Below, one piece after another: positions 1 to 56,838 of a stretch of 56,838 nt of DNA. Within the stretch, counting starts at the first letter, position 1. Every line of letters begins with the position of its first letter. Both the position numbers and the translations under genes were made by a program. The notes under the pieces were generated by a model. That model saw only the letters and a program-made list of their open reading frames with translations, had not been told where the DNA came from and ran no database searches. This DNA comes from Pseudomonadota bacterium (GTDB taxonomy: Bacteria; Pseudomonadota; Gammaproteobacteria; GCA-002705445; GCA-002716945). The stretch spans positions 1 through 56,838 of the forward strand of contig JAYZKL010000036.1 of the NCBI GenBank assembly GCA_036163455.1, read 5' to 3'.

Positions 1-55
1 ATTTATAACAAAATATCATTGTTTCATGTCTATTGATTTTATATTATATCATTGA

Positions 56-652
56 ATGATAAAAATTTATAAATACATAATAACTTTCTTTTTCATCTTT
101 TCAGGGATAGCTCAGGCAACTGAAAAACCCGATATATTTCTTAAAAGATCTGTAGATGAAATTACTGTTTTTATCGAGCAAAATAGAGAAATGTTGAAAA
201 ATGATGAAGGTTATTTAAAAGAAAAAGTAAATGAACTTGTCATGCCTAAATTCAATATAGTGCTCATGTCGAAAATAATTCTTGGTAAAAAAAATTGGCA
301 GGCATCAACTGAAGCTGAAAGAACAGAATTTCAGGGGGTATTTAAAGACTTATTAATTAAAACTTACATGAGGTCACTTTTGGAATATGAGGGAGACAAA
401 ATAAATTTTTTGCCCTATAAGATAGGGAAAAAACCATCAGTAGCAAGAGTAAAATCAGTCTATGCAATGTCGTCTGGTGATGATATGCCTGTCGACTATA
501 GACTTAAATTAAACTCAGAGAATAAATGGAAGGTATTTGATGTAATTTTTGATGGAGTAAGTTTATTAAAAAATTATCGGGTTGATTTTCAAGAGCATAT
601 TAGAAACAAGGGCTTAAATTCGTTAATAACTGAACTGAAAGAGAAGACATAG
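56..652 (+). CDS. mlaC: MlaC/Ttg2D-family periplasmic phospholipid-binding protein
   Basis: Signal peptide ending AQA; VDYRL...WKVFDVIFDGVSLLKNYR C-terminal motif typical of MlaC; usual neighbour of murA. Confidence 0.88.
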   Translation: MIKIYKYIITFFFIFSGIAQATEKPDIFLKRSVDEITVFIEQNREMLKNDEGYLKEKVNELVMPKFNIVLMSKIILGKKNWQASTEAERTEFQGVFKDLLIKTYMRSLLEYEGDKINFLPYKIGKKPSVARVKSVYAMSSGDDMPVDYRLKLNSENKWKVFDVIFDGVSLLKNYRVDFQEHIRNKGLNSLITELKEKT

Positions 653-657
653 GATTC

Positions 658-3129
658 TCAACTAAAAGGCTTTATAGATATTATTAATTTTGGCAATAAG
701 GTAAGAACAGCAAGTAACGCGATAAACATTGCAAGTCCCGTTAATAGTCCAAAAATAATTGTTGGAATAAAATTTGAAAGAATTAAAATTGAAAAGCCAA
801 AAATAATCGTGATGCTTGTAAAGAAAATGGCTCTACCAATACTGTCATGGCACACAAAAACAGTTTTTTCATAATCCTTTAATTTTTCAAACTCTTCTCT
901 AAATCTATATATATAATGTATGCTGTTGTCTACAGCAATCCCTATGGTAATTGCTGCTATTGTAATCGTCATCATATCTAAAGGAAGATTAATTAAACCC
1001 ATTAACCCTAAAACAAATATTGCAGCCAATAGGTTGGGGATTATGCCAATTAAAGATAGTTTTAAAGAGCGAAAAAGGACCATGAACATTATACCAATTC
1101 CAAGCATTACAAAACCAAGAGACAAAATCTGGGAATTAAAAAGACTTTGCAGCATATTATTATACAAAACTAGAATTCCTGTTATTACAAAACTACCTTC
1201 AGAAAAACCAAGAGTATTTATCAGGTCATAATTAATTCTATTGATTAATTCCTTTCTTCTCAGGTCTTCTTTGGAATCTAATATCCGTAGATTAATTCGG
1301 GCCTGATTATCATCTATAGAAATGTACGGATTTACAGCAACATCCTTTACTGATTTCGGTGCGCGTTTATATAATAAGGCCATTTCTAAACTATCTAATT
1401 CTTTATTATCGTTCAATTCTTCAGCTACACGAAGAGTGGAAGCTAATGAAAGGACTTTTCCGACTTCTGGGAGATTATGAAGGTAATCATGAACCTTTTT
1501 TATTTTCTTAATCTTATCTGTTGTAAACCAGTTTGAACTAGAATCACTTTCTTCATCATCAAGCAAGTCTGCTTCAAATTCATCATCAATTAGATCTTCT
1601 TGTTTCGTATCTTCAAATTTTAAAACTATGTCTAACGGCGTAGTACCGCCAAGTCGATCATCAATTTGCTTCATCCCTTGATAAATTTCTGTATTTGATT
1701 TGAAATAATTTATAAAACTATTTTCCACCCTCAATTGCGTTATTCCAAAAATTGTTAAAAAGCCAATAAGAAATGTAATAAACAAGATTTGTTTCCCATT
1801 ATTTATTGTGTAGTAAGCAAGAATTGAAGTAAATTTAAAATTAGCAGAACTTTTTTCATTAACAGTCTGTTCTTTTTTTAACAAACAAAGCAGTGAAGGG
1901 AGCAGAAGAAAAGATGTCATGAATGTTACTGAAAGACCTAACACCATCATATATCCAAAATCTATGACAGGTTTAATATCGCTGAATGCTAATGATGTAA
2001 ATGCAACTATTGTTGTAAGCGCTGTATAAAAACAAGGACGAACCATTTTTGATACCATTTCTTGAACTAAATATAATTGTCCTTTTTCAGATTGTTTACA
2101 AAGCTGTCTGTATCTAACTATTAGATGTATATTCATGGAAAGTGTGAGAATAAGCATAAGCGAAATAAAATTTGATGAAATCACTGTTACCTTCCAGCCA
2201 AAGAAACCTAGCAGCCCAATCATAACAATTACAGCATAAGCGCAGCTTAACAAAGGTAAAATAATCCATTTAATTGTTCTAAAAATTATAAAAAGAGTAA
2301 TAACAATAAAAACAAAAACACCAAAACCAAAATTAATTAAATCACTTTTAACATATGAAATCATATCATCAGCTATCATTGGGACTCCCCCCAGCCTTAA
2401 GTCTAAGTTATGCCCATGTTCATAAGATTTTTTCACAGATCTGATATTTTCAAGCAAATTATGTAAAGCTAAATCATATTTTGTTTTAGCAGCTTCATAT
2501 TTTTTACGTGTTTCAGAAAGCATTACTTTTTCTTTGGCATCCATGCTTCCAAACATTTCTTTTTCAATTAATGCTGTTCTTTTTAAGATGAGTTCATCTA
2601 AATTTTTATTATTTTTTATATTAATTTGCAAGGCAGTCGTTCTAGCATCTTGACTTATAATTAAATCTTTATAAATTGGACTATTAAGCACTTCATCTCT
2701 AGCTTTTTCTTGATTAACGCTGGGTGAAAATATTGTAGGAACATCACTAATCATTTCAGTAAAAGATAAGTCAGAACTTTTAACAAGAGGAACATCAATT
2801 AAGCTAGTTATAGAATCAACTCCTTCTATTTCCATCAATTGATTCTTTAAGTTTGCTAATAAATTTAAATTATTTTCATCAAAAACCTCTCCAGAATTAG
2901 GAGTAAAAGTCATGACTAAAAAATCTTTGGTCTGATACCTACGCAGCATCTCTCTATATGTTTTTAAATCTCGATCATTTTCAAGAATTAAAGAGTCTGC
3001 TGAGGCATCCAGTTTGAAATTCGGGATTGATGTTGATAAAAATATGAGAATTACAGACAAGATGAGTAGAACAAGCTTTGGTTTATTCAAAACCCAATTG
3101 GAATATAAATGTGAGACTTCATTAATCAT
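658..3129 (-). CDS. MMPL/RND-superfamily membrane transporter (putative lipid exporter)
   Basis: 823 aa with two repeats of TM1 + large soluble loop + 5 TMs; GIAVDNSIH motif in second half; LDASADSL and GGTTPLD motifs. Confidence 0.85.
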   Translation of the reverse strand: MINEVSHLYSNWVLNKPKLVLLILSVILIFLSTSIPNFKLDASADSLILENDRDLKTYREMLRRYQTKDFLVMTFTPNSGEVFDENNLNLLANLKNQLMEIEGVDSITSLIDVPLVKSSDLSFTEMISDVPTIFSPSVNQEKARDEVLNSPIYKDLIISQDARTTALQINIKNNKNLDELILKRTALIEKEMFGSMDAKEKVMLSETRKKYEAAKTKYDLALHNLLENIRSVKKSYEHGHNLDLRLGGVPMIADDMISYVKSDLINFGFGVFVFIVITLFIIFRTIKWIILPLLSCAYAVIVMIGLLGFFGWKVTVISSNFISLMLILTLSMNIHLIVRYRQLCKQSEKGQLYLVQEMVSKMVRPCFYTALTTIVAFTSLAFSDIKPVIDFGYMMVLGLSVTFMTSFLLLPSLLCLLKKEQTVNEKSSANFKFTSILAYYTINNGKQILFITFLIGFLTIFGITQLRVENSFINYFKSNTEIYQGMKQIDDRLGGTTPLDIVLKFEDTKQEDLIDDEFEADLLDDEESDSSSNWFTTDKIKKIKKVHDYLHNLPEVGKVLSLASTLRVAEELNDNKELDSLEMALLYKRAPKSVKDVAVNPYISIDDNQARINLRILDSKEDLRRKELINRINYDLINTLGFSEGSFVITGILVLYNNMLQSLFNSQILSLGFVMLGIGIMFMVLFRSLKLSLIGIIPNLLAAIFVLGLMGLINLPLDMMTITIAAITIGIAVDNSIHYIYRFREEFEKLKDYEKTVFVCHDSIGRAIFFTSITIIFGFSILILSNFIPTIIFGLLTGLAMFIALLAVLTLLPKLIISIKPFS

Positions 3130-3188
3130 GGCATTATTCTTTATAAAACTTTAGAATATCCAAACAACAGAATATTTGGAAGAGAATA

Positions 3189-4448
3189 ATGGATAAATTA
3201 ATTATAAAAGGAAATAATCCTCTATCAGGAGAAGTATCGGTGTCTGGCGCTAAGAATGCGGTTCTTCCAATTCTTGCCGCATCTGTTATGCCAAAATCAG
3301 GTGTAAAGATATCAAATATTCCACACCTACATGATGTTACGACTACAATTGACTTACTTGGTCGTATGGGCGTGAGCATTATGATGGATGAAAAAATGGA
3401 TATTCATTTAGATCCTACCAAAATTACAAACTTTTTTGCCCCCTATGAATTGGTGAAAACGATGAGATCATCAATACTTGTTTTGGGGCCTCTGCTCACA
3501 AGATTTGGTGAAGCAAAAGTGTCTCTTCCTGGAGGATGTGCTATAGGGACGAGACCTGTCAATATGCATATCCAAGCTCTCAGAGACATGGGAGCTGATG
3601 TTGAAATAACAGATGGATATATAATTGCTAAATGCAAGAGATTAAAAGGAACTAAAATACAATTCCCTGAATCAAGCGTTACTGGAACGGAAAATATTAT
3701 CATGGCTGGGTGTCTTGCAGAAGGGACAACAAAAATTTTAAATGCCGCAAAAGAGCCAGAGGTTATTGATTTAAGTAATTTTCTAATAAAAATGGGAGCA
3801 AAAATTTCTGGGCATGGCACTGAAACAGTTGAAATTGAAGGAGTGAGTGAATTAAATGGTACTCATTACTCAGTTTTACCAGATAGAATAGAGACGGGAA
3901 CATTTCTTGTAGCGGGAGCGATTACAGGTGGAAAAATAAAAATAAAAAATACTGTTTCTGAACATGTAGGTGTTATCATCGAAAAACTTCGTGAGGCAGG
4001 TGCAAAAATTGATGTTACTCCTACAACAATTAATCTTGATATGAAAGGCAGAAGACCTAAACCAATTGATATAGAGACAGGCCCTTACCCAAAATTTCCT
4101 ACTGATATGCAGGCACAAATAACTGCGTTAAATTCAATTGCTTCAGGTAAGAGCCAAATAAAAGAAAATATTTTTGAAAATCGCTTTATGCATGTACAAG
4201 AAATGAATAGAATGGGAGCCAATATTATAGTGAAAAACAATTGTGCGCATGTTGTAGGCGTAGAGTCTTTAATAGGGGCGCCAGTTATGGCTACAGATTT
4301 GAGAGCATCAGCAAGTTTGATTTTAGCTGGCCTGATAGCATCAGGAACAACAGAAATAGGAAGAATTTATCACATTGATAGAGGTTATGACTGCATTGAG
4401 GAAAAGTTAAGGCAGTTAGGTGCAAAAATTAAAAGAGTACCGATGTAG
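3189..4448 (+). CDS. murA: UDP-N-acetylglucosamine 1-carboxyvinyltransferase
   Basis: [14 protein letters not shown] (active-site Cys), [16 protein letters not shown] motifs. Confidence 0.98.
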
Positions 4449-4465
4449 GTATATTTTATAGAATA

Positions 4466-5077
4466 ATGAGATTAGCTATTTCAAAAGGTCGAATTTTAGA
4501 GGATGCATTAACCATGCTGGAAAAATGTGGTGTGAAATGCAAAGGATCTCCATTGTCATCTAGAAAACTTATATTTTCCACAAATAAAAAAAACCTAGAA
4601 ATTATTGTTGTTCGAGCAAGTGATGTGCCACTTTATATAGAGTCAGGGAAAGTAGACTTAGGCATTGTTGGTAAAGATACTTTATTAGAAGCTAATAAAA
4701 ATAATCATTTTAGGCTGCTAGACTTAGAAATTGCCAACTGTAAATTGATAGTTGCAGCTAAGAATAAAATTAAACTTAAAAATAATATTAAGGTTGCATC
4801 TAAGTATCCGAATATAACTAAAAAATTTTTTCTTGAAAAAGGTTTTCAATGCTCTGTGATGAAACTCTATGGATCAATTGAACTTGCTGCAGTATTAAAT
4901 ATGGTTGATGCAATTGTAGATTTGGTTGAAACAGGCCGAACTCTTAAAGAGAATGGATTAAAAGAGATTGACCTAATTTGCAATATTAGTTCTGTTTTAA
5001 TAGTTAATAAAAGTTCATATAAAGTTAATAGAAATGAAGTAGATAATTTTGTAAATTTAATTAAAAGAGCGGGATAG
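4466..5077 (+). CDS. hisG: ATP phosphoribosyltransferase, short (HisZ-dependent) form
   Basis: KGR, GIVGKD, YGSIELA, IVDLVETGRTLKENGL motifs; 203 aa, no C-terminal regulatory domain. Confidence 0.95.
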   Translation: MRLAISKGRILEDALTMLEKCGVKCKGSPLSSRKLIFSTNKKNLEIIVVRASDVPLYIESGKVDLGIVGKDTLLEANKNNHFRLLDLEIANCKLIVAAKNKIKLKNNIKVASKYPNITKKFFLEKGFQCSVMKLYGSIELAAVLNMVDAIVDLVETGRTLKENGLKEIDLICNISSVLIVNKSSYKVNRNEVDNFVNLIKRAG

Positions 5078-5082
5078 TATAT

Positions 5083-6141
5083 ATGGGAAAGAAAAACTTA
5101 ACTGATGATTTAAAAATTTCATCCACAAAGGAACTTATAACACCTAAAGAGTTAATAAGTAAATTACCCATGTCTAAAACTGCTGTTGAAACAGTTGTAA
5201 GAGCCCGTAATGAAATCATTAATATTTTAGATGGAACAGATAAAAGACTGCTTTTAATTGTTGGACCTTGTTCAATTCATGATGTTGAGTCGGCAGCAGA
5301 CTATGCTGGGCGTCTTCTAAAGGTTAAAAAAGAAGTTGAAAAAAATATTTTAGTTGTTATGCGTGTTTATTTTGAGAAGCCTAGAACTGTTGTAGGATGG
5401 AAAGGATTGATCAATGATCCAGAACTTGACGGCAGTTTTCAAATTAATAAAGGTATAAAAATTGCGAGAAAATTGTTATTAGATTTTGCTGATATGGGTA
5501 TGCCTTCTGGACATGAATATCTAGATCTAATTAGTCCTCAATATATTTCTGATATCATTAGTTGGGGAGCAATAGGAGCAAGGACAACAGAAAGTCAAAG
5601 TCATAGAGAGCTCGCATCTGGCTTATCATGCCCAGTAGGGTTTAAGAATGGAACAGACGGTGGAATTCAAATTGCAATAGATGCTATAAAAGCTGCAAGT
5701 AGGCCACATAATTTCTTATCTGTTACAAAAGAAGGAAAATCAGCAATATTTTCAACTACTGGAAATAAAGATTGCCATATTATTCTCAGGGGAGGTGTTA
5801 AGGCAAACTATTCTGCTAAAGACATAGAACAAGTAGTTTCTACGCTCGAGAGCAACAATCTAAATTCGAATGTAATGATAGATGCAAGTCATGCAAATAG
5901 CCAAAAAGATCACACCAGGCAAAAAATAGTTATACATGATGTAGTTGATCAAATTTCTAATGGAAACAGAAATATAATAGGAGTAATGATAGAAAGTAAT
6001 TTAGTTGAAGGAAAGCAAGATGTTGGCAAAAGGTCAGATTTAAATTATGGCCAAAGTATAACCGATGCATGTATTGGATGGGAAGAAACTGAAGATCTAA
6101 TTATGTTATTAAATAATTCAATAGAAAAAAGCGGAAATTAA
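5083..6141 (+). CDS. aroG: 3-deoxy-7-phosphoheptulonate (DAHP) synthase, class I-alpha (AroF/G/H family)
   Basis: GPCSIHD, RVYFEKPRT, IGARTTESQ, GFKNGTDG, SITDACIGW motifs; the exact paralogue cannot be assigned. Confidence 0.93.
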   Translation: MGKKNLTDDLKISSTKELITPKELISKLPMSKTAVETVVRARNEIINILDGTDKRLLLIVGPCSIHDVESAADYAGRLLKVKKEVEKNILVVMRVYFEKPRTVVGWKGLINDPELDGSFQINKGIKIARKLLLDFADMGMPSGHEYLDLISPQYISDIISWGAIGARTTESQSHRELASGLSCPVGFKNGTDGGIQIAIDAIKAASRPHNFLSVTKEGKSAIFSTTGNKDCHIILRGGVKANYSAKDIEQVVSTLESNNLNSNVMIDASHANSQKDHTRQKIVIHDVVDQISNGNRNIIGVMIESNLVEGKQDVGKRSDLNYGQSITDACIGWEETEDLIMLLNNSIEKSGN

Positions 6142-6145
6142 TTGT

Positions 6146-7447
6146 ATGAGAATTAATATAGATATTTTAAATACAACAAAAAAAACTTTCTGGAATATTT
6201 TTTATAAGAAAATGGATTTAGTGAGAAATGTTAATCAGAAGACAGATGAACATGTAAAAAAAATTGTGGGTTTAGTAAAAAAAAATGGTGATAAGGCATT
6301 ATTAAAATTTATAAACAAATATGATGGATATAAAACGACACATATTAAAAGTGTACGTATATCAAAAAAAGAAATTTCTAATGCAAAAAAATTGGTTTCA
6401 AGAGAAGCATTAACAAATCTGAAAAAATCTATAAAAAGAATTTCCTCTTTCTCTAGAAAACAACTTTCTTCCAGTTGGGGTGAAAAAAAGCATGGCTCGT
6501 ACCTAGGTGAAAGAGTTACCCCTATAGATTCTGTTGGAATATATGTACCTGGTGGAAAAGCGTCATACCCATCAACTGTGATGATGAATGCAATTCCTGC
6601 AAAGATTGCTGGAGTAGATAAAATTATAATGACTTGCCCAATGGACAATATCAAAGAGCATAGTCTAGCAATTGTTGCTGCAGAATTGTGTGGAGTTGAT
6701 CAAATCTATAAGATTGGTGGAGCGCATGCCATAGCAGCATTAGCATATGGAACTAAAACTATACCAAAAGTTGATAAAATTGTTGGGCCTGGAAATATAT
6801 ATGTAACACTGGCAAAAAAAATGTTATTTGGTGAAGTTGGTATAGATAATATTGCTGGGCCATCTGAAGTTGTGATTATAGCTGATAGTACAGCGAATCC
6901 TGATTGGATAGCAATGGATTTGTTTTCTCAAGCAGAGCATGATGAGATGGCGCAAGCTATACTTCTTACACCAAGTTCAACGCTCATTAAATTGGTGGAA
7001 GAATCTATGAACAATTTAATTAATCTATTACCTAGAAAAAAAATTATTTTAAAGTCACTTAAAAATAGAGGTATGTTTATAAAAACAAAAAATTTAGATG
7101 AGGCTGCCCGTGTTGGTAATTCAATTGCACCTGAACATTTGGAAATTGTTTGTCAAAATAATGAAAAAGTTTTTAAAAAAATAAAGAATGCTGGCGCAAT
7201 TTTCTTAGGAGAATATAGCCCAGAAGTATTTGGAGATTACTGTGCAGGACCTAATCATGTATTACCAACATCTGGTTCAGCAAAGTTTTCATCACCATTA
7301 AGTGTTCATGATTTTCAAAAACGTACAAGTGTTATGAAAATTTCTAAAAAAACTGCAAAAGAGTTAAGTTTAATAGCATCATCTTTAGCAGAAGCTGAAG
7401 GGTTGCAAGCACATGCTATATCAGCACGTTTAAGAAAACAAAAATAA
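6146..7447 (+). CDS. hisD: Histidinol dehydrogenase
   Basis: GIYVPGGKASYPS, AGPSE, SQAEHD, APEHLE, GPNHVLPT motifs. Confidence 0.97.
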   Translation: MRINIDILNTTKKTFWNIFYKKMDLVRNVNQKTDEHVKKIVGLVKKNGDKALLKFINKYDGYKTTHIKSVRISKKEISNAKKLVSREALTNLKKSIKRISSFSRKQLSSSWGEKKHGSYLGERVTPIDSVGIYVPGGKASYPSTVMMNAIPAKIAGVDKIIMTCPMDNIKEHSLAIVAAELCGVDQIYKIGGAHAIAALAYGTKTIPKVDKIVGPGNIYVTLAKKMLFGEVGIDNIAGPSEVVIIADSTANPDWIAMDLFSQAEHDEMAQAILLTPSSTLIKLVEESMNNLINLLPRKKIILKSLKNRGMFIKTKNLDEAARVGNSIAPEHLEIVCQNNEKVFKKIKNAGAIFLGEYSPEVFGDYCAGPNHVLPTSGSAKFSSPLSVHDFQKRTSVMKISKKTAKELSLIASSLAEAEGLQAHAISARLRKQK

Positions 7448-7467
7448 CATAATTGTTGAGAATAATT

Positions 7468-8547
7468 CTATTTAATAGGCCTTTTGCTAACAACTAGAGA
7501 GAATTTTAAAACTTTTTCTTTTCTCTGAACTTGAAGTATTACAGTTTGTTCTGGTAAAAAATTTGCAACCATATTTTGTATATCCTTAATATCATAAACT
7601 TCAACATCATTAATTTTTCTTACGATGTCTCCAATTCTAATACCTGCTATATCAGCCGGACCATTTTTATAAATACTTTCAATTAAAACACCTCTACCAT
7701 TAAATTCGGGTACAGCAGTTAATCCAAGAAATCCACGTGTGACTTCTCCTTTTTCAATTATTTGTGTTAAAACATTTTTTACTATGTCGGTAGGAATTGC
7801 CCATCCAATACCATCTGACCCACCACCTGATTTTTTTGATGTTGATATTGCGGTGTTTATACCAATCATTTCACCTTTTGTATTTACGAGAGCTCCGCCA
7901 GAATTACCTGAATTAATTGCGGCATCTGTTTGAATAAAACGTTCATAGGTATTCAAGCCAACCCTATCCCTTCCAGTAGCAGAAATTATACCCATAGTTA
8001 CACTTTGACCAACACCTAATGGGTTTCCAATTGCTAAAACTACATCACCAATCTGTATTGAAGTGATTTTTCCAAAAGTAATTGGCTTTAGTGATGCATT
8101 TATTTTTAAAACAGCTAAATCTGTTTCAGGATCAATTCCAACTAATTCTGCAACATAATTTTTACCATCAAAGTCAACCACTGTAGCTGCAGTTGCAGAT
8201 TTTATTACATGGTAGTTAGTAACTACATGGCCACTGCCAGTGACTATAACACCCGAACCCTGTCCCTGTGCACGCTTAGGAGGTATTCTTAAAAGCTGAC
8301 CAGTTTCTGCATCATATATTAAAGTGTTACTTCTCTGAGGTAGATTTACTTGAGTATAGATAGTTACAACTGACTCTTTCACTTTATTGAAGGCATTTGA
8401 ATAAGATAGAGGGGCACTTGATGTCTTAACTTGATAAGATTCACCTTCAACAATTTCTACCCTAGTACTCAAAATACTTGGGCTAACAAAGTAGACAATA
8501 AGTGCTGTGATAACACCTACTACTATATAATTTAATTTCTCTCTCAT
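7468..8547 (-). CDS. degS: HtrA-family serine protease with one PDZ domain (DegS/AlgW-like)
   Basis: N-terminal TM anchor; TNYHV, DLAVLK and GNSGG triad motifs; single C-terminal PDZ. Confidence 0.8.
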   Translation of the reverse strand: MREKLNYIVVGVITALIVYFVSPSILSTRVEIVEGESYQVKTSSAPLSYSNAFNKVKESVVTIYTQVNLPQRSNTLIYDAETGQLLRIPPKRAQGQGSGVIVTGSGHVVTNYHVIKSATAATVVDFDGKNYVAELVGIDPETDLAVLKINASLKPITFGKITSIQIGDVVLAIGNPLGVGQSVTMGIISATGRDRVGLNTYERFIQTDAAINSGNSGGALVNTKGEMIGINTAISTSKKSGGGSDGIGWAIPTDIVKNVLTQIIEKGEVTRGFLGLTAVPEFNGRGVLIESIYKNGPADIAGIRIGDIVRKINDVEVYDIKDIQNMVANFLPEQTVILQVQRKEKVLKFSLVVSKRPIK

Positions 8548-8669
8548 AGATAGTTATTTTATAAAACTACACTTAAATAATACAATAAATAAATTAGTTT
8601 ACAGTTTTTATTATATATTTGAGTAACATTTTTTATTAATAATGTGCTATTATTAGCTGGGTACATCGG

Positions 8670-9263
8670 ATGACTGATTCAAAAAAATCTACTAATCGCA
8701 GAAAATTTTTATCAAACCTAACTATAGCTCTAGGTAGTGTCGGAACTATCTTTGGTTTAATTCCATTCTTTTCATCTATGTCGCCAAGCGAAAAAACAAA
8801 AATGGCTGGGGCGCCAGTAGAAGTAGATGTTTCAAATTTAAAGCCAGGCGCATTTAAAATTGTTGAATGGAGAGGCAAGCCAGTATGGGTAGTTAGAAGA
8901 ACACCAGAAATGTTAAGTAAGATAAAAGAAGAAGCTGATTATCTAAGCGATCCAACATCATTAGAAGATTTTCAGCCTTCTTACGCACAAAATAAATATC
9001 GTTCAATTAAGCCAGAGTATTTAGTTTTATTAGGGATTTGTACTCACCTGGGCTGTTCACCTTTATATAAACCCAATCAAAATACATCTGAATTTGGATT
9101 GAATTGGAAAGGTGGTTTTTTCTGCCCGTGTCATGGCTCGACATTTGATTTGTCTGGTCGTGTTTATAAAGGAGTTCCAGCTCCAACAAATTTGGAGGTA
9201 CCTCCTTATCGATTTATTTCTGAAACAAGAATTTTAATCGGAGAAGATGGAGAGAAGGTCTAA
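8670..9263 (+). CDS. petA: Ubiquinol-cytochrome c reductase Rieske Fe-S subunit
   Basis: Tat motif RRKFL; CTHLGC and CPCHGS Rieske boxes. Confidence 0.97.
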   Translation: MTDSKKSTNRRKFLSNLTIALGSVGTIFGLIPFFSSMSPSEKTKMAGAPVEVDVSNLKPGAFKIVEWRGKPVWVVRRTPEMLSKIKEEADYLSDPTSLEDFQPSYAQNKYRSIKPEYLVLLGICTHLGCSPLYKPNQNTSEFGLNWKGGFFCPCHGSTFDLSGRVYKGVPAPTNLEVPPYRFISETRILIGEDGEKV

Positions 9264-10480
9264 TGGGTAAATTTATGTCATGGATAGATGCAAGATTACC
9301 AGTGAGTGAATTTTTTAGAAATCACTTATCAAAATATTATGCCCCAAAGAATTTTAACTTTTTTTATTTTTTTGGAGCTTTAGCATTATTTGTATTTATT
9401 CTTCAGATTCTTACAGGAATTTTTCTTACAATAAACTATAAACCAGATGCTGAAAATGCTTTTGCTTCTGTAGAATATATAATGAGAGATGTTGAATGGG
9501 GTTGGTTAATCAGATATATGCATTCAACAGGGGCATCTTTCTTTTTTGTTATCATTTATCTTCATATGTTTCGTGCACTTCTATATGGTTCTTTTAAAAA
9601 ACCCAGAGAGCTCATTTGGATTTTTGGAATGCTCATATATGTTCTTCTAATGGCTGAAGCTTTCATGGGTTATTTATTACCTTGGGGCCAAATGTCTTAT
9701 TGGGGTGCGCAAGTAATTATTTCTCTTTTTGGTGCAATACCATATATAGGAGAAGGGCTTGCTTTATGGATTAGAGGAGATTATGTAGTATCCGATGTTA
9801 CCTTAAATAGATTTTTTGCATTTCATGTAATAGCTTTGCCTTTGCTACTTTTTGCTCTAATCTACCTTCACCTTGCGGCGCTACACACCGTTGGGTCAAA
9901 TAATCCCGATGGAATTGAGATTAAAGATAATTTAGATGAAAGTGGTAAACCTAAAGATGGTATACCTTTTCACCCATACTATACTGTAAAAGATATTTTT
10001 GGTTTATCAGTATTTTTAGTGATATTTACTTTTGTAGTATTCTTTTTACCAGAGTTTGGCGGTTATTTTCTTGAACGTGATAATTTTATTCCTGCCGATC
10101 CACTGAAGACTCCAGAACATATTCAACCGCTTTGGTATTTTACTCCATTCTATGCAATCCTACGTGCTATTCCTGATAAACTTGGGGGAGTTATAGCAAT
10201 GGGTATAGCTATACTTATTTTATTTGTATTGCCATGGTTAGATAGATGCCCTGTTAAATCAATAAGATTTAGGTCTAATTTATATAAAACAAATTTAGTT
10301 TTATTCATAATAAGTTTTATAGGACTTGGCTATATAGGAATGAACCCTCCTACGCCATTATTAACTTGGATTGGAAGACTCCTCACCCTAATTTATTTTG
10401 GATTTTTTGTGGTACTTTACTTCACTAGTAAAAATGAAATTACAGAAGAGGTCCCAGAAAGAGTAAGAATGGATGAATAA
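9263..10480 (+). CDS. petB: Cytochrome b
   Basis: RYMHSTGAS, GYLLPWGQMSYWGA, RFFAFH, HIQPLWYF motifs. Confidence 0.98.
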   Translation: MGKFMSWIDARLPVSEFFRNHLSKYYAPKNFNFFYFFGALALFVFILQILTGIFLTINYKPDAENAFASVEYIMRDVEWGWLIRYMHSTGASFFFVIIYLHMFRALLYGSFKKPRELIWIFGMLIYVLLMAEAFMGYLLPWGQMSYWGAQVIISLFGAIPYIGEGLALWIRGDYVVSDVTLNRFFAFHVIALPLLLFALIYLHLAALHTVGSNNPDGIEIKDNLDESGKPKDGIPFHPYYTVKDIFGLSVFLVIFTFVVFFLPEFGGYFLERDNFIPADPLKTPEHIQPLWYFTPFYAILRAIPDKLGGVIAMGIAILILFVLPWLDRCPVKSIRFRSNLYKTNLVLFIISFIGLGYIGMNPPTPLLTWIGRLLTLIYFGFFVVLYFTSKNEITEEVPERVRMDE

Positions 10481-11198
10481 AAATATTTTTATAATACTTT
10501 TAGTTTTATTAATACCTCTCAAGGTTTCTCCAGCTGAGGTTAGCCCTTTGAGTCCAGTATTAATCAATCTTCATAATCAACCATCATTACAAAGAGGTGC
10601 TAAGATTTATATAAATAATTGTTTAGGGTGTCATACTCTGAAATATCAACGTTATAGTAAATTTGTAAACCATTTAGGTATGTCGAAAGAGGCTATTGAG
10701 AAAAATTTGATTTTTACTACAGATAAAAATGGAGGTCCGACAAAAATTGGCTCCCTGATTTTGAATTCTGTAGATAAAGATACATCTAAAGAGGCTTTTG
10801 GAGTGGAGCCGCCAGACCTATCTCTTGTTGCTCGCTCAAGAGGACCTGATTGGGTTTATACATTTTTATTATCATTTTATAAAGATGATACAAGGCCATT
10901 AGGCGTAAATAATAGTCTTTATCCAAATGTAAGTATGCCTCATGTGTTATGGTGGATGGAGGGATTAAAAGCACCTGTAAAGGGTAGTGTAAAAGAGTTT
11001 GAATATGTAGTTACAGGATCGTTGAATGAAAAAGAATATAAACAGGCTATTACAGACCTTGTTAATTTTCTAACCTATGTCTCCGAGCCAGCAAAACTTG
11101 AAAGATATAGAATAGGTTTTTGGGTAATAATCTTTTTGGTACTTTTTGCATTTGTCGCATATTTATTGAAAAGAGAATATTGGAAAGATGTGGAATAA
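10473..11198 (+). CDS. petC: Cytochrome c1
   Basis: CLGCH haem motif, PPDLS, MPHVL, C-terminal TM helix. Confidence 0.96.
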   Translation: MNKNIFIILLVLLIPLKVSPAEVSPLSPVLINLHNQPSLQRGAKIYINNCLGCHTLKYQRYSKFVNHLGMSKEAIEKNLIFTTDKNGGPTKIGSLILNSVDKDTSKEAFGVEPPDLSLVARSRGPDWVYTFLLSFYKDDTRPLGVNNSLYPNVSMPHVLWWMEGLKAPVKGSVKEFEYVVTGSLNEKEYKQAITDLVNFLTYVSEPAKLERYRIGFWVIIFLVLFAFVAYLLKREYWKDVE

Positions 11199-11201
11199 AT
11201 T

Positions 11202-11819
11202 ATGACATCATTAGCAAATAGACGTTCAGCTATCTTACTATTTTCATTCCCTGACTGTCTACATAGTCATCGAACTAGGTTAGTAATAAAAGAAAAAGAA
11301 ATAGTTGCAGAGTTACATGAGGTTGATATCAATAATATTGATGAAGAGATTAAATTTATTAGCCCATATAATGATTTTCCTACTCTTGTTGATAGGGAGT
11401 TAATACTACAAAACTCTAGAGTAATAATTGAATATCTTGATGAGAGATTTCCTCATCCACCACTACTTCCAGTAGATCCAGTTGCAAGAGCAAAATTCCG
11501 TCTTGCCTTGTATAGAATTGAGCATCAATGGTATCCAGAATTTAATAATTCATATAAAAACGGAGTTTTAACTGATGCTTTTAAGGAGAAAATAAAAAAC
11601 TATTTTTTAGAGATAATACCATTTATAACCGATAAATTTTTTATGAGTGAAGACTTTGGTTTAGTAGATTGTAGCCTTGCTCCTTTACTTTGGAGAATGA
11701 AACATTTAAAAGTAGATATGTCTGATGATAAAAAAATTATTGAGAAGTATGCTGACAGGATTTTTTCTAGAGAATCCTTTAAAGTTAGTCTAACAGAGAC
11801 TGAAAAGGAAATGGAATAA
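11202..11819 (+). CDS. sspA: Stringent starvation protein A (GST fold)
   Basis: PTLVDREL, IEYLDERFPHPPL, VDCSLAPLLWR motifs; follows petC. Confidence 0.93.
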   Translation: MTSLANRRSAILLFSFPDCLHSHRTRLVIKEKEIVAELHEVDINNIDEEIKFISPYNDFPTLVDRELILQNSRVIIEYLDERFPHPPLLPVDPVARAKFRLALYRIEHQWYPEFNNSYKNGVLTDAFKEKIKNYFLEIIPFITDKFFMSEDFGLVDCSLAPLLWRMKHLKVDMSDDKKIIEKYADRIFSRESFKVSLTETEKEME

Positions 11820-12401
11820 TTAAGTAAGGTGTTGATCGATACATTCGCATATAGAGTGAATAATAACTAAATGAACTTCCTGTATTCTACTAGTCCTATC
11901 GCTTGGAACTCTAATTTCAATATCATTTGAAGATAATTGAGTTGATGCTTTTCCACCATCCTTACCAGTAATAAGAATAATAGGTATACTAATTTTTTTT
12001 GCTACATCAATTGCTTCGCAAATATTAGAAGAGTTTCCACTTGTTGTGAAAGCAATTAAAAGATCTTCTTTTTTTCCTATAGCATTAATTTGTTTAGAAA
12101 AAATATATTTATAATCATAATCATTTGCTATAGATGTTATAGTTGCTGTATCTGAATTTAGAGAAATAGCAGCAACTTCTTTTCTTTCTTTTTCAAACCT
12201 ATTAACTAGTTCTGAAACTATATGTTGTGCATCACCAGAAGACCCTCCATTCCCGCATGACATAATTTTCCCGGAGCTATCTGTCACATTAATTATTTTT
12301 GTTGTTGCTAATTCTATTTGAGGTAATAACTTTTCTAAAGAAATTTTATTAATTTCCAAGTTATCATGAAAGTTTTTTTTAACTATTTCTGATATGTGCA
12401 T
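11820..12401 (-). CDS. gmhA: Phosphoheptose isomerase (SIS domain, GmhA/DiaA family)
   Basis: CGNGGSSGDAQH, TSIANDY, TTSGNS, RIQEVH motifs. Confidence 0.88.
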   Translation of the reverse strand: MHISEIVKKNFHDNLEINKISLEKLLPQIELATTKIINVTDSSGKIMSCGNGGSSGDAQHIVSELVNRFEKERKEVAAISLNSDTATITSIANDYDYKYIFSKQINAIGKKEDLLIAFTTSGNSSNICEAIDVAKKISIPIILITGKDGGKASTQLSSNDIEIRVPSDRTSRIQEVHLVIIHSICECIDQHLT

Positions 12402-12473
12402 TTTATAATTGCTGTACTTCCACTATAGTACAATGTAAATTATTAAATATAAACAAAATTCATCTTTAAAATC

Positions 12474-13301
12474 ATGTCTGGAAAACTTTATATTATATCT
12501 ACACCAATAGGAAATTTAGGAGATATTACTTTGCGTGCATTAGACACTCTAAGAAATAGTGATTATATTTTAGCAGAAAGCTCCGAGAGAACTTCAAAAC
12601 TGTTAAATAAATATAATATAAAAAATAAGATTATTACTTTCAATAAAGATAATGAAAAAAGAAAATTTGAGTCTATTTTATCAGATTTAAATAAAGATTA
12701 TAAAATTTCGCTAGTAACTGATGCTGGCACACCTTTAATTTCTGATCCTGGATATGAATTAATTAAAAGGACTTCATTAAAATGTTCTGTTATACCAATT
12801 CCAGGGCCTAGCTCCCTTACCTGCGCATTGTCTATTTCAACCATACCAATGAATAATTTTATCTTTCTTGGGTTTTTGCCTAAAAAAAATAATGAGAGAA
12901 TTAAAAAAATCAAATCGGCAAGCGAATCAGGTTGTCCAATTGTCATATTTGAGAGTAAGCACAGAATAAAGGCACTTTTAAAAAATATTATAGAAATTAT
13001 TGGTGAGGACACCTTAATAACAGTTTTTCGGGAACTAACTAAATTACATGAATCTGTCAGTACCCTTAAAGCCAACAAACTCCTAACTGAAATATCAAAA
13101 AAACCTCTTTCTGGGGAAATTACACTCATTGTGGATAAAGCTCCTAAACCAACCGAACTAATTGAAAATTACGGAGAAAAAGTTAAAAAACTGTTAAAAA
13201 GATATAATGTGAGCGAGATTGTTAGCATAATCAAGCTATTTACTAACTACAAGAAAAAAGAAATATATAATTTTGTATTAAAGATTAGACAAAAGCTGTA
13301 G
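12474..13301 (+). CDS. rsmI: 16S rRNA C1402 2'-O-methyltransferase
   Basis: LYIISTPIGNLGDIT, DAGTPLISDPG, RELTKLHE motifs. Confidence 0.92.
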   Translation: MSGKLYIISTPIGNLGDITLRALDTLRNSDYILAESSERTSKLLNKYNIKNKIITFNKDNEKRKFESILSDLNKDYKISLVTDAGTPLISDPGYELIKRTSLKCSVIPIPGPSSLTCALSISTIPMNNFIFLGFLPKKNNERIKKIKSASESGCPIVIFESKHRIKALLKNIIEIIGEDTLITVFRELTKLHESVSTLKANKLLTEISKKPLSGEITLIVDKAPKPTELIENYGEKVKKLLKRYNVSEIVSIIKLFTNYKKKEIYNFVLKIRQKL

Positions 13302-13313
13302 TTTTAAGTAGGA

Positions 13314-13408
13314 TATAATTTTAGATGGATCTAAAAGAAAAAATATACGAAAACAAGAAAGATGACTTATTTGAGCCATCTTTTTTTTTACATAAAAACC
13401 ATGTCTAA
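13314..13408 (+). promoter_or_regulatory. Candidate carA leader: -10 box, 27-codon uORF and terminator-like hairpin
   Basis: TATAAT at 13314-13319; ATG 13325 to TAA 13408 ([27 protein letters not shown]); hairpin GATGACTT-ATTT-GAGCCATC followed by 9 T. Confidence 0.5.
13358..13389 (+). terminator. Intrinsic terminator/attenuator-like hairpin upstream of carA
   Basis: AAAGATGACTT/GAGCCATCTTT stem with one mismatch and one G-U pair, then T run at 13381-13389. Confidence 0.55.
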
Positions 13409-14549
13409 TCATCACAATGCCATTCTTGTGCTTGATGATGGAACAGAATTTCGTGGGAAATCCTTTGGTATTGAAGGCACAGCTGTTGGAGAAGTTGTTT
13501 TTAATACAGCTATGACAGGATATCAAGAAGTTATTACAGATCCATCTTATGACTCACAAATCATTACTTTCACAAATCCACATATAGGTAACACCGGAAT
13601 TAATTTAAAAGATATGGAATCTAAAAAAATACATTGTTCAGGAATAATAATAAGAGACGTGCCTGTGCTGGCAAATAGTTGGAGATTAACAGGAACTTTA
13701 GAGGATTATTTGGTGAAAAATAAACTAGTTGCTATATATGGTATAGATACAAGGAAGCTTACCAAGATTCTTAGGACAAAAGGGGCCCAAAATGGATGTA
13801 TTCTAACTGGAAAAAATATTAATTCAGCGAAAGCAAAAAAATCTATCAAAGAGTTTTCTGGATTGTTAGGAAAAGACCTAGCTGTAAAGGTTACCACTAA
13901 AAAAACATATCAATGGACTGAAGACCTTAGCAACATCAATGGAGACATTCCACTAAAAAGAGAAAAAAAACACCATGTTGTAGCTTACGACTTTGGAATT
14001 AAGCATAATATTTTAAGAATTTTGTATAATCTTGGTTGTCAATTAACAGTTGTTTCAGCAAAACTTCCAGCACAAGACGTTCTAAAATTAAAACCTGATG
14101 GAGTTTTTTTATCAAATGGGCCTGGTGATCCCATGGCATGTAATTATGCGATTAATAATATCGAAGAGCTCATGAATAACAATATTCCAATGTTTGGGAT
14201 TTGTTTAGGATTTCAGCTTTTAGCATTGGCAAGTGGAGCCAAGACAATTAAAATGAAATTTGGTCATCATGGAGCTAATCATCCAGTTCTAGATTTGAAA
14301 TCTAAGAAAGTTTTTATAACAAGCCAAAATCATGGTTTTGCTGTTGACAAAAAAACCATACCTAAAAATTTAGAAATTACTCATATCTCTCTTTTTGATA
14401 ATTCCTTACAAGGAATAAAAAGAATAGATATTCCTGCATTTGGATTTCAGGGACACCCAGAAGCCAGTCCTGGCCCGCATGATATTAATGGGGTATTTTC
14501 TGAGTTTATTTCAATAATGGAAAATAGAAAAGAACATGCCAAAAAGTAA
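13401..14549 (+). CDS. carA: Carbamoyl-phosphate synthase small subunit
   Basis: [32 protein letters not shown] motifs; start reassigned to ATG 13401 ([11 protein letters not shown]). Confidence 0.97.
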
Positions 14550-17500
14550 AAATATAAATAGTGTTTTAATTATAGGTGCTGGGCCAATTATTATTGGACA
14601 AGCATGTGAGTTTGATTATTCTGGAGTGCAGGCTTGTAAAGCCCTAAAAGAGGAAGGAATAAAAGTAATTTTAGTAAATTCAAACCCTGCAACTATCATG
14701 ACAGACCCAAACATGGCGGACAAGGTCTACATAGAGCCCATACACTGGAGGAATATAGAGAAAATCATAATAAAAGAAAGACCAGATGCTATTTTACCTA
14801 CTATGGGAGGACAAACTGCTCTGAATACAACTTTGGATTTAAATAGGCATAAAATCTTAGAAAAATATAATGTTGAGATTATTGGGGCAAGCACAGACTC
14901 AATTGATATGGCAGAAGATCGAGAACTGTTCAAAAATGCAATGAATGAGATTGGACTAAATACTCCTAAATCTTTTATTGCCCATACTTATAATGACGCT
15001 GAGAATATTCAAAAAGAAATTGGTTTTCCAATAATAATACGCCCATCTTTTACTCTAGGAGGTTCAGGTGGTGGTATTGCCTATAATAAAGATGATTTTC
15101 AAAAAATTGTTAATAGAGGGTTAGACTTATCACCTACTAGCGAAGTATTGCTGGAGGAATCTGTTATTGGTTGGAAAGAATTTGAAATGGAAGTCGTTAG
15201 AGACAAAAATGATAATTGTATAATTATTTGTTCTATTGAGAATATTGATCCAATGGGTATACATACTGGGGATTCAATAACAGTAGCGCCCGCTCAAACA
15301 CTAACAGATAAGGAATATCAAAAACTTAGGAATGCATCAATACAGGTTCTCAGAAAGATTGGTGTAGACACAGGAGGGTCAAATGTTCAATTTGCTATAT
15401 CGCCTAAAGATGGCAGGCTCCTCATAATAGAGATGAATCCAAGGGTTTCGCGTTCATCTGCTCTAGCTTCTAAGGCTACAGGTTTTCCGATTGCAAAAGT
15501 TGCAGCAAAATTGGCAATTGGCTATACCTTAGATGAATTAAAAAATGAAATAACAGGCGATGTAATACCAGCTTCCTTTGAACCAACTATTGATTATGTT
15601 GTTACAAAAATTCCGCGGTTTGCATTTGAAAAATTTAAAGAAGCTGATAATAAATTAACAACACAAATGAAGTCAGTGGGAGAAGTTATGGCTATTGGAA
15701 GAAATTTTCAAGAATCGTTCCAAAAAGCATTAAGAGGACTTGAGATAGGAATTGATGGTCTTAACAAAACTAATCTTCCAAATAATTCTCAACAAGATAA
15801 CAATGAATACATTGAAAAAAAATTAACTTCAGCAACTCCGGACAGAATTTTATTTGTTGGGGAAGCATTCCGACAAGGATTTTCTCTTGAGGATATTTAT
15901 AGTCTTACTAAAATTGATCAGTGGTTTTTAGCGCAACTAGATGATTTGATAAAAGAAGAACTCCTCCTTTTAGATAAAAAAACTGAAGACTTATCTCGTT
16001 CTGATATTTTAAGATTAAAAAGAAAAGGTTTTTCAGACTCTTTCTTATCCAAAACATTAAATTGTAATTTAAATAAATTTAGAAATATGCGTATTTCTAT
16101 GGATATACAGCCAGTTTTTAAGAGAGTTGACGCTTGTGCAGCTGAATTTCAGTCAAAAACAGCATACATGTATTCTACTTATGATGATGAATGTGAGTCT
16201 GAACCATCAAAAAATAAAAAAATTATGATTTTGGGTGGAGGTCCAAATAGAATTGGTCAAGGAATAGAATTTGACTATTGTTGCGTACATGCTTCATTAG
16301 CTTTGAAAGAAATTGGTTATGAAACAATTATGGTAAACTGTAATCCTGAAACTGTTTCAACTGACTTTGATACCTCTGATAGATTATATTTTGAGCCTCT
16401 GACATTTGAGGACGTTATCGCAATAATTGAGAAAGAAAAACCAGATGGTGTTGTAGTTCAGTATGGCGGGCAGACTCCATTGAAATTAGCAAATCAATTA
16501 AAAGAAAGCAACGTAACTATTATTGGTACATCTCCTGAATCAATTGATATTGCGGAAGATAGGGAGAAATTTAAAAAACTTGTTGAGAAACTTAATTTAA
16601 AACAACCAATAAATTCAACTGCTAAAAACCCTGAAGAGGCATTGCAGATGGCTAATAAAATTGGATATCCATTAGTTGTCAGACCTTCGTATGTCTTAGG
16701 AGGAAGAGCTATGGAGATTGTAACTAATGATCATGATTTACAACGATATATGAAAGAAGCGGTTACTGTTTCTAATAATTCGCCGGTACTCTTAGATAAA
16801 TTTTTAAATGATGCAATAGAAGTTGATGTAGATGCTATTTGCGATGGAAAAGACGTTTATATTGGTGCAATTATGGAACATATTGAGGAAGCCGGAATCC
16901 ACTCTGGAGATTCTGGTTGTTCTATACCTCCTTATACACTTAAAGAAATAATTCTAAAAAAAATAAGAGAACAAGTTAAAAAATTAGCTCTTGAATTAAA
17001 TGTAATAGGATTGATGAATACTCAGTTTGCGATTAAAGATGACGAAATTTTTTTACTTGAAGTGAATCCACGAGCATCACGTACAGCTCCTTTTGTTTCT
17101 AAAGCGACAGGAGTTCCGCTTGCAAAAATTGGAGCACTAATTATGGTTGGTAAAACTTTAAAAGAATTATCATTAACCAAAGAGATTAAAACAAACTATT
17201 TTTCTGTTAAAGAAGCAGTTTTCCCATTCTCCAAATTTCCGGAAGTTGATGTATTGCTTGGGCCAGAAATGAAATCTACAGGAGAGGTTATGGGTTTAGG
17301 AAAAAGTTTTGGTGAAGCTTATTTTAAAGCGCAAAGAGCTGCGGGAGTTATTTTACCTAAATCTGGAAATGTTTTCATAAGTGTAAGAGATAAAGATAAA
17401 GCAGAAGCCTGTATTGTTGCAAGAGACTTAATAAAAATTGGGTTTACTATTTTTGCAACTACAGGGACATTTGATTACTTAGAGAAAAACTCCATTCCTT

Positions 17501-17760
17501 GTAAACAAATTAATAAAGTTAAACAAGGTCAGCCTCATGTTGTTGATATGATCAAGAATAAAGAAATTGATTTAATTATTAATACAACTGAGGGAGCGCA
17601 ATCTATTAAAGATTCATTTTCAATTAGACAGGAGGCTCAAAACAATAATATTTCGCTCACAACAACAGTTTCTGGGGCCAAAGCTTTCTGCAAAGCAATT
17701 TTATTTATTGATAACTTTGATGCTACTGATATTCAGAGTCGACACCAAAGTTTAAATTAA
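14536..17760 (+). CDS. carB: Carbamoyl-phosphate synthase large subunit
   Basis: [17 protein letters not shown], two ATP-grasp repeats, C-terminal MGS domain; 1074 aa. Confidence 0.99.
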
Positions 17761-19001
17761 TTTTCATCTAAATTATATTTCTTTTCATCTAACATATTTT
17801 CACTTTTAGCAACAATACATGTGATACAAGTGTCGCCTGTTACATTTACACTTGTCCTAATCATATCTAACAATCTATCAACACCAAGCAACAAAGTAAT
17901 GCCTTCTAAAGGTATCCCTATTTCTGTCAGTATAATTGATAACATCAAAATTCCTGCACTTGGTATCCCTGCGGTTCCAATAGAAGCTAGAGTTGCTGTT
18001 ATAATTATTGTAATGTAATCATTCAATGAGAGGTCAATTCCGTAAAAAGTTGCCAGGAAGTAAGTAGCACACCCTTGCATAATTGCAGTACCATCCATAT
18101 TTATGGTAGCGCCTAGAGGTATTGAAAAAGAAGCTACAGATTTTTTAACACCAAATTTATTTATAACAGCATTTAATGTAAAAGGTATAGATGCGTTGCT
18201 GCTAGCTGTACTAAAAGTAAAGATAAGGATAGATTTAATTTTATTGTAGAACCTTTTCAAATTTAGAGATGTAAATAGCTGAAGAAGAATTGAGTATGTA
18301 ATTGTAAAGTGCAACATTAATACAAAAATAACAAGGAAAAAGTACTTTGCTAATGGTATAAAAACCTCTATTCCTTGAGTTGCAAATGTTTTGGCTAATA
18401 AACAGAAAACAGCAATAGGAGTCAATTTAATAATTAATATAACTAACTTATTAAGAATTTTATTTAAATCATCAATCAAATCTATATAGACTTTAATTTC
18501 TTCTTTTATTAATGATGCAGCTATACCAAGGAAGATAGCAAAAACTAATACATGTATAACATTACCATCAGCCAGCGATGCAAAAAAATTTTCTGGGAAA
18601 AAAGTTAAAATATAGTTTTTTGGTTCAGGGATATCAGTATTTAAAACTAAGCTTGTTCCTAAATTTAGATTTTGTTGATCATAACCAACTAGCGTTGACG
18701 ATAATAGTGCTAAAGAAATTGCAACTATTGTTGTTAATATATAAAGAGTAATTGTTTTTAGACCAATTCTTCCTAATGCAGATGTATCATTAATAGAAAC
18801 AATACCAGAAATTAGTGAGACAAAAATTAAAGGGAGTACAATCATTTTTAAAAGCAAAATGAAAATTGTAGCTAAAGTGGTAAAAATATTTTCAATTAAA
18901 AAGGTTTCAATTAATTCATTTGGGATAATAAATACATTTAATGCAAGTCCAAAAAAAATACCAAATAGCATTGAATAAAGGACTTGTTTTGTAAAACTCA
19001 T
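17757..19001 (-). CDS. Dicarboxylate/amino acid:cation symporter (DAACS, GltP-like)
   Basis: [36 protein letters not shown] motifs. Confidence 0.92.
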
Positions 19002-19006
19002 TTAAA

Positions 19007-19507
19007 CTATTTTAAACAATTGAGTACGGCATCATAATCAGGTTCTTCTGCAATCTCTTTGACGAGTTGTGAATGGATTACCATATTATGTTTATCTATT
19101 ACTATTACAGCCCTTGCCGTAATACCGGCTAACGGACCATCTTCAATTAATACTCCATAGTCTTTAGCAAAATTTCTTGATCGCATCATTGATAAAGGTT
19201 TAATATTATCTAACTTTTCAGATGAACAAAAACGTGCCATTGCAAATGGTAAATCTGCAGAAATAGTTAAAATAACTGTATCAGGAAAAGAGGTTGCTTT
19301 TTCATTAAAAAGTTTTGTTGAAGTTTGACAAACTGGTGTGTCTAAACTTGGGACAACGCTTAATATTTTATTTTTACCTTTAAAATTATCTAGAGTTACG
19401 TCATCTAAATTTTCGCCAACTAAAATAAAATCTGGAGCCTTGTCGCCAACTTTTGGTACATCACCTATTGTATTTATTTCATTCCCTTTTAAAGTAATTT
19501 TAGTCAT
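19007..19507 (-). CDS. tpx: Thiol peroxidase (atypical 2-Cys peroxiredoxin)
   Basis: VPSLDTPVC, SADLPFAMARFC, EPDYD motifs. Confidence 0.96.
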   Translation of the reverse strand: MTKITLKGNEINTIGDVPKVGDKAPDFILVGENLDDVTLDNFKGKNKILSVVPSLDTPVCQTSTKLFNEKATSFPDTVILTISADLPFAMARFCSSEKLDNIKPLSMMRSRNFAKDYGVLIEDGPLAGITARAVIVIDKHNMVIHSQLVKEIAEEPDYDAVLNCLK

Positions 19508-19513
19508 TCAATT

Positions 19514-19542
19514 ATACTAACAATCTTAATGTATCTATTCAA
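19514..19542 (-). promoter_or_regulatory. sigma70-type promoter for tpx (leaderless geometry)
   Basis: Minus strand TTGAAT-N17-TAGTAT with TGn extension; -10 box ends 6 nt before the tpx ATG. Confidence 0.55.
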
Positions 19543-19558
19543 TGATAATGACTGAAAG

Positions 19559-19567
19559 TGATATAAT
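19559..19567 (+). promoter_or_regulatory. Extended -10 promoter for rlmE
   Basis: TGATATAAT at 19559-19567. Confidence 0.55.
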
Positions 19568-19577
19568 AAAACATGTA

Positions 19578-20198
19578 ATGAGTAAGAATAAGAGAACTAC
19601 AAATTGGCTTACAAAACATAAAAATGATCCTTTTGTAAAAAAATCAAAAAAAGACAATTATAGATCCCGTGCTGTTTATAAGTTAATTGAAATTAATGAA
19701 AAATATAAAATATTTTCAAACTCTACATTCGTTATAGATTTGGGTTGTTGTCCTGGCTCCTGGTCGCAATATGCCAGTAAGCAAAAAAATATAAAAAAAA
19801 TAGTTGGAATAGATGTTTTGGAAATGACGCCAATAAACCTGGTAGATTTTATACAGGGTGATATTAATAATCCCGAAATTCTTCAAAAGGTTTTATTTGA
19901 AAATAAATGTAAAGCGGGGGTTGTATTATCTGATATTGCACCCAATATTACAGGTATAGGAGTGATAGATCAGGGAAATTTTACGATTTTGGCTGATACT
20001 GTCATGGAATTTTGCACAAAAATGCTTAAAGAGGATGGCTTTTTGATTATGAAATACTTTAGTGGCTCTAGCTCTACTGACGTACAGGAAAATCTAAAAA
20101 AACACTTTAGAAAAGTAAGTGTTTTTAAACCAGCGTCATCAAAAAAAATAAGTAATGAAATATACCTTATTTGTAATAACTTTAAACCATTGATATGA
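19578..20198 (+). CDS. rlmE: 23S rRNA U2552 2'-O-methyltransferase
   Basis: YRSRAVYKL, DLGCCPGSW, SDIAPN motifs and K-D-K-E tetrad; upstream of ftsH; start reassigned to MSKNKRTTNWL. Confidence 0.94.
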   Translation: MSKNKRTTNWLTKHKNDPFVKKSKKDNYRSRAVYKLIEINEKYKIFSNSTFVIDLGCCPGSWSQYASKQKNIKKIVGIDVLEMTPINLVDFIQGDINNPEILQKVLFENKCKAGVVLSDIAPNITGIGVIDQGNFTILADTVMEFCTKMLKEDGFLIMKYFSGSSSTDVQENLKKHFRKVSVFKPASSKKISNEIYLICNNFKPLI

Positions 20199-20204
20199 TG
20201 AAAT

Positions 20205-20233
20205 TTGACAATAACTTAACTAAAACTTAGAAT
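20205..20233 (+). promoter_or_regulatory. sigma70 promoter for ftsH
   Basis: TTGACA (20205-20210)-N17-TAGAAT (20228-20233); AAGGA SD before ATG 20261. Confidence 0.75.
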
Positions 20234-20260
20234 GATTCTAATATCTACAAAGGAAAAATA

Positions 20261-22171
20261 ATGGGCGATCTTTTAAAAAATTTAGCGGTGTGGACAATTA
20301 TAGCAGTGATTATAATGTCGCTGTTCTCAGGTATTGGTGTTCGTAATTCATCGATAAGTGAATTTAATTATACAGAATTTAATGGTTTGGTTGAAAAAGG
20401 GCAAGTTTCTGAAGTTACTATTTCTGGAAGAGAAATAGAGGGAAGACTAACATCTGGTGAATCTTTTAAAACTTATAGCCCAGAGACCGATAATTCAGCT
20501 TTGGTCGGTGATTTATTAAAAAATAATGTTAAGATAAATGGAAAACCGCCTGAAAAACAATCTTTCTTAGCTCAAATCTTTTTACATTGGTTTCCATTTT
20601 TGCTCTTAATTGGAGTTTGGATATTTTTTATGAGACAGATGCAAGGTGGTGGTGGAACCAGAGGCGCGATGTCTTTTGGTAAAAGTAAAGCAAAAATGCA
20701 GACTGAGGACCAGGTTAAAGTTACATTCAACGATGTAGCTGGTGTGGAGGAAGCTAAAGAAGAAGTAAAAGAATTAGTAGATTTTTTAAAGGACCCAGCA
20801 AAGTTTCAAAACCTTGGTGGAAAAATTCCAACAGGCGTTTTAATGGTAGGTTCTCCTGGGACAGGAAAAACTTTGCTTGCAAGAGCTATTGCTGGTGAAG
20901 CAAAAGTTCCATTTTTCACAATATCAGGTTCAGACTTTGTAGAAATGTTTGTAGGTGTTGGTGCTTCACGTGTCAGAGACATGTTTGAACAAGCAAAAAA
21001 ACATGCACCTTGTATTATATTCATTGATGAGATTGATGCTGTAGGACGTCATAGAGGAGCAGGATTAGGTGGCGGACATGATGAGCGCGAACAAACACTA
21101 AACCAACTATTAGTTGAAATGGATGGTTTTGAAGGTAATGAAGCCGTTATTGTTGTTGCAGCAACGAATAGACCGGATGTTCTTGATCCAGCTTTATTAC
21201 GTCCAGGTAGATTTGATAGGCAAGTTGTTGTACCGCTTCCAGATATTCGTGGCAGAGAACAAATTTTAAAAGTCCATGTTAGGAAAATACCAATTGCTAA
21301 TGATGTTAAACCTAAAATTATTGCGAGAGGAACACCGGGTTTTTCAGGAGCTGATCTTGCAAATTTAGCTAATGAAGCGGCATTATTTGCTGCTAGAGCA
21401 AACAAAAAAGTTGTTGATATGGAAGACTTTGAAAAAGCTAAAGATAAAATTATGATGGGCGGCGAAAGAAGATCAATGGTGATGAATGATGATGAGAAAA
21501 AACTTACCGCATATCATGAAGCCGGCCATGCTATAGTTGGGAAACTAGTTCCTAGTCATGACCCAGTTTATAAGGTTAGCATTATACCTAGAGGAAGAGC
21601 ACTTGGGGTAACAATGTTTTTACCCGAAGAAGATAGATATAGTAATAGTCGTGAAAGAATAAAGAGTATGATAGCTGCTTTATTTGGAGGAAGGGTTGCC
21701 GAAGAACAGATTTTTGGATTGGATGCTGTAACAACTGGTGCGTCTAATGATATTGAAAGGGCTACAGATTTAGCAAGAAACATGGTTACTAAGTGGGGTT
21801 TATCTGAAAAAATGGGCCCGCTTGCATACAACGAAGAACAAAATGAAGTTTTCTTAGGTAAATCAGTTTCTCAACATAAAAATGTTTCTGATGAAACAGC
21901 ACATGCAATAGATTCTGAAATAAAAAGAATTATTGATACTGAATATAAGCGTGCTACTAAACTTATTAAAGATAATATTAAGAAGATGCATACAATGGCA
22001 GAAGCGCTTATTAAGTATGAAACAATAGATTCCAAACAAATTGAAGATATCATGGCTGGAAAAAAACCAGGAGCTCCTGAAGGCTGGTCGGATGATGATA
22101 CATCTGGGGAAAGTGGTGCAACTCCAGGGACTAGAGGAAAAGGAGATGCTGCGCCAAACCCTGTTTCTTAA
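20261..22171 (+). CDS. ftsH: ATP-dependent zinc metalloprotease FtsH
   Basis: Two TMs; GSPGTGKT Walker A, IIFIDEID Walker B, RPGRFDR, HEAGH. Confidence 0.99.
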
Positions 22172-22199
22172 AAACTAATAAAGTTTAACTCTACATATA

Positions 22200-22229
22200 T
22201 AGACATTGTATGCTGTTGGCTTTTATACT
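22200..22229 (+). promoter_or_regulatory. sigma70-type promoter for folP (leaderless geometry)
   Basis: TAGACA-N18-TATACT, then 6 nt to ATG 22236. Confidence 0.5.
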
Positions 22230-22235
22230 TCAGTG

Positions 22236-23057
22236 ATGAGTTTAGAATTAAACGCAAATCAAAAACCTCTTGTAATGGGCATTCTAAATATTACACCTGA
22301 TTCTTTTTCTGATGGTGGTAAATATATACAAACTAATCAAGCTTTAGATCATGCTTTAAGAATGATTGAAGATGGGGTAGACATTATAGATATTGGTGGC
22401 GAGTCATCTAGACCAGGTTCAAAAGGTGTTTCATCTCAAGAAGAGATTGATAGAGTAATACCAGTCATTGAGAAAATAAGAAGTGATTCGAATATACCAA
22501 TTTCAGTTGACACAACAAAACCCAGCGTCATGTCAGAAGCGGTAAAATTTGATATTCAAATTATAAATGACATATCTTCTCTCAAGGATGAAGATGCATT
22601 TTCAGTTTTGAAAAATAATAATATCTATATATGCCTTATGCATATGAAAGGAACTCCAAAAAACATGCAAGACAATCCTAAATATGACGATGTTGTTGAA
22701 GAAGTCAAAGGTTTTTTGGAAGAGAAAATCAACCTTTGTGTTAAGAGAGGTATTTTAAAAGAAAGGTTAATCATTGATCCTGGTTTTGGATTTGGTAAAA
22801 CTCTTGATCATAATTATTTATTACTTAAAAATTTACAAAAGATTAAAAATTTACATAATAACTTGTTAGTGGGTATTTCAAGAAAAAGTATGATTGGAAA
22901 TTTACTTAATAAAGATCCTAAACAAAGATTACATGGTTCCTTAGCTGCTACCTTACTATCAATTTATAATGGTGCTAATATTATTAGGACACATGATGTT
23001 CGTGAAACTAAACTTTTATTAAATATAACTAAAGAAATCAGGAGTTTAAATTCATGA
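22236..23057 (+). CDS. folP: Dihydropteroate synthase
   Basis: MGILNITPDSFSDGG, GGESSRPG, DPGFGFGK, GISRKS, RTHDV motifs; start reassigned to ATG 22236. Confidence 0.96.
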   Translation: MSLELNANQKPLVMGILNITPDSFSDGGKYIQTNQALDHALRMIEDGVDIIDIGGESSRPGSKGVSSQEEIDRVIPVIEKIRSDSNIPISVDTTKPSVMSEAVKFDIQIINDISSLKDEDAFSVLKNNNIYICLMHMKGTPKNMQDNPKYDDVVEEVKGFLEEKINLCVKRGILKERLIIDPGFGFGKTLDHNYLLLKNLQKIKNLHNNLLVGISRKSMIGNLLNKDPKQRLHGSLAATLLSIYNGANIIRTHDVRETKLLLNITKEIRSLNS

Positions 23058-24463
23058 AATTGTTTGGAACAGATGGTATTAGAGGCAAGGTTGGTGAATC
23101 TCCAATCACAACAGTTGATATGAAAAAAATTGGCTTTGCTATTGCGAAAAGCATGCCGGGGGAAATAGTACATATTTCAAATGATGGAAGAGAATCATCT
23201 TACTTAATACAGCTGGGTTTGGAAGAGGGAATATTGAACTTCGAATTCAATGAAGTACAGCGTCATGGCTTACTATCTACGCCTGCACTTAGCTATTTTC
23301 TCAATAGAAGTCGTTCCAACGAATTGAAGTGTGGCATACAAATAACAGCATCACACAACCCTTATCAAGACAATGGTATAAAAGTTTTTGATAATAATGG
23401 TTTAAAAATAACAGAAGAACAGGAGAGTAGGATTGAGTATATTTATAATAATTGTAATAATCGTTATGGTAATAAGAATTTTTTCGAAGATTTCCGTGCA
23501 GAGTTTACAAAAAAACCCAGATCTAATAACACTTCTAGTGATCTATATGTTCAGGCTGCAAGAAACTATTTAAGAGATAAAATACAAAATAAAAATAATG
23601 CGAAGATGTTAATAATGATTGACTGTGCTAATGGAGCTACATCAGAACATGTTGCAGAAATTTTTAATGGAACAGATGCAGACAACATAATTGATGTTAT
23701 ATCTATACATGATCAACCAGATGGGAAAAATATAAATGAAAAGTGCGGGGCGACACATATAGAGACATTAATAAAAGAAATAGCATCACATAATAAAGTT
23801 AATGAAACAAAGATTGATTTAGGTGTTGCATTTGACGGTGATGGAGATAGAGCAATATTTGTAACTACAAATGGAGATGTTGTTGATGGAGATGAGATTT
23901 TATATATATTTAGTAAATTTAGAAAAAAATATAAAAATTATGAAGGACCGGTTGTTGGAACATTGATGACAAACTATGGAATACAGTCGGCATATGAAGC
24001 GCTAGGCATTAACTTTCATGCAACAAATATCGGTGATAAATTTGTTTATAATAAAATGGAAGAAATAAATGCAGAAATCGGTGGTGAATCTTCTGGCCAT
24101 ATTATTACAACTGATTTCATAGATATACCAATTGGTGATGGAATAATAACTTTAATTAACTTACTTGAAGTATTGTCAAAATCAAAAGAAAAAAACCTAA
24201 ATGATTTAAAAAAAATAACTTCAAAACATATAATTCCAAGCAAATTAATAAATATACCAGTATCAGATAAAGATAAATTTATGAAGGATATGATAAATCA
24301 GAAAGTTTTTTCAGAGTTAGAACGCAAAGTAATTAATTCTGGAAGAGTTTTAATCAGAGCATCTGGAACTGAAAATCTTATAAGACTACTAATTGAACAT
24401 CAGGATTTAAATGAAATAAATAAGTTAGAAAAGTATTTCTGTGATAACATACAAAAAACATAA
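23054..24463 (+). CDS. glmM: Phosphoglucosamine mutase
   Basis: FGTDGIRG, TASHNP, FDGDGDR, GGESSGH, RASGTE motifs; folP-glmM-tpiA synteny. Confidence 0.9.
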   Translation: MKLFGTDGIRGKVGESPITTVDMKKIGFAIAKSMPGEIVHISNDGRESSYLIQLGLEEGILNFEFNEVQRHGLLSTPALSYFLNRSRSNELKCGIQITASHNPYQDNGIKVFDNNGLKITEEQESRIEYIYNNCNNRYGNKNFFEDFRAEFTKKPRSNNTSSDLYVQAARNYLRDKIQNKNNAKMLIMIDCANGATSEHVAEIFNGTDADNIIDVISIHDQPDGKNINEKCGATHIETLIKEIASHNKVNETKIDLGVAFDGDGDRAIFVTTNGDVVDGDEILYIFSKFRKKYKNYEGPVVGTLMTNYGIQSAYEALGINFHATNIGDKFVYNKMEEINAEIGGESSGHIITTDFIDIPIGDGIITLINLLEVLSKSKEKNLNDLKKITSKHIIPSKLINIPVSDKDKFMKDMINQKVFSELERKVINSGRVLIRASGTENLIRLLIEHQDLNEINKLEKYFCDNIQKT

Positions 24464-24472
24464 CTATCTAGA

Positions 24473-25237
24473 ATGAAAAATTATTTAATAGCAGCTAATT
24501 GGAAACAAAATGGAAATTTAAAATCTCTTTCTCATTTGACTAGAAATATAATAGCTCTTTCGAGCAAAAGAAAAATTAGGCATAAAATAATATTATTTCC
24601 GCCAGCGATTTATTTATTCAATATTGATTCTTTAATTAAAAACAAAAAAAATATCCTTTTAGGAGTTCAAAATATATCACCCTATAATGATGGAGCTTTT
24701 ACTGGTGAAGTTTCATCAAAGATGGCAAAGGATAGTGGTTGTAATTATGTTATTATTGGCCACTCTGAAAGACGCCATATTTTTGGAGAAAGTGATTTAG
24801 AAATACAATCTAAAGTTTCAGCTTCCAATGATATGAAAATGAATATTATACTTTGTGTAGGTGAAACAGCTTCAGAAAGAAGGAAAAAAATGACTAAAAA
24901 AGTAATCACCAAACAATTAAGAACAGCTTTATTTCCACTAAGAAATAAGTTGAGAAAAAGTCTACAAAAACTTGTTATAGCTTATGAGCCAGTTTGGGCA
25001 ATAGGTACTGGGAAAAATGCAACAACAGAGCAAATAAGTGATATTCATAATTACATAGCTAAGTCTTTATCGAATATCTTTGGAAGAAATTCTTTGAAAA
25101 TAAAAATCTTATATGGAGGAAGTGTAAATACTGCAAATGCTAAAACAATTTTAGAGCTTGATAGCGTAGATGGTGCATTAGTTGGTGGCGCATCGTTGCA
25201 AGCAAAAAAATTTATTGAAATTTGTTCATCAATTTGA
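24473..25237 (+). CDS. tpiA: Triosephosphate isomerase
   Basis: [32 protein letters not shown] motifs. Confidence 0.97.
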
Positions 25238-25250
25238 GATAACTAACATC

Positions 25251-25574
25251 ATGCAAACAATTATTTTAACCATACATATTATTCTTTCGATTGCTTTAAT
25301 AGTTTTAATACTAGTTCAGCATGGGAAAGGTGCAGATGCTGGAGCTGCATTTGGTAGTGGCGCTTCATCAACTGTCTTTGGTGCAAGGGGAAGTGCAACA
25401 TTTTTAACAAAACTTACAACCATAATAGCATTAACTTTTTTTGTCACTAGCCTTTCATTAGCATATTTTGCAAGCGTTAAAAGAACAGATGAAAAAGGAT
25501 TAATAGAAAAAGAAATTGTAACTGAACCTCAACAGATCAAACCTAAATCAGATGAACTCAAAGATCTTCCATAA
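25251..25574 (+). CDS. secG: Preprotein translocase subunit SecG
   Basis: [22 protein letters not shown] between two TMs; start reassigned to ATG 25251. Confidence 0.96.
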
Positions 25575-25578
25575 TTTC

Positions 25579-25661
25579 GCCGATGTGGTGGAACCTGGTA
25601 GACACGCTGTCTTGAGGGGGCAGTGACGCAAGTCGTGCCGGTTCGAGTCCGGCCATCGGCA
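25579..25661 (+). tRNA. tRNA-Leu(GAG), 3' CCA not encoded
   Basis: GCCGATG/CATCGGC acceptor stem, CTGTC-TTGAGGG-GGCAG anticodon arm, long variable arm, GTTCGAGTCC T-arm; conserved position after secG. Confidence 0.95.
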
Positions 25662-25663
25662 AT

Positions 25664-26245
25664 TTATGGAACAATCCAATTTCCTTTGAAAGAATTTTCT
25701 TTGTTAAATAATACACGTCTATGACCTGAGCTAGATAAGTATAACCATTCTATTTTATTAATAGTTACATTTACAAATGAAAAATTTTTACTAATCTCAG
25801 TTGTTTCTTTCAAAGAAATATCTTCAGGATCTTTGATTAATGTGCCTGGTTCTTTATTATAAAGATAACAATCACGTGAATCTTGGCTCATCCTCATCCA
25901 AATTTCTTGACAAACTTTATCTGAATTATAAATTTTTGCATCCCCTGAGATTCTTATTTGTATTTTCTCAGCTTCACTATAAAATAAACACTCAACATTA
26001 GAATTATGTTTAATTTCTTTAATTTTTTTTGACAAGTTATTAGTATGAAAAGAAATAGTTAAATTATTTTTATCGCATTCTCTTAAAACAACTGTTCTTG
26101 CAGAAACAGAGCCATTGCATATGGTTGCAAGTGTAAAAGTATGAAATCCAGAATTTCTATTATTCATTCCGTCGATTAGTTTTTCCCAAATAATTTCGTA
26201 AATTTGACTAATATCATTGTAGTGTTTAGGGTTTTTTATTGACAT
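25664..26245 (-). CDS. Pyridoxamine 5'-phosphate oxidase-like FMN-binding protein
   Basis: TLATI...ARTVVLR, QIRISG, EWLYL..GHRR and WIVP terminus typical of split-barrel PNPOx-like proteins. Confidence 0.78.
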   Translation of the reverse strand: MSIKNPKHYNDISQIYEIIWEKLIDGMNNRNSGFHTFTLATICNGSVSARTVVLRECDKNNLTISFHTNNLSKKIKEIKHNSNVECLFYSEAEKIQIRISGDAKIYNSDKVCQEIWMRMSQDSRDCYLYNKEPGTLIKDPEDISLKETTEISKNFSFVNVTINKIEWLYLSSSGHRRVLFNKENSFKGNWIVP

Positions 26246-26397
26246 TTTTTTACAAAATTTATTTAGTTATATATTATTTAAATATTTTTTAAAAGGGAAT
26301 CAAAAAAATGCATATAAAATGCCTTAAGCTAGATATTACATTGCCAGCATATAGTATGTATCAGTTTATTAGGCTATAATTCAAACAGGAGAAATAT

Positions 26398-26754
26398 ATG
26401 CTTTTTGAGTATTTACCAATATTAATCTTCCTATTTTTTGCTATAATCTTCGCCTCATTAATGTTGGCGGTTGGGTTTACTTTTGGCACAAGTAAGCCTG
26501 ATAAAGAAAAAAACTCTCCATATGAGTGTGGTTTTGAAGCTTTTGAAGATTCAAGAATGAAGTTTGATGTAAGATATTATTTAGTAGCGATTCTATTTAT
26601 TATTTTTGATCTTGAAATAGCATTTCTCTTCCCTTGGGCCATTGTTCTTGATGAGATTGGGACAACTGGGTTAGTTGCAATGGGAATCTTCCTTTTAATT
26701 TTAATAGTTGGCTTTATTTATGAATGGAAAAAAGGTGCACTAGAATGGGATTAG
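26398..26754 (+). CDS. nuoA: NADH-quinone oxidoreductase subunit A
   Basis: PYECGF and [11 protein letters not shown] motifs; AGGAG SD and TATAAT at 26375-26380. Confidence 0.98.
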
Positions 26755-27236
26755 AGAATATTAAGAGAGAAGGGTTTGTTTTAGCTGATTCTAGTAGTTT
26801 ATTTGACTGGGCTAGAACAGGTTCGCTTTGGCCAATGACTTTTGGCTTAGCTTGTTGTGCGGTTGAGATGATGCATGCAGGTGCTTCACGATATGATTTA
26901 GATCGATTTGGAATGTTGTTTAGGCCAAGCCCAAGACAATCAGATGTAATGATTGTTGCTGGAACATTAGTTAATAAGATGGCACCAGCGCTACGCAAAG
27001 TCTACGATCAAATGGCAGAACCAAGATGGGTCATCTCGATGGGTTCATGTGCAAATGGTGGAGGTTATTATCATTATTCTTATTCAGTTGTGAGAGGATG
27101 TGATCGAATAGTGCCGGTTGATATTTACGTACCTGGATGTCCTCCAACTGCAGAAGCATTACTCTACGGAATTCTGCAGTTACAAAATAAAATTAGAAGA
27201 AAAAATATAATACAAGCAGACTCAAAATTAAAATAA
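26745..27236 (+). CDS. nuoB: NADH-quinone oxidoreductase subunit B
   Basis: [23 protein letters not shown] motifs; start reassigned to ATG 26745. Confidence 0.98.
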
Positions 27237-27898
27237 TGTCAATGGAAGATAAAATAAAAAAATATCTAAGCTCAATTTCAGAGATTAAACTTGATTCCGA
27301 TGTAATCACATTGATTATAAATCAAGATAGTCTATTAACAATAATGAAAATACTTAAAGAAAATGAAGAATTAAACTTTCAACAATTAACTGATTTATGT
27401 GCAGTGGATTATAGTCAATTTAAAAATACAGAATGGAAAACAACCAATGCTACATCAACTGGTTACAGTAGAGGTGTTAAATCTGATACACATGGAAGAA
27501 TAAAATTTGGTGACAACATTCAGAAAGAAGATATTAATGATAGGTTTTGTATTATATATCATCTGCTATCTTTAACTAATAATTCAAGAATAAGGGTTAA
27601 AGTTTTTATAAAAGAAGAACCACCAATCATACCTTCTGTTACAAGTGTTTGGGATGCAGCAAATTGGTATGAAAGAGAAGCTTTTGATTTATTTGGAATA
27701 TTATTTGAAGGACATCCTGACCTGAGAAGAATACTTACAGATTATGGTTTTATTGGTTACCCATTTAGAAAAGACTTCCCATTAATTGGTAATACACAAG
27801 TTAGATATGATCCTGAACTTAAAAGAGTTATTTATGAACCAGTTGATATAGAGCCAAGAGTTTTAGTCCCTAAAGTTATTAGGAAAGATAGAGCATGA
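27236..27898 (+). CDS. nuoC: NADH-quinone oxidoreductase subunit C
   Basis: [32 protein letters not shown] motifs. Confidence 0.97.
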
Positions 27899-29148
27899 AA
27901 GAATTTAAAAACTTTACAATGAATTTTGGACCACAACACCCTGCAGCACATGGTGTTTTACGACTCATTCTACAAATGGAAGGAGAGGTTATTAGAAATG
28001 CGGACCCACATATTGGTTTATTACATCGAGCAACAGAAAAATTAGCTGAATCAAAACCTTACAATCAAACTATCGGTTATATGGATAGATTAGATTATGT
28101 CTCGATGATGTGCAATGAACATGCATATGTATTAGCTATTGAAAAACTATTAAAGATTGAAGTTCCAGAAAGAGCAAAATATATAAGAGTAATGTTTGAT
28201 GAAATAACAAGGATTTTAAATCATCTGCTTTGGTTGGGAGCACATGCGTTGGATATAGGGGCTATGTCAGTATTTCTGTATGCTTTTAGAGAAAGAGAAG
28301 ATTTGATGGATTGCTATGAGGCTGTTTCTGGCACTAGAATGCATGCCACATATTATCGCCCAGGCGGCGTAAACAATGATTTACCATCACAAATGCCTAA
28401 ATATGAGCATTCAGATATAAAGAACAAACAAGAGCTTGATGAAGCTAATAAAAATCGAGAAGGAAGTTTGTTGGATTTTTTAGAAGATTTCGTATCTAGA
28501 TTCCCAACTTGTATTGATGAGTATGAAAACTTATTAACTGAAAATAGGATTTGGAAGCAGAGAACAGTTGGGATTGGTACCGTTACTCCGGAAAGAGCAA
28601 TTGAGTTAGGTTTTTCTGGGCCTATGTTAAGGGGATCAGGAATAGCTTGGGATTTGAGAAAAAAAGAACCATATGAAGTATATAGCAAGCTCAATTTTGA
28701 TATCCCAATAGGAACTAATGGAGATTCATATGATAGGTATCTTGTACGTATTGAGGAGTTAAGACAATCCAACAATATTATCAAACAATGTATTTTATGG
28801 CTTAAAGAAAATACTGGAGCAGTGATGGTTAACGATGCAAAAGTAACTCCGCCAAATAGGAAAGATATGAAAAATGATATGGAGGCATTAATTCATCACT
28901 TCAAATTATTTACAGAAGGTTATTGTGTTCCAGAAGGTGAGACTTACTGTTCAGTTGAGGCACCAAAAGGAGAGTTTGGAGTCTTTTTAATTTCTGATGG
29001 TGCAAATAAACCCTACAGATTAAAAATTAGGGCTCCAGGTTTTGCCCACCTTGCTGCTCTTAATGAGATGTCTGTAGGACATATGCTTTCAGATGTTGTT
29101 ACGATTATTGGGACGCAAGATATTGTTTTTGGAGAGATAGATAGATGA
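27895..29148 (+). CDS. nuoD: NADH-quinone oxidoreductase subunit D
   Basis: [31 protein letters not shown] terminus. Confidence 0.98.
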
Positions 29149-29645
29149 CTTCAAATAAACAAACATATGTCATAGATGAGAAAACTTTAAATTTAATTGA
29201 TCAAATTAAGAAAAAGTTTCCAGTGAGAGAAAATAAATCTGCCATTATCGAAAGTTTGTTATTGTTACAGGATAATAATAATGGATATATAACTAAAGAA
29301 ATAATGAATGTACTTGCTAATTATTTAAATGTTGAAGAAATAGATGTCTATGAGGTTGCAACTTTCTATTCTATGTTGAATACAAAGCCTGTTGGTAGGA
29401 ATGTAATTGCGGTATGTACAAATGTTTCTTGTATGTTAAGAGGTTCAAAAAAAATATTAAATCACATAGAAAAAAAACTTCAAACAAAAGTTGGCGGATC
29501 CACTAAGGATAATAAGTTCTTTCTCAAAGATGAAATAGAATGTCTTGCTGCATGTAGCGAAGCTCCTATGATGCAAGTTAATCATAAAAATATAGAGAAT
29601 TTAACAATAGAAAAAGTTGATAAAATTTTGGAAGAACTATCATGA
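29145..29645 (+). CDS. nuoE: NADH-quinone oxidoreductase subunit E
   Basis: VATFYSM; CTNVSC and CLAAC 2Fe-2S ligands. Confidence 0.96.
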
Positions 29646-30913
29646 ACATGAGAATTTGTACAGAAACTTTCAATAAATCAAATTCCGCAAGTTTGTCAAC
29701 TTATATTGGATTAGATGGTTATAAGGCTTGGGAAAATATAGTAAAAAATAATATTCCTAGAACAGAAATAATTTCTAAAATTAAAGATTCAGGTCTCAGA
29801 GGAAAAGGAGGAGCGGGTTTCTCAACAGGTTTAAAATGGTCATTTATCCCTTCTGCTTCAAATCAACAAAAATATCTTGTCTGTAATTCTGATGAGAGTG
29901 AACCTGGTACATGTAAGGATAGAGATATTTTAAGATACAATCCTCATTCAGTTATTGAGGGCATGTTAATTGCTTCTTATGCTATTGGCGCATCAGTTGC
30001 ATATAATTATCTTAGAGGTGAATTCATAAAAGATCAGTGGAAAGTTTTTAATCAGGCCTTAAGTGATGCATATGAAAAGAACTTAGTTGGCAAGAATATA
30101 CTAGAGTCCAATATTAATATAGATATTCACAGTTTAATTGGTGCAGGAGCATATATAGTTGGTGAAGAAACTGCGATGCTTGAGTCTATAGAAGGAAAAA
30201 GAGGTATGCCAAGAGTTAAACCACCTTTTCCAGCAATAAAAGGATTATATGGAAAACCCACAATTATTAATAATACCGAAACTTTATCTACAGTACCTAA
30301 AATAATTTTGAATGGTTCAGATTGGTATAAAAACCTAGGTATAAATTCTGGGGAGGGGATTAAAATTTTTTCAATGAGTGGGCATATTAGTAGGCCGGGT
30401 AATTACGAGATTCCATTAGGAACGCCATTTAAAGACTTATTAGAAATGGCTGGTGGAGTTGCTAATTCAAAAAAACTTAAGGCAGTTATACCTGGCGGAT
30501 CTTCTGTTCCCGTTGTTGCGGCAGAGAAGATTCTAAATACCAACATGGATTATGAATCATTAAATAAAGCGGGTTCAATGCTTGGCTCTGGCGGAGTAAT
30601 AGTTATGGATGATAGTACTTGTATGGTTTCTGTTTTACAAACAATATCGCGGTTTTATTTTGCAGAGTCATGTGGTCAATGTACACCATGTAGAGAAGGA
30701 ACTGGATGGTTATATAAAATTCTATCCAATATAATTATCGGTAAAGGAACAACGAACGACCTTGTTCAACTAGAAAGAATAGCTGGAATGATTGAAGGTA
30801 ATTGTATTTGTGCACTTGGCGATGCAGCTGCATTACCGGTGAAAAGCTTTCTACAAAACTTTTGGTCTGAGTTTGAATATTTTGTAGAAAAAAAAGAATC
30901 AATGGTTTCTTAA
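29642..30913 (+). CDS. nuoF: NADH-quinone oxidoreductase subunit F
   Basis: GKGGAGF, DESEPGT, GEETA, ESCGQCTPCREG motifs. Confidence 0.98.
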   Translation: MNMRICTETFNKSNSASLSTYIGLDGYKAWENIVKNNIPRTEIISKIKDSGLRGKGGAGFSTGLKWSFIPSASNQQKYLVCNSDESEPGTCKDRDILRYNPHSVIEGMLIASYAIGASVAYNYLRGEFIKDQWKVFNQALSDAYEKNLVGKNILESNINIDIHSLIGAGAYIVGEETAMLESIEGKRGMPRVKPPFPAIKGLYGKPTIINNTETLSTVPKIILNGSDWYKNLGINSGEGIKIFSMSGHISRPGNYEIPLGTPFKDLLEMAGGVANSKKLKAVIPGGSSVPVVAAEKILNTNMDYESLNKAGSMLGSGGVIVMDDSTCMVSVLQTISRFYFAESCGQCTPCREGTGWLYKILSNIIIGKGTTNDLVQLERIAGMIEGNCICALGDAAALPVKSFLQNFWSEFEYFVEKKESMVS

Positions 30914-30915
30914 AT

Positions 30916-33225
30916 ATGGAAGTTTTTATAAACAATAAATCATACAAAGCAAATAATGACGAAACAATTATCGAGCTTGCAGATAGATTAGGTATTCACA
31001 TACCTCGCTTCTGTTATCACAAACATCTATCTGTTGTTGCAAGCTGTCGAATGTGTTTGGTTGAGATAGAAGGGTTTAAACATGCTCAACCTGCTTGCTC
31101 AACTAAACTTACTGAAAATATGAAGATTAATACAAAGTCTGATGTAACTAAAAAAGCTCAGAAGTCCACAATGGAATTTCTCTTAATCAACCATCCACTT
31201 GATTGTCCAATTTGCGATCAAGGAGGAGAATGTGAACTACAAGATGTTTCTCTGGAATTTGGTGATGATCATTCACAATATATGCAATTGAAAAGAGTAG
31301 TGCCTGATAGAGATATTAGTCCATTAATTTCAACTGATATGACAAGATGTATTCACTGTTCACGGTGTGTAAGATTTGGTGAAGAAATTAGTGCCCGCAA
31401 AGAACTTGGTTTGTTGGATAGAGGCGAAGAGATGAAAATAGATACATTTTTAGACTATGGAGTCAGTTCTGAGTTGTCCGGCAATATGATTGACTTGTGT
31501 CCAGTTGGAGCTTTAAATAATAAACCTTATCGTTATTCAGCAAGAACATGGGATTTATCGCAACATGCTGGAATTTCTCCTCATGACTGTATTGGTTCAA
31601 ATATTTACTATCATGTTTATAAAAACAAAATAGTTAGGGCTGTACCATGTGAAAATGAATCTATTAATCAAACATGGTTATCAGATAGAGATAGATTTGG
31701 CTATGAGGGCATATATTCAAATGAGAGAATCAGAGAGCCAATGATTCGAAAAAATAATAAACTTGTAGAATGCGATTGGGAGACAGCTCTTGATGCTGCT
31801 AATACTGAATTACAAAAATTAAATCAATCTAATAATGATGATATAGGTTGCTTAATCTCGCCACAATCTACATGCGAAGAACTGTATTTGTTTCAAAAAC
31901 TATTTAAAGGTCTTAATGTAAAAAATATTGACCATAGAACCAAGGAAAAAGATTTTGAATATCAAAGTTATTTTCCAGTTATGCCCCTCTTTGGATGTAA
32001 TTTTGACATGATAGAAAGTTTTGAAAATATTATTCTGGTTGGGGTCAATGTAAAAAAGGAATTTCCAATTCTTTCTCCAAGGTTAATAAAAGCCGCTAAA
32101 AATATAACAAAGTTCTTTTCATTCAATTTTATTCCGTCTAATGAAGACTTTCCTTTGGAATTAAATTTAACTCAGAGACCACAGGATTTAATTCATATCT
32201 TCAGAGATTTAATTGATAAGAGAATAAGAGAAGATATGTCTTCAGAAATTGGGAAAATATCTAAAAATTTAACTCCAGGAAAGAAAACCCTAGTTATCAT
32301 TGGTCCAAGCATTTCTCAATTAGATAATCAAACAGAGTTCCTTTCAATTTTAATAGAATATATTAATAAAAATAATTTTAAACTTGGGTTTTTAGCTGAT
32401 CAATGTAATTCAACATCTTCCTGGTTACTAGGTCTTCTTCCGCATAGGAATTTATTAGGAGAACCATCTCAGGAAATAGGTTTAAATGCCTATGAAATGA
32501 TAGAAAAAAGATTATCTTCATACATTATATATAATCTTGAACCGGAGCATGACTTTTGGAATAACTTGTCTTTAAATAAGTCTCTTGAAAAATCAAAAAT
32601 GAATATATTTTTCTCTACTTTTATTACACCAAGTATTCAGGAATATGCAAATATAATATTTCCAATTACCGCCTTTGCAGAGGCTAATGGTAGTTATATA
32701 AATATAGAAGGAACTTATCAGCGCTTTGATAAGATAATTAACCCTAGCAATAATATACGACCAGGTTATGAAGTGTTAAATAGTCTTCTCCATAAAAATA
32801 ATCTTGGACAATATACTTTTCAAGAGTTACAGCAAGAACTAACTGATATAGTTATCAATTTTGATGCATCTTCTAAAACAACTGCCTCTAAAAATCAAAG
32901 AAAAATTTCCAACAAACATCAAAATTTTATAAAATTAACTGATAGGGAAATTTATCAAACTGATTCTTTTTCAAGGAGATCAGGTTCTCTACAAATGACT
33001 AAACATGCAAAGAATGCATTAATAAGGATTTCTAAAGATATAATGGATGACACTGAGACAAAGGAATATATAGAAATCATTGATGAATACAAAAAATTTA
33101 AAACAAATATTTATAAAATTGACAATCTATTACCAAATAAGACCATAGTTTATCCTTCAACTTTTTACCAGGATACTTTAACTGGAATGAAGTTTGGATC
33201 TATAGATATCAAAAGTAATTTCTAA
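30916..33225 (+). CDS. nuoG: NADH-quinone oxidoreductase subunit G
   Basis: PRFCYH, CRMC, HPLDCPICDQGGEC, RCIHCSRC, DLCPVGAL motifs. Confidence 0.97.
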   Translation: MEVFINNKSYKANNDETIIELADRLGIHIPRFCYHKHLSVVASCRMCLVEIEGFKHAQPACSTKLTENMKINTKSDVTKKAQKSTMEFLLINHPLDCPICDQGGECELQDVSLEFGDDHSQYMQLKRVVPDRDISPLISTDMTRCIHCSRCVRFGEEISARKELGLLDRGEEMKIDTFLDYGVSSELSGNMIDLCPVGALNNKPYRYSARTWDLSQHAGISPHDCIGSNIYYHVYKNKIVRAVPCENESINQTWLSDRDRFGYEGIYSNERIREPMIRKNNKLVECDWETALDAANTELQKLNQSNNDDIGCLISPQSTCEELYLFQKLFKGLNVKNIDHRTKEKDFEYQSYFPVMPLFGCNFDMIESFENIILVGVNVKKEFPILSPRLIKAAKNITKFFSFNFIPSNEDFPLELNLTQRPQDLIHIFRDLIDKRIREDMSSEIGKISKNLTPGKKTLVIIGPSISQLDNQTEFLSILIEYINKNNFKLGFLADQCNSTSSWLLGLLPHRNLLGEPSQEIGLNAYEMIEKRLSSYIIYNLEPEHDFWNNLSLNKSLEKSKMNIFFSTFITPSIQEYANIIFPITAFAEANGSYINIEGTYQRFDKIINPSNNIRPGYEVLNSLLHKNNLGQYTFQELQQELTDIVINFDASSKTTASKNQRKISNKHQNFIKLTDREIYQTDSFSRRSGSLQMTKHAKNALIRISKDIMDDTETKEYIEIIDEYKKFKTNIYKIDNLLPNKTIVYPSTFYQDTLTGMKFGSIDIKSNF

Positions 33226-33231
33226 ATTAAT

Positions 33232-34254
33232 ATGCAAGCTCTACACATTTTTTTAAACATTTTAACTGATATTCTTATTATCGTTATACCTCTATTTCTA
33301 ATAGTTGCATATGTAACTTATTCTGAGAGAAAGATTATAGGGTTTATGCAATCTAGGATGGGACCATCTCGTGTTGGACCATATGGAATATTACAACCTA
33401 TAGCTGATGTTATAAAACTTCTTTCTAAAGAAATAATTGTCCCTTCGAGTGCAAACAAAGGTCTCTTTCTGACTGCTCCAATGTTAATGTTAATTCCATC
33501 TCTATTAGTTTGGTCCGTAATACCTTTTTCAGAAAGATTTGTTCTTGCAAATATTAATGCAGGAATCCTTTTTATTCTTGCTTTAACTTCACTCAGCGTG
33601 TATGGAGTTATTATTGCTGGCTGGGCATCCAATTCTAAGTATGCTTTTTTAGGTTCAATGAGATCAGCCGCACAAATTATAGCATATGAGATAGCGATGG
33701 GTTTTGCGCTCGTAGGAGTTTTAATGGTTGCAGGAAGTTTAAATCTACAAGAAATTATAATAGGTCAAAGCGGTGGAATTTTAAACTGGTATTGGATACC
33801 TTTATTACCATTATTCTTGATTTATTTAATTGCTGGTGTGGCCGAAACTAATAGAGCACCATTTGATGTATCTGAAGGAGAATCAGAACTTGTTGCTGGA
33901 TTTCACGTTGAATATTCTGGAATGGCTTTTGCAATGTTCTTTTTAGCAGAATATATGAATATAATTTTAATTAGCGTATTAGTTAGCATTATGTTTTTTG
34001 GAGGTTGGTTGTCACCATTTGAATCTACATGGTTTGAACCAATAACTAGTTGGATTCCTGGCTTTGTATGGTTATCGATAAAAACCATAATGTTTGTTTT
34101 TTTATTTTTATGGTTAAGAGCTACCTTACCTAGATATAGATATGATCAAATTATGAGACTTGGCTGGAAAGTCTTTTTACCGATTACATTAATCTGGATC
34201 TTTTTTGAAGGATTTATGATTTATTATGAAATTACACCTTGGTTCAAATCATGA
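33232..34254 (+). CDS. nuoH: NADH-quinone oxidoreductase subunit H
   Basis: ERK...[26 protein letters not shown] motifs. Confidence 0.98.
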
Positions 34255-34733
34255 TAAGTAAAATTATTTCCATTATTAAAAGCCTCTTTTTATTTGAAAT
34301 ATTTAAAGGATTATCTGTGACTGGTAAAAAAATGTTTAAAAAACCAATAACTATTCAATATCCAGATGAAAAGACACCTCAGTCAGCAAGATTTCGTGGG
34401 TTACATGCATTAAGAAAATATCCTAATGGCGAAGAGAGGTGCATAGGATGTAAGCTTTGTGAAGCAGTTTGTCCGGCACTAGCAATCACAATGGATACTG
34501 AAATGAGGTCAGATGGCACGAGAAGGACTACACGCTATGAAATAGATTTATTTAAATGTGTTTATTGTGGATTTTGTGAAGAAGCATGCCCAGTTGATGC
34601 TGTAGTTGAAACAAAAATTTTTGAATTTCATTTTGAGAGAAGAGATGAAAGGATTATTTCTAAGGATGAATTGTTGAAAATAGGATCAATTTATGAATCT
34701 CAGGAAATAAAAGATAGAGAAAACCTAAATTAA
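34251..34733 (+). CDS. nuoI: NADH-quinone oxidoreductase subunit I
   Basis: Two CxxCxxCxxxCP motifs; ATGA overlap with nuoH. Confidence 0.97.
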
Positions 34734-34739
34734 AAAATT

Positions 34740-35342
34740 ATGGAAATAGAGTTATATGTTTTTTTTCTTTTTTCTTTTGCATTAATTTTTAGCGCATTAA
34801 GAGTAATTACAGTCAATAATCCAGTTAAGGCAGCAATTTATTTGGTATTTTGTTTCTTTTTTTCTGCGATATTATGGTTATTATTAAATGCCGAGTTTTT
34901 GTCTATCATACTAATACTTGTATATGTGGGGGCTGTCATGGTCCTATTTTTATTTGTAGTTATGATGCTGGATATTAATTTAGCAAAGATACAAGAGGGT
35001 TTTGTAAATTATTTTCCAGTGGGATTAATTGTCTTTTTTGTTATGGCAGTACTATTAATATTTTTTTTAAGCGATCAGTTTTCAAATATGGACAAAAATA
35101 TAATACAGGAAATTACACTCATAGGATCTAACAATACTAAGAACCTTGGATATCTTCTATATACTGAATTTATCTTAGCTTTTGAAATTGCAGGAATTAT
35201 ATTATTGCTGGGAATAATTGCTGCTATCACGTTAACTCATAAAAAAAATATCCTAACTAAATATCAAAACCCTTCTGAACAGGTTAAGGCTACAAAGTCA
35301 GATAGATTAAAGGTTATTAAAGATGAGGGTCAAAAGCAATGA
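34740..35342 (+). CDS. nuoJ: NADH-quinone oxidoreductase subunit J
   Basis: AEFL...[17 protein letters not shown] motif. Confidence 0.97.
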
Positions 35343-35644
35343 TACCTATGTTGTATTACTTAATTCTTAGCTCTTTACTATTTAGTATTTCGCTAGCAGG
35401 TATTTTTCTAAATAGAAAGAATATTCTTATTCTGCTTATGTCTATAGAAATAATGTTCTTATCTATAAATTTTAATTTTATAATTTTTGGAAATTTTTTA
35501 GTTGATTTAACCGGCCAAATTTTTGTCTTTTTTATTCTTACAGTAGTAGCAGCAGAATCAGCAATAGGACTTGCCCTTATTGTTGTTTTATATAGAAATA
35601 AGCAAAGTATTAATGTTGATGATATTGGAAAATTAAAGGGTTAA
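35339..35644 (+). CDS. nuoK: NADH-quinone oxidoreductase subunit K
   Basis: MSIEIM and AAESAIGLA motifs. Confidence 0.97.
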
Positions 35645-35646
35645 AT

Positions 35647-37578
35647 ATGTTTGTATATACTTCATTAATATTATTTTTACCTTTAATCGGAGCGATACTG
35701 TTATTATTTGTTAATAAACAGCCGCAAAATTTTTTTACAAACATAATTGCCAATGTGTCAATTGGTATACCGATGATTCTTTCAATTATTTTATTTATAA
35801 AGTATTTATTTTATCCAAACATAGTTGAAACTTATATATTATATACCTGGGCACATACTGAAAGCTTTGTTTTAAGTCTTGGTATTTTGATTGATAGCTT
35901 ATCTGTTTTGATGGCATTTGTAGTAACAACCGTTTCATTTCTTGTACATGTCTATTCTATTGCTTATATGCATAAAGATGAAAGCTATAATAGATTCTTT
36001 ATTTATACAACTTTTTTTACATTCTCAATGTTATTAATTGTATTCTCTGATAATTTCTTACAACTATTCATAGGTTGGGAGTTAGTTGGATTATCTTCTT
36101 ATCTACTCATAGGCTTCTGGGTTCAAAAGGAAACGGCAATTTTTGCAAACCTAAAGGCCTTTATTGTAAATAGAGTTGGAGATATAGGATTAATACTTGG
36201 TGTTTGTTTGGTATTTATATATAACAAAGATCTCAATTATTTTAATTTTTTTAATTCAATAGATGTATTAGAAAATAAAACATTAGATTTATTAGGATAT
36301 AATATTTCTATCCTACCTTTAATTGCATTTATGTTATTCATTGGTGCTGCAGCAAAATCAGCTCAAGTACCACTACAATTTTGGTTACCAGATTCTATGG
36401 AGGGACCAACGCCTATTTCAGCATTAATTCATGCAGCGACAATGGTAACAGCAGGTATTTTTATGATTGCAAGATTATCGCCGCTCTACGAGCAATCACT
36501 ATATATTTCAAATTTAATTCTAATAATTGGCTGTGTAACCGCTTTATTCATGGGGCTAGTTGCTCTTGTGCAAAATGATATTAAACGGATTATTGCATAT
36601 TCAACAATTTCACAGCTAGGCTATATGGCTGTTGCACTTGGTCTTTCATATTACTCTTTAGCAATTTTTCATCTTATGACGCATGCTTTTTTTAAGGCAC
36701 TTTTATTTCTATGCGCCGGATCAGTAATACTTAAATGTCACCATGAGCAAGATATTACTAAAATGGGTGGATTAAAGAGTTGTCTACCTATCACCTATGT
36801 GACGTTCTTTGTTGGAGGCCTTTCAATGATTGGTTTTCCCATATTTTCAGGATTTTTTTCTAAAGACTTAATTATTGAGGCCCTAAGATTTGAAGGACAG
36901 TTAATTGCATATTATACATTAATACTTGGTATTCTTGTTACCACACTGTATACATCAAAAATCTTTTTTAAAGTCTTTTATGGTGAAAATAAATTAACTA
37001 ATTTCAATGAAAACGAACCAGAGCACAATAAAATTTTATTGGTACCATTAGGAGTTCTGGCAGTCTTCAGTATATTTATTGGTCTCTTATTGTTTAAGCC
37101 AATTATAGAAGATAATTATTTTAATAGCTCTCTGACTGATTCAATAAAACTGAAAGAATTTTTTGTAGCTTCAATATCTACATCGCATGAATTAATTATT
37201 CACTCATTCACTTCATTAAGTTTTTTAACAGTCATTATAGGATTATTCTCTTCATACTTATTATTTTTCCAATATCCAAATATTTGTGAGAAGATAAAAA
37301 ATAAATTTAACTTCCTATATGAAATATTAAGGAATGAATTTGGTTTTACATACATTGCAAATACTTATTTTCCAAAACATACAAATATAATCTCCAAGGC
37401 TTTATGGAAGAAATCTGATGAAAAAATTATTGATGGTTTTTTTGTAAACGGTTTAGCTAATTTAATTAATAGGTTTTCAATAAAAATTAGGTTATTTCAA
37501 TCTGGGTATCTATATCATTATGCTTTCACGATGATTATTAGTTTAGTTCTATTATTATTCTTTTTTTACGATTTTTGA
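35647..37578 (+). CDS. nuoL: NADH-quinone oxidoreductase subunit L
   Basis: GWELVG, KSAQVPL, WLPDSMEGPTPISALIHAATMV, THAFFKALLF motifs. Confidence 0.98.
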   Translation: MFVYTSLILFLPLIGAILLLFVNKQPQNFFTNIIANVSIGIPMILSIILFIKYLFYPNIVETYILYTWAHTESFVLSLGILIDSLSVLMAFVVTTVSFLVHVYSIAYMHKDESYNRFFIYTTFFTFSMLLIVFSDNFLQLFIGWELVGLSSYLLIGFWVQKETAIFANLKAFIVNRVGDIGLILGVCLVFIYNKDLNYFNFFNSIDVLENKTLDLLGYNISILPLIAFMLFIGAAAKSAQVPLQFWLPDSMEGPTPISALIHAATMVTAGIFMIARLSPLYEQSLYISNLILIIGCVTALFMGLVALVQNDIKRIIAYSTISQLGYMAVALGLSYYSLAIFHLMTHAFFKALLFLCAGSVILKCHHEQDITKMGGLKSCLPITYVTFFVGGLSMIGFPIFSGFFSKDLIIEALRFEGQLIAYYTLILGILVTTLYTSKIFFKVFYGENKLTNFNENEPEHNKILLVPLGVLAVFSIFIGLLLFKPIIEDNYFNSSLTDSIKLKEFFVASISTSHELIIHSFTSLSFLTVIIGLFSSYLLFFQYPNICEKIKNKFNFLYEILRNEFGFTYIANTYFPKHTNIISKALWKKSDEKIIDGFFVNGLANLINRFSIKIRLFQSGYLYHYAFTMIISLVLLLFFFYDF

Positions 37579-37579
37579 T

Positions 37580-39097
37580 ATGAGTCACACACCATTGCCA
37601 TTTTTGAGTATTTTAATTTGGACGCCAATTATAGTTGGTTTTTTGATGTTATTTTTAGATAAAACAGATGCTCGCTATAATCGTTTTTACAGTATTTTGA
37701 CATCAATGTTGATGTTAATTTTGTCTCTAATTATATTAATTAATTTTGATTTTTCTAAACATACTCTACAATTTGTTGAAAACAAACCTTGGATTGAAAA
37801 TTTTAAAATAAATTATTTTGTTGCTATAGATGGGCTTTCTCTTTTATTTATACTATTGACATCTATCATTTCATTATTGATATTATTTTTTAGTTTATGC
37901 GAAGAAAGATCACAAGAGAATAAATTCTTTTCACTTTTTTTGATTCTGGAAGGATTGCTATTTGGAGTTTTTTGCTCTTTTGATAGTATCTTATTCTATA
38001 TTTTCTTTGAATCAATGCTTATACCTCTTTTTCTTATAATAGGCATTTGGGGTGGACCAAACAGAATCTATGCGACTATTAAATTCTTTTTATACACCTT
38101 ATTTGGATCTGTTCTTATGTTAGTTGCAATAATATATTTATCATTTAAGGCTAATAGCTTTGCGATATTTGATTTTTATAACCTTATTTTGCCATTACAA
38201 ACACAAATCTTTATTTTTATTGCTTTTTTAATAGCATTTGGTATAAAAGTCCCAATGTGGCCTGTTCATACTTGGTTGCCTGATGCTCATGTTGAGGCAC
38301 CTACGGCAGGATCTGTTATTTTAGCTGCTGTAATTCTTAAAGTCGGTGGGTATGGAATGATTAGGTTTTTATTACCTATAACGACAGATGCAGGCATGTA
38401 TCTATATGAATTTTTAATACCTTTATCATTGATAGCAATAATATATATAAGCTTTGTAGCTTTAGCACAACAAGATATGAAAAAATTAATAGCTTATTCA
38501 TCAGTTGCTCATATGGGCTTTGTAACTTTAGGAATTTTTCTGGTTTTTGCATTTTTAGATCATGGTGCAAAAAATATGGATATAGCAAATTTAGCTTTGC
38601 AAGGGGCAATCATTCAAATGATATCTCATGGACTTATCTCGGCAGCCTTATTTATATGTATAGGAATAATCTATGCTCGAACTAAATCAAGAATAATCAA
38701 TAATCAGAGTGGAATTGTTAAGGTTATGCCAATTTTTTCAGCTTTTATGATTTTCTTTTTATTGGCAAACTCTGGACTACCAGGCACTTCTGGGTTTGTT
38801 GGAGAATTTTTAGTATTAGTTGCAAGTATGGGATTAAATATAGTTTATGCAATATTGGCCTCTCTTACATTAGTTCTGGCTGCATCGTATTCTTTGTGGT
38901 TGGGGAAAAGAGTCATTTTTGGTGTTCCAAGTAATCAAAAAATTATTTCAATGGAAGAGATCAAGTCTATTGAATTTTGGACTTTATTAATTCTTCTTAT
39001 TTTAGTTTTAATCATTGGAATTAAACCAGGTTTAATTATGGATATAATGGATAAAACTTCCCACAATATTATTTATTCATTAGCAAGAGGAATATAA
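37580..39097 (+). CDS. nuoM: NADH-quinone oxidoreductase subunit M
   Basis: KVPMWPVHTWLPDAHVEAP, AYSSVAHMG, LPGTSGFVGEF motifs. Confidence 0.98.
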   Translation: MSHTPLPFLSILIWTPIIVGFLMLFLDKTDARYNRFYSILTSMLMLILSLIILINFDFSKHTLQFVENKPWIENFKINYFVAIDGLSLLFILLTSIISLLILFFSLCEERSQENKFFSLFLILEGLLFGVFCSFDSILFYIFFESMLIPLFLIIGIWGGPNRIYATIKFFLYTLFGSVLMLVAIIYLSFKANSFAIFDFYNLILPLQTQIFIFIAFLIAFGIKVPMWPVHTWLPDAHVEAPTAGSVILAAVILKVGGYGMIRFLLPITTDAGMYLYEFLIPLSLIAIIYISFVALAQQDMKKLIAYSSVAHMGFVTLGIFLVFAFLDHGAKNMDIANLALQGAIIQMISHGLISAALFICIGIIYARTKSRIINNQSGIVKVMPIFSAFMIFFLLANSGLPGTSGFVGEFLVLVASMGLNIVYAILASLTLVLAASYSLWLGKRVIFGVPSNQKIISMEEIKSIEFWTLLILLILVLIIGIKPGLIMDIMDKTSHNIIYSLARGI

Positions 39098-39099
39098 TT

Positions 39100-40542
39100 A
39101 TGATTCTATTTCAATATTTAATACCAGAGATAATCATTGTTTCGTCTGCATGTTTCATACTAATCATAGATTTGTTTTTAAAGGAGAATTATAAAGAAAT
39201 TTCATATTATTTAATACAAGCCTCACTCATCATAACTATTATTACGATATTCGAAAGATACGATTATTTTATAAATCTAAAACCCTTTACGTATAATACC
39301 GAGATTTTTGCAACTATATTTAAAGTTTTTCTATTAACTGGTATGGTTGCTATATTTCATTATTCATACAATTTTTTAAAATATTTTCAACTATATAAAA
39401 CTGAATACTTTATTCTATGTTTATTTGCAGTTACTGGAATGATGATTATGTCATCTGCTGAAGATTTATTAATATTATATTTAGGAATCGAGTTATTATC
39501 TTTATCCTTGTACACTATAATAGGTTTTAACAAGAAATCTATTTTTTCATCTGAGGCATCAGTTAAGTATTATGTTTTAGGTGCAATTTCATCTGGCTTT
39601 TTATTGTTTGGTATTTCTCTAATTTATGGTCTTACTGGAACTTTAGTATTAACAGAAATATTTGATTTTATCAAAAATATTCAAACCGACACAGCGAGCT
39701 TAGATTTGTATAATGTTGGTTTAATATTTTCACTAACATTTATATTGGTAAGTCTAGCATTTAAATTTGGGGCAGCACCATTCCATATGTGGATACCAGA
39801 TGTGTATCATGGGGCGCTTATTCCAACAACATTGTTATTAAGTACTCTTCCTAAAATTGCTATTTTTGTAGTCTTAATTAAACTTTTATCCAATGCATTT
39901 TCTCATTTATTTGTTTTTTGGTCTGAGATGATTCTTATTTTATCGATTATTTCTATTTTAGTTGGAAATATTATCGCTATAGCCCAAACCAATATTAAAA
40001 GAATGTTGGCCTATTCCACAATTGCAAATATTGGATTTATCTTAATTGCCATTTCTCTTGGTAATCAACAATCTTATCAGGCATCTATGTTTTACACAGT
40101 ATCTTATGTAATTATGACAATGGCAGCATTTGGAGTGTTATTATTGATAACTCTAGATAAAAAACCGATAGAATTAATCAGTGATTTGAAGGGTTTAAAT
40201 TCACAACATCCTTGGTTTGCCTTTCTGCTATTGATCATTATGTTATCACTTGCTGGCATACCTCCTTTCATCGGGTTTCATGCAAAGCTATCAATAATTA
40301 ATGTTTTAATTTATAAAGGATATATATGGTTAGCTGTCTTTGTTGTACTTATGACTGTCATAGGAGCTTATTATTACTTAAAAGTAATTAAGGTTATTTA
40401 CTTTGATGAACCTTCTGGCAAAATTTATTTGATACCGTCATATATATTAATAAGCTTCAATACTTTAATTTTAATCATTTTAGGCATCTTCCCTTCGAAT
40501 CTTAGCATGCTTAGTTCCTATGCTATTGGCAGCCTCTTTTAG
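39100..40542 (+). CDS. nuoN: NADH-quinone oxidoreductase subunit N
   Basis: FKFGAAPFHMWIPDVY, KRMLAYS, SLAGIPP motifs. Confidence 0.97.
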   Translation: MILFQYLIPEIIIVSSACFILIIDLFLKENYKEISYYLIQASLIITIITIFERYDYFINLKPFTYNTEIFATIFKVFLLTGMVAIFHYSYNFLKYFQLYKTEYFILCLFAVTGMMIMSSAEDLLILYLGIELLSLSLYTIIGFNKKSIFSSEASVKYYVLGAISSGFLLFGISLIYGLTGTLVLTEIFDFIKNIQTDTASLDLYNVGLIFSLTFILVSLAFKFGAAPFHMWIPDVYHGALIPTTLLLSTLPKIAIFVVLIKLLSNAFSHLFVFWSEMILILSIISILVGNIIAIAQTNIKRMLAYSTIANIGFILIAISLGNQQSYQASMFYTVSYVIMTMAAFGVLLLITLDKKPIELISDLKGLNSQHPWFAFLLLIIMLSLAGIPPFIGFHAKLSIINVLIYKGYIWLAVFVVLMTVIGAYYYLKVIKVIYFDEPSGKIYLIPSYILISFNTLILIILGIFPSNLSMLSSYAIGSLF

Positions 40543-40545
40543 TGC

Positions 40546-40574
40546 TTGAAAATAAATTATAGAGATTATAGACT
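40546..40574 (+). promoter_or_regulatory. sigma70 promoter for tRNA-fMet/rimP-nusA-infB
   Basis: TTGAAA-N17-TAGACT ending 11 nt before the tRNA. Confidence 0.6.
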
Positions 40575-40585
40575 TCATTCTACAG

Positions 40586-40662
<77 letters not shown>

Positions 40663-40735
40663 ATGTCTAAATAAATACAAAAATCCTTATTTTTTATCTA
40701 TTTAATCCAGCAATTTTGTTATACAATTGTGACAC

Positions 40736-40760
40736 AGCCCCATGAAGGGGCTATTTTATT
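40736..40760 (+). terminator. GC-rich hairpin with T-rich tail upstream of rimP (terminator/leader)
   Basis: AGCCCC-ATGAA-GGGGCT followed by ATTTTATT. Confidence 0.6.
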
Positions 40761-40773
40761 GGTTTATTCTAAG

Positions 40774-41229
40774 ATGGATAATCTTGAAGATAAATTTTAT
40801 TTGGCAATTAATAAGGTGTTGGAAAAGACTAATATGAGTTTATTGAAAGTAAATATTAATAAAAAAAGATCTGGTTATGATATTAAACTGATCATTGATT
40901 CAAAAAAGGGTATAAGCCTAAATGATTGTGCGCATGTTTCCCAGTTAACAAAAGATACTATTAACCTGGAGCAATTAATAAGTGATGATTTTAATTTAGA
41001 AGTTTCATCTCCGGGAGTAAATAGACCCTTATTCACGATAAAAGATTATTCAGACTTTGTAGGTGAAACGATAAAGGTTAAATTAAAAATACCAGTAAAT
41101 GAAAAAAGAAATATAAAGGGGAAAATTATAAGCGTTAAGGAAAATATTGTTATTTTGGAAGAAAATAATAACCAAATGAAAATTTATTTTGAAAATATAA
41201 ATAAAGGTAATTTAATAAAAGACATTTAA
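40774..41229 (+). CDS. rimP: Ribosome maturation factor RimP
   Basis: GISLNDC and LEVSSPGVNRPL motifs; start reassigned to ATG 40774. Confidence 0.94.
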   Translation: MDNLEDKFYLAINKVLEKTNMSLLKVNINKKRSGYDIKLIIDSKKGISLNDCAHVSQLTKDTINLEQLISDDFNLEVSSPGVNRPLFTIKDYSDFVGETIKVKLKIPVNEKRNIKGKIISVKENIVILEENNNQMKIYFENINKGNLIKDI

Positions 41230-41239
41230 TGGCACAGAT

Positions 41240-42751
41240 ATGAATAAAGATATTTTACTTGTTATAGAAACAGTTTCTAATGAAAAAAATGTTAGCAAAG
41301 ATATTGTTATTGAAGCAATTGAAGAGGCTCTAAAAATTGCTGTGAAAAAGAAATATAGGCTTGATAATAATGGCGAACATGATATTGATGCCAGAGTTAC
41401 CATTGATAGAGAGTCAGGAACCTATCAATCTTTTAGGCGATGGAAAGTAGTAGAAGAGTTCGAAGAAGATGAACTTAAGGAGCAACAAATTTTACTACAA
41501 GATGCTTTGGACAAACAAGCAGATATAAAAATAGATGATTATATTGAAGAAGAAATAGAATCAGCTGACTTTGGCAGGATTGTAGCATCAGCAGCAAAAA
41601 ACGTTATTGTTCAAAAAATCAGAGAAGCTGAGCGTAACCGCATGGTAGAATTATATAAACCTAAAATTGGCCAATTGATATTTGGTGTTGTAAAGCGCGT
41701 TGATAAGGGAACAATTTATATTGATTTAGGAGTACCTGATAAACAAACTTTTACTGAAGAAGCAATGATAGGAAAAGATGCTCTAATACCTCGCGAAGTT
41801 ATACGGCCAGGGGATAGGATAAGAGGTTATTTAAAGGATGTGCAATCTGAATCCAGAGGGCCACAGCTCTATATTAGTCGAACAGCACCAGAATTTCTAA
41901 TTGAATTATTTAAACTTGAGGTTCCAGAAGTTGGACAGGGTTTAATTGAAATATTAGGTGCAGCTAGAGATCCAGGGTTGAGAGCAAAAGTATCTGTTAA
42001 ATCTAATGACCCTAAACTTGATGCTATTGGTGCTTGTGTAGGCATGCGTGGCTCACGTGTACAGGCTGTATCAAACGAATTATCTGGAGAAAGAATAGAT
42101 ATAATAATGTGGAATGAAGACCCTGCTCAGTTTGTGATCAATGCAATGTCGCCTGCAGAAGTATTATCTATCGTTGTTGATGAAGATAAGAAATTAATGG
42201 ATATTGCTGTCGCTGAGGAACAGTTATCACAAGCTATTGGAAGAGGAGGGCAAAACGTTAGATTAGCTAGTGAATTGACAGGTTGGGAATTAAATGTAAT
42301 GAGTAAAGAAGAAGCTGAGAACAAAAACACAGAAGAAAACAAAGTAATTAGCGATTTTTTTATGAATGAACTACATGTTGATGAGGATGTTGCTGAAGTT
42401 CTTGCCAAAGAAGGGTTTTCAACTATAGATGAGATAGCATATTGTGTAGTTGATGAACTAAACGCTATAGAAGATTTTGATACTGAATTAGTTGATGAAT
42501 TAAGAAAAAGAGCGGTAGAAAGAATGAAAGAAAAGGAGTCAAAAATCAAAGATGAAAGCAAGTTATCAAATCTTGAAGATATTAATCAAGACATGATAGA
42601 ACAATTGAACTTAAATAATATCTATACCAGAGAAGATCTTGCTGATTTGTCTACAGATGAACTCTTGGAAATGATAGAATTAACTGAAGAAAAAGCTGGA
42701 AAAATTATTATGGATGCAAGAAAACCATGGTTTGAAGAAACTAAAGAATAG
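41240..42751 (+). CDS. nusA: Transcription termination/antitermination factor NusA
   Basis: S1 and KH domains (ARDPG, ACVGMRGSRV, AIGRGGQNVRLA) plus acidic C-terminal repeats. Confidence 0.98.
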   Translation: MNKDILLVIETVSNEKNVSKDIVIEAIEEALKIAVKKKYRLDNNGEHDIDARVTIDRESGTYQSFRRWKVVEEFEEDELKEQQILLQDALDKQADIKIDDYIEEEIESADFGRIVASAAKNVIVQKIREAERNRMVELYKPKIGQLIFGVVKRVDKGTIYIDLGVPDKQTFTEEAMIGKDALIPREVIRPGDRIRGYLKDVQSESRGPQLYISRTAPEFLIELFKLEVPEVGQGLIEILGAARDPGLRAKVSVKSNDPKLDAIGACVGMRGSRVQAVSNELSGERIDIIMWNEDPAQFVINAMSPAEVLSIVVDEDKKLMDIAVAEEQLSQAIGRGGQNVRLASELTGWELNVMSKEEAENKNTEENKVISDFFMNELHVDEDVAEVLAKEGFSTIDEIAYCVVDELNAIEDFDTELVDELRKRAVERMKEKESKIKDESKLSNLEDINQDMIEQLNLNNIYTREDLADLSTDELLEMIELTEEKAGKIIMDARKPWFEETKE

Positions 42752-42760
42752 AGCGTTATA

Positions 42761-44941
42761 ATGCAGAAAGATGATAAGACAAGTTTGTCGTTAAAAAGTC
42801 CTAAATCCAATAAGCATAAACAGAGAGGTTCTGCTGCTTCATCTAATACTGTTACTATTCAAGTAAAAAGAAAAAGAGTTCTATCAAAAAAAACGGGTGA
42901 AGTAAAAAATCCAGCAAAAGAAACTACTATTGAGACCAATCAGAAACAAATTGTAAATGAAAAAGTAAATAAACCAAACCCTCAATTCAAACAAGGAAAA
43001 AATAATAACGAAAAAAATAAAAAAAGAGATAAGTCAGATAAAGATCAAAAAATCGAGAACTTTGAAGAAAAAGAATTACACTTAAAAACAAAAAAGAAAA
43101 AAAATCAAAACCTTACAAAAAAACAAGATTCTGAAATTGATTTGACACCTCAACACCAATTTGAAAAACCTACAGAGCCAATAAAACGAGATGTAGAAAT
43201 TCCAAGCTCTATAACTGTAGGTGAGTTGGCTCAAAAAATGGCTGTTAAATCCTCAGAGCTAATTAAAGTAATGATGGGGATGGGGGTAATGGCAACCATT
43301 AATCAATCGCTAGATCAAGATACAGCAATACTTATTGTTGAAGAAATGGGTCATGTCGCAATAGGTAAAAATAATGCGACTGAAGAATCAATTTTAAAAA
43401 CTGAGCCTAGTAAACAGGAAAAGGTTGAAGCTAGGCCTCCGATTGTAACCATTATGGGGCATGTTGATCACGGAAAAACATCTTTATTAGATTATATTAG
43501 AAAGACAAAAATTGTAACTTCTGAAGCTGGTGGTATAACACAGCATATCGGGGCATACAGAGTTACAACAGACAAGGGAACAATGATAACTTTTCTTGAT
43601 ACACCAGGACATGCTGCATTCTCCGCTATGAGAGCAAGAGGGGCGCAAATAACGGACATAATAGTTTTAGTAGTCTCAGCTGATGATGGCGTGATGCCTC
43701 AGACGGAAGAAGCTATTGAGCATGCACAATCATCTAAAGTCCCAATAATCGTTGCTATTAATAAAATTGATAAGGAAAATGCAGATCCTGAAAAAGTACA
43801 AAATGAATTAAGTAAGAAAAATGTAATCTCTGAAGAATGGGGAGGAGATACTATTTTCACTAAGATTTCTGCATTAAATGGAGATGGAATAGATAGTTTA
43901 CTTGATTCTATATCGTTACAAGCAGAAATTTTAGAACTAAAAGCGCCTAAAAACGGACCAGCAGATGGGACTGTTATCGAATCATCACTAGATAAGGGAA
44001 GAGGACCTGTTGCTACAATCTTAGTGAAAAACGGGACTTTGCATAAAAAAGATTTTATTTTAGTAGGAAAAGAATTTGGCCGAGTACGTGCAATGTATGA
44101 TGAATTTAACAATGAGGTTTTGAGCGTTGAACCTGGATGTCCAGCTGTAGTAACTGGGTTATCTGGCACTCCTAATGTTGGAGATCAACTAATGTCAACT
44201 AACGATGAAAAAAGGATTAGAGAAGTTGCTTCAATGAGAGAGTCAAAGCAAAAAGAAATTGAGATGCAAGCAAAACAAAAGAATTTTAGTATTGATGATT
44301 TTAATGCCAGCAGTACATCTAATAAAAAAAGAATTGAAAATTTCCTTATAAAAACTGATGTTCAAGGGAGTTGCGAAGCGATAACAGCATCTTTGAAGAA
44401 AATTGACAATGATGATGTAGGGCTTGAAATTATTTATAGTGGCGTTGGGGGAATTACAGAATCAGATGTCAACTTAGCTCAAACCTCAAATGCAAAAATA
44501 ATAGGCTTTAATGTCCGTGCAGACTCTAAAGCTAAAAAAATAATCGAGACGAATCAGCTAGACCTAAAATATTTCAGCGTAATTTATGAACTTTTGGATA
44601 ATGTAAAACAAGATCTTTCTGGTCTTCTAGATCCAGATATTAAAGAGGAGATTATTGGAATAGCTGAAGTTAAAGATGTTTTTAGATCTTCGAAATTTGG
44701 TGCAATAGCTGGTTCAATGGTTATAGAAGGAACAATACAAAAAGAACAACCAATAAGAGTTCTCAGAGATAATATCGTAATTTATGAAGGAGAATTAGAA
44801 TCATTGAGAAGATTTAAAGATGATGTTAAAGAAGTTAAGAGCGGAACAGAATGTGGGATAGGCGTTAAAAACTATAATGATATAAAAAATGGAGATCAAA
44901 TTGAGGTTTACAAAAGAATAGAAATAAAAAGATCTATTTAA
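42761..44941 (+). CDS. infB: Translation initiation factor IF-2 (short N-terminus)
   Basis: [26 protein letters not shown] motifs. Confidence 0.98.
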
Positions 44942-44948
44942 AAACTTT

Positions 44949-45287
44949 ATGAACAATCGTTTATTCAAGATTCAAGACTTACTGCATAAAGAAATTGCCA
45001 ATCTTATTCTCAAAGAAATCAAAAATCCTTTAATAAATAAATCTATCACAATTTCTGGTGTCCGATTAAGCAAGGACATACGAAATGCTGATGTTTTTTT
45101 TACAACTTTTGAATCTGATACCCTAAAAGTAGAACAGGAATTAAATCGTTCATCAAGCTTTATAAAAAATGAGCTTTCTAAAAAACTATATATAAAGAGA
45201 CTGCCAAATCTAAAATTTATTTATGATAAAACTGCTGATAGCGGAGAAAGGATTGAAAATATAATAAAAAAAATAACAAAGAGATAA
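44949..45287 (+). CDS. rbfA: Ribosome-binding factor A
   Basis: LSKD..A.VF and PNLKFIYD motifs; infB-rbfA-truB synteny. Confidence 0.92.
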   Translation: MNNRLFKIQDLLHKEIANLILKEIKNPLINKSITISGVRLSKDIRNADVFFTTFESDTLKVEQELNRSSSFIKNELSKKLYIKRLPNLKFIYDKTADSGERIENIIKKITKR

Positions 45288-45292
45288 AAAGA

Positions 45293-46174
45293 ATGTGTAA
45301 TGGATTGTTATTAGTAGATAAACCAAAAAACCTTACGTCTAATCAAACTCTTAAAATACTAAAAAAGAGACTTAATATAAAAAAGGCAGGCATAGTGGGT
45401 ATTCTGGATCCTCTAGCCCATGGCATGTTACCAATACTTTTCGGTGAAGCTACGAAATTTTCTAGTTATATAGAGTCTTATAAAAAAAAATATGAGGTAG
45501 TTTGTCAATTAGGATCAGTTAGTACAACTGGTGATAAAGAAGGCATAGTAACTCCATACAAACAAAATAATTTAAAATTATTGGAACAAGGCTTTATTAA
45601 TACAAGATTAAAAAAATTCTTTGGAGAGTTACTTCAAACCCCACCTATGTTTAGTGGGCTCAAAGTGAAAGGAGAAAAACTCTATAATTTAGCAAGAAAA
45701 GGAATTACTATTCCAAGAAAACCAAGAAAGATTTTTATCCATGATATAAAGCTAATGAAATTTCAGGGATCAGTATTAAAATTAAGCATAGTATGCTCTA
45801 AAGGAACTTACATACGCACATTAGTAGAAGAAATTGGTAAGGACTTGTCCGTAGGAGCATATATTAAAGATTTGCAAAGAGTTGAGATAGGGAAATATAA
45901 GAAGGGCATAATGATTAAACTTGACCAAATTAAAAACCTGTCTATAACAAAAACAAATTACTTTGTAGACATTAATACCATACTCTCTGATGAAGATAGC
46001 TTTATCCTATCTGATTTAGAGGAAAAAAAGATCCGGATGGGTCAGCCAGTTCATAAAAGTTCAGAATTTCATAATAAATTAGTAACTATTTATAACAAAA
46101 ACAACATTATAGGTATAGCAGTAATCAAGAATAACTGTATATATCCAAAAAGGCTAATAAACTTTAGTGAATAA
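45293..46174 (+). CDS. truB: tRNA pseudouridine-55 synthase
   Basis: VDKP, GILDPLA (catalytic Asp), GEATKF, CSKGTYIRTL motifs. Confidence 0.93.
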   Translation: MCNGLLLVDKPKNLTSNQTLKILKKRLNIKKAGIVGILDPLAHGMLPILFGEATKFSSYIESYKKKYEVVCQLGSVSTTGDKEGIVTPYKQNNLKLLEQGFINTRLKKFFGELLQTPPMFSGLKVKGEKLYNLARKGITIPRKPRKIFIHDIKLMKFQGSVLKLSIVCSKGTYIRTLVEEIGKDLSVGAYIKDLQRVEIGKYKKGIMIKLDQIKNLSITKTNYFVDINTILSDEDSFILSDLEEKKIRMGQPVHKSSEFHNKLVTIYNKNNIIGIAVIKNNCIYPKRLINFSE

Positions 46175-46177
46175 GGG

Positions 46178-46205
46178 TTGTATTAATTTAAACTCGTGTT
46201 AGAAT
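46178..46205 (+). promoter_or_regulatory. sigma70 promoter for rpsO-pnp
   Basis: TTGTAT-N16-TAGAAT with TGn extension. Confidence 0.6.
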
Positions 46206-46227
46206 GCGGACTTTAATGTATAAATTT

Positions 46228-46497
46228 ATGGCCCTGGATAATAATTCAAAAAAGGAATTGATCAAAAAATTTGGTAAGACTGGCAATGACTGTGGTTCAA
46301 CTCAAGTTCAAATCGCATTACTTACAGAAAATATTAATAATTTAACAAATCACTTTGAGAAAAATTCAAAAGATATTCATTCGAAAAGAGGTTTACTTAA
46401 AATGGTCATGAAAAGAAAGTCATTAATGAAGTATTTGAAAAATAAAGATACTTCTAGTTATGAGGAACTTGTTAAACAGTTAGAGCTTAGAAAATAG
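46228..46497 (+). CDS. rpsO: 30S ribosomal protein S15
   Basis: GSTQVQIALLT, KDIHSKRGLLKMV motifs; start reassigned to ATG 46228 (89 aa). Confidence 0.97.
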   Translation: MALDNNSKKELIKKFGKTGNDCGSTQVQIALLTENINNLTNHFEKNSKDIHSKRGLLKMVMKRKSLMKYLKNKDTSSYEELVKQLELRK

Positions 46498-46500
46498 TTA

Positions 46501-48567
46501 ATGTTCACCAAAATATTTGATATAGGAAATCAGTCAGTCAAGATTGAGACAGGATTAATCGCAAAACAAGCAAACTCTTCAGTATTGGTTGATATAGAAG
46601 GTACAGTTGTATTAGCTACACTTGTTGCTGCCCAAGAAGATAACGATAGAGACTTTTTCCCACTTACTGTCAACTATAATGAAAAAACATATGCCGCCGG
46701 TAAAATACCAGGTGGTTTTTTTAAAAGAGAAGGCAGACCTACAGAAAAAGAAGTTTTAATTAGTAGATTAATAGATCGTCCACTTAGGCCTTTATTTGAA
46801 TCAACATATACGCGTGAAGTGCAAATAATATTAACATTACTTTCACTTAACCCAGATGTCGATTCAGAAATACCTGCGCTAATAGCAGCATCATCAGCAG
46901 TAAAATTATCAGGATTGCCATTTAATGGAACATTAGGCGCAGTTAAAGTTGGATATGATGGAGAAAAGTATTTATTAAATCCAACCGCAAAAGAACTTGA
47001 AAGTTCTTCTCTAGATTTAGTTGTTGCAGGAACAAAAAATGCTGTCTTAATGGTAGAGTCTGAAGCTAAAGAACTTACTGAAGAAGTAATGTTAGGAGCA
47101 GTAAATTTTGGGCATGAAAAAATGCAAACCATAATAAGTGCTATTGATGAATTATGTAATGAGGCAAATGTAAAAGAAATCGAGTGGGCTCCAAAAGAAA
47201 CTAATGAAGAAACCTATAATACTTTAAAAGAAAAATATAAAAAACAACTAACAGAAGCTTATACAATCACTGCCAAACAAGATAGAAATCAAACTATAAC
47301 TGAAATCAAGAATAAATTATTAGAAGAAGAAGTTAGTGAAGATGAGGACAATAGTAAAGAAATCCTCTCTCATTTTGATAAACTTCAAAAAGAGATAGTG
47401 CGTAATAAAATACTAAATGGTGAAAATCGTATTGATGGACGTGATACCAAAACAGTAAGACCTATTGATATCCAGCTTGGAATTTTACCTAGAGTGCATG
47501 GTTCAGCATTATTTACCAGAGGAGAAACTCAGGCATTAGTTGTCACAACCTTAGGTACAGATAAAGATGCGCAAATCATTGATTCTCTTTCTGGAAGAAT
47601 TGAAGATGACTTTATTTTTCATTATAATTTTCCACCTTATTCAGTAGGTGAAATAGGAATGATTGGTTCGCCAAAAAGAAGAGAGATTGGTCATGGGAAA
47701 CTTGCTCGTAGAGGTATTCAGGCTGTATTACCAGCTCAAGATAAATGCCCATACACAATTAGAGTTGTTTCAGAAATCATGGAATCCAATTGATCCAGCT
47801 CAATGGCTTCGGTGTGCGGGTCAAGTCTTTCTCTAATGGATGCAGGTGTTCCAATTTCTTCGCCCGTTGCTGGAATAGCGATGGGACTTGTAAAAGAGGG
47901 AGAAAAACATGTTGTCTTAACTGATATCTTAGGAGATGAGGATCATTTAGGAGATATGGATTTTAAGGTTGCCGGAACTGAAAAAGGTGTTAATGCATTA
48001 CAAATGGATATTAAAATAGATGGCATAACATCGCAAATAATGTCTGAAGCACTAGATCAAGCAAAAGCGGCTAGACTCCATATATTATCTGAAATGGCTA
48101 AAGTGATTACCTCACCAAGAGAAAGCGTATCGGAACATGCGCCACGCTATACACATATAAAAATTAATCCTTCAAAAATTGCTGAGGTAATTGGAAAGGG
48201 TGGAGCAGTTATAAAATCGATTGTAGAAGAAACTGGAGCAGTTATTGATATTTCAGATGATGGGATAGTGAAAATAGCCGCAACAGATCAGGCAAAAAGT
48301 GATCATGCTAAATCTATTATTGAGGACATAACAACTGGTCCACAGGTAGATAAGGTTTATGAAGGTAAAGTTGCAAAAATAATGGATTTCGGAGCGTTTG
48401 TTAATATATCTCCTAACAAAGATGGACTTGTCCATATATCCCAAATAAGCAAAGAAAGGGTAGAAAATGTTAGAGACGTATTAAGTGAAGGTGATGAAGT
48501 AAAAGTAAAGGTTCTTGAAGTGGACAGACAAGGAAGAGTGAAGCTCACAATGAAGGATCTTGATTAA
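46501..48567 (+). CDS. pnp: Polyribonucleotide nucleotidyltransferase (PNPase) with one in-frame TGA at 47791-47793
   Basis: ORFs 46501-47793 and 47803-48567 are in the same frame; joined they read [12 protein letters not shown] versus the conserved [13 protein letters not shown]; [24 protein letters not shown] and S1 all present. Functional status unresolved. Confidence 0.93.
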
Positions 48568-48829
48568 TTTAATATAAACAATAGAGGTAAAAATGGAAGA
48601 GATTGAAATAGGAAAAGTATATACCGGAAAAGTAAAAAAAATCATGGATTACGGGGCATTTGTTAATATTTTGCCTGGTAAGGATGGTTTGGTTCACATA
48701 TCTCAAATTAAACAAGAAAGAGTAGAAAATGTTAGAGATGAGATGTCCGAGGGTGATGAAGTTCAAGTTAAAGTACTTGATATTGATGGCCAAGGAAGAG
48801 TGAAGCTTACAATGAAGGATATTGACTAA
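48352..48829 (+). repeat. Diverged tandem duplication (~215 bp units) of the pnp S1-coding segment
   Basis: Units at ~48352-48567 and ~48614-48829 share GTAGAAAATGTTAGAGA, CAAGGAAGAGTGAAGCT and ACAATGAAGGAT. Confidence 0.85.
48593..48829 (+). CDS. Stand-alone S1 RNA-binding domain protein, paralogue of the PNPase S1 domain
   Basis: 78 aa; 57/71 identical by manual alignment to the adjacent PNPase C-terminus; GAGGT SD at 48584-48588. Confidence 0.9.
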
Positions 48830-50514
48830 TCAGCCATATGATGTTTTTTGTCCACTGGGCCAATTAAGAAGTTTGAAATTAAAGCTACCCCAAGAAGTAT
48901 AGCCATTAAAATCATAGTTGAGTTATAAACTGTAGTAGAAGGATCCACAGTTCCTTCTGGTGCAATTTCCATTAATTTTGGAATTGTTACAGTTTTTGTA
49001 ATTACTAATTGATTGAAGTGTTCGACTCCAGCACCAAATGTTTCTTTAAATGTTGTTGGATCTATTTTCTTTACTAATTCTTCCATTGCATTGTTTATAG
49101 AGTTTGATCTTAAAGATGTAATTGCTAATGGACCTAAAATTCCAGCAGTACTCCAAGCAGTTAATAATCTTCCATGTATCCCTCCAACATATTTAGTCCC
49201 AAAGATATCAGCCAAATAAGCTGGAATAGTGGCAAAGCCTCCTCCATACATGGTAAAAATAAGCATTGTAGCTGCATAAAAATAAATTAATAAAACAATA
49301 CTAGGGTTAACATTAACCTGTGATGCAGTATATGGGATAGATAGGTATAAAATTATCCCTAATGTAAAAAAGATATAATATGTATTCTTTCTACCAATAT
49401 AATCTGAAGTACTGGCCCAGAAGAATCTACCTATCATATTGAAGACGCTTATCATAAGAACATAAGTTGCTGCAAATGCATTATCTACAATATTTGGAAG
49501 AGCATTACTAAATATTTCAGTCATCATTGTTTTTGCTACACCTAATACACCAATTCCTGCAGTTACGTTAAAACATAGAACTACCCATAACATATAAAAC
49601 TGTGGAGTTTTAAGTGCTTGATCAATATGCACATGTTTTGTTGTAATTAATTGTTTTTCAAGAATAGCATCATCAGGTTTTTTCCAATTCTCTGGTTTCC
49701 AATCTTCAGCAGGTATTCTGTATGAAAATGATGCAACAGCCATTATTAGAAAATATATTATTCCTAATGTCACAAAAGTATAGCCAATGCCAGTATCCCC
49801 AGTGCCTACTAAATATACTCCAGGGTTTCCTGGGCGAATCATATTTGCAACATCATTATTACTTACAATAACAACTTCTTTTAACATGCCATCAATATTG
49901 GCATATCTCAATCCATCAACTGTTTGTAAAATAACTTGATCAACAGTACCTAAAAACACTGGAGCATGATAGAAGAAATCTATAAGAAATTCTTTCAAAG
50001 GCGCTCCAATCATCGCTCCACCACCAAATCCCATTATAGCCATTCCTGTAGCCATACCACGTCTATCTGGAAACCATCTAATTAAAGTTGAAACAGGTGA
50101 TACATAACCCAACCCAAGACCACATCCACCGAATACACCATAACCAAGATATATTAACCATAATTGATGTGTAAATATTCCAATGCTTCCAATCAAAAAA
50201 CCACCGCCCCAAAGGCATGCAGCAACAAAACCAACTAGACGAGGTCCAACTTCTTCTAACCATTTACCGGCAAAAGCAGCAGAAAGTCCAAGTGAGACAA
50301 TAGAAAGTGAGTAAATCCAAACAACTTCACTTAACATCCAATCTTGAGATGAGCTGACTACAACACCCAGGGTTTTAATTAATGCCGGGTTGAATATACT
50401 CCATGCATAAACAGAACCTATACACAAATGTATTGCTACAGAAGTTGGCGGAACCAACCATCTGTTAAACCCTTTATCAGCAATTATCCTTTCTTTTTTG
50501 AATATATCCATCAT
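48826..50514 (-). CDS. MFS transporter, OFA (oxalate:formate antiporter)/monocarboxylate family
   Basis: [46 protein letters not shown] motifs. Confidence 0.88.
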
Positions 50515-50522
50515 GATAAAAG

Positions 50523-52481
50523 TTAAAAAACATCCTTTAATTGATTTAATATATTTTCATTTTCCAAAGTAGATGTATCTACAGAGATTTTTTCTCCTCT
50601 TGCTATATTTCTTAATAATCTTCTCATAATTTTTCCTGATCTAGTTTTTGGTAGATTGGTAGCAAATGATATACGATCAGGTTTAGCTATAGATCCAATT
50701 TTCATTTTTACCCACTCCCTAAGTTCATCAGCAAATTGTTTACCAATCTGTGATTTAAAATTATTTCTAAGGACAACAAACGAATGAATTGCTTCACCTT
50801 TTATATCATGTGAGTAGCTAACAACTGCCGACTCTGCAACAAATTCATGTGATACTATAGCAGACTCAATTTCCATAGTCCCTAACCGATGACCAGAAAT
50901 ATTCACCACATCATCTGATCGGCCCATAATCCAAATATTCCCATCTTCATCTCTTCTAGCAGTATCACCAGTAATATAGAATTTATTATTATATTTCTCC
51001 CAATATGTTGAGATATATCTGTCCTCATCTCCCCAAATACCTCTTAACATAGATGGCCAAGGTTTCTTTATAACAAGATTCCCACCCTGATTATTATTCT
51101 TAACTTCATTCCCATTTGCATCCATCACTCCAATATCTATTCCTGGAAGTGGCTTAGTACATGTTCCTGGTGTTATGGAATATATACCCGGTAAAGGGGC
51201 AATCATATTTGCGCCAGTCTCAGTTTGCCACCAAGTGTCAACAATTGGACATTTTTCTTTTCCAATAATTTTGTAGTACCAAATCCAGGCTTCTGGATTA
51301 ATTGGTTCGCCAACAGTTCCTAGTAACCGCAAAGAATTCAATTTATTCCTTTTGGGTAATTCATCGCCAAGTTTCATCAAAGTTCTGATTGCTGTTGGTG
51401 CGGTATAAAATATTGATACCTTATTTTCATCAACTATTTTCCAAAACCTATCTCCTTCAGGATATGTTGGAGCTCCATCATATATTAAAATAGTAGAACC
51501 AGTTGCCAATGGACCATAGACAACATAACTATGTCCAGTTATCCATCCAATATCAGCAGTGCACCAAAAAATGTCATCATCTTTTAAATCAAAAACCCAT
51601 TTATTTGTAAGTATACAATTTAGTAGATAGCCAGCCGTACTATGTATAATCCCTTTAGGTTTTCCAGTTGATCCAGATGTATATAGAATAAATAATAAAT
51701 CTTCGGCATTCATTTCTACTGGGTCAATTACTTCGCCATTTTTTTTATCTACTATTTCATGCCACCAAACATCTCTGGTCTTATCAAAATTAATCTTCTC
51801 AGAAGAATTTTTAAATACTATGCAATGATTAATAGATGGACAACCTTTATCTAAAGCATCATCAACTGTATCTTTTGCTCTGATTGACTTCCCACCTCTT
51901 TTAAAAGAATCAACAGTAATTACAGCTTTTGCTGAACAATCATTTATTCTATCTTTTAGTGATTCAGATGAGAATCCAGCAAAAACAACAGAGTGGATTA
52001 AGCCTAATCTAGCACAAGACAGCATCGCTGTAATTGATTCTGGGATTGTTGGCATATAGATTATAACCCTATCTTGTTTTTTTAAACCAAGTTTTTTTAA
52101 ACCAGACGAAAATGCATTTACTTTTAAAAATAAATCCTCATAAGTAAGATTAGTAATGTTGTTATCTTCAGATACATGTTTAATTGCTATCTTGTCTTTT
52201 TTATTTGTCTGAACATGTCTATCTAAACAATTTTCAGAGACATTAAGAGTCCCATCTTCAAACCATTTAAAAAAAGGAGATTTCCCAGTACAAACAGTGG
52301 TAAAATCTTTTATCCAAGTAATTTCAGTGGCCGCTAAATCTTTCCAGCATAATTCTGGATCTGATTCAAATTTATTTATTAATTCTTTTAGATTTTCATT
52401 GTTAAGATTAGCCTGATCGATAAACTTTTTTGAAGGATGAAAAATTCTTTTTTCTTTAAGATTTGATTCTATATTCTTCAT
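50523..52481 (-). CDS. acs: Acetyl-CoA synthetase (AMP-forming)
   Basis: YTSGSTGKPKG, DIGWITGHSY, DTWWQTETG, LPKTRSGKIMRR motifs. Confidence 0.97.
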   Translation of the reverse strand: MKNIESNLKEKRIFHPSKKFIDQANLNNENLKELINKFESDPELCWKDLAATEITWIKDFTTVCTGKSPFFKWFEDGTLNVSENCLDRHVQTNKKDKIAIKHVSEDNNITNLTYEDLFLKVNAFSSGLKKLGLKKQDRVIIYMPTIPESITAMLSCARLGLIHSVVFAGFSSESLKDRINDCSAKAVITVDSFKRGGKSIRAKDTVDDALDKGCPSINHCIVFKNSSEKINFDKTRDVWWHEIVDKKNGEVIDPVEMNAEDLLFILYTSGSTGKPKGIIHSTAGYLLNCILTNKWVFDLKDDDIFWCTADIGWITGHSYVVYGPLATGSTILIYDGAPTYPEGDRFWKIVDENKVSIFYTAPTAIRTLMKLGDELPKRNKLNSLRLLGTVGEPINPEAWIWYYKIIGKEKCPIVDTWWQTETGANMIAPLPGIYSITPGTCTKPLPGIDIGVMDANGNEVKNNNQGGNLVIKKPWPSMLRGIWGDEDRYISTYWEKYNNKFYITGDTARRDEDGNIWIMGRSDDVVNISGHRLGTMEIESAIVSHEFVAESAVVSYSHDIKGEAIHSFVVLRNNFKSQIGKQFADELREWVKMKIGSIAKPDRISFATNLPKTRSGKIMRRLLRNIARGEKISVDTSTLENENILNQLKDVF

Positions 52482-52496
52482 TTCAACATAGATAGT

Positions 52497-52955
52497 TTAA
52501 TCTATTCGAGTTTTTTCCAACCTCTCATGGCGCTCTTGTGCTTCTATACATAGTGTAGCAATTGGACGAGCTTCAAGTCTTTTTATGCCAATTGGTTCGC
52601 CTGTTTCTTCACAGAATCCATAAGTACCATCTTCAACTCTTTGTAATGCTTGATCAATTTTATTAATAAGCTTTCTTTCCCTATCACGTGTTCTGAGCTC
52701 TAATCTGAATTCTTCTTCTTGTGTCGCAGCATCATTAGGATCTGATAGCTTAGATGAGTCTTGTTGCATGTGTTGTACAGTCTTATCTGCTTCCCTCATA
52801 AGCTGTTTTTTCCACTCTAGCAGTATGAGCTTAAAATGAGACACTTGTTTAGACGACATATATTTCTCTCCTTTTGATGCCTTATAGGGTTTAAAGGTTA
52901 GAAAGCTATACAGATCTTTATTATTTTTGCTTTTAGAGCTAGATTTTTCTACCAT
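52497..52955 (-). CDS. dksA: RNA polymerase-binding factor DksA, two-Cys type
   Basis: DPNDAA coiled-coil tip (DxxDxA), ELRTRDRERKLI, RLEARP; CEET...CIEA. Confidence 0.95.
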   Translation of the reverse strand: MVEKSSSKSKNNKDLYSFLTFKPYKASKGEKYMSSKQVSHFKLILLEWKKQLMREADKTVQHMQQDSSKLSDPNDAATQEEEFRLELRTRDRERKLINKIDQALQRVEDGTYGFCEETGEPIGIKRLEARPIATLCIEAQERHERLEKTRID

Positions 52956-52968
52956 AACTAAACCATTT

Positions 52969-52997
52969 ATTCTGCATCGACATGAGCTCTATAGCAA
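52969..52997 (-). promoter_or_regulatory. sigma70-type promoter for dksA
   Basis: Minus strand TTGCTA-N17-CAGAAT, 13 nt before the ATG. Confidence 0.45.
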
Positions 52998-53021
52998 GTT
53001 TTTTTTTACCTTTGAGAGATC

Positions 53022-54350
53022 TTATTGTTTTTCAACTACTGTTTGACCATCATGGAATTCAGCAGAAAAGGTCTTTTCTTTGTCAAATTCTTTTTTACTT
53101 CTAATAACCTTTCTATCTTTATCCCTAATGATAGTATAACCTTTTTTTAGTATTTTTTTAGGATTACAATTTGAGATTTCACTAGAAAATGTTAAAAGTT
53201 TTTGTTTTTTTAAACCATACATGTATTCTGCATTATTAACTATATTAATAATTTTGTAATTGAGTTTTTCTAAGAAAGTTTGAATTTTAAGGTTTATTCC
53301 TTTCTTAGCTTGCTTTGTAGTTATATTAATATTTTTATAATTTTCTTCCATTTTATAAATAGAGTTTTTTATACTGTATTCTATCTTTTTTAAATACTTT
53401 GAATGTTGATCTATAAAGTTTTTAATAAGCATTAATGGGTTATGTGAGTTTATTAATATTCTTTTTTGTTCTGTTAGGTTTGCACATGCTTTTATTTTTG
53501 ATTCAACTTTATGTATAAAAGCTTCTTCTAGATTATCAAACCTTTGATATAGTTCATTTTTATCTGGAGTAACAGAAATTCCTGCATCAGTTGGTGTATT
53601 AGTATGAAGGTCACAAATATAATCAGCAATTGTTATATCAGGAGCATGACCTATGCCAGTAACAGTTGGAACATTTGATGCATATATCTCTCTTGCAAGA
53701 TTTTCATCATTAAACGGCATGAGATTTTGCAAACTTCCTCCTCCTCTAACAATTAATAGCACATCTGCTTGATTATCAAAGTTAATACGCTTTATTTGTT
53801 TGATAATACTATTTGCTGCTGAATCACCTTGGACTAAACTTGGATATAAATGAATTTCAGCTAAAGGATATCTTTTTCTAACTTGTTTAATTACATCATG
53901 CACTGCATCCCCTTCCTCTGATGTAATGAGGGCAATAATCCCAGGAAAGCTAGGAATTTTTCTTTTACGACTAAACAAACCTTCTTGTTCAAGTCTTTTT
54001 CTAACTTGTTCAATTTTTTTCTTTAGAGCTCCTTCACCATACAGTTCAATTTCATGAACATTAATACTTAATTTTCCAAATGGTTTGTAGAAATTAACTT
54101 GCCCAGTAATGAGTACAGTTGAATCTTTATAATCCGCTAGATTTATATTTTGGGGATTTTCCCAATGTAAAATAGTGAGAGGAATTTGAAAAGATCCAAC
54201 ATCTGTTTTCTCAACTAAATCATAGTATTGATTATTATTTGCAGTTCTTCCGCCTGTTATTTCACCTTTAATTATGATAGGGTGCTTGAAGGAATCATCA
54301 ATCGCAGCTCCAATTTTGTAATTTAATTCAGAAACAGTAAAAATTTTCAT
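53022..54350 (-). CDS. xseA: Exodeoxyribonuclease VII large subunit
   Basis: TVSELN, LVQG, VRGGGS, TGIGH..D, TPT, ILKKGY motifs; divergent from guaB as usual. Confidence 0.92.
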   Translation of the reverse strand: MKIFTVSELNYKIGAAIDDSFKHPIIIKGEITGGRTANNNQYYDLVEKTDVGSFQIPLTILHWENPQNINLADYKDSTVLITGQVNFYKPFGKLSINVHEIELYGEGALKKKIEQVRKRLEQEGLFSRKRKIPSFPGIIALITSEEGDAVHDVIKQVRKRYPLAEIHLYPSLVQGDSAANSIIKQIKRINFDNQADVLLIVRGGGSLQNLMPFNDENLAREIYASNVPTVTGIGHAPDITIADYICDLHTNTPTDAGISVTPDKNELYQRFDNLEEAFIHKVESKIKACANLTEQKRILINSHNPLMLIKNFIDQHSKYLKKIEYSIKNSIYKMEENYKNINITTKQAKKGINLKIQTFLEKLNYKIINIVNNAEYMYGLKKQKLLTFSSEISNCNPKKILKKGYTIIRDKDRKVIRSKKEFDKEKTFSAEFHDGQTVVEKQ

Positions 54351-54401
54351 ATTTTTCTATATTTATATTTCCTATGATAACTTTAATATGTATAATATAG
54401 A

Positions 54402-55895
54402 ATGGGAACGTCTAAAAATAATAAAAGCAAGAACCCAAACCCTGTTGAAACAGGTTTAGCCTTCGACGACGTCCTCTTGGTGCCACAATACTCAGAAATA
54501 CTTCCAAGTGATGTTAACTTAACAACTAAACTCACTAGTAAAATTCAATTAAAAATCCCTATATTATCAGCTGCTATGGATACAGTAACAGAGGCCAAGA
54601 TGGCTATATCACTTGCAAGCGAAGGAGGAATTGGGATTATTCATAAAAATATGAGCATTGACGAACAAGCTCATCAAATAAAAGTTGTTAAGAAGTATGA
54701 AAGTGGTGTTATAAAAGATCCTATAACTGCAGATCCTACTATGAGCGTAAAAGAGATTTATGATATTACTAAAAAATATGGAATTTCTGGAGTGCCTATC
54801 GTTGACAAAAATATTTTGGTTGGAATAGTTACCAATAGGGATTTAAGATTTGTTGATAATCTTAGTCTCAGCGTAACTAAGATAATGACTCCTAAAACAA
54901 AACTTGTAACAGTAAGAGAAAATTACACAAAAGAAGAAGTTATTTCAGCTCTTAGGAAAAACCGTATTGAAAAGATACTTATTGTAAATAAAAAACATGA
55001 GTTAAAAGGAATGATAACTTTTAAAGATATTCAAAAGTCTACTACTTTCCCAAACGCATCGAAAGATAAAACGGGAAGTCTAATTGTAGGAGGAGCGATT
55101 GGAACGAATAATGAATCTATGGATAGGGCAGAAGCATTAATTAATCAGAATGCTGATGTTTTAGTAATTGATACTGCACATGGTCATTCTAAGTTAGTCA
55201 TGAGCATGCTTAAGAAAATTAAAAAAAGATTTCCAAAACAGCAAGTTATAGCTGGAAATATTGCAACGCAGGAAGCCGCTAAAGATTTAATTGCTTGTGG
55301 TGCAGATGCTATTAAAGTTGGCATTGGCCCTGGATCAATATGCACAACAAGAATTGTTGCTGGTGTCGGTGTACCACAGTTATCAGCTATTGTTGATGTT
55401 GCTAGAGTTGCAAAAAAAATGAAAATTCCTTTGATTGCTGATGGAGGTATTAGATATTCAGGCGATATAGCAAAAGCAATAGCTGCTGGAGCAGATACAG
55501 TTATGTTAGGAGGCCTTTTAGCTGGAACTGATGAGGCACCAGGTGATGTAGAATTATATGAAGGAAGGACATATAAATCTTATCGTGGCATGGGATCAAT
55601 TGGGGCTATGCAAAAAGGATCTCGTGATCGATATTTTCAAGATCGTGAAAAATCTACCTCAAAACTAATCCCTGAAGGAATTGAAGGTAGAGTGCCTTAC
55701 AAAGGAACGATGAAAACAATTTTACATCAATTAACAGGTGGTCTTAAGTCAAGCATGGGCTATGTTGGCTGCAGCAATATTGATAAAATGAAAAAAAATA
55801 CACGTTTTATTAAAATTTCTTCATCTGCAAAACAAGAAAGTCATGTTCATGATGTTGCAATTGTAAAAGAACCGCCCAACTATCAACCACGTTAA
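54402..55895 (+). CDS. guaB: IMP dehydrogenase
   Basis: SAAMDTVTE, CBS pair, GIGPGSICTTR, YRGMGS, PEGIEG motifs; TATAAT 5 nt upstream of the ATG. Confidence 0.98.
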   Translation: MGTSKNNKSKNPNPVETGLAFDDVLLVPQYSEILPSDVNLTTKLTSKIQLKIPILSAAMDTVTEAKMAISLASEGGIGIIHKNMSIDEQAHQIKVVKKYESGVIKDPITADPTMSVKEIYDITKKYGISGVPIVDKNILVGIVTNRDLRFVDNLSLSVTKIMTPKTKLVTVRENYTKEEVISALRKNRIEKILIVNKKHELKGMITFKDIQKSTTFPNASKDKTGSLIVGGAIGTNNESMDRAEALINQNADVLVIDTAHGHSKLVMSMLKKIKKRFPKQQVIAGNIATQEAAKDLIACGADAIKVGIGPGSICTTRIVAGVGVPQLSAIVDVARVAKKMKIPLIADGGIRYSGDIAKAIAAGADTVMLGGLLAGTDEAPGDVELYEGRTYKSYRGMGSIGAMQKGSRDRYFQDREKSTSKLIPEGIEGRVPYKGTMKTILHQLTGGLKSSMGYVGCSNIDKMKKNTRFIKISSSAKQESHVHDVAIVKEPPNYQPR

Positions 55896-55898
55896 AAT

Positions 55899-56838
55899 AT
55901 GTCAGATAATTTATCTAATTCAATATTAATAATTGATTTTGGATCGCAATATACCCAACTAATTGCACGAAGAATTAGAGAATGTGGTGTTTATAGTATA
56001 GTTAAGCCAAATAATTTAAAAGCAAAGGATGTTATAAAAATTAATCCAAAAGGAATAGTGTTAACTGGCGGACCTGAATCAGTTAGATCAAAAAATAAAT
56101 TAACAATAGATAATAAAATATTTGATTTATCTATACCAATATTAGGAATTTGTTATGGAATGCAATTAATAGGGGACTGTTTTAAAGGAAAGGTTGATAG
56201 CGCTAAGAAGAAAGAGTTTGGTAATTCACAGTTTTTAATCAAGAAGAATTCAAAAATCTTTAAAAATATTAGAACAAAAAAGTTTAGTGTTTGGATGAGT
56301 CATGGGGACAAAATAAAATCACTTCCAACGAACTTTAACATTATTGGAGAAAGCACAAATAGTAGTATTTGTGCAATTTCTAATGAAAAGAAAAATATTT
56401 ATGGACTACAATTTCATCCAGAAGTAACTCACACTAATAATGGAAAAGTAATTATAAATAATTTTATTATAGAAATTTGTAAATGTAAAAAATCTTGGAC
56501 AACAACAAATATTATTAAAGATTTAACTAAAAAGTTAAAAAGTCAGATTAAAAAAGAAAAGGTAATTTTAGCATTATCAGGTGGAGTAGATTCATCAGTT
56601 GTTGCCGCACTATTAAATAAAGCAATTGGAAAACAACTTACCTGTATTTTTATAAATACTGGGTTATTGAGAAAAAATGAAGTTCAAGAAGTTCAGGATA
56701 ATTTTTCAAAAAAACTAGGGATTAATCTAATTACTGTAAATTCAAAGAAAATTTTTTTTCGAAACTTAAGAAATATTTCTGATCCAGAAAGGAAAAGAAA
56801 AATTATAGGAAAAACCTTCATTCAGGAATTTGAAAAAC
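55899..56838 (+). CDS. guaA: GMP synthase (partial, runs off the window; absent from the ORF track)
   Basis: Manual translation from ATG 55899 gives IIDFGSQYTQLIARRIRE, GICYGMQ, WMSHGD, LQFHPEV, LSGGVDSSV, PERKRKIIG. Confidence 0.97.
   Translation, partial: MSDNLSNSILIIDFGSQYTQLIARRIRECGVYSIVKPNNLKAKDVIKINPKGIVLTGGPESVRSKNKLTIDNKIFDLSIPILGICYGMQLIGDCFKGKVDSAKKKEFGNSQFLIKKNSKIFKNIRTKKFSVWMSHGDKIKSLPTNFNIIGESTNSSICAISNEKKNIYGLQFHPEVTHTNNGKVIINNFIIEICKCKKSWTTTNIIKDLTKKLKSQIKKEKVILALSGGVDSSVVAALLNKAIGKQLTCIFINTGLLRKNEVQEVQDNFSKKLGINLITVNSKKIFFRNLRNISDPERKRKIIGKTFIQEFEK

Follow-up and report, generated by a model that had tools for sequence, protein, structure and literature searches.

A stand-alone S1 gene directly behind pnp

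Why does a genome of 1.02 Mb (31% GC; G000) retain, directly behind pnp, a free-standing second copy of the S1 domain that belongs to polynucleotide phosphorylase (PNPase)? A sequence-only reading of the window (the whole stretch of DNA analysed, 56,838 nt) had raised this question and pointed to an accessory RNA-decay module. The locus comprised the following features:

40586..46174, + strand: tRNA-Met, then rimP, nusA, infB, rbfA and truB, the upstream portion of this co-oriented cluster
46204..46497, + strand: rpsO (S15), with its stop 3 nt upstream of the pnp start
46501..48567, + strand: pnp (PNPase, 688 codons), with an in-frame TGA (47791-47793) solely in this assembly
48343..48564, + strand: PNPase S1 domain, source of the duplicate, with the family-specific residues Q1, S/T23 and N/S25 (S1 numbering)
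48584..48588, + strand: Shine-Dalgarno-like GAGGT inside the 25-nt spacer between pnp and the solo gene
48593..48829, + strand: stand-alone S1-domain gene (78 aa), duplicated long ago from the S1 domain of PNPase; proposed cold-shock-protein substitute
48826..50514, - strand: MFS transporter (lactate/OFA type), convergent, its stop overlapping the solo stop

The names rimP, nusA, infB, rbfA and truB were given by recognition of the protein sequences rather than by a family scan. The MFS transporter is accessory and lies outside the system. It was 94% identical between G000 and G005 (L129), a genome of another genus, compared with 88–90% within the genus of G000. In both G000 and G005 it abuts the stop of the last S1 domain, possibly after a recent transfer that landed at the S1 3' end.

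As first described, the 78-aa ORF started 25 nt past the pnp stop. In the part starting at K8, 57 of 71 residues were identical to the tail of the PNPase S1 domain, and 26 of these 57 used another codon, including Ser AGT/TCC, Leu CTT/TTG and His CAT/CAC. The termini read TMKDID in the solo gene and TMKDLD in pnp, each followed by the stop, and the loops ILPGKDGL and ISPNKDGL, respectively. Between the two paralogues in the window, pS was 0.70 and pN 0.14, with a longest identical run of 17 nt. The GAGGT motif gave a duplex energy of −7.1 versus −2.1 for pnp, calculated with the canonical anti-Shine-Dalgarno sequence, as no 16S 3' end was found in the assembly.

A chimeric join, an objection raised along with the original proposal, did not account for the ORF: contigs of two DNA runs and one RNA run spanned pnp into it, with 31 or more letters on each side. 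RNA-run contigs covered the solo gene in a form from which strand and level cannot be read; in one run, the 3' end of pnp and the solo gene had a greater contig depth, a measure that cannot rank genes. All three population variants listed inside the gene were synonymous. A promoter and terminator scan of positions 46000-49300 gave nothing above shuffles. The sequencing runs containing the stretch were marine, and the named homologues were mostly from Gammaproteobacteria, with one labelled Pelagibacterales.

The TGA at 47791-47793 interrupts the motif ESNGSSSMAS of PNPase (read as ESN, stop, SSSMAS). Three of four sequencing runs covered the site, and each of them had G (Gly) there; the TGA is thus an error or a private change of this assembly. 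A genetic code with TGA as Gly was rejected, as relatives and the three runs have GGA. Five more lone in-frame stops occurred in four other genes of the assembly (six in five genes in all).

Domain identity of the solo protein

The solo protein matched PF00575 (S1) over the whole model (residues 4–75; 70.4 bits, cut-off 22) and had the five-stranded OB barrel of an S1 domain. The profile scan of the protein listed S1 families alone; PF00313 (CspA family, RNP1/RNP2) gave no cold-shock domain (CSD) match for it or anywhere in G000. TIGR03591 (PNPase) scored 105 bits against 525, covering profile positions 614–688 only. The curated NCBIfam models of GSP13, CvfD and Ygs scored 74.5, 70.9 and 52.4 bits (cut-offs 148, 117 and 175, respectively), and the matches stopped at profile position 74–78 of 113–123, the C-terminal extension being missing. 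The solo protein is an S1-domain protein and a member of neither the CspA nor the GSP13 family. GSP13/YugI, CvfD and Ygs are stand-alone S1 proteins of Bacillota, to which it was about 42% identical; unlike them, it has no C-terminal tail and arose separately, from pnp, within one gammaproteobacterial family. Compared with the C-terminal S1 domain of PNPase (PDB 1SRO, 6QH2, 7OGK), it comes without PH cores or KH domain and has its own Shine-Dalgarno site and start.

Residues were numbered by a 74-residue match to 7OGK. The RNA-facing positions reported in the 1SRO work (F635, F638, H650, D680 and R684) correspond to Y20, F23, H35, D65 and R69, with F635 replaced by Tyr. F638, kept as F23, is reported to be needed for S1 function (PMC3832800). 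The PNPase-Hfq-sRNA complex needs the basic loop R681, Q682, R684 and R686 (PMC8294330); all 14 solo proteins described below have G or D, Q, R and K at these positions.

Distribution and selection within the family

The family consisted of 37 species-level genomes of about 1 Mb from six genera (g1 to g6) of marine Gammaproteobacteria. The search of relatives for S1-only ORFs 3' of pnp, proposed with the first reading, detected the solo gene in 14 of the 37, i.e. the window's genome and 13 others from three genera (g1 4/4, g2 8/10, g4 2/2). It lay directly behind pnp in all 14. In 21 genomes the site was closed (g3 2, g5 13, g6 6), with the next gene ending 0–18 nt after pnp. Two genomes were uninformative: the contig of G023 ends 12 nt past pnp, with the g2 spacer, and G050 (57% complete) had no S1 match.

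All 14 copies encoded 78–79 aa and were preceded by a Shine-Dalgarno-like site of −5.8 to −8.6, calculated with the same canonical anti-Shine-Dalgarno sequence. Most g2 copies had a 3' hairpin, in six with a U run. Pooled within genera (35 pairs, not independent), dN/dS was 0.022 for the solo gene and 0.034 for the PNPase S1 domain. Together with the arrangement shared by 13 other genomes, this bore out the earlier view that the ORF is neither an assembly duplicate nor a decaying fragment. The spacers between pnp and the solo gene (3–27 nt) set the ORF in different frames, so read-through from pnp is not conserved.

No solo copy was found outside the family among the 397 class genomes scored (matches with E <= 1e-18 examined); three of the 397 had two matches, all from pnp-like pieces at contig ends. 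Likewise, 179 screened loci contained no solo gene beyond the family-type loci, and the short frames among them came from pnp genes with a frameshift or at the end of a contig. One solo cluster was present on at least 1000 ocean metagenome contigs. Databases label the solo proteins 'polyribonucleotide nucleotidyltransferase' or hypothetical. The solo gene is real, old and strongly conserved.

Origin of the copy

In a tree based on 73 columns, the solo domains formed one group (support 94–96) adjoining the S1 domains of the family's PNPases (95). A tree with the solos inside the non-g5 clade was not rejected on these 73 columns (p-AU 0.695), and a duplication before or after the g5 split fits. 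All 36 family PNPases carried the unusual S1 residues Q1, S/T23 and N/S25 at sites that are near-invariant in 151 other PNPase S1 domains. All 36 were also changed at three of the sites E5, G7, L27 and G29, whose residues are present in 145–151 of the 151 other domains and were kept in the solos. The residues derived in the family's PNPases occurred in the 21 genomes without the solo gene as well, with no reversion. Changes specific to the solos were Y20 in place of F635 (0 of 151 other domains), K15, T11, M51 and, in place of R681, G or D (14/14, versus K or R in 36/36 family PNPases).

The codon divergence between the paralogues had been suggested to protect the tandem repeat from recombination. 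The fraction of identical residues with another codon (0.49) matched that of orthologues from different genera (0.48–0.50), which indicates saturation by age and requires no selection against recombination; the suggestion finds no support. In g3, the last third of the PNPase S1 domain was closer to the solo gene (61–62 versus 55–58 of 72 nt, with three g1 references, not G001). A chimeric g3 domain formed by recombination collapse was nevertheless not borne out, as the informative-site test was mixed and the PNPase-type Arg was kept.

Complementary distribution of the solo gene and csp

Xia, Ke and Inouye reportedly described in 2001 that the isolated S1 domain of E. coli PNPase suppresses a quadruple csp deletion, a rescue reportedly obtained by overexpression. 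The hypothesis of a link between csp and the solo gene, set out from this rescue, was then tested on the family genomes. A search with PF00313 detected csp in 19 of the 37 genomes, in a single copy each, and a family Csp as query returned the same 19. These were 18 genomes without the solo gene and G006, which contained a fragment. Thus, csp was present in 18 of 21 solo-less genomes, while 13 of 14 solo-bearing genomes had none.

The three solo-less genomes without csp had assembly gaps at the csp locus: G041 and G046 gave no match to the 4.1-kb csp locus, and the G043 contig ends about 1.2 kb before csp. In the solo-bearing G006, the csp fragment (52 residues) was located at the end of a 4.3-kb orphan contig missing from all four relatives searched. 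It formed a long branch outside the family Csps, with a best identity of 54%, and is probably foreign to this genome. Unfiltered HMM searches confirmed the absences: the best E value was 2.5 in G000, and the best domain E value 9.1 across all 1,097,222 bases of G004, versus 2.9e-34 in the control G010. As a detection control, another gene of equal length (78 aa) was recovered from 14 of the 16 genomes of the three solo genera. Within the family, the distributions of the solo gene and csp are complementary, and it is this mirroring of the family's single csp that is new.

In a six-gene tree the two states alternated (g5 csp, g1 solo, g3 csp, g2 solo, five g6 genomes csp, g4 solo, G019 csp), i.e. 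seven lineages with three changes of each state. Independent pairs numbered two on well-supported branches and three on all branches; all were concordant (sign test p 0.5), or 1.5 of 2 with G006 counted as csp-positive. This contrast used quick trees of 32 genomes, with the four uninformative genomes dropped and G031 left out. The chance of a perfect complement was 1/35 among seven lineages and 1/20 by genus.

As a specificity control, 845 ORFs in 800 kb of the csp-bearing G010 (approximately 73% of one genome) were compared, with the g5 side represented by 86 kb of G042 only. Thirty-five ORFs were missing from both G000 and G004. Among those followed up, csp was the sole ORF with the full pattern; of the 35, about 20 that are short or unannotated stood outside the cross-genus searches, and several of these overlap DNA present in G000. 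One candidate was a filter artefact, NhaA was rejected because it was missing from two of two g6 genomes, and the surface-polysaccharide/phosphonate island because it had matches in g1 and g2 genomes. Three others had no match in five genomes, in searches run without a positive control. The island, a variable one in G010 (L372:3600-18400), encodes PEP mutase, a TPP enzyme and an Fe-alcohol dehydrogenase, a phosphonate-type surface modification that is patchy across the genera.

csp genes and other RNA-handling genes of the family

The family csp genes occupied four chromosomal sites (L172:7035-7223, L165:7012-7203, L161:6998-7189 and L166:7022-7213), two of them directly behind tRNA genes (tRNA-Glu in g3, tRNA-Met in G019). 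The tRNA-Glu site was empty in G000, G003, G004, G013 and G007. In five g6 genomes csp lay inside a variable block that G006 lacks at that place. The family Csps clustered with proteins labelled Bacteroidota or Balneolota (support 94, 62 columns), apart from the 14 top-scoring gammaproteobacterial Csps, and differ from the type usual in Gammaproteobacteria. These observations fit a history in which csp arrived repeatedly and the S1 copy was then lost; an ancestor that carried both genes, with reciprocal losses since, is a possible alternative. At L175 (G005), the stop of csp was followed by three tandem repeats of its last codons. L176 (G006:C57) and L157 (G410:C18) are small contigs that look foreign in their bins, and on the latter csp lay immediately 3' of a divergent pnp end.

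RNase R/II, the DbpA-domain helicase and RRM proteins were found in none of the 37 family genomes, with positive controls. Consequently, the solo lineages are without any cold-shock domain detectable by these searches. The RNB domain was likewise found in 0 of 37, leaving PNPase as the only RNB/PNPase-type 3' exonuclease found. Hfq was detected with PF17209, as PF01423 did not match even the E. coli control; it was present in four of five genomes, in solo and csp lineages alike, which argues against a link between Hfq and the solo gene. The RNA-decay kit of the family, with RNase R/II, the DbpA domain and RRM missing and Hfq in four of five genomes, is unusually spare.

Proposed function of the solo protein

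We consider it probable that the solo protein is a natural, non-orthologous replacement of CspA that acts as an RNA chaperone. In the family ancestor, the final ~225 nt of pnp would have been copied, with the copy gaining its own start. The predicted product is a free, acidic S1 (OB-fold) protein of 78 aa from the end of the rimP-nusA-infB-rbfA-truB-rpsO-pnp cluster, presumably co-expressed with these translation factors. It most likely binds single-stranded RNA with little sequence preference via the kept aromatic/basic face Y20, F23, H35, D65 and R69, and would prevent mRNA from misfolding while it is transcribed and translated, the job of the CspA family. It would do so in lineages without a cold-shock-domain protein, with the copy deleted wherever csp is present. 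Like the solo protein, CspA-family proteins (PF00313) are small, acidic, single OB-fold RNA-binding proteins (pI 4.6–5.7 for the family Csps, 5.0–5.8 for the solo proteins, at similar size), whereas the solo protein stems from the S1 lineage and shares no sequence homology with them. The full sequence of events, in which the family lost its native csp, the tandem S1 copy became the only small RNA chaperone, foreign csp genes were regained several times and the S1 copy was deleted each time, appears to us evenly balanced between right and wrong.

The translation-factor cluster is cold-induced in E. coli. IF2, NusA and PNPase are listed as cold-induced there in PMC4956666. On its own, the S1 domain of PNPase is reported to relieve the cold sensitivity of the E. 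coli mutant that lacks four csp genes (PMC1802614). This suppressor is the same domain, freed from the enzyme and replacing CspA-family proteins, but it is an engineered construct, whereas the solo gene is a natural chromosomal gene that is under purifying selection and alternates with csp. Such rescue depends on the host, as IF1 fails to complement the csp mutant in E. coli (PMC9947658) and complements that of B. subtilis (PMC8599858). Other small RNA-binding domains also act in place of Csps or as their backup: archaeal stand-alone TRAM proteins, domains freed from larger enzymes (PMC6705878), and Bacteroides RRM-1 proteins (PMC13370968). They belong to unrelated domain families, and none is reported there to stem from a tandemly copied piece of pnp or to alternate with csp among close relatives. 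A literature search of papers outside subscription returned no description of a naturally occurring solo S1 gene linked to pnp, or of its alternation with csp.

The solo protein could instead be a general stand-alone S1 regulator in the manner of GSP13, CvfD or Ygs, acting on specific mRNAs or the ribosome and unrelated to Csp, with habitat or chance driving both genes. Habitat could indeed drive both distributions. Against the replacement reading, 65 of 398 genomes of the class outside the family had no CSD match and no solo gene was found in the matching class sample; life without Csp thus does not require the copy. Free S1 domains can also do more than one thing, as S1 domains alone complement some phenotypes of a pnp deletion in trans (PMC3832800). 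We nevertheless regard such a regulator as unlikely, given scores far under the GSP13 and CvfD cut-offs, the missing C-terminal third of the models and the finding that no other followed-up G010 gene had a complementary pattern.

Quite unlikely, in our view, is a PNPase accessory factor: the free S1 domain would compete for RNA at the KH-S1 portal, pass RNA on there or adjust the autoregulation of pnp, and the csp pattern would be chance. That all 14 copies immediately follow pnp would suit it, but adjacency is expected from tandem duplication alone. The ancestral residues E5, G7, L27 and G29, kept in the solos and lost in the family's PNPases, look like a division of labour with what is the family's only detected exonuclease of this type; the derived S1 domain, however, is present in all 36 PNPases, including those of the 21 solo-less genomes. 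The solo gene tracks the loss of csp and no change in the PNPase S1 domain, and this reading leaves the csp pattern unexplained. The lost charge at R681 of the Hfq-sRNA loop also points away from a role as PNPase-Hfq carrier, though Hfq is present. Of the accessory RNA-decay module proposed initially, the selected stand-alone RNA-binding gene has held up and its variant as a trans-acting RNA chaperone is favoured, whereas a PNPase modulator finds no support as the main reading.

An assembly artefact, a decaying remnant or a read-through extension of PNPase is highly improbable: the lone in-frame stops of the window's assembly, pnp included, would be in keeping with artefacts, but the gene's occurrence in three genera at near-constant length, its dN/dS and its synonymous variants refute an artefact or remnant, and its differing frames speak against read-through.

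If the solo protein does replace CspA, evolution would have fixed a swap known from the 2001 laboratory suppressor, and a gene would have been born in a 1-Mb genome when a domain was set free. A streamlined cell would then require one small RNA-melting OB-fold protein and no more, for which either fold suffices, and the two proteins would form a natural interchangeable pair with which minimal Csp function can be probed. It could also be asked which S1 residues make a free chaperone out of a substrate-capture domain that was tethered, with Y20, K15 and G66 as candidates. Genomes without csp seem worth searching for other stand-ins.

Besides these proteins, a histone-like protein of approximately 100 aa, rich in Lys, Arg and Ala (L394:11747-12046; near position 4219 of C70 in G000), was kept in G000, G004 and G010, with 63% K+R in G010.
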